Shown here: positions 1 to 64,000 of the stretch, piece by piece | Position numbering within the stretch: the first letter of the stretch is position 1 | Layout of the letters: every line of letters begins with the position of its first letter | From: a bacterium | GTDB taxonomy: Bacteria; SAR324; NAC60-12 | Length of the DNA: 64,000 nucleotides | Reading direction: 5' to 3' | NCBI GenBank assembly: GCA_965205865.1 | Contig: CBDBHR010000030.1 | Location: 1,248,001-1,312,000 of the forward strand | Translations under genes and position numbers: made by a program | The notes under the pieces: generated by a model | Databases searched by the model: none | What the model was told of the DNA's origin: nothing | The model's input: the letters and a program-made list of their open reading frames with translations, nothing else

Positions 1-53
1 TTACCACCTGACCGCTAGAAAATTCTCTGGTCTGAATAAAAGAAAAATATATT

Positions 54-1301
54 ATGTCTACTGCTCAAAAAGAATTATACGAACTCGGAGAAATGCCGGA
101 ACCGGGAATGGTTCCACAGAAAATGCATGCCTTCCTGGTACGTCAGGATCGCTTTGGTGAACCTCGCAATGCCTGGAAAAGGGAAATCATCCCCACTCCC
201 GAAATTGGCCCGAAAGACGTCCTGGTTTATGTGATGGCCAGCGGCATTAACTACAATAACGTTTGGGCTGCTTTGGGTTATCCGCTCGACGTGATTGCAG
301 ATCGTCAGAAAAAAGGGGAGTCCGAAGATTTCCATGCTGGCGGCAGCGACTGTTCCGGGATTGTCTGGAAAGTAGGGAATGCGGTGAAAGACTGGAAAGT
401 GGGGGATGAAGTGGTCGTTCACAGTGGTTGGTGGAAACCGGACGATCCCTGGGTGCTTTCAGGAAAAGATCCGATGCTTGCTTCCAGTACTCGAATTTGG
501 GGTTATCAGACCAACTATGGCAGTTATTGTCAATTTGCCCGGGCGCAATCCCATCAATTGCAACCGAGGCCCCGGCATCTCACCTGGGAAGCCTCGGGTT
601 GCTATATGTTGTGCGCATCCACGGCATACCGCATGCTGATGGGATGGGAATCTCATATCGTCGAGAAGGACGACGTGGTTCTGGTCTGGGGAGCTGCCGG
701 AGGACTCGGCAGTTTGGCATTACAAATCACCGCTGCTCACGGAGGGAAACCGGTTGCAGTGATTTCTGATGAAGACAAACGACAATACTGTTTGAACCAT
801 GGCGCTGTAGGAGTGATCAACCGCAAGGACTTTGACCATTGGGGTCCCATGCCTGACACGACGACAGCGGAATATAATCCTTGGATTAAAGCGGCGCGTT
901 CTTTCGGCAAAGCAATTTGGCAAATCCTGGGAGAGCGTAAAAATCCCCGCATTGTCTTTGAGCATCCTGGAGAATCCACCTTACCCACTTCTGGCTTTGT
1001 ATGTGACACGGGTGGTATGATTGTGATTTGCGCAGGAACCAGCGGATACAACATCACTATGGATTTACGTTACCATTGGATGATGCAGAAACGCTTCCAG
1101 GGCAGTCACCTTTCCAATGATGAGCAGGCTGCCGCCGTAAACCGGCTTATTGCTGATAAAAAAGTGGATCCCTGCTTATCCGAGACCTTGACTTTCGACC
1201 AAATTGGCTATGCCCATCAGATGATGCATGAAAACAAACACCCCTATGGCAATATGGCCTGCCTGGTCAACGCCACGGAGAAAGGGCAGGGCGCTTCTTG
1301 A
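54..1301 (+). CDS. ccr: crotonyl-CoA carboxylase/reductase
   Basis: 415 aa MDR-family ORF with GINYNNVWA, FHAGGSDCSG, IWGYQTNYGS, VWGAAGGLG, FEHPGESTLPTS and RYHWMMQKRFQGSH motifs typical of Ccr. Confidence 0.93.
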   Translation: MSTAQKELYELGEMPEPGMVPQKMHAFLVRQDRFGEPRNAWKREIIPTPEIGPKDVLVYVMASGINYNNVWAALGYPLDVIADRQKKGESEDFHAGGSDCSGIVWKVGNAVKDWKVGDEVVVHSGWWKPDDPWVLSGKDPMLASSTRIWGYQTNYGSYCQFARAQSHQLQPRPRHLTWEASGCYMLCASTAYRMLMGWESHIVEKDDVVLVWGAAGGLGSLALQITAAHGGKPVAVISDEDKRQYCLNHGAVGVINRKDFDHWGPMPDTTTAEYNPWIKAARSFGKAIWQILGERKNPRIVFEHPGESTLPTSGFVCDTGGMIVICAGTSGYNITMDLRYHWMMQKRFQGSHLSNDEQAAAVNRLIADKKVDPCLSETLTFDQIGYAHQMMHENKHPYGNMACLVNATEKGQGAS

Positions 1302-1319
1302 TGATAAAAATCAATCACT

Positions 1320-1397
1320 GTAACGATTCGGGATTCTTCGGAGACTCCTTCGATTTGAGCACGCATTTTGCGTCATGAAATAGAGAAAGGATTTTAT
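1320..1397 (-). repeat. solo end of the GTAAC(T/G)ATTC-terminated MITE family
   Basis: Reverse complement (aaaatcctttc...aaaatgcgtgctcaaatcgaaggagtctccgaagaatcccgaatcgttac) closely matches ~11920-11997 and ~59755-59832. Confidence 0.8.
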
Positions 1398-1537
1398 GTT
1401 TTGGGTGGTATTCAGGATACAGATCTTATGGAGGATGGGAGAACAGATGCTCTTTCTGTTTGACCTAGTCCAGTTGTTTCTCCAGGTAGTAACTGATGTT
1501 ACGTGCACGATTTTTGCAGTTATGCGTCTCATCGAGT

Positions 1538-1566
1538 TGTCATTCCTGGCGAAGACCAGGAATCCA
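1538..1566 (+). repeat. REP-like hairpin, left inverted repeat of the GIY-YIG element
   Basis: tgtcattcctggcgaagaccaggaatcca, the exact reverse complement of 1886-1914. Confidence 0.95.
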
Positions 1567-1588
1567 CTTTGCTAGCGATCCAGGGTGA

Positions 1589-1873
1589 CTAAAACGTTTC
1601 ATATAAATCTATCCATTGAGGATTATTTTTCTCAATGAGTTCGATTTTCCAAGCTCGTTTCCATTTCTTACGTTGTTTTTCTCTCCGGAGAGCAGCTGTT
1701 ACCTCTGAAGTGGTCTCATGGTATATCAATTGATGTACTTGGTATTTACTGGTAAATCCTTCTATGAGATTGTTTTTATGTTCATAAACTCTTCTAAGAA
1801 GATCATTGGTCACTCCAATATATAAAGTGCCAATTCTTTTACTTGCTAAGATATAAACGTAGTAGGTTTTCAT
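1589..1873 (-). CDS. small stand-alone GIY-YIG nuclease (UPF0213/YhbQ-like)
   Basis: MKTYYVYILAS...LYIGVTNDLLRRVYEHK...REKQ..KWKRAWKIELIE..NPQW.DL; ATG at 1873 preceded by an AGGAG RBS; 94 aa. Confidence 0.92.
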   Translation of the reverse strand: MKTYYVYILASKRIGTLYIGVTNDLLRRVYEHKNNLIEGFTSKYQVHQLIYHETTSEVTAALRREKQRKKWKRAWKIELIEKNNPQWIDLYETF

Positions 1874-1885
1874 GATGGCGACTCC

Positions 1886-1914
1886 TGGATTCCTGGTCTT
1901 CGCCAGGAATGACA
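1886..1914 (-). repeat. REP-like hairpin, right inverted repeat of the GIY-YIG element
   Basis: tggattcctggtcttcgccaggaatgaca. Confidence 0.95.
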
Positions 1915-1978
1915 CACTTGTGGGGAAGCGTATTCATGGAAACCGCTGAATGCAAAAAATATTCATGTAACATGACGT

Positions 1979-2442
1979 CTCGACTTTGAACATTTTATCC
2001 AACTTTTGGGTTTAATAAAATCAATGTCTTACGAATCTGTATTGGAATTAATACAGGTCGTATCATCAAAAATGGAAAACAGTAACCTGTATTAATTTTT
2101 TACAGAATTTCAACCAATTGATATTATTGAATAATGAAAATTAAAAGAATAAAGAATCCACCTTCTTAGAAGGTGGTTTTGATGGGCCCCTGGAAGGGGC
2201 GGCTCGTGATCGTACTCGTGAGCCGTGCTCGTGAACGAAACGGCATCCCAGAGAATCCAGGATTCCCTGCCGTCTCTTCTATTCGTAATCCCCATCTCAA
2301 GGGAATCGGGAACGTTTCTATCGAGCACGTGCACGAGCACGATTACGAACACGAGCACGTTTCTGGCAGAGCCGATTATCTCTGACCACGCCCAAAGGAC
2401 GTGGTTTCATCAGATAAAATAAATCGAATGTCCAAAGTCCAG
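1979..2442. mobile_element. putative MITE with 16-bp imperfect TIRs
   Basis: ctcgactttgaacatt (1979-1994) vs aatgtccaaagtccag (2427-2442), 14/16 inverted match; no credible ORF; internal gagcac/gtgctc short repeats; no TSD seen. Confidence 0.5.
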
Positions 2443-2803
2443 GAGGGGGAATAAAGTTGTTGTTTTTTTCTGAGGGTTAAAGAATTTCTGCTGGTCTTTT
2501 GCTTTCTCTTGTGATAGTTCTCGAGAAATCGTCTTTGGCTGAAGGTTTTATTTCAATTTCGCTCATATTTATTTAGCCGAAAGTCATGTAAAACATCATA
2601 TCCTCACCAGAGGATTTTTAGAAACTGTCAACGGGGAATTGAAAAGTGCCAAAAATGTTGACTTCCGTATTTCTATATGAAAAAGTATTTTCGTTGATCA
2701 TAAGAATACACTCATGAATGAATGAGTCGCCATATTTAAAAAAATCTTGATACGTTTGCAGAGCGATTATAATATTTTATTCCAGGGACGGAAAAGCAAT
2801 AAT

Positions 2804-2845
2804 GAGATCCTTCGCTTTGCCGCTCGGCGTACCGTCAGGATGACA
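2804..2845 (-). repeat. solo GTCAT-tagged REP-like hairpin variant
   Basis: Minus strand reads tgtcatcctgacgg...gcgaaggatctc. Confidence 0.6.
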
Positions 2846-2920
2846 TGAAAGTCTGAAATTAACCCGTTTCAAGTATAAAAAATCTTGATAATGAGGTGGA
2901 TATGAGAGTAAACTCAAAAA

Positions 2921-2988
2921 CCAGTTCCCAGTTCCCAGTTCCCAGTTCCCAGTTCCCAGTTCCCAGTTCCCAGTTCCCAGTTCCCAGT
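2921..2988 (+). repeat. heptamer tandem repeat (CCAGTTC)x9 plus a partial unit
   Basis: Nine perfect units followed by CCAGT, intergenic. Confidence 0.97.
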
Positions 2989-3223
2989 AATAAGTTCCGA
3001 GCACCAAGCTCCCAATCACAAGTTCTACCTCCTTATATTATCTCGACTTCAGGGAGAGATCCCTAAGATTCCTCGTTCCCAATTCCCCGTTCCGGGAACG
3101 GAACGGCAATGGGGAATTTGGAAAATCATCGACGCCTGAGTGCGTCGGTTTATGGTTCATTGCCCAATCCTGGAGCCAATGAATCGGTTTTTTGATCACT
3201 TGAAAATGAAGGAGACCCAATGT

Positions 3224-3391
3224 GTAGAGCAATCGTCGAGAACATGCTTTCTGGAACGAAAGCAGGTTTTAAAGCAACCCGCAATCTTGTTTTTAATCAA
3301 AAAGCAAAAAGGAGCACCATGAACCGTCAAAAAAGTAGAGAAATCGTCGAGAACGTGCTTTCGGGAATCAAAGCAGGTTTTAAATCAATCC
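3224..3391 (+). repeat. 57-bp imperfect direct repeat upstream of the SBP gene
   Basis: gtagagcaatcgtcgagaacatgc...gcaggttttaaagcaaccc (3224-3280) and gtagagaaatcgtcgagaacgtgc...gcaggttttaaatcaatcc (3335-3391). Confidence 0.9.
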
Positions 3392-3423
3392 TTAATTATG
3401 AACATCCATTCGAAAGGAAAAAG

Positions 3424-5193
3424 ATGTTTAATCAAAGAAGCAGCTCAAAATTGAGCGCAACCCTGCTGGCTCTCATCCTGGGAGCAAGCGTCTTCATGGC
3501 TGGCCAGGTCTGGGCAGCCAAGTATGTGACGGACCCCACCAACGGCAAGATAGTGACCGCTCCGGAATACGGCGGGACATTCACCTATGCCATGAATAAC
3601 GAACCTACCGCAGTTGACGTCTGGTTCCACCACGGGGCGGTACCTGTCATCAGTGGTGTTTTAGAGAAGCTAGGCACCGTGAACTGGGGAATAGATAGGG
3701 CCGAATATAACTTCGTGGGTCTGGTCCAGCCTGAATTTGCCACGACAGGGCAGCTGGCGGAAAGCTGGGAGATGCCCGACGACAGAACCATTGTCGTCAA
3801 AGTCCGCCAAGGCGTTCACTGGCATAATAAGGCACCGATGATCGGTCGGGAGCTGACTGCCAAGGATATCGAATACAACTTTCACCGCTTGATGGGTCTG
3901 GGCAAGTTTGCCGAAGCCGGACCTACCAACATTACCCAGGTTCTCAGAACTGTGTCATTCGAATCGATAACGGCCACCGACAAATGGACGGTTGTTTTTA
4001 AGCTGAAGAAGCCACACCTCGGTGCGCTGATGGGTATCCTCGAGGACTGGATTGCTTATATGTACCCCCCCGAGGTATTCGAGCAATACGGCGACGCTCA
4101 GGATTGGAGGAACCTGGTCGGTACCGGGCCCTTTATGCTGACTGACTGGGTCGAGGGCAGCTCTATGACCTGGGACAAGAATCCTGACTACTGGGGCTAC
4201 GACGAAAAATACTCGCAGAACCGGCTGCCCTATGTTGACCAGATAAGGGCCCTGACTATGCCCGAAGTGGCAACACAACGGGCGGGACTGCGCTCGGGTA
4301 AGCTTGATGGCTTGTATGGCGGGACTGCGATAAAGTCTGTCGACGCGGCAGAGAGCCTTGAGCGGGCCAACCCCGAAATCAAGCTGTGGAAGAGGGTCAC
4401 TGCTTCGGTCTTTAGTACTGGTCTTAACATCAATAAGCCGCCCTTTAACGACATCAGGGTGCGCAAGGCAATGCAGATGGCACTGGACCTTGAGACAATT
4501 AACAGTGCCTTCTTTAAGGGTCATGGAGATACGACACCTCACGGGCAGGTAGGGGATGCTGTCCCCGGGTATTTCATCCCATTTGAAGAGTGGCCCGCCG
4601 AGCTCAAGAAAGTCTATGACTATAACCCGGAAGGGGCAGAAGCCTTGATTGATGCGGCTGGGTATCCGCGCGGCGCCGACGGCATTAGATTCAAGACCAA
4701 GTTGATGCACAACGTGCACAAGGATTTGAACTATTACCAATTACTCGCTGCATACTGGAATAAGATTGGCATTGACGTTGAGATTGATTTTCCGCCTATT
4801 GCTACCTGGGTGGCTAGAAGAACCTCTCGGGATTTCGAAATGATCGAACACGAAATGGCCTATGGGAGTCTGTCTGATCCTCTCAATCCTGTGAACCGCT
4901 TTACCAACGTTCCGTGGAACAGCGCCGCAGTGGAGGACCCGGTTTATGACGCCATGTTTGAAGCCGCCGGAGCCGCTACCACCATCGAGGAGCTGCAGAG
5001 GCTGGTTAAAGAGCTGGATATGTACGCGATAGAGAGGCACTGGACCGTATGGAGTCCTATGAATCCAAATTTTGACGCCTTCCAGCCGTGGATCAAAGGT
5101 TACGACGGTGAATTCACGTTGTCATACATTCATAGACATTTCGTCCTCGCCCGCCTCTGGATTGACCAGGAACTGAAGGACAGGACCCAGTAA
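3424..5193 (+). CDS. ABC transporter substrate-binding protein, family 5 (DppA/OppA-like)
   Basis: Signal peptide after MFNQ, PEYGGT, LAESWE, GTGPF, NPDYW, PFNDIRVRKA; ATG 3424 chosen over the upstream ORF extension. Confidence 0.92.
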   Translation: MFNQRSSSKLSATLLALILGASVFMAGQVWAAKYVTDPTNGKIVTAPEYGGTFTYAMNNEPTAVDVWFHHGAVPVISGVLEKLGTVNWGIDRAEYNFVGLVQPEFATTGQLAESWEMPDDRTIVVKVRQGVHWHNKAPMIGRELTAKDIEYNFHRLMGLGKFAEAGPTNITQVLRTVSFESITATDKWTVVFKLKKPHLGALMGILEDWIAYMYPPEVFEQYGDAQDWRNLVGTGPFMLTDWVEGSSMTWDKNPDYWGYDEKYSQNRLPYVDQIRALTMPEVATQRAGLRSGKLDGLYGGTAIKSVDAAESLERANPEIKLWKRVTASVFSTGLNINKPPFNDIRVRKAMQMALDLETINSAFFKGHGDTTPHGQVGDAVPGYFIPFEEWPAELKKVYDYNPEGAEALIDAAGYPRGADGIRFKTKLMHNVHKDLNYYQLLAAYWNKIGIDVEIDFPPIATWVARRTSRDFEMIEHEMAYGSLSDPLNPVNRFTNVPWNSAAVEDPVYDAMFEAAGAATTIEELQRLVKELDMYAIERHWTVWSPMNPNFDAFQPWIKGYDGEFTLSYIHRHFVLARLWIDQELKDRTQ

Positions 5194-5214
5194 CAGGCCG
5201 ACTGGAAGTACTTA

Positions 5215-5240
5215 TGGACCGGGCAGTACTGCCCGGTCCA
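5215..5240. terminator. 26-bp perfect palindrome after the SBP stop (terminator or mRNA-stabilising hairpin)
   Basis: tggaccgggcagtactgcccggtcca; no U-tract. Confidence 0.55.
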
Positions 5241-5300
5241 CTCTAGTACTGCTGTCAGAAAATGGTTTGACCTTCTGTTAAGGTAATAATGAGTCCTGTT

Positions 5301-5378
5301 TGTCATTCCGGGCGAAGACCCGGAATCCGGGGGACTTACCCTAGAACTCCCAGATCCCGGATCAAGTCCGGGATGACA
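5301..5378. repeat. REP doublet (gene-less), probably inside a larger element at ~5243-5414
   Basis: tgtcattccgggcgaagacccggaatcc - spacer - gatcccggatcaagtccgggatgaca; right arm plus ~35 bp of flank shared with 8226-8287. Confidence 0.9.
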
Positions 5379-5462
5379 CAGAATGGGTCAATCACTTCGT
5401 AACGCCTGTACCAGGATACACCGCGTTTCCCTGCCAATTTCAAAAATGATGAGGTCCGTCCC

Positions 5463-6470
5463 ATGAGAGCCTATATCATCAGGCGCTTATTGCTGATAAT
5501 CCCCACCTTGTTTATATTGACCATCCTGGTCTTTCTCTCGGTGCGCTTCATCCCGGGCGATGTCATAGACGTAATGATGAGTAGGATGGAAATGTACTTT
5601 AACTGGGACGAACGTGACCGTGAAGTTCTTGAGCATAAGCTGGGATTAAACGTGCCTGTGCACGTGCAGTATGGACGCTGGATAGGAGTGTTGCCGACCC
5701 CTGACTGGGTTACCGGTGAGTCCCGCTACAACGGTCTCCTCCAGGGCACCCTTGGCCAGTCACTGCTTCGCGGCCAGGAGGCGGTAGAGGAGAAGATAAT
5801 AGGTAGATTGCCAGTGACCATTGAGCTTGGAGTCATGGCAATCGTGATCGGGCTCGTGATAGCGCTGCCAGTCGGCATCTATTCGGCGATTCGGCAGGAT
5901 ACAGCCGCCGACTACGCGGGGCGCTCCATCGCCGTCATCGGCCTGGCAACGCCTAACTTCTGGCTGGGCATCATGGTCATGATCTTCCCGGCACTCTGGT
6001 GGGGCTGGTCGCCACCGATGGAGCTGGTTTCTTTCACGGAAGACCCGCTGGGGAATCTCGGGGTGTTCCTCATTCCCAGTCTGATTCTGGGGACGGCCAT
6101 GGCTGCAGCCACAATGCGGATGACGCGCACCATGATGCTGGAGGTGCTCAGGCAAGACTATATCAGGACCGCCTGGTCAAAGGGACTCAAGGAGAAGGTC
6201 GTGGTGATCAGACACGCCCTCAAGAATGCCCTCATCCCGGTCGTGACCCTGATCGGCTTGCAGTTGCCGATCCTGGTCGGCGGCGCCGTGATCATGGAGA
6301 ACATCTTCAACCTGCCGGGGCTCGGGCGTCTCTTGCTGAATGCCCTCAATGACAGAGACTACCCGATGGTTTCCGGAATAAACCTGGTTTTCGCCACTGG
6401 CGTGGTGGGGATCAATCTATTTATCGACCTGTTCTATGCCTTCTTGGACCCAAGGGTGCGGTATGAGTGA
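5463..6470 (+). CDS. ABC transporter permease (DppB/OppB-like)
   Basis: YIIRRLL, PGD, RLPVTIEL, and EAA region MLEVLRQDYIRTAWSKGL...DPRVR. Confidence 0.95.
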   Translation: MRAYIIRRLLLIIPTLFILTILVFLSVRFIPGDVIDVMMSRMEMYFNWDERDREVLEHKLGLNVPVHVQYGRWIGVLPTPDWVTGESRYNGLLQGTLGQSLLRGQEAVEEKIIGRLPVTIELGVMAIVIGLVIALPVGIYSAIRQDTAADYAGRSIAVIGLATPNFWLGIMVMIFPALWWGWSPPMELVSFTEDPLGNLGVFLIPSLILGTAMAAATMRMTRTMMLEVLRQDYIRTAWSKGLKEKVVVIRHALKNALIPVVTLIGLQLPILVGGAVIMENIFNLPGLGRLLLNALNDRDYPMVSGINLVFATGVVGINLFIDLFYAFLDPRVRYE

Positions 6471-7209
6471 ATCAAAGCGACGGGGCCGGCTGTCGGATTT
6501 CTTCATCAGGCTGCTCAAGGAGAAGCCGCTCGGTACTGTCGGTCTGGCCGCGACGGCGCTGAATGTGCTCATCGCAGTCCTGATCGGCGGCACTTCCGGA
6601 TTCATTGGCGGGAAATTCGACCTGGTGGTGCAGCGCTTTGTCGATGCCTGGATGTTTCCCGGGACTGCTGCTCTTGTTAACCATCATGTCCATCGTGGGG
6701 CGGGGTTTGCCACAGATCATCCTGGTCCTGGGGGTCACCGGAGGCATCGGCGGCTCCCGAGTCATCCGAGGTGCCGTAGTGGGCATTAAAGAGAATGACT
6801 ATTTTCTGGCAGCCCGGCCGTAGGCACTCCCACGCGCCATATCCTGATCCGGCATGTCCTGCCCAATATCATGGCGCCCCTGATCATCATCTTCTCGATC
6901 AACATTGGCGGCGTTATCATTACCGAGGCATCGCTGAGCTTCCTCGGATACGGGCCGCCCGTCGAGTTACCCAGCTGGGGTGGCATGCTCAGCCGGGAAG
7001 GACGCACCTACATGGAGATGGCGCCCTGGCTGGCGCTCTTTCCCGGTCTTGCCCTGACGATTGTCGTCTACTCCCTCAACATGTTCGGCGATGCCATGCG
7101 GGACCTGCTCGATCCCCGGCTTCGGGGTGGTGAGGGTCGTTACGGCACCGCAAAAGGGAGACGCAAAAGAGGTCTCCTGGCCCGATTGATCAACCCTTTC
7201 AACTGGTAA
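6463..7209 (+). pseudogene. DppC/OppC-like permease with internal deletion and frameshifts
   Basis: KEKPLGT joined directly to VGLAAT, lacking the TM1 and LGTD region seen in paralogs; homology switches across ORFs 6436, 6605 and 6871; C-terminus similar to 49471-50439. Confidence 0.88.
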
Positions 7210-7446
7210 GCGCAAAAAATTAGAGGTGGCTGCATTTAAGGAGAAGCCTTGGAATCTCTGTAAAAATCCCCCTAATTCTGTCAGCTCTCTCTTGTTACGA
7301 CATCCAACAATGAGTTCTAGTTCTGTAATCACACTAATTCCTATCGAACTCTGAGCCTCAATTCGTTTCAAGTAATCAATGGCTTCCTGTACGTCTCTTC
7401 CAACATCAATGAGAATATCGGTATCAATCAAAATGATTTCTGCCAT
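7210..7446 (-). pseudogene. PIN-domain (VapC-like) toxin, 3'-truncated
   Basis: ILIDTDILID...ISVITELELIVG; PIN-like sequence ends after ~78 aa and the ORF then runs antisense through dppC. Confidence 0.8.
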
Positions 7447-7595
7447 TTCTGGCTCTCCACTCTTGTTTTCTTACCCTTTGAACCCATGAGGAACTATCTT
7501 CCATATCTTTTCTATCTCTCCACATCCCCACAAATGCATCTTTTCCCAAATCTGAATAGTCGCCTTTTGATTGGTTTTGATACCGTTGAGCTAAA
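7424..7595 (-). pseudogene. antitoxin C-terminal remnant (DUF2281-like)
   Basis: FVGMWRDRKDMEDSSSWVQRVRKQEW directly upstream of and overlapping the PIN gene; 5' end replaced by dppC sequence. Confidence 0.6.
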
Positions 7596-8046
7596 GAATT
7601 ATGGTTAACAAGAGCAGCAGCCCCGGGAAGGCCATCCAGGCATCGACAAAGCGCTGCACCGCCAGGTCCCATTTCCCTCCCAGAAACCCCGAAATGCCAC
7701 CGATGAGGAGCGCGACGATGACATTGAGCGCCGTGGCGGCCAGACCGACGGTTAAGGAAATGCGAGCCCCGACGATCAGGCGGCTCAACAAGTCACGCCC
7801 CGTATGGTCGGTCCCCAGCAGATACTGAGCGGAGGGACCAGTCAGCCGATCGGCCATGCGCATTTTCTTATAGGGATAAGGGGCCAACTCATCGGCAAAG
7901 ATCGCCACCAGAATCAAGAGCAAGACGATCATCCCGCAGGCCGTACCCAGGGGCTGCTCCTTGAGCAGCCTGATCAGGAAATCCGCCAGCCGGGAACGTC
8001 TCTTTGGCTTACGGGTGGGGGATGGTGTTTCTTGGGTGTTGTTCAT
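7591..8046 (-). pseudogene. DppC-like permease, 3'-truncated
   Basis: KEQPLG...YLLGTDHTGRDLLSRLIVGARISL...AFPGLLLL, then stops at the junction with the TA remnant. Confidence 0.9.
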
Positions 8047-8159
8047 GATTTAGGTATTTATTTTAGGCTGAAGGCTGAAGACCGAAGATTAGGTATTTAG
8101 GCTGGTTGACCGACAAATCTCACACAATTCTCTTAAATTTAGAACTCAATTCTCGTTAT

Positions 8160-8251
8160 TGTCATTCCTGGCTTGCCCAGGAATCCACCGGGCTGGCGTT
8201 CCAGGGGGCTTACCGACTTTTCCTAGATCCCGGATCAAGTCCGGGATGACA
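8160..8251. repeat. REP doublet (gene-less)
   Basis: tgtcattcctggcttgcccaggaatcca - spacer - gatcccggatcaagtccgggatgaca. Confidence 0.9.
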
Positions 8252-8342
8252 CAAAAAGGGTTAATTACTTCGTAACACCTGTACTAGTAGGCTGAGGATT
8301 GAAGTTTAGACTGATGCCCTAACAGTCTTCAGCTAAACCCCT

Positions 8343-9350
8343 TTATTTATACCGAACCCTGGGGTCCAGGAAAGCATAAATCACGTCGATGAGGAGATTG
8401 ATCCCCAAAACCGTGGCAGCAAAAACCAGGTTTATTGCGGAGATTACCGGGTAGTTTCTGTTATTGAGGGCATCGACAAACATACGGCCTATCCCTGGCA
8501 GAACAAATATTTTTTCCATGATAACGGAGCCCCCGATCAGGAGGGGGAGTTGCAGGCCGACGAGCGTCACTACCGGGATGAATGCATTCTTGATGGCGTG
8601 TCCGATAATAATCACCCGTTCCTTGAGACCCTTCGACCAAGCCGTCCTGATATAGTCCTGCCTGAGCACCTCCAGCATCATGGTGCGCGTCATCCGCATG
8701 GTGGCGGCAGCCATGCCCGTCCCCAGAATCACGGCCGGAATGAGGAACATGCCGAAATTCCCCAGTGGGTTTTCCGTGAAGGTGATCAGCTCCACCGATG
8801 GCGACCAGCCCCACCAGATGGCCGGGTAGAGCATGACCATAACGGCCAGCCAAAAATTCGGCGCTGCCAGGCCGATGACGGCGACGGTGCGCCCTACGTA
8901 GTCGGTGGCGGTATCCTGGCGAACCGCCGAGTAGATACCGACAGGCAGGGCGATGACGAGCCCGATGACGATGGCCATGGTCCCAAGCTCGAGGGTGACC
9001 GGCAATCTACCGATGAGCTTCTCCCCTATCGACCAATAGCCACGCAGTGAGTGGCCAAGGCTGCCTTGGAGGAGACCTTTAAAGTGGGGCTCACCGGTAG
9101 GCCAGCCAGGAGTCGGCAACACTCCTATCCAGCGTCCGTACTGCACGTAGACAGGCACGTCCAGTCCCAGCATACGCTCAAGCGCTTCGCGGTCTATATC
9201 GGCACCCGCGGCATACCATACTTCCATCTCAGCCACCATGGCGTCTATTATATTGCCTGGGAAGAAGCGTACCGCGAGAAAGACTATGATGGTCAATAGA
9301 AACAAGGTGGGGATGATCAGCAATAACCGCCTGATGAGATAGGTTCTCAT
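8343..9350 (-). CDS. ABC transporter permease (DppB-like)
   Basis: MRTYLIRRLL..., paralog of 5463-6470. Confidence 0.95.
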   Translation of the reverse strand: MRTYLIRRLLLIIPTLFLLTIIVFLAVRFFPGNIIDAMVAEMEVWYAAGADIDREALERMLGLDVPVYVQYGRWIGVLPTPGWPTGEPHFKGLLQGSLGHSLRGYWSIGEKLIGRLPVTLELGTMAIVIGLVIALPVGIYSAVRQDTATDYVGRTVAVIGLAAPNFWLAVMVMLYPAIWWGWSPSVELITFTENPLGNFGMFLIPAVILGTGMAAATMRMTRTMMLEVLRQDYIRTAWSKGLKERVIIIGHAIKNAFIPVVTLVGLQLPLLIGGSVIMEKIFVLPGIGRMFVDALNNRNYPVISAINLVFAATVLGINLLIDVIYAFLDPRVRYK

Positions 9351-9423
9351 GTGTTGTTGCCCCAAGTATGGGAGCTGGGAAGCGCGCTCGCAAGCGATAG
9401 CCTCCAGGCTCTCTTTTTCCTCA

Positions 9424-11253
9424 CTACTTCCCCATGGCGTTCTTCAGCTCACTATCAATCCAGATGCGGGCCAGGTGGGTATTACGTTCACCCCATCCCA
9501 TACCCGCTTCACCGAAATAACCCTGGACCCACGGCTGGCTCACAGCAAAAGTAGGTGAGTTGGATTTGTTTAGGCCCCAGTGCTCCCTGACAGTGATCTC
9601 ATCGACCTGTCTCATAATACTCTTCAACTCCTCAATGTCGGTAGTTTTTTGGGCGGCATTATACAGGGCGTCCATTCGCGGGTCCTTCGCTTTGTTGTAG
9701 CTCCAGCTACCAATGTTTTGGTTTACCGACCCAATCCGCCAGATTAGGTTGCCGTAGCCTAAAACTAGCTCCATATATCCCCCACTCGGTAAGTGCCACT
9801 CGTGCGTGTCCGCTATTTGCAGCTCCAGACTCAGGTGTAGTCAGTATAACAAGCTCGCTTTCAACGCCAATGGCGTCGAAGTACCCCATGAGGATTTCCG
9901 GATAGGTCGGATCGTACCTGTCGTGCAGGGCTAGCTTGACCTTGAATCTATAGCCGTCGGCGCCGCGTGGATATCCAGACTCATCAAGTAACGCTTCTGC
10001 CCCTGCCGGGTCATACATATAGCCTTTCTTGACGTCTTCGGGCCAGTCTTCATATGGCCAGTAATACCCTACCTCGGATTGATATATTAACCCACTAGGT
10101 GTTGGATCTCCATAACCCTTAAAGTAGGTAGCGGCAATTGACTCGCGGTCCACTGACATCTGCAGTGCCTTGCGCACATTGACGTCGTCAACGGGCGGCA
10201 AAGCCCAGTTAAAATAGAAAACGCCCTGTGGCGTCTTATAACTGGGCCACACATCGATTTCAGGGTTGGTCTGCTGGAGGCTCTCTACATCGTCGATAGA
10301 GGATATAAAAGCGTCGCCGACGTTGCTCATCATATCAATCTTGCCCGTGCGCAGTGCTGTCAGACGTGTTGACATGTCCGGCATCAGTAGGGACCTGTAC
10401 TCGTCAATATAGGGTAGGCGGTTCTGCGGGTATTTTTCGTCGTAGCCCCAGTAGTTAGGATTCTTTTCCCAGGTTGCCGAGCTGCCCTCCACGAAATCAG
10501 TCAGTCTCAAAGGCCCGGTGCCGACCAGGTTCCTCCAATCCTTAGCGTCGCCGTATTGCTCGATTTGCTCGGGGGCGTGCGCTATCCAGTAGTTTTGGAG
10601 CATACCCCACGGCACCATGAGTTGAGGCTTCGTCAGCTTAATCTCAACCGTCCACTTGTCGGTGGCCGTTACCGATTCAATCTCTACACCCCAGGTGACA
10701 GCAAATACACACGTGGCGCAAGGTCCGTCTTCGCTGAAATCGCCCAGACCCAAATAGTGGTGATAGTTCCATTCGACGTCATAGGCATCGAACTCCCGAC
10801 CGTTCACCGGCGCCTTATCGTCCCAGTGAACGCCCTTGCGGATGTTCCAGATCCACGTTGTGGCGTCTTAATATTGGGCATTGACCAGCTTTCAGCCAGA
10901 TTCCCTCTAGTCATCTCTGGGCGCACAACCACGTATAAGTCAACGTGCTTTTCCCTGGATAGTCCCCAGTCGGCGAAGGATAGCCCCTCAGTAACGCCAC
11001 TGATGAGGTGGTGCGCCCAGCCACCAGCCCACCACACGTCGGTATTCTCAGGAAAGACCGTAGCAGCCCACGTGAGTGTCCCGCCATACTCTGGCGCGGT
11101 CCACGTCCTGCCGGTGGCGGGATCTTTTACCATCTCTTTGTCAGCAGCCACGGCTGCCGGGCTGACCCAGAGGGCGGCCACCATCAGGGTGAAGGTGAGC
11201 AACAAGGGTTGCATCCCCGCTTTTGCGAGGACAAGCTTTTGTACAGCAGACAA
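9424..11253 (-). pseudogene. family 5 ABC substrate-binding protein, frameshifted
   Basis: SBP homology split over ORFs 10804-11253, 9707-10807 and 9424-9774 (PEYGGT, GTGP, NPNYW, ARIWID). Confidence 0.88.
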
Positions 11254-11510
11254 AGAGCCTGCCGGGTTCAGCCTCGCGATGGAGGCGACAAATTATTTCA
11301 TAATAGAAAACATAGGAACCTCTCTAAATTGAGGGTTTTGAGAACGATTCACCCGACATGGGGCGAATCGGATTTTTGCGGCAGACACGACGTTTGCCAC
11401 GGTCAGCCCAAGGAAGCGGGCCAGAAATTTCTTAAGATATATAGGAACCTCGCTTGCTAAAGATAATGCTCGTTTCATAACTACCTTCTTATATGATTTG
11501 TAAACGTGAA

Positions 11511-11997
11511 GTGTAACTATTCAGGTCTCTGAAAAACCTGTTTAGTTAAATGTCGTGTAACTATTCAGGTCTCTGAAAAACCCGTTTAGTTCAATATCGG
11601 TGAAAAAAGATTCCCGAGGAGGATCCATCACTTCACTTCCTCCCGCACCTATTTTGAATCGAACGGGCGGGAACCCTCCCAAGATTTTGTTCAATCAATC
11701 AAGTGGGAACCCTCCCACGATATTGTTCAATCGGGCGGGAACCCTCTCCTTCACTAAAACAACTTCTACTTCGAGTGCTTCAATACATTTGAGGAGTTCT
11801 AATCGCTCTTGCTTCCATTGGTCCCGTTCTATTTCAAAGAGTTGACATGCTTCTTGAAAAGCCTCAAGGTGGGGAGTCGATGAAAGGGGATCAATATATT
11901 TTTGAACTTTCGAGAGCATAAAATCCTTTCCGGATTTTATGCTACGAAAAATGCGCGCCAAAATCGAAGGGGTCTCTAAAGAAGCCTGAATAGTTAC
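11511..11997. mobile_element. MITE-like element with GTAACTATTCAGG TIRs and a tandemly duplicated left end
   Basis: gtaactattcagg at 11513 and 11557 (44-bp tandem duplication), cctgaatagttac ending at 11997; internal segments recur near 1320, 57181, 57484, 59732 and 62461. Confidence 0.75.
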
Positions 11998-12183
11998 CCC
12001 AATTTAAATGAAATTCGATTTTGACAAACCCATAGAGTGCCAAGGGATCGGGTCCTTCAGATGGAAATTCATGATGATTCGAACGCGTTGACTTCACCGG
12101 CCCACGCAATTTATTGGAAGAAGCGCTGTGACGGATCAAACGGGCAGTGGACCAATCATCAACGTGAATAGTAGAAAGAAAGC

Positions 12184-12723
12184 ATGGCAGAGATTTGGAT
12201 TTTTGGATATGGATCGTTGATCTGGAATCCGGGGTTCACCTTCAAAGAGCAACAGGTTGGCTATATCCGGGGATGGGCCCGCCGTTTCTTCCAAGGATCT
12301 ACCGATCATCGTGGCACTCCTGATACGCCGGGGCGGGTTGCCACTTTGGTGGCCGAACCCGGAGCCACCTGTTGGGGTATTGCCTATCAAATATCCGAAA
12401 ATGGCGTTGAGTCTGTGTTTAACTACCTCGATTATCGGGAAAAAGGAGGATTCGAGCGATATGTCGAGATTTTTCATGCGGTCCATCCAAAAAGGCAGTC
12501 CCTTGTTCATGAGGTGATCGTTTACGTGGCAAGACACGACAATCCCAATTACTTGGGACCGGCAGCGCTGACGGAGATGGCCCATCAAATTTTTCATTCC
12601 ACCGGACCCAGTGGTCCGAATGTCGAATATCTGGTAAAGCTGGCTGACAGTTTGCGTTCCTTGGGTGTCGTGGACGACCATGTTTTCGAATTGGAGCAAC
12701 ACGTCCATGCACTTGCCGGATAA
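12184..12723 (+). CDS. chaC: glutathione-specific gamma-glutamylcyclotransferase
   Basis: WIFGYGSLIW, HRGTP..PGRV, YLDYRE, GPSGPN.EY. Confidence 0.93.
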   Translation: MAEIWIFGYGSLIWNPGFTFKEQQVGYIRGWARRFFQGSTDHRGTPDTPGRVATLVAEPGATCWGIAYQISENGVESVFNYLDYREKGGFERYVEIFHAVHPKRQSLVHEVIVYVARHDNPNYLGPAALTEMAHQIFHSTGPSGPNVEYLVKLADSLRSLGVVDDHVFELEQHVHALAG

Positions 12724-12746
12724 CAGACAGGCCAAAGGAGTTTCCA

Positions 12747-13583
12747 ATGCTCAGCGAAAGCCAACTGTTCACTTTCATAGGCGAGGATCGTAAATTTGCT
12801 CTCTATTTTTTGGAGGGTCAAAAATTGATCTACGATCTGCTCCTCACCCACCGGTTGAGACAAGCCGGTATTTCCTATTTTCGATCGGCGGTGCTCAGTA
12901 TCCAACTGATGCTCGGATTGTTGAAAAAGGGAGAACATTTTTGTTTTTATATTGATTCCGAAACCCCGTATTTCCGTCTCAAAATCGAAATGAATGCCGC
13001 AGGTCTGATGCGGGGAATGCTTTATCCAAATAAACTCCACGCCGTACCCGGTCCCATCCAAGGGCAGGTGCGGCTTGTCAAATTTTTTCCTTATTCGGAA
13101 CGACCGTATCAGTCCACCTTGGAAGTGCGGGACGTTGATGAAAACGAAATCATCAACCATGTGCTTGCGCAATCCTATCAAGTCAACAGCCGGATCAGCA
13201 TTTCCAGCCACAGTGACCAAAGTTTCATGCTGCATCAATTGCCGTTGACCGCCCAGGAAAATCCATCAGACCTGACAGAAGCCTTCAACCAGTGCCATCA
13301 CCCCTTGCGCAAAATTATGGCAAAGGGATTGTCTGATAATGAAACCCTCCAAGAAGAATTTGAAAAAATCGGATTTCATTATCTGGCAAAAAAAACCGTA
13401 CAATTTAAATGTGGATGCTCGCAAGAACAGATGATCGACAATGTTAAAAAATTTGCCACAAATGGGAACACCGAGCTATTCCCGTCCGGAGAAGATACTG
13501 TCGAGGTGGTGTGTGAGTATTGCAAAGTGGCCTATCACATCACTCAGCGGAATATTCAGGAACACTCCACTGATCCTAGTTGA
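12747..13583 (+). CDS. hslO: Hsp33 family redox-regulated chaperone
   Basis: C-terminal F.CGCS...VCEYC zinc motif; 278 aa. Confidence 0.85.
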   Translation: MLSESQLFTFIGEDRKFALYFLEGQKLIYDLLLTHRLRQAGISYFRSAVLSIQLMLGLLKKGEHFCFYIDSETPYFRLKIEMNAAGLMRGMLYPNKLHAVPGPIQGQVRLVKFFPYSERPYQSTLEVRDVDENEIINHVLAQSYQVNSRISISSHSDQSFMLHQLPLTAQENPSDLTEAFNQCHHPLRKIMAKGLSDNETLQEEFEKIGFHYLAKKTVQFKCGCSQEQMIDNVKKFATNGNTELFPSGEDTVEVVCEYCKVAYHITQRNIQEHSTDPS

Positions 13584-13727
13584 GGCCCTTGCTTGTACCG
13601 CTTACTCGGAGTTTCGTGGTATGGCGGCGACAAAACGAAAGTGACAGTGAGATTAAAAAAAGTTATCACATATTGGTGATACGTAATTTCTCTGAAAACG
13701 TCTTCAATTTTTATCGTCCACTCGATT

Positions 13728-14438
13728 ATGACAGCAAAAACGATATCAAATATACTGAGGGATCTTGGTAATCCTTCAATTGCGGAACATTCTCAACGTT
13801 TTTTTAAGACCGCTGAAGGCGAGTACGGCGCAGGCGATCGATTTCTCGGTATCCGGGTTCCCCTGCTCAGGGCGCAGGTCAAAAAACACAAAAAAACACC
13901 ACGCCACGAAATATTGCAACTACTCCACTCGCCCTTTCATGAAGAACGATTGTTTGCCCTATTGTTGTTTGTGGAGCAATTCAAACGGGGAGATTCTGAG
14001 GAAAAAACCGCCATCTATCAACTGTACCTGAAGCACACCCGATACATCAATAATTGGGATTTGGTGGACTGTTCCGCGCACCATATCGTGGGTCCCTATT
14101 TAGAAGGCAAAGACAGGCAGATCCTTTATGATTTGGCGCGGTCCGAAAATCTGTGGGAGCGAAGGATTGCAATCATGGCGACATTGTACCGGATCCGAAA
14201 GAACGAATTTGCGGATGCGCTCGAGATTGCCGACATGCTGCGGCAGGACAGAGAAGATTTGATTCACAAGTCGGTGGGCTGGATGCTCAGAGAAATTGGC
14301 AAGCGAAATCAAAAGGTTGAAGAAACCTTTCTAAAGAAGCACTACCAAACCATGCCTCGTACCATGTTACGTTACGCGGTCGAAAAATTTCCTGAACAAA
14401 AACGGCAACTGTATTTGAGAGGAATGCCATTGGATTGA
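13728..14438 (+). CDS. DNA alkylation repair protein (AlkD family)
   Basis: FFKT..GEYG.GD.FLG, INNWDLVD, LWERR, KSVGWMLRE, PRTMLRYA.E. Confidence 0.92.
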   Translation: MTAKTISNILRDLGNPSIAEHSQRFFKTAEGEYGAGDRFLGIRVPLLRAQVKKHKKTPRHEILQLLHSPFHEERLFALLLFVEQFKRGDSEEKTAIYQLYLKHTRYINNWDLVDCSAHHIVGPYLEGKDRQILYDLARSENLWERRIAIMATLYRIRKNEFADALEIADMLRQDREDLIHKSVGWMLREIGKRNQKVEETFLKKHYQTMPRTMLRYAVEKFPEQKRQLYLRGMPLD

Positions 14439-14472
14439 GACCTCGTGACAATTCCCACTTGTCCGTTGTTGT

Positions 14473-15552
14473 TTACTTTGCTTTCTTGAGTTTGGTGAAG
14501 CTATCGCTTGGCTTTTCCCGGGAAACGACTCCACGCAAAAGCCGTCCCAACAGATCAGCTCCTGTGATAATTCGTTTTTCCTCCCCCCAAAAGAGAATCA
14601 GATCTTTGTCAATCACATCATCTTCAGCATGTTCCGGATTGACTTTGAAGTTCTGAATCACCTGTCCCAGGGTTTTCTGGGAATCGTATACTACAAGCGG
14701 GTGATGACAGTAGCGGTAGGGATCCAATTCTTCTTTTATTTGATAGAGGACGTCTTTTAAAAAGGCACAGGCATTCAGTACTAACTTTGGCGCACCTTCG
14801 AGGTCCGTGAGGATGACCCATTTCTTATGGGAAGCATAGACACTTTGCAAGAAAGGATCGGCCGGATTCCGGGCGAACTCCGGAAAAAGGGGTAAATCGA
14901 TACCCAAGGGCAGGGCAATAATGCTTTGAGGATGAACGGGCTCGCCTTCTTGGGTCATTTTAAGATCATCCAAATATAAAAAATTCAGCGCACCCAAACC
15001 CTCGAGTCTGCCAATATCGGATTCTTCCGCATGGACGTGTTTTTTCAGAAACTGCTTGAAGCTGCTTTCCCGGATATACTGAATACCCTCTGGGCCCAAC
15101 CACCAGTCTAAAAACAGGGCGGAAGGTTTGGCAACCGGCCACAACAAATACTCATAAATCCGCACCAGCGGCGCAAAAAAAGCTCCCAGTCTGAGAGCAT
15201 TACGGGAAGAATAAGCTTGTGGCAGGATCTCACCAAATAAAGTGATTCCCACAGAAGAAAAAAGAAAGGCGCTGACCCCAGCCATCACCGAATCGGACAA
15301 CAACGTCAGCAATACATTAATGCTCACGTTTCCCCAAAGCAAAGTCGTGAGCAGCAGATTGAAATCCTTACGCATTTCCAAAACAACAGCAGCATGGGCA
15401 TTGCCTGCTTCCGCTTCGGACTCCAGCCTGAGACGATTGATACCGAGAATGCCCAAATTGAGACCGGAAAACATGGCCGACTGGGTCAGGCACAACGCAA
15501 TCCCGATCCAGGTCATCCAAGTGGTCGTTTTGATTTCAAAAATAAAATCCAT
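14473..15552 (-). CDS. CNNM/DUF21 domain membrane protein
   Basis: SAMFSGLNLG, LLTTLLWGNV, FGEILPQA motifs. Confidence 0.88.
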   Translation of the reverse strand: MDFIFEIKTTTWMTWIGIALCLTQSAMFSGLNLGILGINRLRLESEAEAGNAHAAVVLEMRKDFNLLLTTLLWGNVSINVLLTLLSDSVMAGVSAFLFSSVGITLFGEILPQAYSSRNALRLGAFFAPLVRIYEYLLWPVAKPSALFLDWWLGPEGIQYIRESSFKQFLKKHVHAEESDIGRLEGLGALNFLYLDDLKMTQEGEPVHPQSIIALPLGIDLPLFPEFARNPADPFLQSVYASHKKWVILTDLEGAPKLVLNACAFLKDVLYQIKEELDPYRYCHHPLVVYDSQKTLGQVIQNFKVNPEHAEDDVIDKDLILFWGEEKRIITGADLLGRLLRGVVSREKPSDSFTKLKKAK

Positions 15553-15671
15553 GGCCTTATGCAATCCTCGTATACACAATTACTAGCATGACATTTTCAT
15601 TTGATCAATACAATCTCAATCTTGAGATAGTGGCTTTCCACTGCTTGAATGGCATTTCACCAATTTTTTCC

Positions 15672-16265
15672 TCAGGGAAGTCCAAAGGGTGGGTCGGTGC
15701 AGGGAGACGCTTTCCACTGGGGATTGCGCAAGCTGGTCATAAAGTGGCATTCCCATCTTCCGTTGATCCTGAGATAATTTTCTTCCTGCCCGTTTATTTG
15801 AAATCCCAAACGTTTCAAGAGCCGGGCGCTCCTGTTGTTGCGGGGAATGTAGCTGGCTTCGATACGATGAAAATTCAACTGCTTGAAGATGAAATGAATC
15901 GCTGTTTCCAAGGATTCGACCATCATCCCTTTGCCTTCATAATTTTGATCGATTTTGTATCCCAAGCGGCACGATTGGAAAGCGCCACGCTCAAAATTAG
16001 TGAAATTGATCATCCCAATCATTTTTTTTGAGGACGATTCGTAAATATTCAAGCGCATTGATTTATCTTCCAGAAATTCTTGACGAACCTGCAGGATCGT
16101 ATTTCTCCAAAAGCGGATCGTATAGTATTCCTCATGTTTGAGCGGTTCCCAAGGTGCTAAATGGGTTTCGTTTTTTCTGCAAAATGTCATCATGTCGGCA
16201 GCCTCCCTGACTTCAGGAAAGCGCAGGGTGAGACGTTTTGTTTTAAGAATAGGGAAAGGCGTCAT
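15672..16265 (-). CDS. RimJ/RimL-type GNAT N-acetyltransferase
   Basis: T.RL.LR, HLAPWEP, FQSC.LGY, GKG.M.E, HRIEA, N.RS..LL.RLGF. Confidence 0.9.
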   Translation of the reverse strand: MTPFPILKTKRLTLRFPEVREAADMMTFCRKNETHLAPWEPLKHEEYYTIRFWRNTILQVRQEFLEDKSMRLNIYESSSKKMIGMINFTNFERGAFQSCRLGYKIDQNYEGKGMMVESLETAIHFIFKQLNFHRIEASYIPRNNRSARLLKRLGFQINGQEENYLRINGRWECHFMTSLRNPQWKASPCTDPPFGLP

Positions 16266-16664
16266 CTTTTCTCAGTCCGGTAAAATATGACAAATGACGG
16301 ACTCAGCGTCCTCCTTTTAAACGTCATACGGTCGATATGCCTTGGTGGGCGTCTTCCGGTCATTGCGTTTCTTGAACAAATTCCTCTGGCTTCTCCAATT
16401 CAATACCGGTATGATTTTTCAATTGACATGCGAGCACTCATCACGGTCGAGTCACGCAAAACTCAAGAATGAGCAGTCCGGGATATGAATAAAAACGTCC
16501 GCTGACGTATCCGCATTATGCGGGAAAAAAAACAGAAAATGCAATACTCGATATCCCGTCCCGTGTCTTCGACATGCAATGGGATTGTACCTGCAACAAA
16601 CTGATTTTGGGCAACAATTTTAACCGGGTTAACTATCACAGCGCATCAACGCGGAATTTGAGCA

Positions 16665-17312
16665 ATGAAAGAAATGAATGATAGAGGACCCACCCGCTTT
16701 ATTTTTGTGCGTCATGGACAAACTGAATGGAATGCGCGGGAAATCTGGCAGGGGCATCAAGACAGTCCACTGACGCAAAGAGGGCATCAGCAAGTTGCCG
16801 CTTTAGGGACGCGCATGAAAACGATGGAGTTTGACTGTCTTTACAGCAGTGACTTGGGCAGGGCCTGGCAAACCGCACAATCGATTGCAAAAGCGACGGG
16901 ACATTCGATTGCCGGAGAATTCTTCCTGCGGGAAAAAAATCTGGGCATATTTGAAGGACACGACACCGAACGACTCTTGGAACTCTACCCGGCAGAATAT
17001 GAGCAATTTCATACCTTTGATCCCGACTATGTCATTCCTCATGGAGAGAGCATCCGCCAATTTTTTAACCGCTCCGTAGCCGGATTTGAAACCTTGGCTG
17101 AGCGCCATCCTCAGCAAACCGTGGTTGTGGTTTCCCATGGTGGCGTCCTGGCAAATTTATTCCGCCATATTTTTGAACTCCCTTTGAAAATGCGCCAGCG
17201 TATCGATATTAAAAATACCAGTTTGAACGCCGTTTCCCACCTGGAAGGAAATTGGAGGCTTCATTTCTGGGGCGATATTGCGCATTTGGAAGGTCTGTCT
17301 TTCCTCTCCTGA
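16665..17312 (+). CDS. histidine phosphatase (phosphoglycerate mutase-like) family protein
   Basis: RHGQT, SSDLGRA, GES, SHGG. Confidence 0.93.
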   Translation: MKEMNDRGPTRFIFVRHGQTEWNAREIWQGHQDSPLTQRGHQQVAALGTRMKTMEFDCLYSSDLGRAWQTAQSIAKATGHSIAGEFFLREKNLGIFEGHDTERLLELYPAEYEQFHTFDPDYVIPHGESIRQFFNRSVAGFETLAERHPQQTVVVVSHGGVLANLFRHIFELPLKMRQRIDIKNTSLNAVSHLEGNWRLHFWGDIAHLEGLSFLS

Positions 17313-17317
17313 AACAG

Positions 17318-19348
17318 ATGGAAAATACACTCTCTTTTTCAATCTCTCCCCGTTGCAAAAAACGGCTGAGGTCCCGCATTTTTTTCTGTGGCGCTTTACT
17401 TTGTATTTTCTCCTTACAAGCGCAGGCAGCGTCTTTGTTCATGGAGAGCGTGGTCGGTTTGAACGGAACCTTCAAACAGAATAGTTGGACCCCGCTTTCC
17501 GTACGGATAGAAAACCGCGGAAAGACGACAAAGGGCGCCCTCGATGTGATTATCCGCTCCGGGAACGAGTATCAAAACAACATCGAGGAAACGGTCTACC
17601 GGAGAACCATCGAGTTACCCCCCAATTCAACAAAAAAATATGATTTCTTTCTATTTATTCAAACAATCGCGCATCCGGTGCGCATCCAACTTTCCAACGA
17701 CGGTGAAATTCTCGAGGAGGAATCGCTGTCGCTTAGAAATCGATTCACTGAAAAAAAAATCGTTCTGGTTTTAGGAGATCGGGGGAACTCAAAATACTTC
17801 AATGAAACGGCGCCGGTACGGGAAAGCGAGGCAATCGAACCCTTGTTTCTGCGGCCTGGCGCCCTTCCTCGCAGTTGGTTTGGCTACGATGGCGTAGAAT
17901 CCGTGATGTTACAGGGAGGGGTGCTCAAACATTTGAGCAAAACCCAACTACATGCCTTGTCACAATGGGTGCAAAGCGGCGGTTTTTTGCTGCTCACAGG
18001 CGACATTGATTATAGTTTTTTTGCGGATGAGGCAATGAAAAATCTCATTGACATAAAAGTGGTTGGATTACAGCGCGTCACTCAACTCAATGCTCTGGAG
18101 GAATTTTCCGGAGCACCGTTTGTCGCAAAGGATCCTTTTTTGATTTTGAATACAAGGGTGCCACGTAGCCTGGTCCTTTTAGAAGAAGGGCAAATTCCGC
18201 TGGTGGTTGAAAAATCGCTGGGAAGCGGGAAAATATTATTCCTGGCTTTCGATTTCCAATCCTCCATGTTTCAGGATTGGCAAGGCAATTTAAATTTCTG
18301 GCAGTGGCTCAATCGCTTTCGTCCACCTGCGGAACCCTCAATGCTAGGTCTGCCTGAAAAAGAAATTCTGGTCGCGCTGATTGCATCCCTTTCCACACGC
18401 TCTCCCGAGTTTTACTTGATCGTGGCGTTTCTGGTAATTTATGCAATTGGAAGCAGAGTCTTTTATATCCGCATACATAGCGCTGAAGACTGGCAGAAAT
18501 GGATATTCCCTTTTGTCTTGTTCTTACTGTTCTTTATTGTTGGCAGCGGTAGCTATTACCATTTCAGACAAGCATCCAATGCGCAACTCAGCAGCTTCAC
18601 CCTGCTGACCAAAAAAGCGCACTCTGCATTTGCATACGTTCAACAATGGATCACCGTTTATTCATTCCACCGGCATCGCTATCAATTGGAGACTCCTTCC
18701 ACTATGCAACCCATTCGTTTTCTTGAATCGAGCTTTGTCAAAATCCCTGAAAAAGAAAGATTCCTGTTGGAACGGAAAATCGACCGGCAGATCATTGGAA
18801 TCCCCCTGCGACGTTGGTCCCATCAGGTCTTGACAAGCAAACAACCGCTGGAATTTCCTTTGCAGGGAAGGTTTTGGAAAGAACAGGAAAACTGGACCTT
18901 CGTGCTCGAAAATAAAACTGAATTTGATTTTAAGAATTGCCGGATCTATGTTTTGGATCGTCTCATTCCAATAGAGGACTTGCCTTCCCAAAAAAGAAAA
19001 ACGCTGCGCCTCAGTCAAACTCAAATATTGAAATATGAGGTGCTTCAACAAAAAACAACAGGCAAGACCGCAAAAATCTTATCCTCGGATATCAACCTGT
19101 TTCAGCACACTGCTTCTTTTTTGGAAGATTTCCGGCAAAATTTCGAGGCGCCCCTGCTCAATTCACTTGCTTCCAATTATCGTTCGCAACCGGATCGCAT
19201 ACTATTGATAGGGTGGCTGGATGAAGATTTGGGGGGAATGGCTGCCGATCTTTCACGGCAGAGCAAAAAACACGTTACTCTACTGGAGTGGGAAATACCA
19301 CGGCGTGACACCCTTGCCGATGCTCCGTCTCGCCGAAACACCCTGTAA
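17318..19348 (+). CDS. large exported/membrane protein of the MoxR-VWA operon (GATase-like middle domain)
   Basis: N-terminal hydrophobic segment, WTPL.V.IEN, AL.QWV.SGG.L, GSG.I, two further TM helices. Confidence 0.7.
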   Translation: MENTLSFSISPRCKKRLRSRIFFCGALLCIFSLQAQAASLFMESVVGLNGTFKQNSWTPLSVRIENRGKTTKGALDVIIRSGNEYQNNIEETVYRRTIELPPNSTKKYDFFLFIQTIAHPVRIQLSNDGEILEEESLSLRNRFTEKKIVLVLGDRGNSKYFNETAPVRESEAIEPLFLRPGALPRSWFGYDGVESVMLQGGVLKHLSKTQLHALSQWVQSGGFLLLTGDIDYSFFADEAMKNLIDIKVVGLQRVTQLNALEEFSGAPFVAKDPFLILNTRVPRSLVLLEEGQIPLVVEKSLGSGKILFLAFDFQSSMFQDWQGNLNFWQWLNRFRPPAEPSMLGLPEKEILVALIASLSTRSPEFYLIVAFLVIYAIGSRVFYIRIHSAEDWQKWIFPFVLFLLFFIVGSGSYYHFRQASNAQLSSFTLLTKKAHSAFAYVQQWITVYSFHRHRYQLETPSTMQPIRFLESSFVKIPEKERFLLERKIDRQIIGIPLRRWSHQVLTSKQPLEFPLQGRFWKEQENWTFVLENKTEFDFKNCRIYVLDRLIPIEDLPSQKRKTLRLSQTQILKYEVLQQKTTGKTAKILSSDINLFQHTASFLEDFRQNFEAPLLNSLASNYRSQPDRILLIGWLDEDLGGMAADLSRQSKKHVTLLEWEIPRRDTLADAPSRRNTL

Positions 19349-19373
19349 ATTCTCGATTGAAATTCGACTCACC

Positions 19374-20183
19374 ATGAAAATCACGCTTCTTCAAAAAATG
19401 AAACTGGTTCTGCAACATCCTGCCATGCAGACTGTTTACAATGATTTTCTGCTGGGGAAAAATCCTCAACGGTCCTTGAATTACGTCCTTAATCCTCCCT
19501 TGGTGGCGCTGCTTTCTTATGGAATTTGGTCGCTCGGAATCCTCCTCCTGATTTTTTGGCCTCAAAAAGAAATTCCCGAATATTTTCTGAACAATGAAAT
19601 TCCCATCAATTTTTTAGTGATTGCCGAAGTGCTATTGCTGGGAAGCGCCTACATCAATCTGATTTGCGGTCGAGGAGAATTCATGCGGGGATATTTGAAC
19701 CCCTATTTGTCACCTCCCTTGGTAACTTGGGAAGAGTCACGCGATTTTCTCAAATATGGGTTGGTTAAATTGACCATCCAGACCCTTCTCACGCTGCTGC
19801 CTTTCCTGCCTTTTCTTTTCATTGCGGCATCTCTCTCTCAAGTTTCCTGGAACGGGTTTTTCAAAGGAGTGAGCATCATTTTGAGTTTTTCCCTGCTTTG
19901 CCGTTTGTTTGGTTTTTTGACCCACCTGTATTGGGGAATCAACCTCAAAGCTCATTACTCGAGTCGCTTCTTCTTGTTGGCTTTTCTTGGCATTACCTAT
20001 TTCTTTGTTGCCTGGATCAGTCCATTGGCCTTACTCTATGATTTACATCGACATGCAAACGAAATCGTGACAAACCCCTTGAATTCTTATACTGTGTATT
20101 TAACTTTCACTGCCCTGATGATTGGCTTGTTGATTCTCACCATTCACATCCTGCTGCGACATCGACCATCCTGGGAGGAATGA
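19374..20183 (+). CDS. multi-pass membrane protein (ABC-2 permease-like)
   Basis: About six hydrophobic segments; stop overlaps the next start (ATGA). Confidence 0.65.
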   Translation: MKITLLQKMKLVLQHPAMQTVYNDFLLGKNPQRSLNYVLNPPLVALLSYGIWSLGILLLIFWPQKEIPEYFLNNEIPINFLVIAEVLLLGSAYINLICGRGEFMRGYLNPYLSPPLVTWEESRDFLKYGLVKLTIQTLLTLLPFLPFLFIAASLSQVSWNGFFKGVSIILSFSLLCRLFGFLTHLYWGINLKAHYSSRFFLLAFLGITYFFVAWISPLALLYDLHRHANEIVTNPLNSYTVYLTFTALMIGLLILTIHILLRHRPSWEE

Positions 20184-21670
20184 ACATGGAATCTCAATCT
20201 GCGCTTCGGCGTTCCGCATTTACAAGGCATCTCAGCCTCTTGCAAAAAGCGATTTATCAGCAATGGCTTTTACAAACGGCAATGTGGGTTGTGGTCTCTG
20301 CGCTCACAATATCGCTCATCGGATTTTTCCTGCAAAAAATTTTGCGGGTTTCTGTTGATCCTTTGCTCCTTTATCCTGCCCTGGTTGCCGTTGCCATGGC
20401 ATTGACCTTGTTTTATAAATTCAAGTTCAAAAAACAACTGGAAGAAGAACTCACTTTACTCGATCAGCGTTTTCATTTGAAAGCGCTACTGCGAACTGCC
20501 TATGAGGTTCACCGCGCAGGTAAACATTCCTTCATTGCGGGAAAGCTCATTCAATCGGCAACTACATCCTTCCAGTACATTCCTCTCAAGCAACTCTACC
20601 CACATCAATACCACCGCCCTTTGCTGGTCATAACGGTTTGTCTCCTTGCTTTTTTTCTCCTCTACAAACTTCCAGCCTTGGTTCCGAATTCGATAGAGTC
20701 GGCGTTTGCCAGGCCAACAGGAAATAATCCTCTCGAAAAGGAATCTGAAAATTTGAAGCCCTTCTCCAAGTTGGAAAATCTCTCCAGCCCTTCCGAAATT
20801 CAGAAGCCAAAACAGGAGATGACCCAAAATGATCTGGAAGAGAGAGTGACGGAATTGACGGAAAAAACCAAGAAATCCGATACCCTCGACCCGCAGACTA
20901 CCCAGGAATTGATACTGCTGCAAAATGAACTCCACTCGGCTCAAAATCGGCTTACCAGAAATTTGCTTTCTCAAATCAGTCCGGACCTGGCAGGCAAACT
21001 CCCTTCCCTTGATGATATTCTGAATAGTGGTATAAATCCGCAGCAGATCGAGCAAATCGAGCAGGAACTGGTGAACTCGTTTCCGGAAGCAATTCCTCCT
21101 TCATTGGCTGAAGGCCTTGCTGCCCTCAAGAGAAACCAGCAGTTGGACCAAATGCTGGAAGACAGTCTGGCGCAAGGGGAAGAGGGCTTGAACCGGGAAA
21201 GCCGGGACGCTGCAGAGCAAGAGGGACGTCAAGAAGGAGCAAACTCGAACAAAGGAGGGGCAAATCCGGATTCCGGACCTTCGAATTCCATGGGAGAGGG
21301 GGGATTGCAAGAGCAAACCGCCCAAGGTGGCAACGATTTGCAACGATTTCCAGGAGACGGCATGGGAGGATTTTCGGAGGAAGGAATGGGCAGTCGTGCG
21401 GGGGACCAACCGTCAAATGGGACTCGCCAGTCTCCTTCCCCAGTCCAGCGCGCCCGCAATGACATTTCGAAGATAAAAGGGCTTTCCGGTGAAGGAGATC
21501 ATACCAAAGTGCAGGTACAAACTTTGACCACCATCGGAACAGCAGAGTTGTCGAGTGTCACCATCAAACGCGCTTATGAGCAAGACTTGGAAACGGTTTT
21601 TCAAAAAGAGGAAATTCCTCCGTACCATCATCAATTGATCAAAAACTATTTTTTAGCCATAGATGATTGA
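20180..21670 (+). CDS. membrane-anchored coiled-coil protein with Gly/Gln-rich tail
   Basis: Three TMs, coiled coil, G/S/Q-rich region, C-terminal EEIPP....LIKNYF motif common in MoxR operons. Confidence 0.75.
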   Translation: MNMESQSALRRSAFTRHLSLLQKAIYQQWLLQTAMWVVVSALTISLIGFFLQKILRVSVDPLLLYPALVAVAMALTLFYKFKFKKQLEEELTLLDQRFHLKALLRTAYEVHRAGKHSFIAGKLIQSATTSFQYIPLKQLYPHQYHRPLLVITVCLLAFFLLYKLPALVPNSIESAFARPTGNNPLEKESENLKPFSKLENLSSPSEIQKPKQEMTQNDLEERVTELTEKTKKSDTLDPQTTQELILLQNELHSAQNRLTRNLLSQISPDLAGKLPSLDDILNSGINPQQIEQIEQELVNSFPEAIPPSLAEGLAALKRNQQLDQMLEDSLAQGEEGLNRESRDAAEQEGRQEGANSNKGGANPDSGPSNSMGEGGLQEQTAQGGNDLQRFPGDGMGGFSEEGMGSRAGDQPSNGTRQSPSPVQRARNDISKIKGLSGEGDHTKVQVQTLTTIGTAELSSVTIKRAYEQDLETVFQKEEIPPYHHQLIKNYFLAIDD

Positions 21671-22671
21671 AAACAATGACACCAGCGCCACAAGGAGATC
21701 AAACAGAAGAACTACAACGCAAATTTGATTTGCTCGACCAGGAGCTTTCCAAGATCATTGTCGGACAGAAATCGATCATCAAGTCCCTGTTTTCCTGTAT
21801 CCTCTGCGGAGGCAATGCTTTGATTGAAGGAGTGCCGGGTCTGGGTAAAACGTTGTTGGTAAAATCTTTCGGTCAAGTACTCGATCTGGAGTATTCCCGC
21901 ATTCAATTCACACCGGATTTGATGCCGATTGATATTTTGGGTACCAATCTGGTAAACGAGGACGAACGAGGCAACCGCAGCTTTAAATTTTATAAAGGTC
22001 CCATATTCGGCCAAATCATATTGGCCGATGAAATCAACCGGGCTACGCCCAAAACCCAATCCGCCCTCTTGGAAGCGATGCAGGAAAACAAAATCACTAT
22101 TTTGGGCAATGAATATCAACTGCAGCAACCTTTTGTGGTGTTGGCCACTCAAAATCCGATCGAGATGGAGGGCACTTATCCGCTTCCGGAAGCTCAGATT
22201 GATCGTTTTTTTTTCAAGTTGACCATTCAATTTCCCAAGAAGGAAGAGTTGGGATTGATTCTGGAAAAAACCACGGGAGAGATTGAAGCGGAATTGCAAA
22301 CTATCTTGGATGGCCCTGCCATTCTGGCATTGCGTCCTCTGGTCAGACAAGTTCCGATTGCTACGCATGTCCGAGATTATGCCATCCGGCTGCTGATGGC
22401 GACCCATCCCACCCCGGATTGTCCGGTGGAGATGACAAAAAATTATGTCCGCTATGGTTCGAGCCCGCGGGGATTGCAGACACTGGTTTTAGCAGCCAAA
22501 CTGAATGCCTTGCTTGATGGGAGGTACAACGTCGCTTTCGAGGATATCCAAACAGTGGCTAAACCTTCCCTGCGGCACCGCATCATTCTCAGCCTGAAAG
22601 GCGTCGCCGAATCCGTGGAAGTGGACGATCTTATTGATCATATCCTCCAATCCCTCCCGGAAGGTCGTTGA
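21667..22671 (+). CDS. moxR: MoxR family AAA+ ATPase
   Basis: GVPGLGKT, RIQFTPDLMP, DEINRATPKTQSALLEAMQE, ATQNPIE.EGTYPLPEAQ.DRF. Confidence 0.96.
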   Translation: MKTMTPAPQGDQTEELQRKFDLLDQELSKIIVGQKSIIKSLFSCILCGGNALIEGVPGLGKTLLVKSFGQVLDLEYSRIQFTPDLMPIDILGTNLVNEDERGNRSFKFYKGPIFGQIILADEINRATPKTQSALLEAMQENKITILGNEYQLQQPFVVLATQNPIEMEGTYPLPEAQIDRFFFKLTIQFPKKEELGLILEKTTGEIEAELQTILDGPAILALRPLVRQVPIATHVRDYAIRLLMATHPTPDCPVEMTKNYVRYGSSPRGLQTLVLAAKLNALLDGRYNVAFEDIQTVAKPSLRHRIILSLKGVAESVEVDDLIDHILQSLPEGR

Positions 22672-22769
22672 ATTTCAATTGATTACGAGGCCCGTTTCAA
22701 TGAGATTCAACTCCTCCATGGAAGGGATTGATTCGTTACCTCTCAAACTACCTTCATCCAAAGCAAGCG

Positions 22770-23666
22770 ATGGCGGAAACAGTGCGCAATGATCCTTTTC
22801 TGGAGGATGATTTTTTAGAGAAACTGGAGCGCCTGACGCTGCTGGCCAAAAAGAAAGCGCGGGGAGCGCACATGGGAGAACACAATTCCATACGCACCGG
22901 AGGCAGTCAGGAGTTTCTGGATTACAGAACTTATCAACCCGGTGATGATTTACGATATGTCGACTGGAACGTCTACGGGCGATTGGGGCGGCTTTTTATT
23001 AAATTATTCAAAGCAGAAAAAGAACAATCCATTTATATCCTGTTGGACACGAGCCTCTCCATGGAGAGTGGTGATCCACTGAAAACCTTGTACGCGAAAA
23101 AAATCGCGGCGGCGTTGAGCTACATCAGCCTGGCAAACATGGACCGGGTCATGGTCAGTTCGTTCAACGATCGTATGATTTTCGCGAAAACGCCGGAAAG
23201 GGGTCGGCAGGTTTATTTTTTGATCCTCGAGTTTTTAAGAAATCTGGAAACCGGTGGGCAAACCAACCTCAATGCCGCTATGGTCGAATTCGCGTCTTCG
23301 GTGCCTCCCAATGGTACCGTCATTGTTTTGAGCGATCTTCTGGATGAAGGGGGATTTGAAAAAGGCGTAAAAGCCCTCCACTATCAAAATCTGGATATCA
23401 ACCTGATCCAAATTCTTGACCATCAAGAAATCGATCCGATGTTAGACGGTTATTTGAAGCTCAAGGATATTGAATTGGGCGTCAAACGGGAAATGACCCT
23501 GGATTTACCCATGCGGGGACAGTATCGAAAAACGCTTGAAAACTATATCACACGCATCCGGGAATTTTGTCATGCCATTGGGGCCGATTTTTTTCTGGTC
23601 GATACCCGGACACCCTTTGACGCTTTCCTGATCCATTACCTGATTGAAGGGAATTTAATAAAGTAG
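22770..23666 (+). CDS. DUF58 domain protein
   Basis: EF.DYR.YQPGDDLR.VDWN, DTSLSM, SD. Confidence 0.93.
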   Translation: MAETVRNDPFLEDDFLEKLERLTLLAKKKARGAHMGEHNSIRTGGSQEFLDYRTYQPGDDLRYVDWNVYGRLGRLFIKLFKAEKEQSIYILLDTSLSMESGDPLKTLYAKKIAAALSYISLANMDRVMVSSFNDRMIFAKTPERGRQVYFLILEFLRNLETGGQTNLNAAMVEFASSVPPNGTVIVLSDLLDEGGFEKGVKALHYQNLDINLIQILDHQEIDPMLDGYLKLKDIELGVKREMTLDLPMRGQYRKTLENYITRIREFCHAIGADFFLVDTRTPFDAFLIHYLIEGNLIK

Positions 23667-25529
23667 ATGCAACTCTTGAATCCGTTGGGATTGCTCCTTT
23701 TGGGGCTTATTCCAATTCTTTTATTGATACATAGTCTCAAACCCAGAGCCAGAGAAGTTCCGGTGACCACGCTCTTTCTCTGGAAAGAAGTCCTGCAGGA
23801 ACAGCCTGCCGGATGGCGCTTACATAAACTGTTAAAAAACCTCCCATTGATATTCCAGATCCTCATCATCCTCTTCGCCACACTGGCCTTAATCCAGCCC
23901 GTGTGGCTCCGGAATACGGAACAATATGGCAACATGATTCTGGTGCTGGATAACAGTGCCAGTATGCAAACTCGTATTGACAAGCAAACCCGCTTTGATC
24001 ACGCTCGGGAAAAAGCATTGCGTTTGATCGAAGAACTCCCTTTGCTCAGTAAGGCGCTCATCATCGAATCCGGCAAGACGCCGAAGGTGAAAATCCATTT
24101 TTCCAATGACAAGCAAAAACTATCTGCGGCGATCGAAGAAATTCACCCCATCGACGTCGCAGGAAACCTGAAGAAAGCCGTTTTTTTAGCGCTTTCTTTT
24201 TTCGATGCGGAACGAGATGACCAAATCTTTGTCATCACTGACGGGGCAGGAGGGGAATACGACAATATCTCGGCAATTCATAAAAATGTGAAACCACTCC
24301 TCATCCGGGGAGGCCATCAAAACGCAGGCATCACCAAATTCGAATTCCGCAAAGAATTTGTTGGTGTGGACCGTTACCAAGTGCTGCTGGAAATAAAAAA
24401 TTTCAATGCCACCCCTCAACGGATTCCCCTGCTCTTGAGAGTCAACAACACCGTCCTGGCCAATCCGACGGTCGATCTCGATCCGGAGGAGAAGAAACTT
24501 TTATTTTTCCCTTACTCCGCAAGTCAACCCGGCGTTGCGGAAGCTCGCCTGGACCTGGAGGATGATTTTTCCATCGACAACCAAGTCCATGCAGTCCTGG
24601 TTCCGCCCAGACCTGTCAAGGTGTTGCTTGTCACTCGAGGCAATTATTACTTGGAACAATTGTTGGCAGCCCATCCCAACATCACCCTGGAGCAAAGCAA
24701 AATTGCCACTCCAATCTCATGGGAGATTCAAGTCGAGCAACAAGACATCATTGTTTTGGACCGCGTGCCGCCACCTTCCACCAAATCCGGAAATTTCCTC
24801 TTGATCGACTCTTATTCTCCCGACATTCCTCTTTTCCCGGGAAACACGATCGAGACTCCGGGTATATTGGACTGGGACCGCAATCACCCCATAATGCAAA
24901 ATCTGGATTGGGCAGGGATTCATTTCGAAGTCGCTACCCAAGTCCGGGTGGTCACCGTGGACGCCGGAGCCGCGTTACGCCCACTCGTGGAGTCTCGTCA
25001 ATCAACGCTGCTCTACACCTATGAAAAAGAAGATTTGCGCGCCGTGCAATTTGCTTTTGATCTGACTCGCTCCACACTGCCTTTGAAAGTCGCCTTTCCA
25101 GTGCTGATAAACAATATCTTTCGTTGGCTCTACCCCTACAAATTCGAATTTGCCTCATTGCAATCCCAAGCAGGCGATTCTTTTCCACTCCAGCTGAGAA
25201 ACAGATTTCAGGAAGTGACCATTCAACTGCCTTCAGGAGAAAAAGAAAGCTATCTGCCCCAATCCACTCCTTTTCATTTTTCAAATACGCTGGAAACAGG
25301 CATTTACCTGGCTCAGCAAGGACGTAGCAATCAATTTTTCGCCGTCAATCTGCTCGATGAGCGCGAATCCGATATCCGAGTGCCGGATTCCTCGAATGCG
25401 GGCACGCCAACCGCGCTGCGTCTAATCGTCAACTCGGCAATCGCCCAATATGCGCTATGGGGATTTTTCTTTTTAATGGCCGCCTTGTTTCTCGTACTGG
25501 AATGGTATTTTTGGGTAAAACGTTTATAG
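23667..25529 (+). CDS. BatA N-terminal TM plus VWA domain protein
   Basis: LLNP.GL...IPILLLIH, MIDAS DNSASM, ITDG, C-terminal LEW. Confidence 0.9.
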   Translation: MQLLNPLGLLLLGLIPILLLIHSLKPRAREVPVTTLFLWKEVLQEQPAGWRLHKLLKNLPLIFQILIILFATLALIQPVWLRNTEQYGNMILVLDNSASMQTRIDKQTRFDHAREKALRLIEELPLLSKALIIESGKTPKVKIHFSNDKQKLSAAIEEIHPIDVAGNLKKAVFLALSFFDAERDDQIFVITDGAGGEYDNISAIHKNVKPLLIRGGHQNAGITKFEFRKEFVGVDRYQVLLEIKNFNATPQRIPLLLRVNNTVLANPTVDLDPEEKKLLFFPYSASQPGVAEARLDLEDDFSIDNQVHAVLVPPRPVKVLLVTRGNYYLEQLLAAHPNITLEQSKIATPISWEIQVEQQDIIVLDRVPPPSTKSGNFLLIDSYSPDIPLFPGNTIETPGILDWDRNHPIMQNLDWAGIHFEVATQVRVVTVDAGAALRPLVESRQSTLLYTYEKEDLRAVQFAFDLTRSTLPLKVAFPVLINNIFRWLYPYKFEFASLQSQAGDSFPLQLRNRFQEVTIQLPSGEKESYLPQSTPFHFSNTLETGIYLAQQGRSNQFFAVNLLDERESDIRVPDSSNAGTPTALRLIVNSAIAQYALWGFFFLMAALFLVLEWYFWVKRL

Positions 25530-25536
25530 GAGAGCC

Positions 25537-28182
25537 ATGTCCGTCACGCTCGCAAACCCCTATTATTTGCTTATTTGGCTGGCAATTCCTTTCGTTTGGT
25601 ACCTGGTCTACCAGCCTTTTGCCCGGCAGCAAAGCCCCGGTCGTAAGCTGACCACGGCGACGATGCGGTCCATTGTCATATTGCTGGTCGGTCTGACACT
25701 TGCTCAGCCACGCTTGTTGCAAGGCGCGGATGGGGTCAATTTGTTCTTTGTCGTGGATGCCTCCGACAGTGTGCTTCGGGGAGGTGAGAATGTTGCCCGT
25801 TCGTTTATCGAAAATGCCCTTCACGGGATGAATGAAAATGACCAGGCGGGACTTATCAGGTTCGGCAAAGAACCGTCCCTCGAGGTTCCGCTGACCCGTG
25901 ATTTTTCTACGGAGTTTCACCGTTCTCAAATCAACTCGAAGTTTACCAACATCTACGACAGCCTCCAGTTGGCCATTGGCAAATTACCGGATCATGGCAC
26001 CAACCGCATCCTCTTGATATCCGACGGGAACCAAAATCTAAATCAAGCGGAGGAAATAGCATTTTTAGCAAATTCACTCAATATCCAAATCTTCCCCCTC
26101 TCGCTGGAATCCTGGCAGGACAAAAACGAAGTGCGCGTCGAAGGGTTGGAAACTCCCTCCCGCGTGGCGTTGGAGTCACCTTTTGAAGTCCGCATCCTGG
26201 CAGTCAGCGGAAAAGAAAGTGAGGGTGACCTCATTCTTCTACGAAATGGTAAATTGATCGCCAACCACAGGGTATCACTAGAGACCGGCAAAAATATTTT
26301 CCGCTTGATCGATGTGGTGCGCACTCCTGGAATCTACAACTACAAAGCCGTAATCAATCCCAAGGAGGATGTCATCTATCAAAATAATGAAGGCCTCTCC
26401 TTTACCTCTGCTTTTCGCAAATCCGGTATCTTGTATCTCAGTGAGAGCGGCGCTTCCTCGGTTCCCCTGGTGATTGCCTTGCAGGAGCAGGGATTCGATC
26501 TGGAGGTGTTGAGAATCCAGGATCTCCCCACTTCCATGAACGATATCATGGACTATAAAGCCGTCATTCTCGACAACGTGCCGAGTTCCGGATTTTCGGA
26601 ACAGGATATGGAGAATCTGGAAAAATATGTCAAAGATGTCGGTGGAGGGTTGTTGATGATCGGGGGTCATCAGAGCTTCGGCGCGGGTGAATACCGCAAA
26701 ACACCGATTGAAAAAGCATTGCCGGTTTTGATGGACCCACCCACCGATCTCATCAATAGCAGCTTGAGCATCATATTTGTCATCGACAAATCGACCAGCA
26801 TGATCAAGAACCAGGGGAGCCAGAAGAAACTGGAAGCCGCCAAAATTGCCGTATTTTCCGCAGTGGAACTTTTGAACCCCAAGGACTTGGTGGCAGTGAT
26901 TGCTTTCGACGCAAACTATCAATGGACCGTTCCTTTCACTTCTGCCAGTAACCGCAAGACGATTGCCGAAAATCTACTCTCCTTGAAAGCGGAAGGGGGT
27001 ACCAAGTTGTTTCAAGGGCTGCAAGAAGCCATCGGAACCATCCAAGCCCTGTCCTCCATTAAAAAGCACGTCATTATTTTGTCGGACGGAGAGATCTTCG
27101 ACGCCGACACTGAAGAAGAACAACTCAATACCTTGCTCGATACTGCCGTGGAGAAAAAAATTTCGATCTCCACCGTCGCAGTGGGAGAAAACGCCAATAT
27201 TTCATTCATGAAGACCATGGCCAACCGAGGAAAGGGAAGGAGCTATCAAACCAATGATGCCGGCAACATCCCCCGGATTTTTGTTGACGAAATCAAAATT
27301 GTTTCCCGTAAAGTGATCCTCGAAAAAGAACTGCAACCCGAAATGGAACACTACTCCGAGTTGGTCGAAGGTTACTCAAACAGCGATTTTCCTCCTATCC
27401 TCGGCATGGATATCACTTACCCCAAACCCGAAGCTACCATTCAATTGAAAACCGCTGAAGGGCCCCTGCTGGTGACGAAACAATACGGACTCGGAAAAAG
27501 CCTGGCTTTCACTTCAGATTTGTCGGGACGCTGGGGGAAGCATTGGCTCCAATGGAACGAATTTGGCCCATTTGCAGGGCGGATGGTCAAATGGGTGGAA
27601 AAGAAAGAGACAGAGGGGCAATATACTGTCGACGTCGAAAAAGTAGACGATCAAGGTCATTTTTTAGTGGATGTGACCGACAAAGAAAACCGTTTCATCA
27701 ATGGCCTGGACTTGAAAATGAATGTGCTCACTCCCAATCAATCACAAGCAAATGAGAAGATCTCTTTGCAACAAATCGCTCCGGGGAAATACAAGGGTAT
27801 CTTTCCGGTGGAAGAAATCGGGGCGTATTATCTTAATTTGTATGAACAGGACGCGGAGACTGTGGCCAACTCACAGACCTTTGGATATGGAATCCCTTAT
27901 ACCAACGAATTTCAAAATCTTAAAACCAACGCCCGCCTGCTGAACCATCTTGCGCAAATTACCGGTGGACGGATTCTCCATGCGGAGGATGACTTCAGTT
28001 CACTTTTCACCAATCAGCGCAGCAACCCGGATCATGGAATACCACTCTGGCCCTATTTTTTACTGGCATCGGCTTTCATGCTGATTGCCGACGTAGCCCT
28101 CAGGAAAATCTTTGAGATCGACCGCTTCCTCCCCTTTTCGCAAGTACGCAAAATGGGTTTCCGCGGATTCGGGAAAAAATGA
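25537..28182 (+). CDS. double-VWA plus glutamine-amidotransferase-like membrane protein
   Basis: DASDS/ISDG and DKSTSM/LSDG MIDAS sites; GGGLLMIGG..SFG.G.Y..TP.E..LPV. Confidence 0.9.
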   Translation: MSVTLANPYYLLIWLAIPFVWYLVYQPFARQQSPGRKLTTATMRSIVILLVGLTLAQPRLLQGADGVNLFFVVDASDSVLRGGENVARSFIENALHGMNENDQAGLIRFGKEPSLEVPLTRDFSTEFHRSQINSKFTNIYDSLQLAIGKLPDHGTNRILLISDGNQNLNQAEEIAFLANSLNIQIFPLSLESWQDKNEVRVEGLETPSRVALESPFEVRILAVSGKESEGDLILLRNGKLIANHRVSLETGKNIFRLIDVVRTPGIYNYKAVINPKEDVIYQNNEGLSFTSAFRKSGILYLSESGASSVPLVIALQEQGFDLEVLRIQDLPTSMNDIMDYKAVILDNVPSSGFSEQDMENLEKYVKDVGGGLLMIGGHQSFGAGEYRKTPIEKALPVLMDPPTDLINSSLSIIFVIDKSTSMIKNQGSQKKLEAAKIAVFSAVELLNPKDLVAVIAFDANYQWTVPFTSASNRKTIAENLLSLKAEGGTKLFQGLQEAIGTIQALSSIKKHVIILSDGEIFDADTEEEQLNTLLDTAVEKKISISTVAVGENANISFMKTMANRGKGRSYQTNDAGNIPRIFVDEIKIVSRKVILEKELQPEMEHYSELVEGYSNSDFPPILGMDITYPKPEATIQLKTAEGPLLVTKQYGLGKSLAFTSDLSGRWGKHWLQWNEFGPFAGRMVKWVEKKETEGQYTVDVEKVDDQGHFLVDVTDKENRFINGLDLKMNVLTPNQSQANEKISLQQIAPGKYKGIFPVEEIGAYYLNLYEQDAETVANSQTFGYGIPYTNEFQNLKTNARLLNHLAQITGGRILHAEDDFSSLFTNQRSNPDHGIPLWPYFLLASAFMLIADVALRKIFEIDRFLPFSQVRKMGFRGFGKK

Positions 28183-28362
28183 CCCGCCTAGCCTGTCGTC
28201 TGTTGCAGCCCGGGGTACATTGTGATCAAACGGCTCGAGCAGCCTTTGTTGCTTGTGAAACAGCAGGGATTTTTCAAATAGGGGATAGCGTTTTCATGCC
28301 GAGTGGGTTAGTTTATGGATGGCATCCAATCATATATTTCCAAACAATCAAACAACCCTCAC

Positions 28363-29679
28363 ATGACAAGCCAACATCTCGAAACACCGCCTCCTTTTCA
28401 AGACCAAATTGTTTTGCAACCCTTTCGCAGGATATCAGGTAAGGTTGTCCTGCCAGGCTCCAAAAGCCTCTGCAATCGAATTTTAGTGCTCAGCATGCTG
28501 GCCAGGGGAACGACCCGCGTGCAAAACCTGTTGGACAGTGAAGATGTCCGCCACATGGTGGAGGCATTGCGCAGCCTGCATATTCCAATCCGGGAAAACC
28601 GGGAGGAGCATGAGATCGGCATCACCGGATGTGGAGGAAAAATCCCCGTGGAAGGGGCAAAATTGTTTTTGGGCAACTCCGGAACCACCATGCGTTCTTT
28701 GACGGCGGCAATGTCTATCGGACGAGGTCGATTTGTCTTGGATGGTATTGCCCGTATGCGAGAACGACCAATCATCGATCTGGTGGAGGGCTTGCGGCAA
28801 CTGGGAGTTCGGGTCCGCTGCCTCGAGGGAACAGATTGTCCTCCGGTGGAGATCAACGCATCGGGGATGCCGGGAGGAACCGCGCATGTGAGTGGAGCGA
28901 TCAGCAGTCAATATCTTTCTGCTCTTCTCATGGTAGCCCCTTATGCCCACAACGAGGTGCGGATTGTCATCAAAGACCACTTGGTCTCCCAACCTTACGC
29001 GCAAATGACTTTGAAACTAATGGCTCACTTTGGCGTCGAAGTCGAACATGACCATTTTCAGGAATTCCATATCAAGGGAAAACAATCCTACCAATCTCCC
29101 GGTACCATAAACGTGGAAGGCGATGCTTCCTCTGCTTCTTATTTTTTAGGGGGAGCAGCCGTCACGGGGGGGCGGGTAACCGTTGAAGGATGCGGTTCCG
29201 ACAGCATTCAGGGGGATGTCCATTTTGCCGGGATTCTGGAACGGATGGGAGCCAAGGCCAACTGGGAAGCTCATGCCATTACCCTGCAAGGCGACCGATT
29301 GCGCGGTATCGACGTGGATATGAACGCCATGCCGGACGTTGCCATGACTTTGGCCGTTGTAGCGCTCTTCGCGGAAGGCCCGACGGCGATCCGCAATATT
29401 TACAATTGGCGCGTCAAAGAAACCGAAAGGATCAAAGCGGTGAGTACCGAATTGCGAAAATTGGGAGCGCTGGTGGAAGAAGGCGAAGACTACATCGTCA
29501 TCACTCCTCCACCGCAGATTCAGTCGGCAGTGATTGATACCTATGGGGACCATCGCATGGCCATGGCATTTTCCCTCGCCGCCTGCGGTCCGGTTCCGGT
29601 CATCATCAACAACCCTCGATGCGTCGCTAAAACCTTTCCTCGTTATTTTGAGCTTCTCTTTACCCTGGTCGACCAATAA
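28363..29679 (+). CDS. aroA: 3-phosphoshikimate 1-carboxyvinyltransferase
   Basis: [43 protein letters not shown]. Confidence 0.97.
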
Positions 29680-29784
29680 TGGGAAGCGAGCGCCAATCCC
29701 CGAGAGAGACCGTCCCGCACCCTACGGTGGCATAGGACGATCATATTGATTCCGCCCTGGCCGATTGGCTGGACATATAAATAA

Positions 29785-29995
29785 AAAAGGAATAAGGTGC
29801 GTTGCAATCTTGGGTGTTCTTTTCTGTTTCTATTTGGAAATAGGGGAATGAAAAGGGAATCCCGTGCGATTCGGGAACTGTCCTCGCAACTGTGATCGGG
29901 TAATGCCAAAGCGAAACCACTGGAAGTTGGCGCAATGTAAACCTCTGGGAAGACGCTTTGGAAGAGTCCTGAAAGTCAGGAGACCTGCCTGAGAG
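29785..29995 (+). ncRNA. cobalamin riboswitch
   Basis: aggtgc...aaaagggaatcccgtgcgattcgggaactgtcctcgcaactgtga...ccactgg...gggaag...aagtcaggagacctgcc conserved boxes upstream of a Btu-like transporter; ends approximate. Confidence 0.93.
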
Positions 29996-30200
29996 GAATC
30001 CAATGTCCGGCTATTCGAGGCAAATAGTGGTTGGAGTTCTATACCGCCGTCCAAGTACGTTCTGGCCGTTATAGCGACTCACCTGATCTTGCTCTCCTCC
30101 TGATAGTCCTGTTGGGTAGTTTTGTTTTCAAGAATTCGCATCGATCCTGGTGACAGGCGATGCGACTGATTTAAAGTAATTCCACGTCCAATGGTAGGTT

Positions 30201-31178
30201 TTGAAAACCATCAGTTCATGGAGACGGCGGCTTTTTCCAATAATAGCCTCCATCGTTTTGCAATGGGGCTATTCTGCTCTTGCATCAGCCTCTGATTTTC
30301 CCGTATCGGTTAGTAGTTGCGGTGAAACAACCACTTACGCGCAGGCGCCAAAACGGGCGGTTTCCAATGACATCAATATGGCTGAAATCATGCTCCGTTT
30401 GGGATTGGAAGACCGCATGGCGGGCATCAGTGGAGTGGCGGCACGCCATCCAATTCTGCCTTCGTTGGAAGCCGCTTATCAAAAAGTGCCTCAGATCTCG
30501 ACGCATTATCCTTCCATGGAAAACCTCTTGGGCGCCGATCCGGATTTCGTGTTCGCAGGCTGGAATTACGGATTCAATGAAGGGGGGATCACCCCGGCAA
30601 AACTGAAGAAGATGGGTATTGATAGCTACGTGTTGAGCGAGTCCTGTATTCGAATTATGAAACTGAAATCGGTCACTATGGAAGACACCTATCGAGACAT
30701 TATCAATATTGGGAAAATCTTTGGAATCGAAGAAAAGGCGCAAAAACTGGTGGCGCAATTCCGTAACCGGGTAAAAGCCGTAGGGCGAGTCACGAAGCTG
30801 AAAAAAAAGGTGAGAGTCTTTGTCTATGATAGCGGGCAAGATACCCCTTATACAGCCGGCAGCTTTGGTATTCCTAATACCCTGATTCGACTCGCCGGTG
30901 GAGATCATATTTTCAAGGATCTGGATCAAAATTGGACCACGGTGAGTTGGGAGCAAATCGTCAGCCGCAATCCACAAGTGATCGTTATTGTCGACTATGG
31001 AACACCGGATGCGGAAGCTAAGAAAATTTTTTTACTGAATCATAATGCGTTGCAGGAAGTGGAGGCGATTCAAAATAAGCGATTCGTGGTTCTTCCTTAT
31101 GCGGCGGCAACTCCTGGAATTCGCAATGCCAAGGCCATTGTCATGCTTGCCAAAAACTTTTATCCGGAGCTGTTTTGA
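30201..31178 (+). CDS. periplasmic binding protein, iron-siderophore/cobalamin ABC transporter (BtuF-like)
   Basis: Signal peptide, FPV.V.SCG, PKRAV, E.LL..DPD.V, SWEQ....NP; riboswitch upstream. Confidence 0.88.
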   Translation: MKTISSWRRRLFPIIASIVLQWGYSALASASDFPVSVSSCGETTTYAQAPKRAVSNDINMAEIMLRLGLEDRMAGISGVAARHPILPSLEAAYQKVPQISTHYPSMENLLGADPDFVFAGWNYGFNEGGITPAKLKKMGIDSYVLSESCIRIMKLKSVTMEDTYRDIINIGKIFGIEEKAQKLVAQFRNRVKAVGRVTKLKKKVRVFVYDSGQDTPYTAGSFGIPNTLIRLAGGDHIFKDLDQNWTTVSWEQIVSRNPQVIVIVDYGTPDAEAKKIFLLNHNALQEVEAIQNKRFVVLPYAAATPGIRNAKAIVMLAKNFYPELF

Positions 31179-31245
31179 TCTCTTCGGAGGGGCTGACCAG
31201 CATCAGAAAAGAAATTGCCCCTCACGAATTTCAATGAAGGTCGAT

Positions 31246-32364
31246 ATGAAAGCCAAATACTCCGCACTTCCGCACCGCCCCCTGAAAAGCTCGGCAACAC
31301 CGGCATTTCTCAAAGCTTTGACGGAGGAAAAACGTCACTTGAAAATCTGGCTTTTGCTGTTAACGAGCGGACTATTGCTCTCCGTTATATTGGCAATCGC
31401 CATTGGCTCGGTTGCCATTCCCGTTTTGCGTGTTTGGGAAATCGTGGCGCACCCGCTTTTTCCGGATTGGATCGAAAAAGACTGGCCGGGGTTTCAAAAT
31501 GGCATTGTTTGGAATATCCGCTTGCCCCGCGTATTTTTAGGAGCGATTGTCGGGGCCGGTTTGACGCTGGTCGGAATCACCATGCAGACCCTGGTGCGTA
31601 ACCCCCTGGCCGATCCGTACTTGTTGGGAATTTCCTCTGGCGCCTCCGTGGGCGCTGTCTGCGTCATCCTCTTTGGCCCTTTGATTCTGGGGCAATATGC
31701 GCTGCCTGTGGCGGCCTTTATGGGCGCATTATTGGCATTGGTGGCAGTATTCCTCATTGCCCGGCAATCCGGACAACTCTCACCGATTCGATTGATTCTG
31801 GCAGGGATTGCCACTGCTTTTGTGTTTTCATCGATCACCAATTTTTTGATTTTTCAAGCAAAAGACCACAGTGCCGCCCGTCAAGTTCTATTTTGGATGC
31901 TGGGGGGACTGGGTAATGCCCAATGGGAACAATTGGCGGTACCGTTCCTGGCATTGGCGCTGGTCGCTTTTTTTCTGATGAGCCAATCCAAGGCGATGAA
32001 CGCCCTACTCGTCGGGCCTGAAACGGCGGCCACTTTAGGAGTCGACGTGCCGCGTTTGCGCAATCAGCTGTTTATCGTCAGTGCCTTGCTGACCGGCGTT
32101 TTAGTAGCGGTCAGTGGCGCGATTGGATTTGTGGGATTGCTGGCGCCCCATATCGTCAAATTGTGCGTAGGGTCCGATCATAAGAAAGTATTACCAATCG
32201 GATTTTTGTTTGGAGGCATTTTTCTCATTTGGGTGGACGTGCTGGCACGGGTCATATTATCGCCCCAAGAGCTGCCGATTGGAATCCTCACTGCCTTTTT
32301 AGGAGCGCCTTTTTTCATTTGGCTGATGCGTTTCAAGGGAAAAATGTTGCAAGGAGACGCGTGA
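31246..32364 (+). CDS. FecCD/BtuC family permease
   Basis: IRLPR, RNPLADPYLLGISSGA, G.IGFVGL..PH, ELPIG. Confidence 0.93.
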   Translation: MKAKYSALPHRPLKSSATPAFLKALTEEKRHLKIWLLLLTSGLLLSVILAIAIGSVAIPVLRVWEIVAHPLFPDWIEKDWPGFQNGIVWNIRLPRVFLGAIVGAGLTLVGITMQTLVRNPLADPYLLGISSGASVGAVCVILFGPLILGQYALPVAAFMGALLALVAVFLIARQSGQLSPIRLILAGIATAFVFSSITNFLIFQAKDHSAARQVLFWMLGGLGNAQWEQLAVPFLALALVAFFLMSQSKAMNALLVGPETAATLGVDVPRLRNQLFIVSALLTGVLVAVSGAIGFVGLLAPHIVKLCVGSDHKKVLPIGFLFGGIFLIWVDVLARVILSPQELPIGILTAFLGAPFFIWLMRFKGKMLQGDA

Positions 32365-33164
32365 TGAAATTGGAAGTGCGACAGGTCGGTTGGAGTGTGG
32401 AGCAAAAACGGATCATTCAAAATATTTCTCTGGAAGTGCAGCCCCGGCAATTTGTCGGATTGATCGGTCCCAATGGCAGTGGCAAATCCAGCCTGTTGAA
32501 AACGATCTATCGCATTCTTAAACCCGATACCGGCATGGTTGCCATCGACGAGCAAGATGTATGGCAATTGAGTCCACGTGAAGTGGCGCAATCCATGGCA
32601 GTTGTCATCCAGGAGTCACTGACGGAGTTTGATTTTACCGCACGGGAGATTGTCATGATGGGACGTTTGCCTTTCAAAAAGACATTTGAAAGGGAATCGG
32701 AATATGATTTACAATTGACCGAAGAGGCATTGAGGCAGGTGGACTTGTTGCAATTGGCAGATCGCCACTTTCTTTCTTTGTCGGGAGGCGAAAAACAACG
32801 CTTGCTTATCGCGCGGGCGTTGGCGCAGAAACCACAACTGTTACTCATGGATGAGCCCACCAATCATTTGGACATTTACCACCAATTGGAGATTCTCGAT
32901 TTAATCAAACAACTGCGAATCACTGCCTTGGTGGCCTTGCATGATTTGAATCTGGCAGCTTTTTATTGTGACCACATTTATGTTTTGAAAGAAGGAAGAG
33001 TCGTTTCAGAAGGGGCTCCCGAAAAGATTCTGACAACTCGTCTGATTGAGGAAGTTTATGGGGTGTATGCGGAAGTGCGTCCTCATCCCCGTACCGGGAA
33101 ACTGCATATTACCTTCTTTCCCCAACGGATGAGGAGGGGGGATTCCGCTTTACGCCTTCTTTGA
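32364..33164 (+). CDS. ABC ATPase (BtuD/FecE-like)
   Basis: GPNGSGKS, LSGGEKQR, DEPTNHLD, HDLNLA. Confidence 0.95.
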   Translation: MKLEVRQVGWSVEQKRIIQNISLEVQPRQFVGLIGPNGSGKSSLLKTIYRILKPDTGMVAIDEQDVWQLSPREVAQSMAVVIQESLTEFDFTAREIVMMGRLPFKKTFERESEYDLQLTEEALRQVDLLQLADRHFLSLSGGEKQRLLIARALAQKPQLLLMDEPTNHLDIYHQLEILDLIKQLRITALVALHDLNLAAFYCDHIYVLKEGRVVSEGAPEKILTTRLIEEVYGVYAEVRPHPRTGKLHITFFPQRMRRGDSALRLL

Positions 33165-33250
33165 AAAATGGGAGGACAACTATCATCAATTTGCAAGATG
33201 GAAAAGATCTCCATTGACAAAAAGGAAATAAATGGAGGGTATTCGTCGCA

Positions 33251-33925
33251 TCAGTGGGCAAACAAGCTGGTTTGCCATCCTCCGTCCAAATCACCGTAGC
33301 CATGAATGAGCAGTTCGACGAGGGAAGGAAGAATTCTTTGGGCTTTGGCATTCAATTCGAGCAGTGAGGCTCCCGTGGGCAAATCGTTTCGTTGTTCCAT
33401 CATCGCTTGCAATTCCCGGTATATCCCTACCAGGTCCAGCACATCATCGGCCGCGTATTGGAGTTGAGCCGAAGTCAGATTTGCGCGAGACCAGTCGCTT
33501 TGTTGCTGCTCTTTTTTGAGTTTTTTGCCCAGAAGTTCCCATGCGAGGTCCTTCAGTCCATGGTTATCCGTATAGGTGCGGATGATTTTGCTCATTACCT
33601 TCGTGCAACAAAACGGTCGTACTTCGATTTGCAGTGATGTTTTCAAAAAAGCCACGTCGGTGAGGGCGAAGTGAAAGATCTTCAACACTTGTTCGGCTTC
33701 CATCAACTGCCGTAGACGGGAAGGCGGGTTCGAGTCGTCGGGCTTGACCAAACAGACGTTGGCCTGGTCATCGCAAAGCTGGACCAGGCAAATTTGATCG
33801 CGGTAAAGCGTCAGACCATGAAGCTCCGTATCGACGGCAAGCAGGTCTTGTTTCAGAAAGTGCTCTAACAAGTCCCGGGGAATATCAGACACCGTCTTGA
33901 ATTTAGATTCCGACATAGCCTCCAT
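33251..33925 (-). CDS. ribonuclease D-like 3'-5' exonuclease
   Basis: AVDTE, LVQL, KIFHFA..D, T..HGLK, QQSDW, YAA.DV. Confidence 0.9.
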   Translation of the reverse strand: MEAMSESKFKTVSDIPRDLLEHFLKQDLLAVDTELHGLTLYRDQICLVQLCDDQANVCLVKPDDSNPPSRLRQLMEAEQVLKIFHFALTDVAFLKTSLQIEVRPFCCTKVMSKIIRTYTDNHGLKDLAWELLGKKLKKEQQQSDWSRANLTSAQLQYAADDVLDLVGIYRELQAMMEQRNDLPTGASLLELNAKAQRILPSLVELLIHGYGDLDGGWQTSLFAH

Positions 33926-33969
33926 CGTGTAATTGATTGATCAAATTCAAACAGACTCGCATAAAGATT

Positions 33970-34332
33970 CTAAATTGCTCGCCCTTCCTTGAATTGCACC
34001 CAGCCTTTGTAGACGCGATAAATGATCCAGACATAGACCGCGATCAATATCAAATAGCCGATTCCAAAAAAAGTAGTAACCGTTCCAACCACTCCAACAA
34101 TGAGGCTGACCCAAAAAGTGGCGATTTGCCATCTGAAATGAGATTCCAGCCATGTCTCCCGCACGTCATCCTTTTTAAGGTAATTGAGGACAACTCCAAC
34201 GAGCGCCGTAATGCCGAAAAAAATCGAAAACCCTTGTAAAACGTAAATTGCCAGGGTGAGAGTTTTCAAGGAATGGGAAGGCTGGTTGAGGTGCAGCGCC
34301 TTGTTTTCGTATTTATTGATTGAGTCCGTCAT
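33970..34332 (-). CDS. DUF4870-like small membrane protein
   Basis: YLKK......SHFRWQI.TFW...W.IYR..KG. Confidence 0.8.
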   Translation of the reverse strand: MTDSINKYENKALHLNQPSHSLKTLTLAIYVLQGFSIFFGITALVGVVLNYLKKDDVRETWLESHFRWQIATFWVSLIVGVVGTVTTFFGIGYLILIAVYVWIIYRVYKGWVQFKEGRAI

Positions 34333-34453
34333 AAATCTCCTTTGCTTTGGCAAGTGCTGAAAAAATTCTTACTAGTTCAATGGCTTTGCTTGTTAGACAA
34401 GTCATCATATCTATTCCTGCAGGATAAACAATATTAAATGAACGCGCAATTTT

Positions 34454-34748
34454 TTAATGGATTGGATGACCTTCTCGAATCGCTAACACCACTTTTCCCA
34501 GCGCCTGACGATTGGCAAGCAGTTGCAGGGCTTCTATTGCTTCTTCGAGAGGATAGATGCGTGAAATATGGGGACGAATTTTATCTTGCCTGGCCCATTT
34601 GAAGAGCATCGTCATGTTTTCTTGCGCTCCCTGAGGAAGCCGCATGCAAGGCAACTTTTACTTCTCCGGGAGCAACCGGTGGCAGATGCGCGTCTTCCAT
34701 CACCAGATCTTCCAGCGTTCCGATTTTATGACAGACAATGGCTTTCAT
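34454..34748 (-). pseudogene. NADPH:quinone oxidoreductase (MDR) with a large internal deletion
   Basis: ATG 34748 gives MKAIVCHKIG...PGEVKVALHAA, joined out of frame to the C-terminus IRPHISRIYPLEEA.EAL......GKVVL. Confidence 0.78.
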
Positions 34749-34769
34749 GAACTCAAACGAGGTTTGGGA

Positions 34770-35720
34770 TCAGTTTTCGCCGAGGAGAGCAATTCGTTCA
34801 GTGATCAGGGAAAAAAATCCATCGGCATCAATGTTCGTCATCCAGGTTGCATTGATGGGTTGGTTAGTAAGTTGACGATTGTCGACTATAGTAGCGCCCA
34901 TCGTTAATTCAGAGTTTGTTTCCACCGCAATGCGCACGGCTTCTCCGCAAAACAACTCGGGATTGAGCAGGTAGGCCATGGTGCAGGGATCATGCAAGGG
35001 AGCCGACTCCCGGCTGAATTTTTGTCGGTAGGTTTCCATAATGGATTCAAACAGGGTTTTAGCAAGCCTGGCAACCGGAGTGTCGAGATCCGCCAGCGGC
35101 TCGATTCGTTTCGCCGTCAATAACGCCTGGTGCGTCACATCCAACCCCATCACCACTAAAGGACGACCACAGTTGAAAACGACATGGGCAGCATGGGGAT
35201 CCACGTAAATATTGAATTCCGCGGCAGGGGTGACGTTACCACCTGCGCAGGCGCTGCCTCCCATCAAGACGATTTCTTCGATTTTCGGCAAGATACGGGG
35301 CTCTTTGATCATTGCCATTGCGATGTTGGTCAAAGGACCGACGGGGATCAAGGTGATCGATTGCGGTTGAGCGGCCAGCAGCGTTTCTACAATGAAATCA
35401 ACGGCATGTTGTTCTTGCAAGGGAGTCTCCGGCTCAAAATGATCGATTCCCAGCAATCCGGATTCACCATGGAAATTCCTGGCCGTTTCTAATTCTCTCA
35501 GCATGGGTCTGGCGCATCCCGCATAAACCGGGACCTGCGGAAATCCTGCCAATTGACAGATAATACGGGCGTTGCGTTGGGTCATGTCCAGCCCTACGTT
35601 TCCTGCCACCGTAGTAATTCCTAAAAGATGACATTCTTGGGAAGATGCCAGCGCGAGCAGCAGATTGATCGCATCATCCAAGCCGGGATCGCAGTCAATA
35701 ATGATAGCGCGTTTTTTCAT
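34770..35720 (-). CDS. nucleoside hydrolase (IUNH/Rih family)
   Basis: IIDCDPGLDDA, TVAGN, HG.SGL, GPLTNIA, AEFNIYVDP, LHDP. Confidence 0.95.
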   Translation of the reverse strand: MKKRAIIIDCDPGLDDAINLLLALASSQECHLLGITTVAGNVGLDMTQRNARIICQLAGFPQVPVYAGCARPMLRELETARNFHGESGLLGIDHFEPETPLQEQHAVDFIVETLLAAQPQSITLIPVGPLTNIAMAMIKEPRILPKIEEIVLMGGSACAGGNVTPAAEFNIYVDPHAAHVVFNCGRPLVVMGLDVTHQALLTAKRIEPLADLDTPVARLAKTLFESIMETYRQKFSRESAPLHDPCTMAYLLNPELFCGEAVRIAVETNSELTMGATIVDNRQLTNQPINATWMTNIDADGFFSLITERIALLGEN

Positions 35721-35960
35721 ATCAATGCTCAACAGATCCTTATAATTGTTTGAAACAGACTGAATATTAACACAAAACGCTCTGATGTCAAAATCACCCA
35801 ATGAAGGAATGGTCTCCGGCATGTGAGAGCACAAGGTGAATAATTCGTTTGTCGAGCGCCTCTGACGCATGGTTTTGTCTTGACGGGAGACACTCCTCTG
35901 AGATATTCAATTCTTTATGACCTGAACGAACCTTAATTGTCCATTCCGCAGGAGAAAATC

Positions 35961-36857
35961 ATGACCACAACATGGCAAGCGCTGGAACCGGACCTCGAGA
36001 CAATCTTCCTGCATGCGAAAAATCCGCTGCAGGCTCTGGCGGAGGGCGATATTCCGGGCATCGTCATACGGGAAGCATACCCGGTAGAGCATTGTGAGGA
36101 ATTGATCTGCAGATTCCTCGACCAAAATCTGATATGGGCCCCTGAAAACCCCAAAGCGGGCAATTATAATGAAGTGATTCATCATCGTGGGACGGGTGAG
36201 TTGCCTCTCAGAATCGACATTGGCAGCAGCTTGGCCAATTTCGCCCGGCACCAAACTCCCTATGACGACGATGTGCGGAACAAGGAGGCGTTTCTGGAGC
36301 ATGCGGCGGCCACCCGGGATTTATTTCACCAGCTGTTTGATGGATTGGAGGATCCGGTCGAGTGCCTGTACGATGCTCTCTCCGCCCTGGCCGTCGGCAA
36401 GGAGGTGAAAGTTGCCTATGAGCCGGATGGCCGTCAGTATGCTCCGGCTATTTTTCGCATTCACTATGCCGGTCAGGAATATCGCCCCCACATCAATCAT
36501 GCGCGGATCAGCGATAAGCTTTTCAACTTCCAGGCTTCCCGATTCGATCACAATTTTGCCGGCCTCATTTGTATGCGGAATCCGGCGCACAAAGACGCCA
36601 GTCCTCATGCCTTGATCCATCGCTGCGTCTGGACACCGGAGATTGAGGAACATCTCTCTGATGGGACCTACGACGAATATGCGGCGCAAAAGGAGATAGA
36701 ACAATTCGAGTTCAACGTGGAGCCGGGAGATTTCTATCTCTTCAATAGCGGTCTGATTCACGTTGTGAAACCCTTTGAAAGTAAAATCGCAAGGATTGTC
36801 CTCGCCACTTTCATTGGTTATTCACAGGACGATGATGAAATTTTCGTCTGGTCATGA
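35961..36857 (+). CDS. putative 2OG-Fe(II)/PhyH-like dioxygenase
   Basis: FR.H....Y.PH.N, then PGDFYLFNS..IH.V and RIV beta-strand pattern; RBS AGGAG. Confidence 0.6.
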   Translation: MTTTWQALEPDLETIFLHAKNPLQALAEGDIPGIVIREAYPVEHCEELICRFLDQNLIWAPENPKAGNYNEVIHHRGTGELPLRIDIGSSLANFARHQTPYDDDVRNKEAFLEHAAATRDLFHQLFDGLEDPVECLYDALSALAVGKEVKVAYEPDGRQYAPAIFRIHYAGQEYRPHINHARISDKLFNFQASRFDHNFAGLICMRNPAHKDASPHALIHRCVWTPEIEEHLSDGTYDEYAAQKEIEQFEFNVEPGDFYLFNSGLIHVVKPFESKIARIVLATFIGYSQDDDEIFVWS

Positions 36858-36901
36858 ACTGACGGAGTATTTCATTCTCCGTTCACCAAAGAAAGGGATA
36901 A

Positions 36902-37567
36902 ATGGAACTGTATGAGGTCATGCGCACCACTTTTTCCGCCAGAAAATTCACAACCGATCCTTTGCCCGACAAGATCCTTTATAAGATTTTGGACAATGCG
37001 CGTTATGCGCCCAGCGGGGGAAACCGGCAGGGGGCTCACGTGATTATCGTGCGGAATCGCAAGACCCGTGAGAAGCTGGTAGCATTGTCGATAGAGGCCG
37101 CCAAACGATATACGGCCCAGGTCAAAGCGGGGGAAAATCCCTGGAACTCCCTGGAACCTACCAGGGTAGTGGCGGAGACTATCGAGCAAACCATTACTCC
37201 TTCCCCTATGATGGAATCCTACCTTAAAGCTGCGGTGGTGCTGGTGATTTGCGTCGACCTCGAAGTCGTTGCCTCCGTCGATCAATATCTGGACCGCGTG
37301 GGTATCGTCAGTGGAGCTTCGATCTATCCGCTGGTCTGGAACATCCTGATGAGCGCCCGCCGTGAAGGCTACGGTGGAACGCTCACCACCCTGCCTGTTT
37401 CGCAGGAACCCGCCCTGCAAAAATTTCTGGGTATTCCCTCCCACGTCGCCGTGTGTGCGGTCCTACCATTGGGAAAGCCGGTCAAACAATTGACCAGACT
37501 CAAAAGAAAACCAGTTTCCGAATTCGCGGTTCACGAATGCTGGGGTGGAAAACCCCTGGCTGGTTAA
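36902..37567 (+). CDS. nitroreductase family protein
   Basis: R...S.R.F..DP, A.YAPSGGNRQ, NIL..AR.EG.G. Confidence 0.92.
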   Translation: MELYEVMRTTFSARKFTTDPLPDKILYKILDNARYAPSGGNRQGAHVIIVRNRKTREKLVALSIEAAKRYTAQVKAGENPWNSLEPTRVVAETIEQTITPSPMMESYLKAAVVLVICVDLEVVASVDQYLDRVGIVSGASIYPLVWNILMSARREGYGGTLTTLPVSQEPALQKFLGIPSHVAVCAVLPLGKPVKQLTRLKRKPVSEFAVHECWGGKPLAG

Positions 37568-37576
37568 ACGCGCTTT

Positions 37577-38320
37577 TCAATGCAGTGGAAGCGCTTTTAC
37601 TCTTTCTTGAGGACGGGTCTTCACTCTGGCAACGACGACATAAAGAGGATCCGTGCGTCCAGGGTAGGGAGAAATGTCTTTGAATTCAGTTTTTTCAAAC
37701 CTTTGTGCTTCCGCGAAATATGACTTCACCAGTCGGACATGACCTGCGTCTCCTGAAGTGCGCCAGGCGCGTGTGGCCTTGGTGGGAAAGAGACGGTTGG
37801 AAAAACTGACGCAGCACGCGCCTTCCGGAACAAGCACCCGGGCGATTTCTCGAAAGATGGCGACGGGTTGGGTTAGATACTGCACCGAGACGGCAATCAA
37901 ACAGGCGTCAAACGTCTGGTCCGCATAGGGAAGTTCGGGATGCGTGTTCAGATTTCCCACCTGAAAATCGGTCAGTACCGCATTGTTGCGCAGTTCCTCT
38001 TCATTCATTCCAAGTCCCGAAACCATGCTCCATTTCCTGTCTTCGGGTAAATGAGAGACCCAACTCGACATCAGATCCAGGATGGCAGCATCGTCGGGAA
38101 GCAATTCATCGTAGAATTTTTTCAAGGCCTCGCAGGCGTCATCATCGATATGCCGGACGAACCGGGGAACCTCGTAAAAATGTTCATCCGGGGATTCATC
38201 TTCTCTTTGGAAGAAATCTTCTGAGAATAAGGACGCCCCTGAAGATCCGGCACGAGGGAACAACCATCGTTTTATCGCGGTGGAAACAGAACGCAATCGC
38301 ATGAGCGAAATTGTTGTCAT
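37577..38320 (-). CDS. SAM-dependent methyltransferase (type 11)
   Basis: D..FY..PRFV.HID, LDLMSSWVSHLP, FSNR.FPTKA; start uncertain. Confidence 0.9.
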   Translation of the reverse strand: MTTISLMRLRSVSTAIKRWLFPRAGSSGASLFSEDFFQREDESPDEHFYEVPRFVRHIDDDACEALKKFYDELLPDDAAILDLMSSWVSHLPEDRKWSMVSGLGMNEEELRNNAVLTDFQVGNLNTHPELPYADQTFDACLIAVSVQYLTQPVAIFREIARVLVPEGACCVSFSNRLFPTKATRAWRTSGDAGHVRLVKSYFAEAQRFEKTEFKDISPYPGRTDPLYVVVARVKTRPQERVKALPLH

Positions 38321-39810
38321 TGCGGTTTGGATTCCTGATAGATTCTCAGGTCACCAACAAGTGAGGCAAGTCTTTCCATATCCCGGGTATAATTCATCAA
38401 CAAACTGTAAAAACCAGTAATTCTGCATCTGTTCTGCTCGCTGTCTGAATCCAACATCAAGATGTGTCTCATCACTTCATCTGCGTCAACTAGCAGGGTT
38501 TTATACCTGTCAAAAGAATTATTGACGACGTACAAAGTTTTCCGGCTGTCTTTGATCGTTTGGTTTGAAGTATTCGCCAGAGATGAGATCTTTTGTTGGT
38601 CTAATTTCAGAAGAATAAAATATCTTGAAAGTAAAATTACATAGTTCGTTAGCCGTACTTTTTCAATTTCTGGTGATTGCATTATTGTGAATATTTCAGG
38701 CAATACCTCTTCTGAATTGTCATCATCGAACCGCAGGAATATTCTGTCCAGATATATTGCAAATAGCAGTGGAATCAACGGATTATCCGGTTCATTCAAT
38801 ATTGAATCCTTGAAGTAATTGTTGATGTATGGGAAATCGATATTTTCTTCATATAATGAACTCGTTGCATAAATAAATGCCGGAAGGGTGCGTTTGATTT
38901 TTCCGGCTTTCTCATGGTCCATTGCAGCGGCTGCATGTTCTTTTGCCTTTACATAATCGTTTGAGACAAAATAGAGTAAAGCCAATAAGGACAGGTTTTG
39001 CATTTTTTCATTCTCATTCAGAGACTCTTGATCCGGTTCAGATTTTAGTGTGTCTAAAGCGTTTTTTATCAACTCCGGATCGTTGTAAGCATATATGGTC
39101 AGTTCTTTATCCGGATCTTCCAACAATTCCATGGCCTCTTCAGTTGAAACAAAACATGGATCTGTTTTTTTCTCTTTCTTCCAGAAATTTGGCTCTATTT
39201 TAATCCTGTTCTTTAAATCATCCCATTTGGTATTTTTCAGTATTTTTATGGCATCATCGAACCTCTGTTTCCAGGAAGGGCTGGATTGCAGTATTTCCAT
39301 GGCATCTTCATAAGCATCCGATCCGGAGGTATTCACAGGCAGGGGGAGTGTCGGCAACTGCATGCTTTTTTCTACCAAATTGCTGTATTCATATGAAAAA
39401 TTATAGGTAATCTCATTTATAACTTTCTCACTTGCGTAATCGAATACCACACCGGTTCCAAACGTCAGGGCGGTAGTGAGTAGCGCTGCTCCACCTGCAA
39501 TACCGAACCCCCCACTGGCGATTGCGCCTCCACCAAGCAAAGCAAGCCCCGCATTAGTCGCCACAATTCCCGAGTACCCCATCAAGCCACCAATCCATGT
39601 GCCGATACCTAAAATGAAAGGACTTCCTGTGCCTCCGGAAAAAAATAAGAACAAGCCTGCGATATTCGCTCCTGCGCCTGCGATAGCAATTGTCCACCCA
39701 ATATGAAGTGATCCCTTGTAAAAGGACTCAAAAGTACCATACTCGCTGGCAGCATAAGCCAGGTCCGGAACAAGGTATATTAAAATCAGGAATAAGAGAG
39801 TTGGCTTCAC
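38317..39810 (-). CDS. hypothetical membrane protein with glycine zipper and helical/TPR-like C-terminus
   Basis: Signal-like N-terminus; SG..ATNAGLALLGGGAIASGGFG.AGG; low GC. Confidence 0.75.
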   Translation of the reverse strand: MKPTLLFLILIYLVPDLAYAASEYGTFESFYKGSLHIGWTIAIAGAGANIAGLFLFFSGGTGSPFILGIGTWIGGLMGYSGIVATNAGLALLGGGAIASGGFGIAGGAALLTTALTFGTGVVFDYASEKVINEITYNFSYEYSNLVEKSMQLPTLPLPVNTSGSDAYEDAMEILQSSPSWKQRFDDAIKILKNTKWDDLKNRIKIEPNFWKKEKKTDPCFVSTEEAMELLEDPDKELTIYAYNDPELIKNALDTLKSEPDQESLNENEKMQNLSLLALLYFVSNDYVKAKEHAAAAMDHEKAGKIKRTLPAFIYATSSLYEENIDFPYINNYFKDSILNEPDNPLIPLLFAIYLDRIFLRFDDDNSEEVLPEIFTIMQSPEIEKVRLTNYVILLSRYFILLKLDQQKISSLANTSNQTIKDSRKTLYVVNNSFDRYKTLLVDADEVMRHILMLDSDSEQNRCRITGFYSLLMNYTRDMERLASLVGDLRIYQESKPQ

Positions 39811-40625
39811 TTGATTTTTTCCAGCATCCCGATTTGGATTATCTGGTCCTCAGGCAACCCAAAAATCAATTCAATACCTCGTTTACCAGTTTCACTTTGT
39901 AACAATTTGAGTTGACCTTCTTTGGGTTGATTGGTCATGGTAAATATTGGAATAACTTTCCTGGGACGCTTGCTTGCCCCGTATTGTACCAATGTGTCTA
40001 AATCGGCTCTGAATTTATCCATCGGTATTGGTGTTGCTGGTTTATAGTCCTTGGCTTCTATCGCTAAAATTTTTTCACCTTTTTCAAAGACGATATCAAT
40101 GTCAGTTCCCCCTTTTTTCAACCCGTCATCAAACTTTTCTCCTATGCCTGAAACTTTAAATCCTCTCCCTGATCCGAAGTGAGCAATCCTTAGCTCATTC
40201 AAGTGTCCTTGTGTTACTTGAGGATTATTACCAGTCATTTTTTTTAAAGTAGAGCGGAATCCAGGCGTATTACTCAATTTGAAAAACACGTTTTTTGCTT
40301 CTTTTCTTTTAAATACGTTTTGGTGAACAAGAATACGCATATACGTATCTTCGAGTACTTCATTGGGTAAATTGAGTTTACCAAGCTCCTTTCCAACTTG
40401 GACTGTACCGTTGAGTTCCTTAGCGAGTTTGGAAAATTCAATTATTTTTCTATTTGATAACGAATTGGGAGATTTGAAAAATGGGGATATATTTGGAAAC
40501 GGGATAACTTTGGGTGGAATCTTCTGCAACCATTTCCAAAATATATGACCTGGAAAGGCGTTTGCCTGCGGTGTTGCAATAAGCGGTGTTGCAATCAATA
40601 GAAATAGAAGAATTTGTTTTTTCAT
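39807..40625 (-). CDS. signal-peptide protein with C-terminal PD-(D/E)XK nuclease fold
   Basis: MKKQILLFLLIA...ANA; G.LNE...TDIDIV.......IEAK. Confidence 0.7.
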   Translation of the reverse strand: MKKQILLFLLIATPLIATPQANAFPGHIFWKWLQKIPPKVIPFPNISPFFKSPNSLSNRKIIEFSKLAKELNGTVQVGKELGKLNLPNEVLEDTYMRILVHQNVFKRKEAKNVFFKLSNTPGFRSTLKKMTGNNPQVTQGHLNELRIAHFGSGRGFKVSGIGEKFDDGLKKGGTDIDIVFEKGEKILAIEAKDYKPATPIPMDKFRADLDTLVQYGASKRPRKVIPIFTMTNQPKEGQLKLLQSETGKRGIELIFGLPEDQIIQIGMLEKIK

Positions 40626-40696
40626 CTCCGTGTGCCTTCTAGAGTCAGGTTCAAAAAAGAAAAAAAGAGTCTGGCTTGCATGGCATTAGGATTTTC

Positions 40697-40918
40697 TCAT
40701 AATGCCAAAATGTCTGTCTCCACACAATACTCCTTACCAATCGCTTGTTGATAGGAGAGAAAGGAGGGCGGCTGACTAAAGAACATGGAAAAGGCTCCAA
40801 AGGTGGCATTTTTGATCGTATACTTCAACGCCGGACTGGGTAAGCGAAAATCGGGCAGTTCTTCGAATACTCGATGAATTTGACCCACAAACCAATCAAT
40901 ACCTAATCTTTCAGCCAT
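40697..40918 (-). pseudogene. transposase N-terminal remnant (ISNCY-like)
   Basis: LPD.R.....Y.I......AFSMFFSQ.PSFL.YQ. Confidence 0.65.
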
Positions 40919-41530
40919 ACCTGCTCCTTTCTTGAGGGAAAAAACGATGACTGAAAGATAAACGATTTACAGGGAATGTAAAAGAGAATCAGCTATGATT
41001 TCCAAATTTAGAATTGCTGTAAAATGCCTGTCTTCATCCACAATACACTTTACCGAAGCTTTTTTAAGGCGGGACTTCGGTTCTGGCAGGAAGATACGGG
41101 ACCAGTTATCCCCCAAGTTGCTGTTTCCGGTACAGACGAGTGAAATCCATGTATCGTTTGCCAAATACAACATAAATTGTCGTACTTCAGCTTTGGACCA
41201 ATATGCCAACCTGACCCCTTTCCAAATCAAGTGCCCCATGTATCACAGCATATTGAAGCAATTGGTTTTTCTTTAGATTGAATCCTTAGTAGCACTGGAA
41301 TATACATGAAACATGGATTGGCACGCACTTTAATAGTACGTCAATATCTAACGAACAGGTTCGCGAGGTTTGAAAGTACCTTTGGTAAGGTGTTGTATGG
41401 AGGGACAGGTTTTTTTGCATCAATTGAGGAATCTTAATACAATATGCAAACTCAACCCTTTATTTCAACGACACTGCATAATGGATTACGGGAATTTTAT
41501 TGGTACCGGGTCAGAGGAGTTACATGATAG

Positions 41531-42415
41531 ATGGGTTCTAATTTTCCAAGACGACAACACTACATTCCGCAGATGTTGCTCAAGAATTTCTGCGATGACT
41601 TCGGCAGGATTTGGGTATGTGATCAGAACACAGGAGAGATTTTTTCAGGTAAGCCGAAAAATGTGTTCGTAAAGAAAGATCTATACACAAATTACGAGGT
41701 TAAACCCGTGTTAAAGAGCGAAAAATACGAAGATTTCCTCAGAAGCATCAGTCCCAACTACCAATACGAAAACATTCTAAGTGAGATTGAAAGCAAGGCT
41801 GCACCTGTTATCCAATGGATCATTGAGCAAGCCCGGTGCAACAGGACTCCTCGACTTTCGCCGGAAGACCGCGACGCTGTGAAACGGTTCATCCTGGCTT
41901 TAGGGCGGCGGACTCCCGAATCTCAAAAACGAGTGTCGTCCGGTAAGAATATCGATGATATTTTCTACGAAGCGGCTAAGGGTATCGCCAGAAAGGACAA
42001 CTACAAGGGTCTGCCCGACAGAGAATTGATTTATCAAGACCCTCGTATTTCAACATTGAAGGATCTCACCGGATCAAATGTCAATGCAAGATTTGCTGCT
42101 GGCGATCATCCCCGCGAGCAAAGTAATGCAGTGCGATTCTGCCGTGAGACGGGTTTGATGGTTGCGGTAATTCGTATTCCGAAGAGAAGTTTTGTCATTG
42201 GAAGCCACGGCGTAACCATCGTTCAATTCCCAAATAAGGTTGCGCCGGAAAGCTGGATTCCTATCGCCTACGATGTTGCGGTGGTTCCCACATCCTTTCC
42301 TGACAGGGAATTCTTGCTTACACTCGGCCGTGATGAGGATAAACTCATCAAGAGAGTCAACATGGCCTCCGTCCAACTAGTCGGTACGTGGGAGGGTGTT
42401 CCGAAGATCTTCTGA
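41531..42415 (+). CDS. DUF4238 domain protein
   Basis: QHYIPQ.LLKNF, E..LS.IE..A, RTP. Confidence 0.82.
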   Translation: MGSNFPRRQHYIPQMLLKNFCDDFGRIWVCDQNTGEIFSGKPKNVFVKKDLYTNYEVKPVLKSEKYEDFLRSISPNYQYENILSEIESKAAPVIQWIIEQARCNRTPRLSPEDRDAVKRFILALGRRTPESQKRVSSGKNIDDIFYEAAKGIARKDNYKGLPDRELIYQDPRISTLKDLTGSNVNARFAAGDHPREQSNAVRFCRETGLMVAVIRIPKRSFVIGSHGVTIVQFPNKVAPESWIPIAYDVAVVPTSFPDREFLLTLGRDEDKLIKRVNMASVQLVGTWEGVPKIF

Positions 42416-42596
42416 AATCACTGAACAGAACTGATCCAGGGACCGCTTGATCGAAACGTTCATATGATCGCGCCTCCCTTATCGCCTTGACCTTAAATAT
42501 TCAGGTAGATGCAATATTCTCAAGTACAAGCTCTCAATTTGAAAGCCAGACCCTTTCTTTGGAGTATTTTGTACCGTGAGACAGATGGTACAGAAA

Positions 42597-44763
42597 TCAA
42601 CGTTCGGGTTCGGGTAACCTCGGGAACAACCACACGGCTCCAAACAGACAAAAGATTGCTCTTGCCATGCGGGTCCTTTCATCTTGCAAATCCTCGTGCA
42701 TGGCAACATTTCGTTGTTTTCGGATGAGGTGCATCATGCTGATGTCGTCTTCATCAGGAGCCTCATCAGAGTATTTGTAAATGTCGATCAAGTTAAAGAA
42801 GTTACTTTTGGCTTTGTCGGGTTGAAATACTTGTTTCAGATGCTTTTCGATAACTTTAACAATATTTCCGGGCAGATCATGGCTAACAGTCAACTTCCTA
42901 ACCGTATCGGCGAATATTGGATCATTCCCCAGGCATTCAAGCGCAACTTCTTTGATCACTTCGTAACGGTCGATCGTAACACTGGATTCAGTAGAATTAC
43001 TTGCTACCTGTTCCTTTAGAGCTATAATCGAATCTGGTGTTTGAGGAATTGAACAAAGGCGGCATATCTGGTTGACTAGAATTTTCGAATATCAATCAAC
43101 CAAATAAAAAGGATATGCCACTATGGGAAAGAACAGCATTTTAGAGTTCGATAATAAAGAGAGTGTTTCAGATGTTCTGAACGAGTTGTTACGAGACGGG
43201 GCACAGCAATTAATACGTCAGGCAGTAGAAACAGAATTGAGCGAGTATTTGTCTCAGCATCAACGCATAGCCGATGATGGAAGGCTTGCGTTGATACGCA
43301 ACGGCTACCTGCCAAAACGAGAAATCCTGACAGGTATAGGCCCAGTCAGTGTCCGTATCCCCAAGGTACGTTCAAAAGATGGGAAGGCACTGACTTTCCG
43401 TTCTGCCTTGGTTCCGCCCTATGTCAGAAAAACCAGATCCCTGGAAGCAGCATTACCATGGCTGTACCTGAAAGGTGTTTCTACCGGAGAGATGGAGGAA
43501 GCATTAAAAGTCCTGGTCGGTCATGATGCACTGGGCCTCTCAGCCAGCACTGTCTCACGCCTCAAGAGTGAATGGGCAAATGAATATCATCATTGGCGGG
43601 AGGCACCACTGGATGAAGACCGCTGGGCCTATGTCTGGGTAGATGGCATCTATTCAGGTCTTCGATCCGAGAAAGATAAACTTTGCGCATTGGTTATCAT
43701 TGGAGTCAACGAAAGAGGTCAGAAACGTTTTTTAGCCATCGAAGATGGTGTACGAGAGTCCACTCAGAGTTGGAGAGAAGTTCTGCTGAAACTCAAAAGC
43801 CGTGGCATGAATGTTCCTCAGTTAGCTATTGGTGATGGAGCCATGGGGTTTTGGGCTGCCATGGATGAAGTATATCCTCAGACACGTCATCAGCGCTGCT
43901 GGGTAACAAACAGCTAATATCCTTAACTCTCTGCCCAAAAGCTCACAGCCTAAAGCTAAAGAGGCGATACATGAAATCTGGCAGGCAGAGACTAAAATCA
44001 ATGCGGAGAAAGCCTTTGAACTCTTCATTGAAACCTATCAGGATAAATATCCAAAGGCCACCCTTTCTCTACAGCAAGATCGTGAAGAGTTACTGGCCTT
44101 TTATGATTTCCCTGCTAAACATTGGCAGAGTATACGAACCAGCAACCCGATTGAATCCACCTTTGGTACCATAAGGCACAGAACTAAAAGATCAAAGGGC
44201 TGTCTCAATCGTGAAGGAATGCTGCACATGATGTTTAAGCTGGGACAATGCGCAGAAAAGAATTGGAGAAAGTTACGTGGCTTTGATTACCTGGCAAAGG
44301 TGATTGAAGGTGTACAATTCTCTGATGGAATCGAGGTGATTCCTGAAATCCGGATTGCCGCTTGATTTTTAACTCAAACACCACTTTTGACAATAACTCG
44401 TTCCTTTAGGCCTAGGATTTCCCTTTTCTGTTTAGCAATTGTCTTTTCATACTCTTTGATGGTGTCATACAATGCGATATCTTTCTCATGGCCATTATCC
44501 TTTGGTTTCCTCGGCATAGGCCGAGAGAAGCTAGATGATGGCGAAAGATCATCCCAAAATTCTGATACCAAGGCATTGTATATACGCCGGGTACGTGGAT
44601 AAACCCATCGCTTGCGATCTGCAATCCAGCGATAGCCTTCGATACCCTTTGCTCTGTCTTTCTGCCAAGCTGGTATTTTCAGAGAATATTCATTTTGCGT
44701 CTCTGTGATGACGATTTCTTCCGGATTTGTCGTCGGTTGATCATTTGCAATTTCTTTTTTCAC
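42597..44763 (-). pseudogene. 258-aa HEPN-motif protein split by IS256
   Basis: Removing the IS and one 9-bp TSD joins ...ILGLKE to QVASNS...EVIKE in frame; RNVAMH (Rx4H) near the C-terminus. Confidence 0.8.
43019..44399 (+). mobile_element. IS256-family element, transposase 43123-44365 frameshifted
   Basis: Imperfect TIRs gagctataatcgaatctggtgtttgag / ctcaaacaccacttttgacaataactc; 9-bp TSD GTTCCTTTA (43010-43018, 44400-44408); RNGY, WVDG, GDG..G, QRC motifs; frameshift near 43905. Confidence 0.95.
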
Positions 44764-44881
44764 AACAATCCCTCTTCAAAAACGATTGCGAACAAAAAAG
44801 GGTTCCGAGCCCTCCACCCGATACCCTTACCCTCAAGTACTGTTTTCTTCAATACCAGTTTTTCGAGATATTAAATTTCTA

Positions 44882-46577
44882 CCTAAATCCTGCAATTAGA
44901 TGACAATCAAACATGGAAATGGTAATATACTCAAATAGTTAACACAAGAATCAACATTTTAAGAGATCACCATTTCCATGAAAAACAAACGTAGCGCAAG
45001 ATCGGCAAGAACGACAGCAAAAAACATCCATATCAGCCAGGGAGGCAGAGACCTGACCGCGCAAGCAGGCTTGATTCCGGTTGTCAAATTTTTTCACAAA
45101 GAAGGGATTGTTTCAAAGACAGAGCAGACCGTAGATCATCGGCGTGGCGCCACGGGTCTTTATGACGCAGTGGACATGGTCATTTTGTCGGTGGTCGGCA
45201 TTGTTGGCGGCGCCCGTTCGATTCGTTCGATTGTGACAGTTTGGAACGACCGTGTTTTGAGTCGTGTGGCCGGTTGGCTGAGGATTCCGGATGAAACCAC
45301 ATTCGGCCGGATACTGCGTACTTTCACACAGAAAAACATCAATGAGATGGAGAGCTTGAACCATCGGATTCGAGCCGGTATCTGGCGTAAGGCGCTTCGA
45401 AGTGGGACAAGCATCGTTGGGGTGTTACACTGTCTTGTGATTGACGTGGACTCCACTGTGAAAACGGCCTACGGCAAGCAGCAAGGAGTGTCTGTCGGAT
45501 ATAATCCACACAAACGCGGTGCAGCTTCGTATCATCCTCTGCTGGCATTTTGCGCAGAGACAAAGGAGATTCTTCAGGGTTGGCTTCGTGATGGGAGTGC
45601 CTATACCAGCAATGGAGTCGTTGAATTCATGCGGCAACTTCTTGCTCACCTTCCAAATCGGACTCGCATTCTGTTTCGTGGAGACAGTGGTTTTTTTGTG
45701 GGGGATTTGCTGGATTTCCTCGAAGAACGAGGCCATGGCTATCTGATCAAGGTCAAACTCAAGGGGCTTGTCTCGTTGTTGGAAACCCAAAAATGGCAAA
45801 AAGTGAAGGGGCAGCCCGCTTGGGAAGGGTGTGAGTTTTCCCACCAATGTAAAACTTGGAGGAGGTCAAGAAAATTCATGGCCGTACGCAGGGAGAAAGA
45901 GGAGGAACTCAAAGGGATGGCCACCCTCTTTGAGATGAAGGAGTACGATTATTTTTGTTATGTTCTCACCGATGCGCTCACTCCCTGGCAGGCTCACAAA
46001 GAGTATGGCCAGAGGGCGGTCGCTGAGACATGGATTGAGGAAGCAAAAAATCAAACTGCGCTGGCTCAGATTAAAACCGACGATTTTTGGGCCAACAGTG
46101 CCTTGTTCCAATGCGCGATACTCGCTTACAACACGCTGCGCTGGATGGCCCTTTGTAGTGGTAACGCAATACTGCGCCGTTGGGAACCGGCCACCATGCG
46201 CACCTATCTTGTCCGAATGGCAGGAAAATGGACGAGTGGCGCTCGTCAACAAAAACTGAGAGTTCCGGAAAGAACACTTTACAATGCTCAATGGGATGCA
46301 TGGGTCGCTGTTGGAGAGACCTGGATCCTTTGTTTCACTCCAGTGGAAACGTTTTGCTGAGATGTCGATCCCCAAATCGAGGGAGAAGTACGTCTTGAAT
46401 CTTGTGCCCGCGAAAGCGGGTATCAGATCATCACAAAATATGACGATCAAATGGAGGGCGGAAAAACCTTTATGAGCAAGGACTGATGGAAATTCAACTC
46501 TCAAATCCTTTTTTTTAAAAAAACCTCTCAAAGAGTGAGGGGAAACTCAATCAAAATATTCAATTGCAGGATTTAGG
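44882..46577 (+). mobile_element. IS1380-family element
   Basis: Perfect 16-bp TIR cctaaatcctgcaatt / aattgcaggatttagg; no TSD. Confidence 0.93.
44978..46360 (+). CDS. IS1380 family DDE transposase (apparently intact)
   Basis: IDVDST...YG.Q.G...GYN......YHPL, RGDSGF, Y..R...E..I.E.K. Confidence 0.93.
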   Translation: MKNKRSARSARTTAKNIHISQGGRDLTAQAGLIPVVKFFHKEGIVSKTEQTVDHRRGATGLYDAVDMVILSVVGIVGGARSIRSIVTVWNDRVLSRVAGWLRIPDETTFGRILRTFTQKNINEMESLNHRIRAGIWRKALRSGTSIVGVLHCLVIDVDSTVKTAYGKQQGVSVGYNPHKRGAASYHPLLAFCAETKEILQGWLRDGSAYTSNGVVEFMRQLLAHLPNRTRILFRGDSGFFVGDLLDFLEERGHGYLIKVKLKGLVSLLETQKWQKVKGQPAWEGCEFSHQCKTWRRSRKFMAVRREKEEELKGMATLFEMKEYDYFCYVLTDALTPWQAHKEYGQRAVAETWIEEAKNQTALAQIKTDDFWANSALFQCAILAYNTLRWMALCSGNAILRRWEPATMRTYLVRMAGKWTSGARQQKLRVPERTLYNAQWDAWVAVGETWILCFTPVETFC

Positions 46578-46585
46578 GAGGAAAT

Positions 46586-48352
46586 TTGAAAACTAGAAAA
46601 AACGGAATAATTCAATCAATATTGTTAACCTTCACCCTGATGGTGGCCGCATTCTGGGTCAGTTCGGCAGCAGTGACTGCCAAAGAGATGGTCAAAGATC
46701 CCTCCACCGGCAAAATGGTGGTCAAACCGGAGCACGGCGGGACCATTACCGCTGCGCTGATAACACTCGCGCTTGAGCACGGCGACAACTGGATCTGGAA
46801 CGGAGCGGGGCTTTTCATGGGATCGACGCTGGACAGGTTGGGCCTGGCGGACTGGACAATCGACCGCACTGTCAACTCCTTAGTGGTCTACTATCCCGAG
46901 AGCGCCCTGGTGGGCCACCTGGCGGAGAGCTGGGAGAACCCGGATCCTTTGACGTGGGTGTTCAAGATCCGCGACAACGTCTTCTTTCACGACAAGCCGC
47001 CGGTATCCGGTCGCCAGCTGACCGCCGACGACTTGGCCGCGAACTACGACCGACGGTACGGCATCGGCAGGTTTGCCGGTGAAGATCCCGCGTCGTGGGG
47101 AGCGACCCTCCCCTTCGAGTCGGTAACGGCCACCGACAAGCTGACCTTCGAGATCAAGCTGTCGCAGCCGCACGAGGGCACGCTCCAGGCGCTGTTGGAC
47201 GACTGCCAAGACAAGGTATATGCGCCCGAAACCTTCGACATGCTCGGCGACGCCAACAACGTGATCGGCACCGGGCCCTTCATGGTGGACGAGTTCGTCA
47301 GCAGCACCTCGATCACGTTTGACAGGAATCCCAACTACTGGAAGGACGACGAGAAGTTCCCGGGGAACCGCCTGCTCTACGCCGACAAGCTCGTGCTGCT
47401 GATGATGAGCGACGAGGCGACCAGGCTTGCGGCACTGCGGTCGGGCCAGATCGATATCAGCGGGGAGACGGGTGTCTCGCGGATCAAGACGATCGCCAAC
47501 GCGGTGCAGCTCCAGAAAGATGTCCCGGGCATGCAGCTCTTCCCGATCGGGTTCCGCTGCGAGACGTGCCTGGGCATCAAAACGGAAGAGCCGCCCCTCA
47601 GCGACATCAGGGTGCGCCACGCCCTGCAGATGGCGATCGACCTGGAGACCATTAGGGACAACTACTTTTACGGCTACGGAGAGTGGCAGCCGATGGGGCC
47701 GATCGGGACGGACGTGACCGGCTTCACCAACCCCTTCGATACCTGGCCCGAGGAGCTCCAGAAGTTCTGGTCCTACGACCCGGCGGGTGCCGAGCGACTG
47801 CTCGATGAGGCCGGATACCCACGCGGGGCGGGCGGCGTCCGCTTCCAGACCTCGATCATGACTAACAGCGAACGCGCCGACACCGGCTACATGGAGCTCG
47901 TCGGCGGCTATTGGAAGAAGATCGGCGTGGAGGTCAAGATCGAGACACTCGACACCCCCACGTTCCTCGGACGGGCGAATGCGTCAGATTTCGACGGATT
48001 AATCGACTTCTGGTCCGTCGGCGCCGACTACGAGAACCTCACTAGCAGTCTCGGCGGTTTTCGCGAGGTCGCCGTCGACACCGGCCACATCTTCGCCGAT
48101 CCGGTGTTCGAGGCCAGGTGGGAGGAGTTACAGGCTGCGACTGGCGACGAGTACCGACGGCTGGCGAAGGCGCTCGACATGTACGTGATCGAGCAGCACC
48201 GCTACCTCTGGGGTGTGAAGTTTGCAACGTTCAACGTTGCGCAGCCGTGGATCGTCGGCTACAACGGCGAGATGGGGCTCGGCAACTGCCAGTGGAACGG
48301 GCCCTACTCTCGCGTGTGGATCGATAGTCAGCTCAAGGAGGAGTTGAACTAG
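46586..48352 (+). CDS. family 5 ABC substrate-binding protein
   Basis: Signal peptide, PEHGGT, LAESWE, GTGPF, NPNYW; TTG start with GGAGG; high GC body. Confidence 0.92.
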   Translation: MKTRKNGIIQSILLTFTLMVAAFWVSSAAVTAKEMVKDPSTGKMVVKPEHGGTITAALITLALEHGDNWIWNGAGLFMGSTLDRLGLADWTIDRTVNSLVVYYPESALVGHLAESWENPDPLTWVFKIRDNVFFHDKPPVSGRQLTADDLAANYDRRYGIGRFAGEDPASWGATLPFESVTATDKLTFEIKLSQPHEGTLQALLDDCQDKVYAPETFDMLGDANNVIGTGPFMVDEFVSSTSITFDRNPNYWKDDEKFPGNRLLYADKLVLLMMSDEATRLAALRSGQIDISGETGVSRIKTIANAVQLQKDVPGMQLFPIGFRCETCLGIKTEEPPLSDIRVRHALQMAIDLETIRDNYFYGYGEWQPMGPIGTDVTGFTNPFDTWPEELQKFWSYDPAGAERLLDEAGYPRGAGGVRFQTSIMTNSERADTGYMELVGGYWKKIGVEVKIETLDTPTFLGRANASDFDGLIDFWSVGADYENLTSSLGGFREVAVDTGHIFADPVFEARWEELQAATGDEYRRLAKALDMYVIEQHRYLWGVKFATFNVAQPWIVGYNGEMGLGNCQWNGPYSRVWIDSQLKEELN

Positions 48353-48510
48353 TACCTTGTGAAACTAATATATTATTCTTTGTCATCCTCGCGAAAGCGG
48401 GGATCCAGGGGATAGAGCTTAAAACTCTGGATTCCTGCTTCCGCAGGAATGACATTGCTAAAATCACTATACTTTTCATAGACATCAAAACATTATTAAC
48501 AAAGCACTAG
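48349..48510. mobile_element. CTAG-bounded MITE carrying a REP doublet (48381-48454)
   Basis: Ends ctagtaccttgt / acaaagcactag; internal tgtcatcctcgcgaaagcggggatcca...tggattcctgcttccgcaggaatgaca; AT-rich within a GC-rich operon. Confidence 0.75.
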
Positions 48511-48514
48511 CTTT

Positions 48515-49474
48515 ATGCGTACCTACGTCATCCGGCGCCTGCTGCTGTTCATTCCGACCCTGTTCATCCTGAGCATGCTGGTGTTCTTTTCTGTGCGCCA
48601 GCTCCCCGGCGACATCGTCGACGTCCTGCTGACCGACCATCAGGTAGGCGCGACCGAGGACGACAAGGAGCGGCTGCGCGAGATGCTGGGGCTGGACGTC
48701 CCAGCGCACATAGCGTACGTGCGCTGGGTGTCGGGGATCCTGTTGCGCGGTACGCTCGGTCAGTCCCTGCTCCGGGGCCACAGACCCGTGGAGGATAAGA
48801 TCCTCGCCAGAGTGCCCGTCACCCTGGAGTTGGGGGCGACGGCGCTGATCATCGGCCTGGTGATCGCGCTGCCGGTCGGCATCTACTCGGCGGTGCGCCA
48901 GGACACTCTGGGCGATTATGTCGGGCGCAGCGTCGCCATCTTCGGGCTGGCCACTCCCAACTTCTGGCTGGCCCTCATAGTTCTCATCTTTCCCGGCATC
49001 TGGTGGGGCTGGACGCCGCGGCTCAGACTGCTTGACTTCAGCGAGGATCCGCTGGCCCACATCGGCATGTTCATCGTCCCCGGCCTGATTCTGGGGACGG
49101 CCACGGTGGCCGCCACGATGCGGATGACGCGCACGATGATGCTGGAGGTGCTGCGGCAGGACTATGTCCGGACAGCCTGGGCCAAGGGTTTGCGCGAGCG
49201 GGTGGTTATCGTCCGCCACGCCATCAAGAACGCGCTGATCCCGGTGGTCACCCTCATCGGGCTGCAGCTGCCGATCCTGGTGGGTGGCTCGGTCATCATC
49301 GAGACGCTGTTCAACCTGCCCGGACTGGGGTCGTTTCTCATCCAGGCGCTGTGGAACCGTGACTATCCGGTGGTTTCGGGCATCAACCTCTTCTTTGCCA
49401 CCTTCATCCTGGTCAACAACCTGCTGATCGACCTGCTCTACGCCTACCTCGACCCAAGGATTCGGTACCAATGA
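48515..49474 (+). CDS. ABC permease (DppB-like)
   Basis: Paralog of 5463-6470. Confidence 0.95.
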   Translation: MRTYVIRRLLLFIPTLFILSMLVFFSVRQLPGDIVDVLLTDHQVGATEDDKERLREMLGLDVPAHIAYVRWVSGILLRGTLGQSLLRGHRPVEDKILARVPVTLELGATALIIGLVIALPVGIYSAVRQDTLGDYVGRSVAIFGLATPNFWLALIVLIFPGIWWGWTPRLRLLDFSEDPLAHIGMFIVPGLILGTATVAATMRMTRTMMLEVLRQDYVRTAWAKGLRERVVIVRHAIKNALIPVVTLIGLQLPILVGGSVIIETLFNLPGLGSFLIQALWNRDYPVVSGINLFFATFILVNNLLIDLLYAYLDPRIRYQ

Positions 49475-50439
49475 CGGACCTCGCCAGAACGACAGATCTC
49501 GCCACCGAGCAGCGCAGCCGCAGCCTTTTTGCCGACTTCTTTCACCGGCTGGTCCGGGAAAAGCCGCTGGGCTTGCTCGGCGCTGTGATCATTACGCTGT
49601 TTGTGTTGGTGAGCGTTTTTGCCGACTATCTGGCGCCTGACCCCGAGCTGGAACAGGATGTGACCCGGCGGCTGCAGGGGTCTTCGATTGAGCATCCGCT
49701 GGGAACCGATCATATCGGACGCGACTTCTTGAGTCGCAACATCTTCGGCGCTCGCCAGTCGCTGCTCGTGGGCTTCGCTGCAACCGCAGTGGCGGTGCTG
49801 GTGGCCACCGCCATCGGCGCCCTCTCGGGGTTCATCGGGGGTAGGTTCGACATGGTGACGCAACGATTCGTCGATGCCTGGCTGGCTTTTCCGGGACTGC
49901 TGCTGCTCATGACGGTCATGTCGATCGTGGGGACCGGCGTGCTGCAGATCATCATCGTGCTGGGCCTGGTCTATGGGATCGGCAACTCGCGCGTGATCCG
50001 GGGCGCGGTGATCAGCATCAAGGAGAACGTCTACTTCGAGGCTGCGAAGGCCGTCGGCAATCCCGGTTGGCGTACGCTGCTGCGCCACGTGCTGCCGAAC
50101 GTGTTCGCGCCCATCATCGTCATCTTCAGCATCTCCATTGGCACGGTGATCATCACCGAGGCGTCCCTGAGCTTCCTGGGCTTTGGACTGCCATTGGACG
50201 TTCCCAGCTGGGGTGGCCTGTTGAGCCGCGAGGGGCGCCGGTACATGCAGGTGGCGCCATGGCTGGCGATGTGGCCGGGGATCTTCCTGACCATCGTGGT
50301 CTACTCCCTCAACATGTTCGGCGACGCGGTGAGGGACCTGCTCGATCCCCGGCTGCGCGGCGGAGAGGGCAGTTACGGCACCGCAAAGAGAAAACGCAAA
50401 CGAGGATTCCTGGCCAGATTGATCAACCCGTTCTCTTAG
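49471..50439 (+). CDS. ABC permease (DppC-like), intact
   Basis: HPLGTD..GRD, EAAKAVG, HVLPN, EASLSFLG.G, PSWG, GDAVRD.LDPR. Confidence 0.95.
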   Translation: MTDLARTTDLATEQRSRSLFADFFHRLVREKPLGLLGAVIITLFVLVSVFADYLAPDPELEQDVTRRLQGSSIEHPLGTDHIGRDFLSRNIFGARQSLLVGFAATAVAVLVATAIGALSGFIGGRFDMVTQRFVDAWLAFPGLLLLMTVMSIVGTGVLQIIIVLGLVYGIGNSRVIRGAVISIKENVYFEAAKAVGNPGWRTLLRHVLPNVFAPIIVIFSISIGTVIITEASLSFLGFGLPLDVPSWGGLLSREGRRYMQVAPWLAMWPGIFLTIVVYSLNMFGDAVRDLLDPRLRGGEGSYGTAKRKRKRGFLARLINPFS

Positions 50440-50733
50440 AAGGAAACTATTGGCCTCGTGCCGGGACTACAATAGAACTGATCACAAATAAGCGCATGAG
50501 TGGTTATTCAGTGCCTGGGAGGAAATGCACGATGCTGAAAACCAGGAAGGTCACAATGATCAGTGTAAAGAGCCCTTCTTTTCTTAAACGCTTCTTTTGC
50601 TCCTCAAAAGAGAAGGCTAAGAGCCGTTTTTAGCTTAATTTTTTGAATATATCTATGGAGAACAGTGCTATAGAAAAAATAATCCGGTCCGACCCGATCC
50701 CGCCCATCCGAATTTTAGCCGGGATCGATATCT

Positions 50734-51564
50734 TTACTCTTGAAGGAGAGCACGCAGCCGTTCGACTTCCACAAGCGCGTTTTCTTTTTCTTGTCTCTCT
50801 TTTTCTTTTTCTTGTCTCTCTTTTTCTTTTTCTTGTCTCTCTTTTTCTTTTTCTTGTCTCTCTTGTTGGAAGCTTTTCAAGAGGAACGGCTGGTAGAGGG
50901 GATCATCGATTAATTTTTCAAAGGCCACCTGTTTTTCTAAATCCTGAAGACGAAATGCGAATCGATCCAAAACCCTGGAATGAATCACGCCGGGCTCTTT
51001 GCTCTTCATCTTTTCATAAACCCCCTGCTCATTGAGAGCATAGAAGGCGGTATGCTTGCGCAAACGGTCTAATATATAATATTCCGCTACCCCCGCTTTG
51101 GCGTATTCTTCTTTTTTGTGAACCGTATCCCGTTCCACCTCCGAGGGAGTCGAGTCGGATAAAAACTCTATACAGAGGTCACACACCCCATGAAACGAAC
51201 GATCCAACAGTTTGGCCTCGACAGGATTGGAGTGAAGAATCACGGCCAGATCCGGTTTGCGAATACTCACCTTTTTCTTTCCCAGTTCCAAACGAAAGCC
51301 CATTTCCAATGCCATGATTCGCCCTTGAGGGAAGACGATTAAATATTCTTCTAATAAGCGTAAGAACCATTGATACAGAGAGATGCTTAAAAAATCTGGC
51401 ATGGGCTTTTCCTCCAAGAATCCATTGTTCCATTCATATTGACTATCCGGGTGTTCATAGTACGTCTTCCAATACCCTGCCTCACTCACCCTGAGGGGCT
51501 CCCTGGCAGATGGAGGAAACCGTGTTGGAGTGGTGTTGTTTTTGACGGATTCTAAAGAAGCCAT
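50734..51564 (-). CDS. Uma2/DUF820 family PD-(D/E)XK endonuclease with ERQEKEK tail
   Basis: YEW.NG.L, RKPDL, DL.IE.LS.S....D...K..EY...GV.EY.I.D; start at 51564 with GAGG RBS. Confidence 0.9.
   Translation of the reverse strand: MASLESVKNNTTPTRFPPSAREPLRVSEAGYWKTYYEHPDSQYEWNNGFLEEKPMPDFLSISLYQWFLRLLEEYLIVFPQGRIMALEMGFRLELGKKKVSIRKPDLAVILHSNPVEAKLLDRSFHGVCDLCIEFLSDSTPSEVERDTVHKKEEYAKAGVAEYYILDRLRKHTAFYALNEQGVYEKMKSKEPGVIHSRVLDRFAFRLQDLEKQVAFEKLIDDPLYQPFLLKSFQQERQEKEKERQEKEKERQEKEKERQEKENALVEVERLRALLQE
50781..50863. repeat. 21-bp coding tandem repeat x4
   Basis: tttctttttcttgtctctctt units encoding ERQEKEK. Confidence 0.95.
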
Positions 51565-51629
51565 GAGGTCCTCAATGGGAATGAGAAGTGAAATTTGTGG
51601 TCTTTTTAACAGAATAGCATAGTGTGAGG

Positions 51630-51873
51630 AGGACTGCAATTTCCATTTTTGTAATTCGGTAATCACTTGGGGAAAGGTTTTAGAATCGTGAATATTGCCA
51701 CGATAGACCCGGTGGAAGTGAGGGATGCCCCAAGCTTTTTCAACACAGACGGCCAGTCCCACTTGTTTTAAATGATGACGCGAGGCTTTGTTATGGCCAA
51801 TCTTGGCTAATTGAGAGTGCAGCGGTTCTTCAAAATAGGTGAAAAAATTGGTCGTATCATATAAGATGATATC
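51630..51873 (-). pseudogene. IS1634-family transposase internal fragment
   Basis: LYDTTNFFTYF......GHNK..RH.LKQVGL......GIP.....Y.GN.HD..TF. Confidence 0.8.
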
Positions 51874-51900
51874 CTAAGACAGATCGAATTGTTGCAATTA

Positions 51901-52632
51901 ATGACTAACAATAGTAGGTTGAAAAAGTTGAAACTGTCAATAATTATTCCTATCTACAATGAATTCAATAATATCGATAAAGTGATTAAACGTATCAACG
52001 CTGTTAAGCTCCCTGAAGAAATTTCTGGTGTTGAAATGGTATTAATTGATGATGGTTCGGTAGATGGAACAACAGAAAAAATAGAAAAGTATAAAAATGA
52101 AAAAACAATGATAATACATGAGTCTCGACTTAATTTTGGAAAAGGAACTGCTGCACGTATAGGATTAACTTATGTAACTGGAGATATTGTACTCATCCAA
52201 GATGCTGATTTAGAGTATGATCCGGAAGATTATCCAAAGCTGTTAGCCCCAATATTAAATAATGATGCAGACATAGTGTATGGGTCTCGTTTTTTGAATC
52301 AAAATAAGAAGCCGAAAGGGATGGTTCTTAAAAATTGGATCATTAATATCATCCTTAGAGTGATGACCAATGTCTTATATAAATCTAATTTAACAGATGA
52401 AGCAACCGCATATAAATTGTTTAAAATCGATGTTCTCAAGAAGATTGATTTGAAATCGAAAAGGTTTGAAATTTGTCCAGAAATGACAGCAAAAGTGTTA
52501 AAACAAGGCTATCAAATCAACGAAGTTCCAATTAGTTATCAAGGTAGAACTGTGGAAGAAGGAAAAAAAATAAGATGGTATGATGGCATTGCTGCCATCT
52601 GGACTTTGTTGAAATATCGCTTCATTGATTAG
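51901..52632 (+). CDS. glycosyltransferase family 2 (DPM1-like)
   Basis: LSIIIP.YNE, DDGS.DGT, N.GKG, QDADLEYDP, YGSRF; very AT-rich. Confidence 0.93.
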   Translation: MTNNSRLKKLKLSIIIPIYNEFNNIDKVIKRINAVKLPEEISGVEMVLIDDGSVDGTTEKIEKYKNEKTMIIHESRLNFGKGTAARIGLTYVTGDIVLIQDADLEYDPEDYPKLLAPILNNDADIVYGSRFLNQNKKPKGMVLKNWIINIILRVMTNVLYKSNLTDEATAYKLFKIDVLKKIDLKSKRFEICPEMTAKVLKQGYQINEVPISYQGRTVEEGKKIRWYDGIAAIWTLLKYRFID

Positions 52633-52882
52633 CCTTGATATCACAATGCATAACAAGCGGTTCCGAAGACATCTATAGTCCCTGACACCAAAGAATATAA
52701 TAAATGGCTGGTCATTTTTTTCCACTTTTTTTATATAATTTTCATTTGTTATGATTCAAACGGAATCATAATTTTAGCTTATTGCTTTAAGCTACAAATT
52801 CATCTGTGCCCGTTCAAAAGAGCATTGGAATTTTCCATAGAATGAGTTAGCTATTTCTATCCCTCAAAGCAAGGAGATTCCA

Positions 52883-52980
52883 ATGTCTCGGACAAACAAA
52901 CAAAAATTGACAGTTGTTCCCTCTCAAAAAACTAACAAAAGGAAGCAATATAGTCCTCAAGAAAAAGTGGACACCCTGGT
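52883..52980 (+). pseudogene. possible transposase N-terminal stub (IS3 OrfA-like)
   Basis: AAGGAG-ATG then ...RKQYSPQEKV; joins the SBP remnant at a GTGGACACC direct repeat. Confidence 0.4.
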
Positions 52981-52983
52981 GGA

Positions 52984-54019
52984 CACCGGCCCTTGGATGA
53001 TCGAGGATTATGTCTAGGACTCCTCATGGACTTATGGCAAGAATCCCGATTACTGGAAAACCGATGAAAAGTTTGGCAACAAAATCCCCTATGCGGACAC
53101 GTTCAAAATTCTGATCATCAAAGACAAAACCACCGAGCTGGCGGCTATGCGCTCTGGCAAGATTGATATCTTCAATGATCTGACCGACCAGCAGGTGGAA
53201 GCTCTGCAACGGTCGAATCCTGATATCGTAGTTGTCAGCAACCCCTTTGCTCATCGCTCTTGGCACTTGGACGTCAGTAAACCGCCTTTTGACAACCTTG
53301 ACGTCCGTCGGGCCATGCAGATGGCCATCAACCTCGAAGAAATCAACGAAACTTTCTATAAGGGTAAGGGAGACCCGACGCCTGTGGGCCAGTTTGGAGC
53401 CCGTCAGGAAGCCATGTTCCTTTACAAGGATTGGCCCGAATGGCTCAAGGATGGTTTTCGCTATAATCCGGAAGGGGCCAGGCAGCTTCTGGCGATTGCC
53501 GATTATCCCAATGGTTTCAAGACAACGATGAATTTCAGCGCAGATTTTGTCAAGCACGATCTCAACCTGGCAAGAATAGTGGCCGGCTACTGGAAGGACA
53601 TTGGGGTGGATGTTGAGATCAACAATGTCGAGCAGGCGGTCTTAACCGGGATGATCAATAAACACGAAGCGGGCCCGATGGCCAATTGGCTGACTGGGCA
53701 TCCTTATAACCCTGTGGGTATGGTGGGTGTGTGGGAACATTCCTCCTCTTGGTCACAGATTAACATCAAAGATTTCGCCATTGAATCCATGATAAAAGAT
53801 ATCAGGGAGATGAAAAATCAGGATGAGCAAAATGAGTTGTTACGATTTTTTGATCGGTATGGGATTGAGAAGTTCTGGGCCATCCTCACCCCGAAGTTTC
53901 CTGCTCACCACGCGCACAATCCCTGGATCCAAGGCTATCACGGTGAAGATACCCTGGGCGGGGGTAATGGACCTGGCGCAATCCACGCCAGAATCTGGGT
54001 AGACCCCAGCAAGAAATAG
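52984..54019 (+). pseudogene. family 5 SBP, 5'-truncated with in-frame stop
   Basis: TGPWMIEDYV*DSS...NPDYW (TAG 53015-53017), PPFD..VRRA, ARIWVD. Confidence 0.88.
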
Positions 54020-54049
54020 TCCTGGCCGTTCAACGAGAAAAAACATCCA

Positions 54050-54071
54050 GAGGCGGGCCAGCCCCCGCCTC
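54050..54071 (+). terminator. GC hairpin after the SBP
   Basis: gaggcggg-ccagcc-cccgcctc; no U-tract. Confidence 0.45.
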
Positions 54072-54222
54072 CGGGTGCCTTGCGAACCCTAAATCCTTTA
54101 AAATCCCCCTAAATCCCGCTTCCCGAATACGGATCACGCTGACAGCCCTTTTTCAAAGGGGGACTCTTCCTAAGACACCTATGCCCATCAAGGGAGGGGA
54201 GAGTTTTTTTAAAAAGGATGTT

Positions 54223-55191
54223 GTGAACACCTACCTCATCAGAAGAATCTTACTGATCATTCCCACGCTCGTCATTGTATCGATCATCGTGTTTAGCCTG
54301 GTCCGTTTCATTCCCGGCGATCTCATCGACATGATGTTGGGTCAGAAATTTGGCGGCGGGCTCGATCAAACGGAGGAGCAACGCAAAGAGATCGAGAAGA
54401 TGCTGGGGCTGGATGTCCCGGCCCATGTCCAGTATTTACGGTGGGTAGGGGGCATTTTTCTCCGCGGTGACCTGGGCACCTCTCTCATTTCAGGTCTGCC
54501 CATTTGGGAAACCCAGATCCGCCCCCGCATTCCGGTAACCGCTGAGCTGACCCTCATGGCTTTGATCTTCTCCCTGCTCATTGCCTTTCCCATCGGCACC
54601 TACTCGGCCATCCGCCAGGATACCCTGGGCGACTATGCCGGCCGTACCTTTTCCATCTTCTTTATCTCCATCCCGGAATTCTGGACCGCGACGATGATCA
54701 TGATCTATCTGCCCCTCTATTTCGGTTGGGCGCCCCCCATGCGGTATGTTTCCTTCCTCGAGGACCCCGGGACCAACCTGCTCATGTTCCTCTTCCCTGG
54801 CGTGGTTTTGGGCTTGGCGCTCTCCGGACAAGTGATGCGCATGATCCGCACCATGATGCTGGAGGTGCTCCGGTCGGACTATGTCCGCACCGCCTGGTCC
54901 AAAGGCTTGAGGGAGCGGGTAGTGGTCCTGCGGCATGTGCTGAAGAACGCGCTCATCCCGGTGGTCTCCCTGGTGGGGCTGCAACTCCCCTTCCTGCTGG
55001 GAGGGGCGATTATCACCGAGCAGATCTTTGTGCTGCCTTGCATCGGCCGTCTCGTCGTGAATTCCCTGCAAACCCGAAGTTACAACATTGTCACCGCGGT
55101 CAATCTGGTGATTGCGACGGCGGTCTTATTCATCAATCTCCTCGTCGATCTTTCCTATGCCTACCTCGATCCGAGAATTCGTTATAAATAG
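54223..55191 (+). CDS. ABC permease (DppB-like)
   Basis: GTG start; YLIRRILL, EVLRSDYVRTAWSKGL, DPRIRY. Confidence 0.93.
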   Translation: MNTYLIRRILLIIPTLVIVSIIVFSLVRFIPGDLIDMMLGQKFGGGLDQTEEQRKEIEKMLGLDVPAHVQYLRWVGGIFLRGDLGTSLISGLPIWETQIRPRIPVTAELTLMALIFSLLIAFPIGTYSAIRQDTLGDYAGRTFSIFFISIPEFWTATMIMIYLPLYFGWAPPMRYVSFLEDPGTNLLMFLFPGVVLGLALSGQVMRMIRTMMLEVLRSDYVRTAWSKGLRERVVVLRHVLKNALIPVVSLVGLQLPFLLGGAIITEQIFVLPCIGRLVVNSLQTRSYNIVTAVNLVIATAVLFINLLVDLSYAYLDPRIRYK

Positions 55192-55200
55192 GAGAATCCC

Positions 55201-55653
55201 ATGAGTCCAACGGAAACCAGGATAGCGCCCCCTCGTTCGCCCCGAGCGACTTTCTTGAAGCGGCTGGTCAAGGAGAAACCCCTGGGGTTGATCGGAGCCA
55301 TCATTGTGCTGACGTTGCTCCTGGTGGGGATCTTTGCCGATTTTCTGATACCCTAAGATCCGAATAAAATGAATCTTCGCCAGATGCTGCAGCCTCCCTC
55401 CGCTGAGCACCTGCTGGGCACTGACCATCTGGGACAAGATTTGTTCAGCCGCCTAATTAAAGGCGCTCAAGTCTCCGCAATTGTGGGCATCGCAGGAACG
55501 TCGATCAGCACCCTGGTCTCATTAATCATCGGTATCATTTCCGGCTACTTCGGCGGGAAGGCGGACATGGTGATCCAGCGCTTTGTCGATGCCTGGATCG
55601 CCTTTCCCATCCTCATTCTGATCTCGGTGATGGCTCTGGTGGGAACCAGGTAG
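55201..55653 (+). pseudogene. DppC-like permease with in-frame stop and truncation
   Basis: KEKPLG..., TAA at 55354-55356, HLLGTDHLG, ends at the junction with the CRTAC1-like fragment. Confidence 0.88.
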
Positions 55654-55659
55654 CGGCTA

Positions 55660-56317
55660 ATGTCCTGCAGAGCCGAAAGGCTGGAGGCACAGGATACGTA
55701 GAACTGGCTGAGGCCGCTGGGGTCGATGCCACTGGCTGGAGTTGGTCCGCACAGTTCGGAGACCTGGACAATGACGGATTCCTCGACCTCTACGTCGTCA
55801 ATGGCATGATTGCTTCTCAACTCTTCGGACACTTATCCGGAGACGAACTGAAGGAAGCAAACCAGGCCCTGCGCAACGATGGAACGGACCGGTTTGCGCA
55901 GTTTCGGAATGGGGACTGGGAGCCACCGAGAGTGGACGGGGGATGAGTCTGGCGGACCTGGACAACGATGGGGATTTAGAGGTGGTGGTCAACAACCTGG
56001 CCAAACCCGCCCAGCTGTATGAGAATCGGCTCTGTGGAGGGGCAGCGCTGGAAGTAAAACTGCATTGGGAAAGCTCCCCGAATCGCCGGGCCATTGGAGC
56101 GGAATTACGTTTGCGCACCCCAAATGGGATATTGCATCGCGAGATGCGCGCCAGCAGCGGTTATCTCTCCAGTGATCCGGCCCGTGTCCACTTTGGGTTT
56201 GGCCAACGAACCGATAAGGCCCCCTTTCAGCTCGAAGTGATCTGGCCCGATGGCCGGATATCCCGCATCGACCGCCCCTCCCCGGGGACCCTGCTCACAG
56301 TGAAGCGCGCGCCTTGA
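55660..56317 (+). pseudogene. CRTAC1-like (FG-GAP plus ASPIC/UnbV) C-terminal fragment
   Basis: GWSW...FGDLDNDG.LDL, GRG...ADLDNDGDLE, NRRAIGA, SGYLS....VHFG.G; frameshift near 55900. Confidence 0.85.
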
Positions 56318-56329
56318 TAAAATTGAGAG

Positions 56330-56757
56330 TTATATAGGACTCAGTCTCGCTTGTTGAGCAAACGATTCGACAAAGGTTTGACTTCCTAAAGCCAAGGCTT
56401 TCGTCCAACGTTCTTGGCGTTGAAACGGTTGATGCAATGCTTTTCGAATGAGAGCTTCATGATTTTGTTGAAATTCCTCCAAAGACCTCATCCCAGTCAA
56501 CTCCAACACTGCTTTGATATCCACAAAACGGTATCGCCAGGGTGGGGAATGGAATTCAGAATACCCTCCATAGTCCCAGTCCTGAGGATGATTCACCACT
56601 CCTGCTCGAACCCTATTCAGATCGATATAAACCATACATCGCATGAGATGCGCTCCGCTTTCCGCAGCCGTTTCATGGTAGCAGTCTTCCCAAAAGGCAC
56701 CATGGCTATTTTTCCGTTGGTTATAGCCTTGTGCGGTTTGTCCGGCAATTAATTGTA
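56330..56757 (-). pseudogene. Y1 (IS200/RAYT-like) tyrosine transposase, 5'-truncated
   Basis: YN.RK...GAFWED.Y, YIDLN.VRAG.V.HP.DW; HUH half missing, replaced by the IS5 end. Confidence 0.82.
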
Positions 56758-56758
56758 A

Positions 56759-57066
56759 GAAGCTGTTTGGCAAATAAAATGCTTGTTTCCTAGATTTTCA
56801 CGTTTTTAAAGGAGATTTATGTATCCAAGCGATTTAAGCGATCTGGAATGGTCTCAGGTTGAACATTTTTTGAACGTTCCGACCCCCGGGAGGCCAAAAG
56901 TATTCATAGCAAACATAGCATCGTCAATGCGATTTTGTATGTCCTGAAAACGGGTTGTCAGTGGAGCATGCTTGCCCATGATTTTCCTCCCTGGCAAAGC
57001 GTTTACGATCATTATCGCCGTTGGAAAAAACGATGGATTGTGGAGCGAACATTCGCTTTTTGGTTC
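56759..57066 (+). pseudogene. IS5 family (IS1031-like) remnant with internal deletion
   Basis: ATG 56819 MYPSDLSD.EW, then NAILYVLKTGCQW..L..DFPPWQSVY joined to RWIVERTFA. Confidence 0.82.
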
Positions 57067-57595
57067 ATGCCGAAGATGGACCGCAATATATCTTTTTATA
57101 GCTGACCTCCATTGTTGCGCAATTCTCCTGATCCAAACTTGCTATAGGCTTTGCGCCACGTAGTAGTACTAAAATCATGCCTTGTTGTTTTAGGGAAGGA
57201 GAGGACTTCCGCTCGTTTGATTCAAAATTAGCTGTGGAAGGGTTCCCGCTTGATCGATTGAACAATACCCTGGAGGATGTGAAAATGATGTATCCTTCAC
57301 GGGAATCTTTTTTCAACGTTATTGAACTGAACGGCTTCTGACTGTCCCCGGATTTGAGCAGATTTATTGATTTTTTAAATTTTTTTGCGAATCCCGCATT
57401 GATTTTTTAAATTTTTTTGCGAATCCCGCATTTATTTTACATTAGGGGGTTGACATTGCGTTGTTGTGCTAGGATCATGGCTTTAATAAGTTGTTTTAGT
57501 GAATGAGAGGGTTCCCGATCGATTGAACAATATCTTGGGAGGACTTGAAAACGATCGATCTTCCTCAGGAATCTTTTTTAAACGATATTTAACTA
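57045..57595. repeat. composite non-coding repeat block
   Basis: Segments match ~62120-62200, ~62370-62569 and (inverted) ~11586-11765; local duplication of ttttttaaatttttttgcgaatcccgcatt. Confidence 0.8.
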
Positions 57596-59731
57596 GTGCC
57601 TGACAGAAAAATACAATTTTACTAATAGAAGGTGTAGAACTCGCGAGAACAGCCATTCTTGAACAAGCCATATTTTAGATAGCTGAAGCAATTTTTCTTT
57701 GAGATCCCCACTTTTTTGTTAATCCTCTTTTTTTGGGCACTCGCCCCCCCCCTCTCCCGGCCTCCCCTCTTATTTTAGAATGGGGAGTCGTCCTTTGGTT
57801 CAGGCCGCTTTTTTGTAGGGTCCTCGTTTACGACGCTGCCGTTCTTTTTGCTGTTCACGCAGGACGGTGCCGAGACGGTGGATGTTTTTTGCAGGCACAG
57901 CCAGAGCGACATAGCGTTCGAAACCCTGGATTCCATGATCAGGACATTGATCGAGTCCGTGTGCTTCCAGAGCGTTGATGGCGGATTCGACCGCAGAGTG
58001 TTTGCGGCGCAGGAGTTTGAATTCCCGGGAATCTTCTCTCTGCCGGTCTGCATGGCTCAGCCTGCCTTTTTTGGGAAGCGCGACAAGATCCGGCAGTGCT
58101 TTGAGTTCACGCTGATTCTGTGGGCTGTGAGCGCCCTTGTCCCAACTCACGACCGCAAGCTCGGGAAAGCGTTTTTTGGTTTCTTCGACGATTTCCACGG
58201 CCACCTTCTCATCGGTCTGCCTGCGCATCACCTGATGGTGAAGGATGAATTGATGCTGGTCCTCGATGATGTTGACCCTGAGTCCGAGTTCCACCGGCAC
58301 TCCCGCCTTGCCCTTGCTGATCCACTCGGTGTGGGGCTGGAAGATGGAGAAGATTTTTTCATGATGAGGGATGGTTTCGTTGAAGTGCGCCCTGCGGATG
58401 ATTTGGCTCATGAGTTTTTTGCAGAGCCCATGTACTCCCGCAAGCGCAGCAGTTTCAAGGGGGAGCGCACCCGTTTTTCCAAAAGTTCCAGGCGCGTCTG
58501 GGCCCGCAGGTGATACGCTTGGGCCATGAGGAGGTATTTGAGATATTCCTTGCGCCTCTTTTCTTCGCGGGCACGCCTTATTTGCTGAGCTTTCGAAGTT
58601 GAGGTCCTGAGCTTTTGGATGAGACGATACTGCTTTTTGAACTGCCAGATGTTGTTCCTGTATTGTCGCCAGCCAGCCAGCTGGCAGCTCCGTGAAAGCC
58701 TGGCGCATTCTTCAATCGTCTTGCGTATGGCGTCGAAGAGCAGGTTGACGTCGGTCGGATAATGCGCATTGGTTTCAACCACAAAGGAGTCGCAGCGTGC
58801 ACGTAGCGCCCTGCTTGAATCATGAAGTTCAACTTTCTTCTCTGTCCGAACTCGGGGTGGTCCATCTTTTTTGGCGTTTTTTTTACCAGTTCATGTCCGG
58901 CTTTGACTACCAACTGATTGATTTCATCGAGAATCTCAGGCGTGAAAAGGCGCAGGTTATCCTTGATCGTCTGCCGGTTGTACGTCGTTTTGTCCTCCCC
59001 GGCAAAGGACCTCCCGACCTCCATGTCCGAGCATCTGCCGGATGCTGTCGTGATGGTTGGCCAACTCATGGATGCGGTCGTAATCGCTGTTGAGACCCGG
59101 GCGCAGTACGCCAAGCGCCAGAATCTTCCACTGCTCCATCCCGGGACGCCCAAGACGGGGGTCCGCTTTGCGATGCCTGTCTTCGTTGCTCAGGCCCGGA
59201 CCGCTTCGCGAGGGGATGACCCGTTCCGGAACCTTGAATACCGATGCGCGTAATGCTGGTGTGGCGTATATGTATTGCAAACCGCGAAGGATAGGGGGGA
59301 TGTCATCACAAGACTTGAGATCCAACTCGATGGCGGCAACGTCGACTTCGCCGAACTTCATCTGGGGGTCACGTATGGTGCGCATAAAATTTCAAATCTT
59401 GAAGATTTACGGAAAAACGAAAGAAACCAGTCAGAAGATACTGTAACTGCAACGATTGACCCCCTCATGCGAGATGACGCGCACTCGGGTTTTTTTCTTC
59501 GCGTCATAAATATCAGTTTATCATCTTGATATAATTAATGAAAGACTTTACATGATATTTAATGGTATTCACCTATTTTTAAGAAACGAAGATTTTGGGG
59601 AAACTCATCAAAAATCCCATTTTTTTTTGATTTTGGCCATCTGAGCAATGCATCAAACCAATCTTCATCCTGTGAAATTGAAGAATTGTCATTTAATATC
59701 AGCAACTTGAGTATTTTTCGGCCAAGCACTA
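57594..59731 (-). mobile_element. IS5/ISNCY-like (ISDol1-type) IS with multiply frameshifted transposase 57800-59385
   Basis: Ends tagtgcctgacagaaaaatac / gtatttttcggccaagcacta; MR....Q..FG....DDIP.ILRGLQ, VET..HYPTD, KIFS.F.PHTEWISKGK, HSAVESAIN.LE.HGL. Confidence 0.85.
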
Positions 59732-59832
59732 TATATTTGAACTTTCGAGAGTTCAATATCCTTTCTGGATTCAATGCTACGAAAAATGCGTGCCAAAATC
59801 GAAGGAGTCTCTGAAGAAACCCGAATAGTTAC
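59732..59832 (+). repeat. right end of the GTAAC-terminated MITE family
   Basis: Matches ~11895-11997. Confidence 0.85.
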
Positions 59833-59947
59833 TTTGAGGATCACGGGAAGATGATGGTTACATCTCGCAAAGTCGCAGTTGACCTGATAAAGTCGACTTT
59901 GGTATGAATTCAAAGAATAAACGTAAAAAATTCCAATTTCCTGAATA

Positions 59948-60179
59948 ACCTGAGTTCGACATAAATCTTCAATAATATTAGTATCCTAGTGTATATGTCA
60001 TCCTCGCGAAACTTGTCCCCGCGAAAGCGGGGAGCGAGGATCCGGATTTCAGTCTGGCTGCATACCTCTGGATTCCTTCCCCGTGTACGCGGGGATCTCG
60101 CAGGAATGACAAGGTTTCTCTAAGATATGAAAACTCCATAACATATTGAATTTATTAAATTCTTATCTAGAACTCAGAT
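59948..60179. mobile_element. 232-bp MITE copy 1 (REP doublet cargo)
   Basis: acctgagttcga...tagaactcagat; flanking duplication TGAATA. Confidence 0.93.
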
Positions 60180-60206
60180 TGAATATGAAAATCAAGGAGG
60201 CTCGAC

Positions 60207-60892
60207 ATGAAAATCAAAAGAATCAAAACAACCACTTTCGTATTGGCAATTGGCGCGCTGATTGCGTTTCTTCCCGCCTGTGAGCGGATTTCGCAAATTC
60301 TACAACCCGCCAATGCCAGCAAGGAAAGCCTTGGTGGAGAGATTTCCATCGGCGTCGTCATACCTGTGACGGGGCGACTCGCCTCCTCGTTTGGCAGACC
60401 AATGGGACAAGGTTTGGAACTGGCACCCGATGAGATCAACAACACACGCTTCGACGATGCCTGATCGAGTTCGTCACCGTGGATGACCGCAGCAGCGTGG
60501 AGGGTGCCGTGGAAGCCTTCAATAAACTGATTCATCAAGTGGGCGTCTCCGTTGTCTTCGGTCCCGCGACTTCAACCGAGACCACAGAGGCTTTCCCGGT
60601 TGCGCAAGAAAATCAGATCGTGGCTGTCATCCCGACGTCCGCCGCCCGTGGCCTCAGCGCGATTGGTGATTTTGTCTTTCGCGTCGCTCTCGCTACGGAC
60701 GTGCTCATTACCAGCGGTATCGAGGCGACTCACGCCAAGCTGGACTATCAACGGGTGGCTACCATATATGATGAAAGCGATCATTTTTCCACGGATAGCG
60801 ACGAGGCCTTGAGTTTTGTCGATTCAGGCATCAATGCGCTCGGTCAAGTGAAGGGGCAATCAAAACGGATCTTATTCTCTTTGAAAAATTGA
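60207..60892 (+). pseudogene. branched-chain amino acid ABC substrate-binding protein (LivJ-like), frameshifted and truncated
   Basis: Lipoprotein-like signal, IGVVIPVTG...G......G.ELA..EIN; frameshift near 60460 into IEFVTVDD...GP.TS, FVFR. Confidence 0.82.
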
Positions 60893-60924
60893 TTGATAGA
60901 ATTTAACGTAACACTATTTAATCA

Positions 60925-61156
60925 ACCTGAGTTCGACATAAATCTTCAATAATATGAGTATCCTAGTGTATATGTCATCCTCGCGAAACTTGTTCCCGCG
61001 AAAGCGGGGAGCGGGGATCCGGATTTCAGTCTGGCTGCATACCTCTGGATTCCTTCCCCGCGTACGCGGGGATCTCGCAAGAATGACAAGGTTTCTCTAA
61101 GATATGAAGATTCCATAACATATTGAATTTATTAAATTCTTATCTCGAACTCAGGT
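60925..61156. mobile_element. 232-bp MITE copy 2
   Basis: acctgagttcga...tcgaactcaggt; flanking duplication TAATCA. Confidence 0.95.
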
Positions 61157-61248
61157 TAATCACCTAATCAAAGGCCTGACCCCCTTTCTGGCGTATAAGA
61201 ACAACCCTTGATGAAAGGCCCGCCCCCGCCATCCGTTGCAGCAGGTTA

Positions 61249-61701
61249 TTAGGCGATTCTATTTTTCAATATGCCTTGATCTAACTCAAGCGTATAGGAC
61301 AAGATGGTGTCGATATTAAGTTTGTCAGAGGCTCTGAGTATTTCTATTCCAGCCAGCTTTCCGTCATCAGCCATATCAATATTAACACCCTCTGTAATCT
61401 CTATGACGCCGTCTGGTTCCTGGTCACCAAACTTTAAATACAAAGCATCGATTTCTTCATCATAATGGACTTTCATTTTTTTCTTCCTTATCTTGAGGGG
61501 ATAATAGGTAATCACAGTCATAGTATTGTTTTCAACGGAAACAACGAGTTTGAGTGGGTATTTAAGACCGACCCCATTTCTGATTATCTCATGCTCGCCA
61601 TCGGTCAACTCCATCTCTTTGAGGATGTCTTTAACAGTAGATTCCTGTAATTTATAGAGCTTCGCTCTTCGTTTTGCATGTCGGGAGAGCTTTATTGTCA
61701 A
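61249..61701 (-). CDS. in-frame fusion of DUF4258-like toxin and DUF2283 antitoxin
   Basis: SRHAK.R...VITYYP then MKVHYD...DALY.........V.ID....G.L.GIEIL.AS; internal ATG at 61476. Confidence 0.78.
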   Translation of the reverse strand: MTIKLSRHAKRRAKLYKLQESTVKDILKEMELTDGEHEIIRNGVGLKYPLKLVVSVENNTMTVITYYPLKIRKKKMKVHYDEEIDALYLKFGDQEPDGVIEITEGVNIDMADDGKLAGIEILRASDKLNIDTILSYTLELDQGILKNRIA

Positions 61702-61716
61702 TTTACGATTCTCTGA

Positions 61717-61850
61717 TCACGAGATTGAATTGGGTTTTTGATTTTGAACAGAGGATAATTCTTCTTCAAGCTCTTCTTCAGTATAATTGAGAGAGGCAAT
61801 CCCTCGTCGTTTTAAAAGATCGAGTAAGTCAATCCGTTCATCTCTAATCT
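61717..61850 (-). pseudogene. UPF0175-like antitoxin C-terminal remnant
   Basis: RIDLLDLLKRRGIASLNYTEEELEEE on the minus strand. Confidence 0.55.
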
Positions 61851-62119
61851 GATGATATCCTCAACTATAATCAAGGCGCCCAATAATTTTATGCCCCTCC
61901 GGTTAGGATGTCAAACTTCCAAATTCAATCTGTTCAAAATAAGTCATAACCAGAAATGAGTATGTGTTTTCAAGAGGACCACAAAACGCTAACCGGGCAC
62001 AGAAGACACACCGAAATGTCACTTTTTTTCGTGCTGCTTGCCCTCCATCCTCATCCCTCTGATGTCCCCTCCGGACCCCGGAAATCATGCCCAAAACCAG
62101 AGAGCGTCGCAGCGTCATT

Positions 62120-62569
62120 ATTTTTTGGCTCATGCCGATGATGGACCGCTATAGATTTTTTATTGATGACCTCCATTGTTGCGCAATCCCCCTGATTCTG
62201 ACTTGCTAAAGGAATTTTTTTAATCTTCCGCATTTGTTCTCCAATAACTTCTTTTACTCTATCCATATCATATAGGAACGGATCTCGCTGATTTATTGCG
62301 ATGCATGGGTTTAATACCTCTTTTTTAAAACGCAAAAGTCGAGCCTGAGTGAGAGGGTTTGCCCCGTGGATTTTTATTTTTTTAAATTTTTTTGCGAATT
62401 CTGCATTTTTTTTCATTTGGGGTTTGACGCTGCGTTGTAGCGCTAAAATCATGCCATCAGTAAGTTGTTTTAAGGAAGGAGAGGGTTCCCGCCCGATCGA
62501 TTGAACAATATCGTGGAAGGACTTGAAAACGATCGATCCTCCCCTGGAATCTTTTTTAAACGATATTTA
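62120..62569. repeat. second copy of the composite repeat block
   Basis: Homologous in segments to 57045-57595. Confidence 0.8.
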
Positions 62570-62785
62570 ACCTGAGTTCGACATAAATCTTCAATAATAT
62601 GAGTATTCTAGTGTATATGTCATCCTCGCGAAACTTGTCCCCGCGAAAGCGGGGAGCGGGGATCCGGATTTCAGTCTGGCTGCATACCTCCGGATTCCTG
62701 CTTTCGCAGGAATGATAAGGTTTCTCTAAGATATGAAGATTCCATAACATATTGAATTTATTAAATTCTTATCTCGAACTCAGGT
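62570..62785. mobile_element. 216-bp MITE copy 3
   Basis: Same TIRs; duplication TATTTA; empty homologous site at 57580-57597. Confidence 0.95.
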
Positions 62786-62793
62786 TATTTAAC

Positions 62794-63001
62794 TAGTACT
62801 TGGCCGAAAATTAGATAACTACATGATATTTAATGGTATTCACCTATTTTCAAGAAACGAAGATTTTGGGAAACTCATCAAAAATTCCATTTTTTGTTGA
62901 TTTTTGCCATCTGAACACTGTATCAAACAAATCTTCATCCCGTGAAATTGAAGAAATATCATTTAATATCAGCAATTTGAGTATTTTTCTGCCAAGCACT
63001 A
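62794..63001. mobile_element. 208-bp MITE related to the end of the 57594-59731 IS
   Basis: tagtacttggccgaaaa...tttttctgccaagcacta; ~62819-63001 matches ~59549-59731. Confidence 0.85.
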
Positions 63002-63034
63002 ATTAGTAATTTATTTGACCGACCCGTCGCTCCT

Positions 63035-64000
63035 TACGCACGCGGCACGGGTTCACGGGAGCTGGTGTTCTCCTACACGATGGCGGATGCCGATAGCTCG
63101 CCTGCGGGGATAGAAGCAGTAGGCAACAGCCTGCTACTCAAGGGCGGCAGCATCCAGAGTGTGGTGACCGGGCCGGATGCCGTTGTGCTGTTTACAGAGA
63201 GAGAAATCCCGACCGGCAGCGCTCTGCAGACGATCCAGCAGTCGGAGGACTCGGCCGCTCCGTTCAGCGCGCGCGTGGAATCGCTCCCGGCGGGGAAAGA
63301 CGGCACGACGCCGTTCTGCTTTGAGCTGCACTTCAGCGAGGAGCCCGGAGATCTGAGCTACAGGACGGTCGGCAGCGATCTGCTATCGGTCACCGGCGCG
63401 CGGCGGCTCGATCCCCCGAGCAACCGTGGTTGGGAGGTGCGCGCCAAGCCGACGCATAGCGGCGACATCACCATCGTGCTCCCCATTCGCGCGTGCGACG
63501 ATGCGAACGCGGTCTGCACGGCCAACGGCCGGCCGCTGCCGCAGAGCGTGGCCACGCTGGTGCCGGGGAAGCCGTTCACAGCGTATTTTGCTCAGGCGCC
63601 GGACGAGTACGACGGGGAGACGCCGATCGAGGTCGAGTTCCGTCTCAACCTGGAGCCGGACGGGCTGAGCTACAAGACTGTGCGGGACGCGCTGTTCGAG
63701 GTGACGGGCGGCAACATCGCGGGCGCCGGCCGTTTGGAGAAGGGCGGCGACCGGGGATGGGGGTTGCGGGCGCCGCCGCCGGGCCTCAGCGACGTCACGC
63801 TGGCGGTGAAAGCGACGACGTCGTGCGACAACTCGCCCGAGGTGTGCGTTCCCGACAGGCGGATGCTCGCGGGGGTCCTGCGGACGATCATCGCGGGTCC
63901 GGCGGAGCTCTCGGTGGCGGACACGTAGGCCGAGGAAGGTCCGGAGGCGACGCTCGAGTTCGTGGCGAGCTTGAGCAGGCAGCGCCTCGCCACGACGACG
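63035..64000 (+). pseudogene. fragment of a large GC-rich surface protein (repeated Ig-like modules plus Calx-beta start)
   Basis: Two similar modules (P..DG.TP..........LSY.TV.......VTG), then LSVADT*AEEG...LEF..SLS with in-frame TAG at 63926-63928; 5' end cut next to the MITE. Confidence 0.7.

Follow-up and report, generated by a model that had tools for sequence, protein, structure and literature searches.

The studied DNA was a 64-kb window of contig CBDBHR010000030.1 in assembly GCA_965205865.1 (SAR324; NAC60-12), an assembly that is 91.9% complete; unless another location is named, the positions below are those of the window. An open reading frame at 1589-1873 (minus strand, stop codon included), here called ssn, is predicted to encode a 94-aa single-domain GIY-YIG nuclease, based on Pfam family PF01541 (E 1.1e-13, residues 4-77) and on homology to SsnA. 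No second domain above the cut-off was found in the ORF by family-model search. When solved structures were searched by sequence, the sole match was 1zg2, a UPF0213 protein, with an E value of 0.05. GIY-YIG homing endonucleases of the I-TevI type combine a nuclease with a DNA-binding domain and usually reside in introns or phages. This identity was considered for the window protein and rejected, as the protein has 94 aa with no second domain and scored 18 bits on TIGR01453, under the cut-off of 56 bits. Among 50,697 phage records, one had a match to the window protein (39% identity). The residues Y7, Y18, G20, R28, and E65 were invariant in 95 homologues (each <80% identity), and all five are intact in the window copy.

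The gene is bracketed by two arms of 29 nt, which are 100% complementary to each other. The upstream arm (1886-1914, minus strand) carries its motif on the ssn sense strand, and the downstream arm (1538-1566, plus strand) carries it on the opposite strand, in convergent orientation. The downstream arm begins 22 nt past the ssn stop codon, and the upstream arm ends at 1886, directly followed by a Shine-Dalgarno-like GGAG (1882-1885, minus strand; read from the sequence) 8 nt 5' of the ATG. The first-pass annotation had described perfect 29-bp inverted arms, themselves hairpins, around a 94-aa GIY-YIG gene, with one arm abutting the ribosome-binding site and the other lying 22 bp past the stop; the first part was borne out by the repeat search, folding, and the PF01541 match, and the second by reading the sequence. 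The full-arm search of the window returned the two ssn-flanking sites and one site with three mismatches at 5301 (shuffles, 0/100). Folded as ssDNA, a single arm formed a stem of 8-9 bp (−6.6 to −7.8 kcal/mol; the z-scores, −1.8 to −2.4, were modest), and in the ssDNA fold of the whole repeated unit described below the two arms paired with each other. No promoter-like site was found upstream of ssn by the promoter scan; TTGCAT-N17-TACGCT, a promoter candidate picked by eye, scored under the threshold of that scan.

A family of 94-aa site-specific ssDNA nucleases, Ssn, with genes flanked by NTS/SRM hairpins, has been described by Chenal et al. (2025, Nat Commun; PMC11893778). In Neisseria, where restriction of incoming ssDNA has been seen as a cellular role, the NTS is defined there as CGTCATTCCCGCGMAVGCGGGAATCYRG; its relatives are covered by a degenerate pattern, the SRM. 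At least one nearby SRM was reported for 71% of the SsnA homologues, and SRMs on both sides for 42%. For four purified homologues, binding of the hairpin was confined to ssDNA and to one of the strands, and cleavage took place a few nt upstream of it; dsDNA was not cleaved by the family enzyme, and the Discussion of the article reports cleavage with the motif halves placed on two separate oligonucleotides. NTS-ssnA-NTS was likened to an insertion sequence (IS), and the analogy to IS and RAYT-REP systems was raised by the authors as a hypothesis (PMC11893778). The terms "paralog", "pseudogene", and "multiple copies" are absent from the main text of the article, and its Supplementary Data 4 apparently gives presence/absence only. 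No published follow-up on the mobility of Ssn/NTS was found in later literature searches.

For comparison, two N. gonorrhoeae records of 2.17 Mb were taken from PLSDB, in which a 94-aa ORF is unannotated. The window protein was 58% identical to this ORF over 86 aa without gaps (BLASTP, E 2e-37), and tblastn against the two records gave E values of 1e-26 to 2e-26, below the E < 1e-10 that served as the homology criterion in PMC11893778. Its Y7, Y18, and E65 align to Y6, Y17, and E64 of the gonococcal protein, the residues that were mutated in that study. Judging from its length, Y6/Y17/E64, and the NTS repeats on its flanks, the gonococcal ORF is presumably the SsnA orthologue. By sequence, the window protein is a member of the Ssn family. 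The locus resembles the SsnA/NTS system of N. meningitidis (cd10448 family) in its 94-aa single-domain GIY-YIG protein, the conserved Tyr/Tyr/Glu residues, the GTCAT-palindrome-C hairpins flanking the gene, and the genome-wide enrichment of the pattern. It differs in the stem, which is ATTCCTGGCG in the window arms and ATTCCCGCG in Neisseria, and in orientation: the gonococcal repeats lie on the minus strand upstream and on the plus strand downstream, whereas the window arms converge on the gene. Unlike SsnA/NTS, the window module is multi-copy and decaying, and is bordered by inverted repeats of IS type with target duplications.

The published SRM pattern (HGTCWY..RNCYNB) was matched by both arms, at 1538-1567 on the plus strand and at 1885-1914 on the minus strand. 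In the whole genome, 140 matches to the pattern were counted, compared with 17-24 in five Markov-2 simulations. The association of hairpins with the gene was then followed across 80 homologous loci (57-80% identity), taken from genome contigs of Omnitrophota, Zixibacteria, Chloroflexota, Patescibacteria, Alphaproteobacteria, and other groups. Flanks of 150 bp were scored by a strict definition, the SRM pattern, and by a loose one (GTC, a stem of ≥7 bp, a loop of 3-11 nt, then C). By the strict definition, a hairpin was present upstream in 29 loci, downstream in 27, on both sides in 15, and in convergent orientation on both sides in 12, and the density was 2.44/kb within 150 bp vs 0.044/kb beyond 400 bp. 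With the loose definition the corresponding counts were 63, 64, 56, and 53, and the densities 6.57/kb and 0.11/kb. The expectation of the first-pass annotation that homologs would be flanked by inverted GTCAT hairpins was thus confirmed, with convergent GTC-tagged hairpins on both sides in 53/80 loci under the loose definition. Arm similarity was 0.85 within a locus and 0.73 between loci (permutations reaching the observed value, 0/2000). Co-variation between the protein and its arms, which the same annotation had also anticipated, was found in weak form only (Mantel r 0.16, reached by 24/999 permutations; 46 loci in which both arms were present and the frame was open). For the window protein, the 29-nt arms are the predicted cognate SRM (NTS-like) hairpins. 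Ssn homology, the SRM match, and the flank linkage all speak for the earlier suggestion that the GIY-YIG protein is a hairpin-recognising partner; the pairing is already in print (PMC11893778). Since the pairing of a small GIY-YIG nuclease with flanking hairpins is already established, finding it here is no discovery in itself.

The hairpin-ssn-hairpin module lies within a larger repeated unit of 484 bp at 1493-1976 (minus strand), which was recognized by blastn against the own genome and is non-autonomous and MITE-like. The first-pass annotation had missed this larger unit. It is bounded by outer terminal inverted repeats of 26 nt with 5'-CT ends, CTGATGTTACGTGCACGATTTTTGCA at the gene-distal end (1493-1518, plus strand) and GTCATGTTACATGAATATTTTTTGCA, on the minus strand, at the gene-proximal end (1951-1976). 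The repeat pair, measured as 1496-1518 and 1951-1973, is imperfect (78% complementary) and is conserved in all full copies. The ends of the unit, GTCATGTTACGTGTATATTTTTTGCA and the reverse complement of CTGATGTTACGTGCACGATTTTTGCA, were defined by the alignment of copies together with the core CTGATGTTAC/GTCATGTTAC, and the shell ends are of the CTGATGTTACGTG type. The only ORF with a family match inside the unit is ssn, and no transposase lies within it.

Eight full copies of the unit with common ends were found in the own genome by blastn (92-100% identity), in addition to truncated and internally deleted ones. With the window protein as a tblastn query, 22 matches were obtained, nine of which cover residues 1-94 (74-100% identity); three of these nine carry stops or frameshifts. 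The other matches were one covering residues 7-94, one distinct paralogue (57%), and fragments. Exact AT-rich duplications of 7-8 bp flank 7/10 elements in the scripted search, or 8/11 when the C3 copy, read by eye, is included. The duplications were TTATTCA (twice), TTAAATAA, TAAATAA, TTCATAA, TGAATAA, and TTTCTAA, and ATAATAA at the C3 copy. At the window copy (1493-1976), no target duplication was found. An unrelated 177-bp repeat (1977-2153) abuts this copy.

Two gene-less derivatives of the shell were identified. One looks like the product of a deletion between two direct repeats of 7 nt, AGTCGCC and AGTCACC, which lie on either side of the ORF. The second (C28:49277-49461, a gene-less version of 185 bp) has a hybrid hairpin and a duplication of its own. 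Besides the short direct repeats, the ORF is bracketed by the inverted repeats ATCCAGG/CCTGGAT, and several fragments of the unit break exactly at AGTCACC (C30:606156, C4:61351). On the sense strand, the shell ends read GTC-ATGTTACGTG ... CACGTAACAT-C, resembling an SRM split by a loop of 460 nt, and by this mimicry the nuclease might also nick the left border of the shell. Interpretation of the outer ends as a "giant SRM" was set aside, and kept only within the mobile-system reading given below: the stem sequence is unlike that of the arms, 3/9 left ends read CTG/CTC and not GTC, and the arms pair together.

For the source of the shell, no larger element with its ends was found in the own assembly, and the exact terminal-repeat pattern had 0 matches in metagenome contigs. 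A look-alike, CTGCTGTTACGTGTCCCC..., which had been considered as an IS with the shell ends, proved to be a separate repeat of 69 copies. A degenerate terminal-repeat pattern gave a single match, on a metagenome contig (L129) that holds only one IS end; 25/26 bases are identical to the gene-distal repeat of the window unit. On L129, an ORF for a DDE transposase of 318 aa has its stop codon 12 nt from the repeat, which borders AT-rich flanking DNA. This ORF scored 273 bits on NCBIfam model NF049921 (cut-off 250 bits) and has the Y-2-R-3-E-6-K motif. The model is named "IS701 family" by NCBIfam; the classical IS701 duplication is, however, 4 bp and not 7-8 bp. De Palmenaer et al. (2008; PMC2266710) list CT at the 5' ends, duplications of 7-8 bp, and AT-rich targets for the ISPepr1 subgroup of IS4, and 4 bp for IS701; the shell was called IS4-superfamily because its end features fit ISPepr1 as described there. 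From the end structure and the L129 match, we infer that the 484-bp unit was mobilised in trans by a DDE transposase. The cognate transposase was not found by protein and family-model searches in the own genome (91.9% complete) or in G001, a same-genus genome in one contig; at this completeness of the own assembly, its absence there is unproven.

G001 has the inner hairpin-gene-hairpin module once, at a nucleotide identity of 88%. As the match does not extend beyond the arms, the shell is missing in G001. The closest ssn copy of that genome has a TAA at codon 5, and an open second paralogue is also present; dozens of solo arms of the window-arm type are kept. In a survey of the phylum, 10/88 genomes had a match at E ≤ 1e-10, with 16 matches in the present genome and 1-2 in each of the others.

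Selection was assessed on the seven copies without frameshifts, and two frameshifted copies, truncated copies, and fragments were excluded. Against their consensus, the seven frame-intact copies had 41 non-synonymous and 11 synonymous changes (pN/pS 0.93), whereas the consensus compared with G001 gave a pN/pS of 0.26, which indicates selection before the burst and drift now. The copies of the ssn module evolve neutrally at present and were under selection before the burst. Relative to the consensus of the copies in the genome, the window copy carries N14I, V50I, Y52H, and L68R. Among the homologues, N occupies position 14 in 82/95, Y or F position 52 in 93/95, and L, M, or I position 68 in 94/95; read from the alignment, N14I, Y52H, and L68R are three non-conservative changes at conserved positions. 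It had been suspected from the motif REKQRK that this copy may be decaying. As these three changes hit family-conserved positions, the suspicion was justified, and both the pN/pS of 0.93 and L68R itself agree with it.

Empty sites were sought in public sequencing data and in G001. No joint skipping 1490-1976 was found, and contigs of four public runs enter the end of the unit at 1517-1532 from unique flanking DNA; the summed depth of the public runs is unreadable as copy number, and excision is not inferable from public contigs. The two genes flanking the window copy are non-adjacent in G001, and no empty site of this copy was found there. The C23 copy has syntenic flanks in G001 and the unit is missing, with intergenic DNA too diverged for a clean empty site. 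The flanks of the C3 and C30:970k copies are not colinear in G001.

Hairpins of this kind are also numerous away from ssn. A structural scan, allowing loops of ≤9 nt, counted 282 GTC-hairpin-C elements in the genome, compared with 26 in one simulated genome. The main stems were ATTCCTGG (88 elements; the ssn arm), ATTCCTGC (44), ATCCTCGC (39), ATCCCGGA (16), and ATTCCGGG (15). Neighbouring hairpins within 120 bp formed 62 convergent, 7 divergent, and 31 tandem pairs. In the window, gene-less convergent SRM doublets lie at 5302-5377 (stems ATTCCGGG/ATCCCGGA, spacer of 25 nt), 8161-8250 (ATTCCTGG/ATCCCGGA, 40 nt), and 48382-48453 (ATCCTCGC/ATTCCTGC, 24 nt), in agreement with the short-spacer doublets that had been noted earlier at 5301-5378, 8160-8251, and 48381-48454. 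The 74-bp doublet at 48381-48454 is the common unit of 13 blastn matches, which represent at least three different flank contexts. A variant doublet with a small hairpin nested in the loop of each arm was read by eye at ~59998-60110 and falls outside the loop limit of the hairpin scan, which missed it. Many doublets have conserved flanks and thus sit inside larger repeat units. Elsewhere in the genome, the GTC-tagged hairpins, approximately 280 in number and mainly arranged as convergent doublets, are the wider SRM population that accompanies the Ssn family.

The locus is best read, and with fair confidence, as an Ssn-family gene with its cognate SRM arms, enclosed in a shell of the IS4-superfamily type, multiplied in the manner of a MITE by a DDE transposase in trans and now drifting. 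By analogy to the characterized homologues, the window protein would bind the hairpin on ssDNA only, on the strand reading GTC-palindrome-C, and would cut a few nt 5' of the motif, via Mg2+ and the GIY/YIG tyrosines and glutamate. The hairpin-ssn-hairpin module would have become enclosed in the 484-bp shell with the terminal inverted repeats of an IS4-superfamily IS, and the whole unit would have been multiplied by the transposase, its insertions leaving the 7-8-bp AT-rich duplications. The transposase would since have been lost from view in the assembly, while the copies would drift neutrally. The terminal inverted repeats and the duplications point to spread as a passenger rather than by the module's own nuclease, and the window copy most likely spread in this way, as a passenger of a DDE transposase. 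The designation of the module as an "autonomous" GIY-YIG element in the first-pass annotation is accordingly unsupported at this locus, as the multiplied unit has DDE-type terminal inverted repeats and 7-8-bp target duplications.

Terminal inverted repeats, AT-rich target duplications, a multi-copy state, and the lack of an internal transposase are shared with MITEs and other non-autonomous IS derivatives of the IS4 superfamily. The present unit differs from these in that it carries a complete foreign module, a nuclease with two recognition hairpins. With RAYT/REPIN systems, the module has in common a small nuclease gene flanked by recognised hairpin repeats, inverted doublets, and ssDNA recognition, the last being predicted for ssn. 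RAYTs are, however, HUH Y1 transposases, whereas the window protein has the GIY-YIG fold, and they are typically single-copy, compared with approximately ten copies of ssn in this genome. TnpA of IS200/IS605 likewise recognises an ssDNA hairpin on one strand and cleaves a short distance away, as is predicted for ssn, but terminal inverted repeats and target duplications, both present in the 484-bp unit, are absent from IS200/IS605 elements.

What appears to be unpublished is the packaging of the hairpin-ssn-hairpin module in an IS-type shell as multi-copy cargo. The locus provides a concrete case of an Ssn module travelling as IS-derived cargo, with approximately ten copies and clean target duplications, now decaying. 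It also bears on the mobility hypothesis put forward for NTS-ssnA-NTS (PMC11893778): mobility is real here and apparently borrowed from a DDE transposase, which argues against the simplest RAYT-like model. For enzymology, it supplies a reconstructable consensus enzyme, a cognate hairpin (the arm stem given above), and several natural variants, and the Ssn family is of interest as an ssDNA tool.

Mobilisation by the GIY-YIG nuclease itself, in a RAYT-independent REPIN-like system in which ssDNA hairpins are nicked and the doublets are non-autonomous forms, is unlikely. The IS-type inverted repeats and the 7-8-bp duplications are unexplained by a nicking enzyme without strand transfer. The excess of convergent over divergent and tandem pairs (62 vs 7 and 31) reproduces the geometry around ssn, and the 74-bp doublet recurs in at least three flank contexts, both in favour of this model; most doublets, however, are embedded in larger repeats whose flanks are conserved. 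The 484-bp unit does exist in a gene-less version (C28:49277-49461), but a gene-less form looks like a deletion between the AGTCGCC/AGTCACC direct repeats. The family enzyme cuts beside ssDNA hairpins, and the IS/RAYT analogy was hypothesised by the authors themselves (PMC11893778). Against this stand the neutral evolution of the copies and the state of G001, which keeps many hairpins while its closest ssn copy has a TAA at codon 5 (with the open second paralogue present). A broader form of the idea, in which Ssn and its hairpins constitute a mobile RAYT-independent REPIN-like system, with nicking driving both the copying of doublets and homing of the gene to doublets that lack it, and the shell serves as a second vehicle only, is regarded as quite improbable.

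Compared with transport as DDE-transposase cargo, homing-type spread is a very unlikely origin of the copies. Here, Ssn would cut hairpins in gene-less doublets or shells, and recombinational repair would copy the gene in. Filled and gene-less shells do coexist, in a ratio, however, of eight full copies to two gene-less ones, and both of the latter look derived, one having a hybrid hairpin and the other a direct-repeat deletion. The short direct repeats and the ATCCAGG/CCTGGAT inverted repeats that bracket the ORF, as well as the fragments breaking exactly at AGTCACC, speak for this route. The target duplications lie outside the shell of the full copies, the window copy having none, and this position implies that shell and gene arrived together; in addition, the family enzyme does not cleave dsDNA (PMC11893778). 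Finally, it is hardly credible that the hairpins merely act as terminators or mRNA stabilisers of the ordinary REP-like kind and came to lie around ssn by coincidence, even though the arms are intergenic and one lies just past the stop codon, since neither arm is followed by a T-run or called by the terminator scan, binding and cleavage are published for the Ssn family (PMC11893778), conservation extends beyond the stem to the GTC and C tags, and hairpins are ~58-fold denser beside the homologous genes than >400 bp away across the 80 loci from many phyla.

The whole ssn unit, a 484-bp MITE-like element carrying the 94-aa GIY-YIG nuclease gene ssn, was folded as single-stranded DNA (window 1493–1976, minus strand). 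The two 29-nt hairpin arms that flank the gene were paired together in a long stem, the minimum free energy was −70.7 kcal/mol vs −41.9 kcal/mol for shuffles (z −7.2), and in the centroid structure the outer repeats were paired as well.

The terminal repeats of the unit were themselves insertion sites. A second MITE of approximately 95 bp, TGAAGAAAAC...TTTACATGAAG, was inserted at GTTACG in either terminal repeat, with a GTTAC(C)G duplication on its two sides, and was present at 12 of the 33 ssn-cassette ends in the window's own genome, G000 (for example, contigs C3:28212–28304 and C24:21965–22057). In the window, the ssn unit was abutted by a 177-bp repeat (1977–2153), for which blastn against the own genome returned at least 12 further copies with 96–99% identity. 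The loss of the unit's target duplication on the 1977 side is probably due to this repeat. The segment at window 2147–2421 is probably one more inserted repeat: position 2147 was joined to 2418, skipping 270 bases, in contigs from all four public runs (4/4), and the same-genus sister genome G001 contained at least three copies of a repeat matching window 2150–2423 (92–93% identity). The 657-aa ORF bordering the ssn region (window 3220–5193) had dozens of paralogous matches in G001, with 68–90% nucleotide identity, and is a member of a large gene family.

With the window ssn protein as a tblastn query, a second, single-copy ssn paralogue was detected in G000 (C30:870856–871131, 57% identical). 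Its arms, GTCATTGCGG...CCGCAATCCA, were unlike the window arms and contained a nested hairpin. The counterpart of this paralogue in G001 (C1:3293836–3294111, 53% identical to the query) had an open frame. The G001 copy closest to the window ssn (locus L106, C1:2541235–2541516) carried TAA at codon 5; despite this, many solo arms, i.e., single hairpin arms, were kept in G001, some of them as tandem arrays near 4220430–4220849. Two kinds of tandem arrays were observed in G000, one of solo arms with a 44-bp period and the other of whole doublets (two convergent hairpins with a short spacer) with 182-bp and 166-bp periods; arrays of solo arms or doublets were located at C28:58339–58751, C30:1022216–1022836, and C30:419833–420232.

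A 69-copy hairpin repeat in G000, which includes CTGCTGTTACGTGTCCCCTAATTTTGCGTA (for example, at C23:136982 and C25:44015), had a core similar to the ssn-unit end CTGnTGTTACGTG. Inverted pairs of this repeat flanked passenger genes: one pair enclosed GST and glyoxalase genes, and another enclosed a DDE_Tnp_1_4 transposase, an EEP nuclease, and a GNAT gene.

The PLSDB entries NZ_CP119140.1 and NZ_CP119142.1 (Neisseria gonorrhoeae, 2.17 Mb each) were filed as plasmids though chromosome-sized, and were nearly without annotation.
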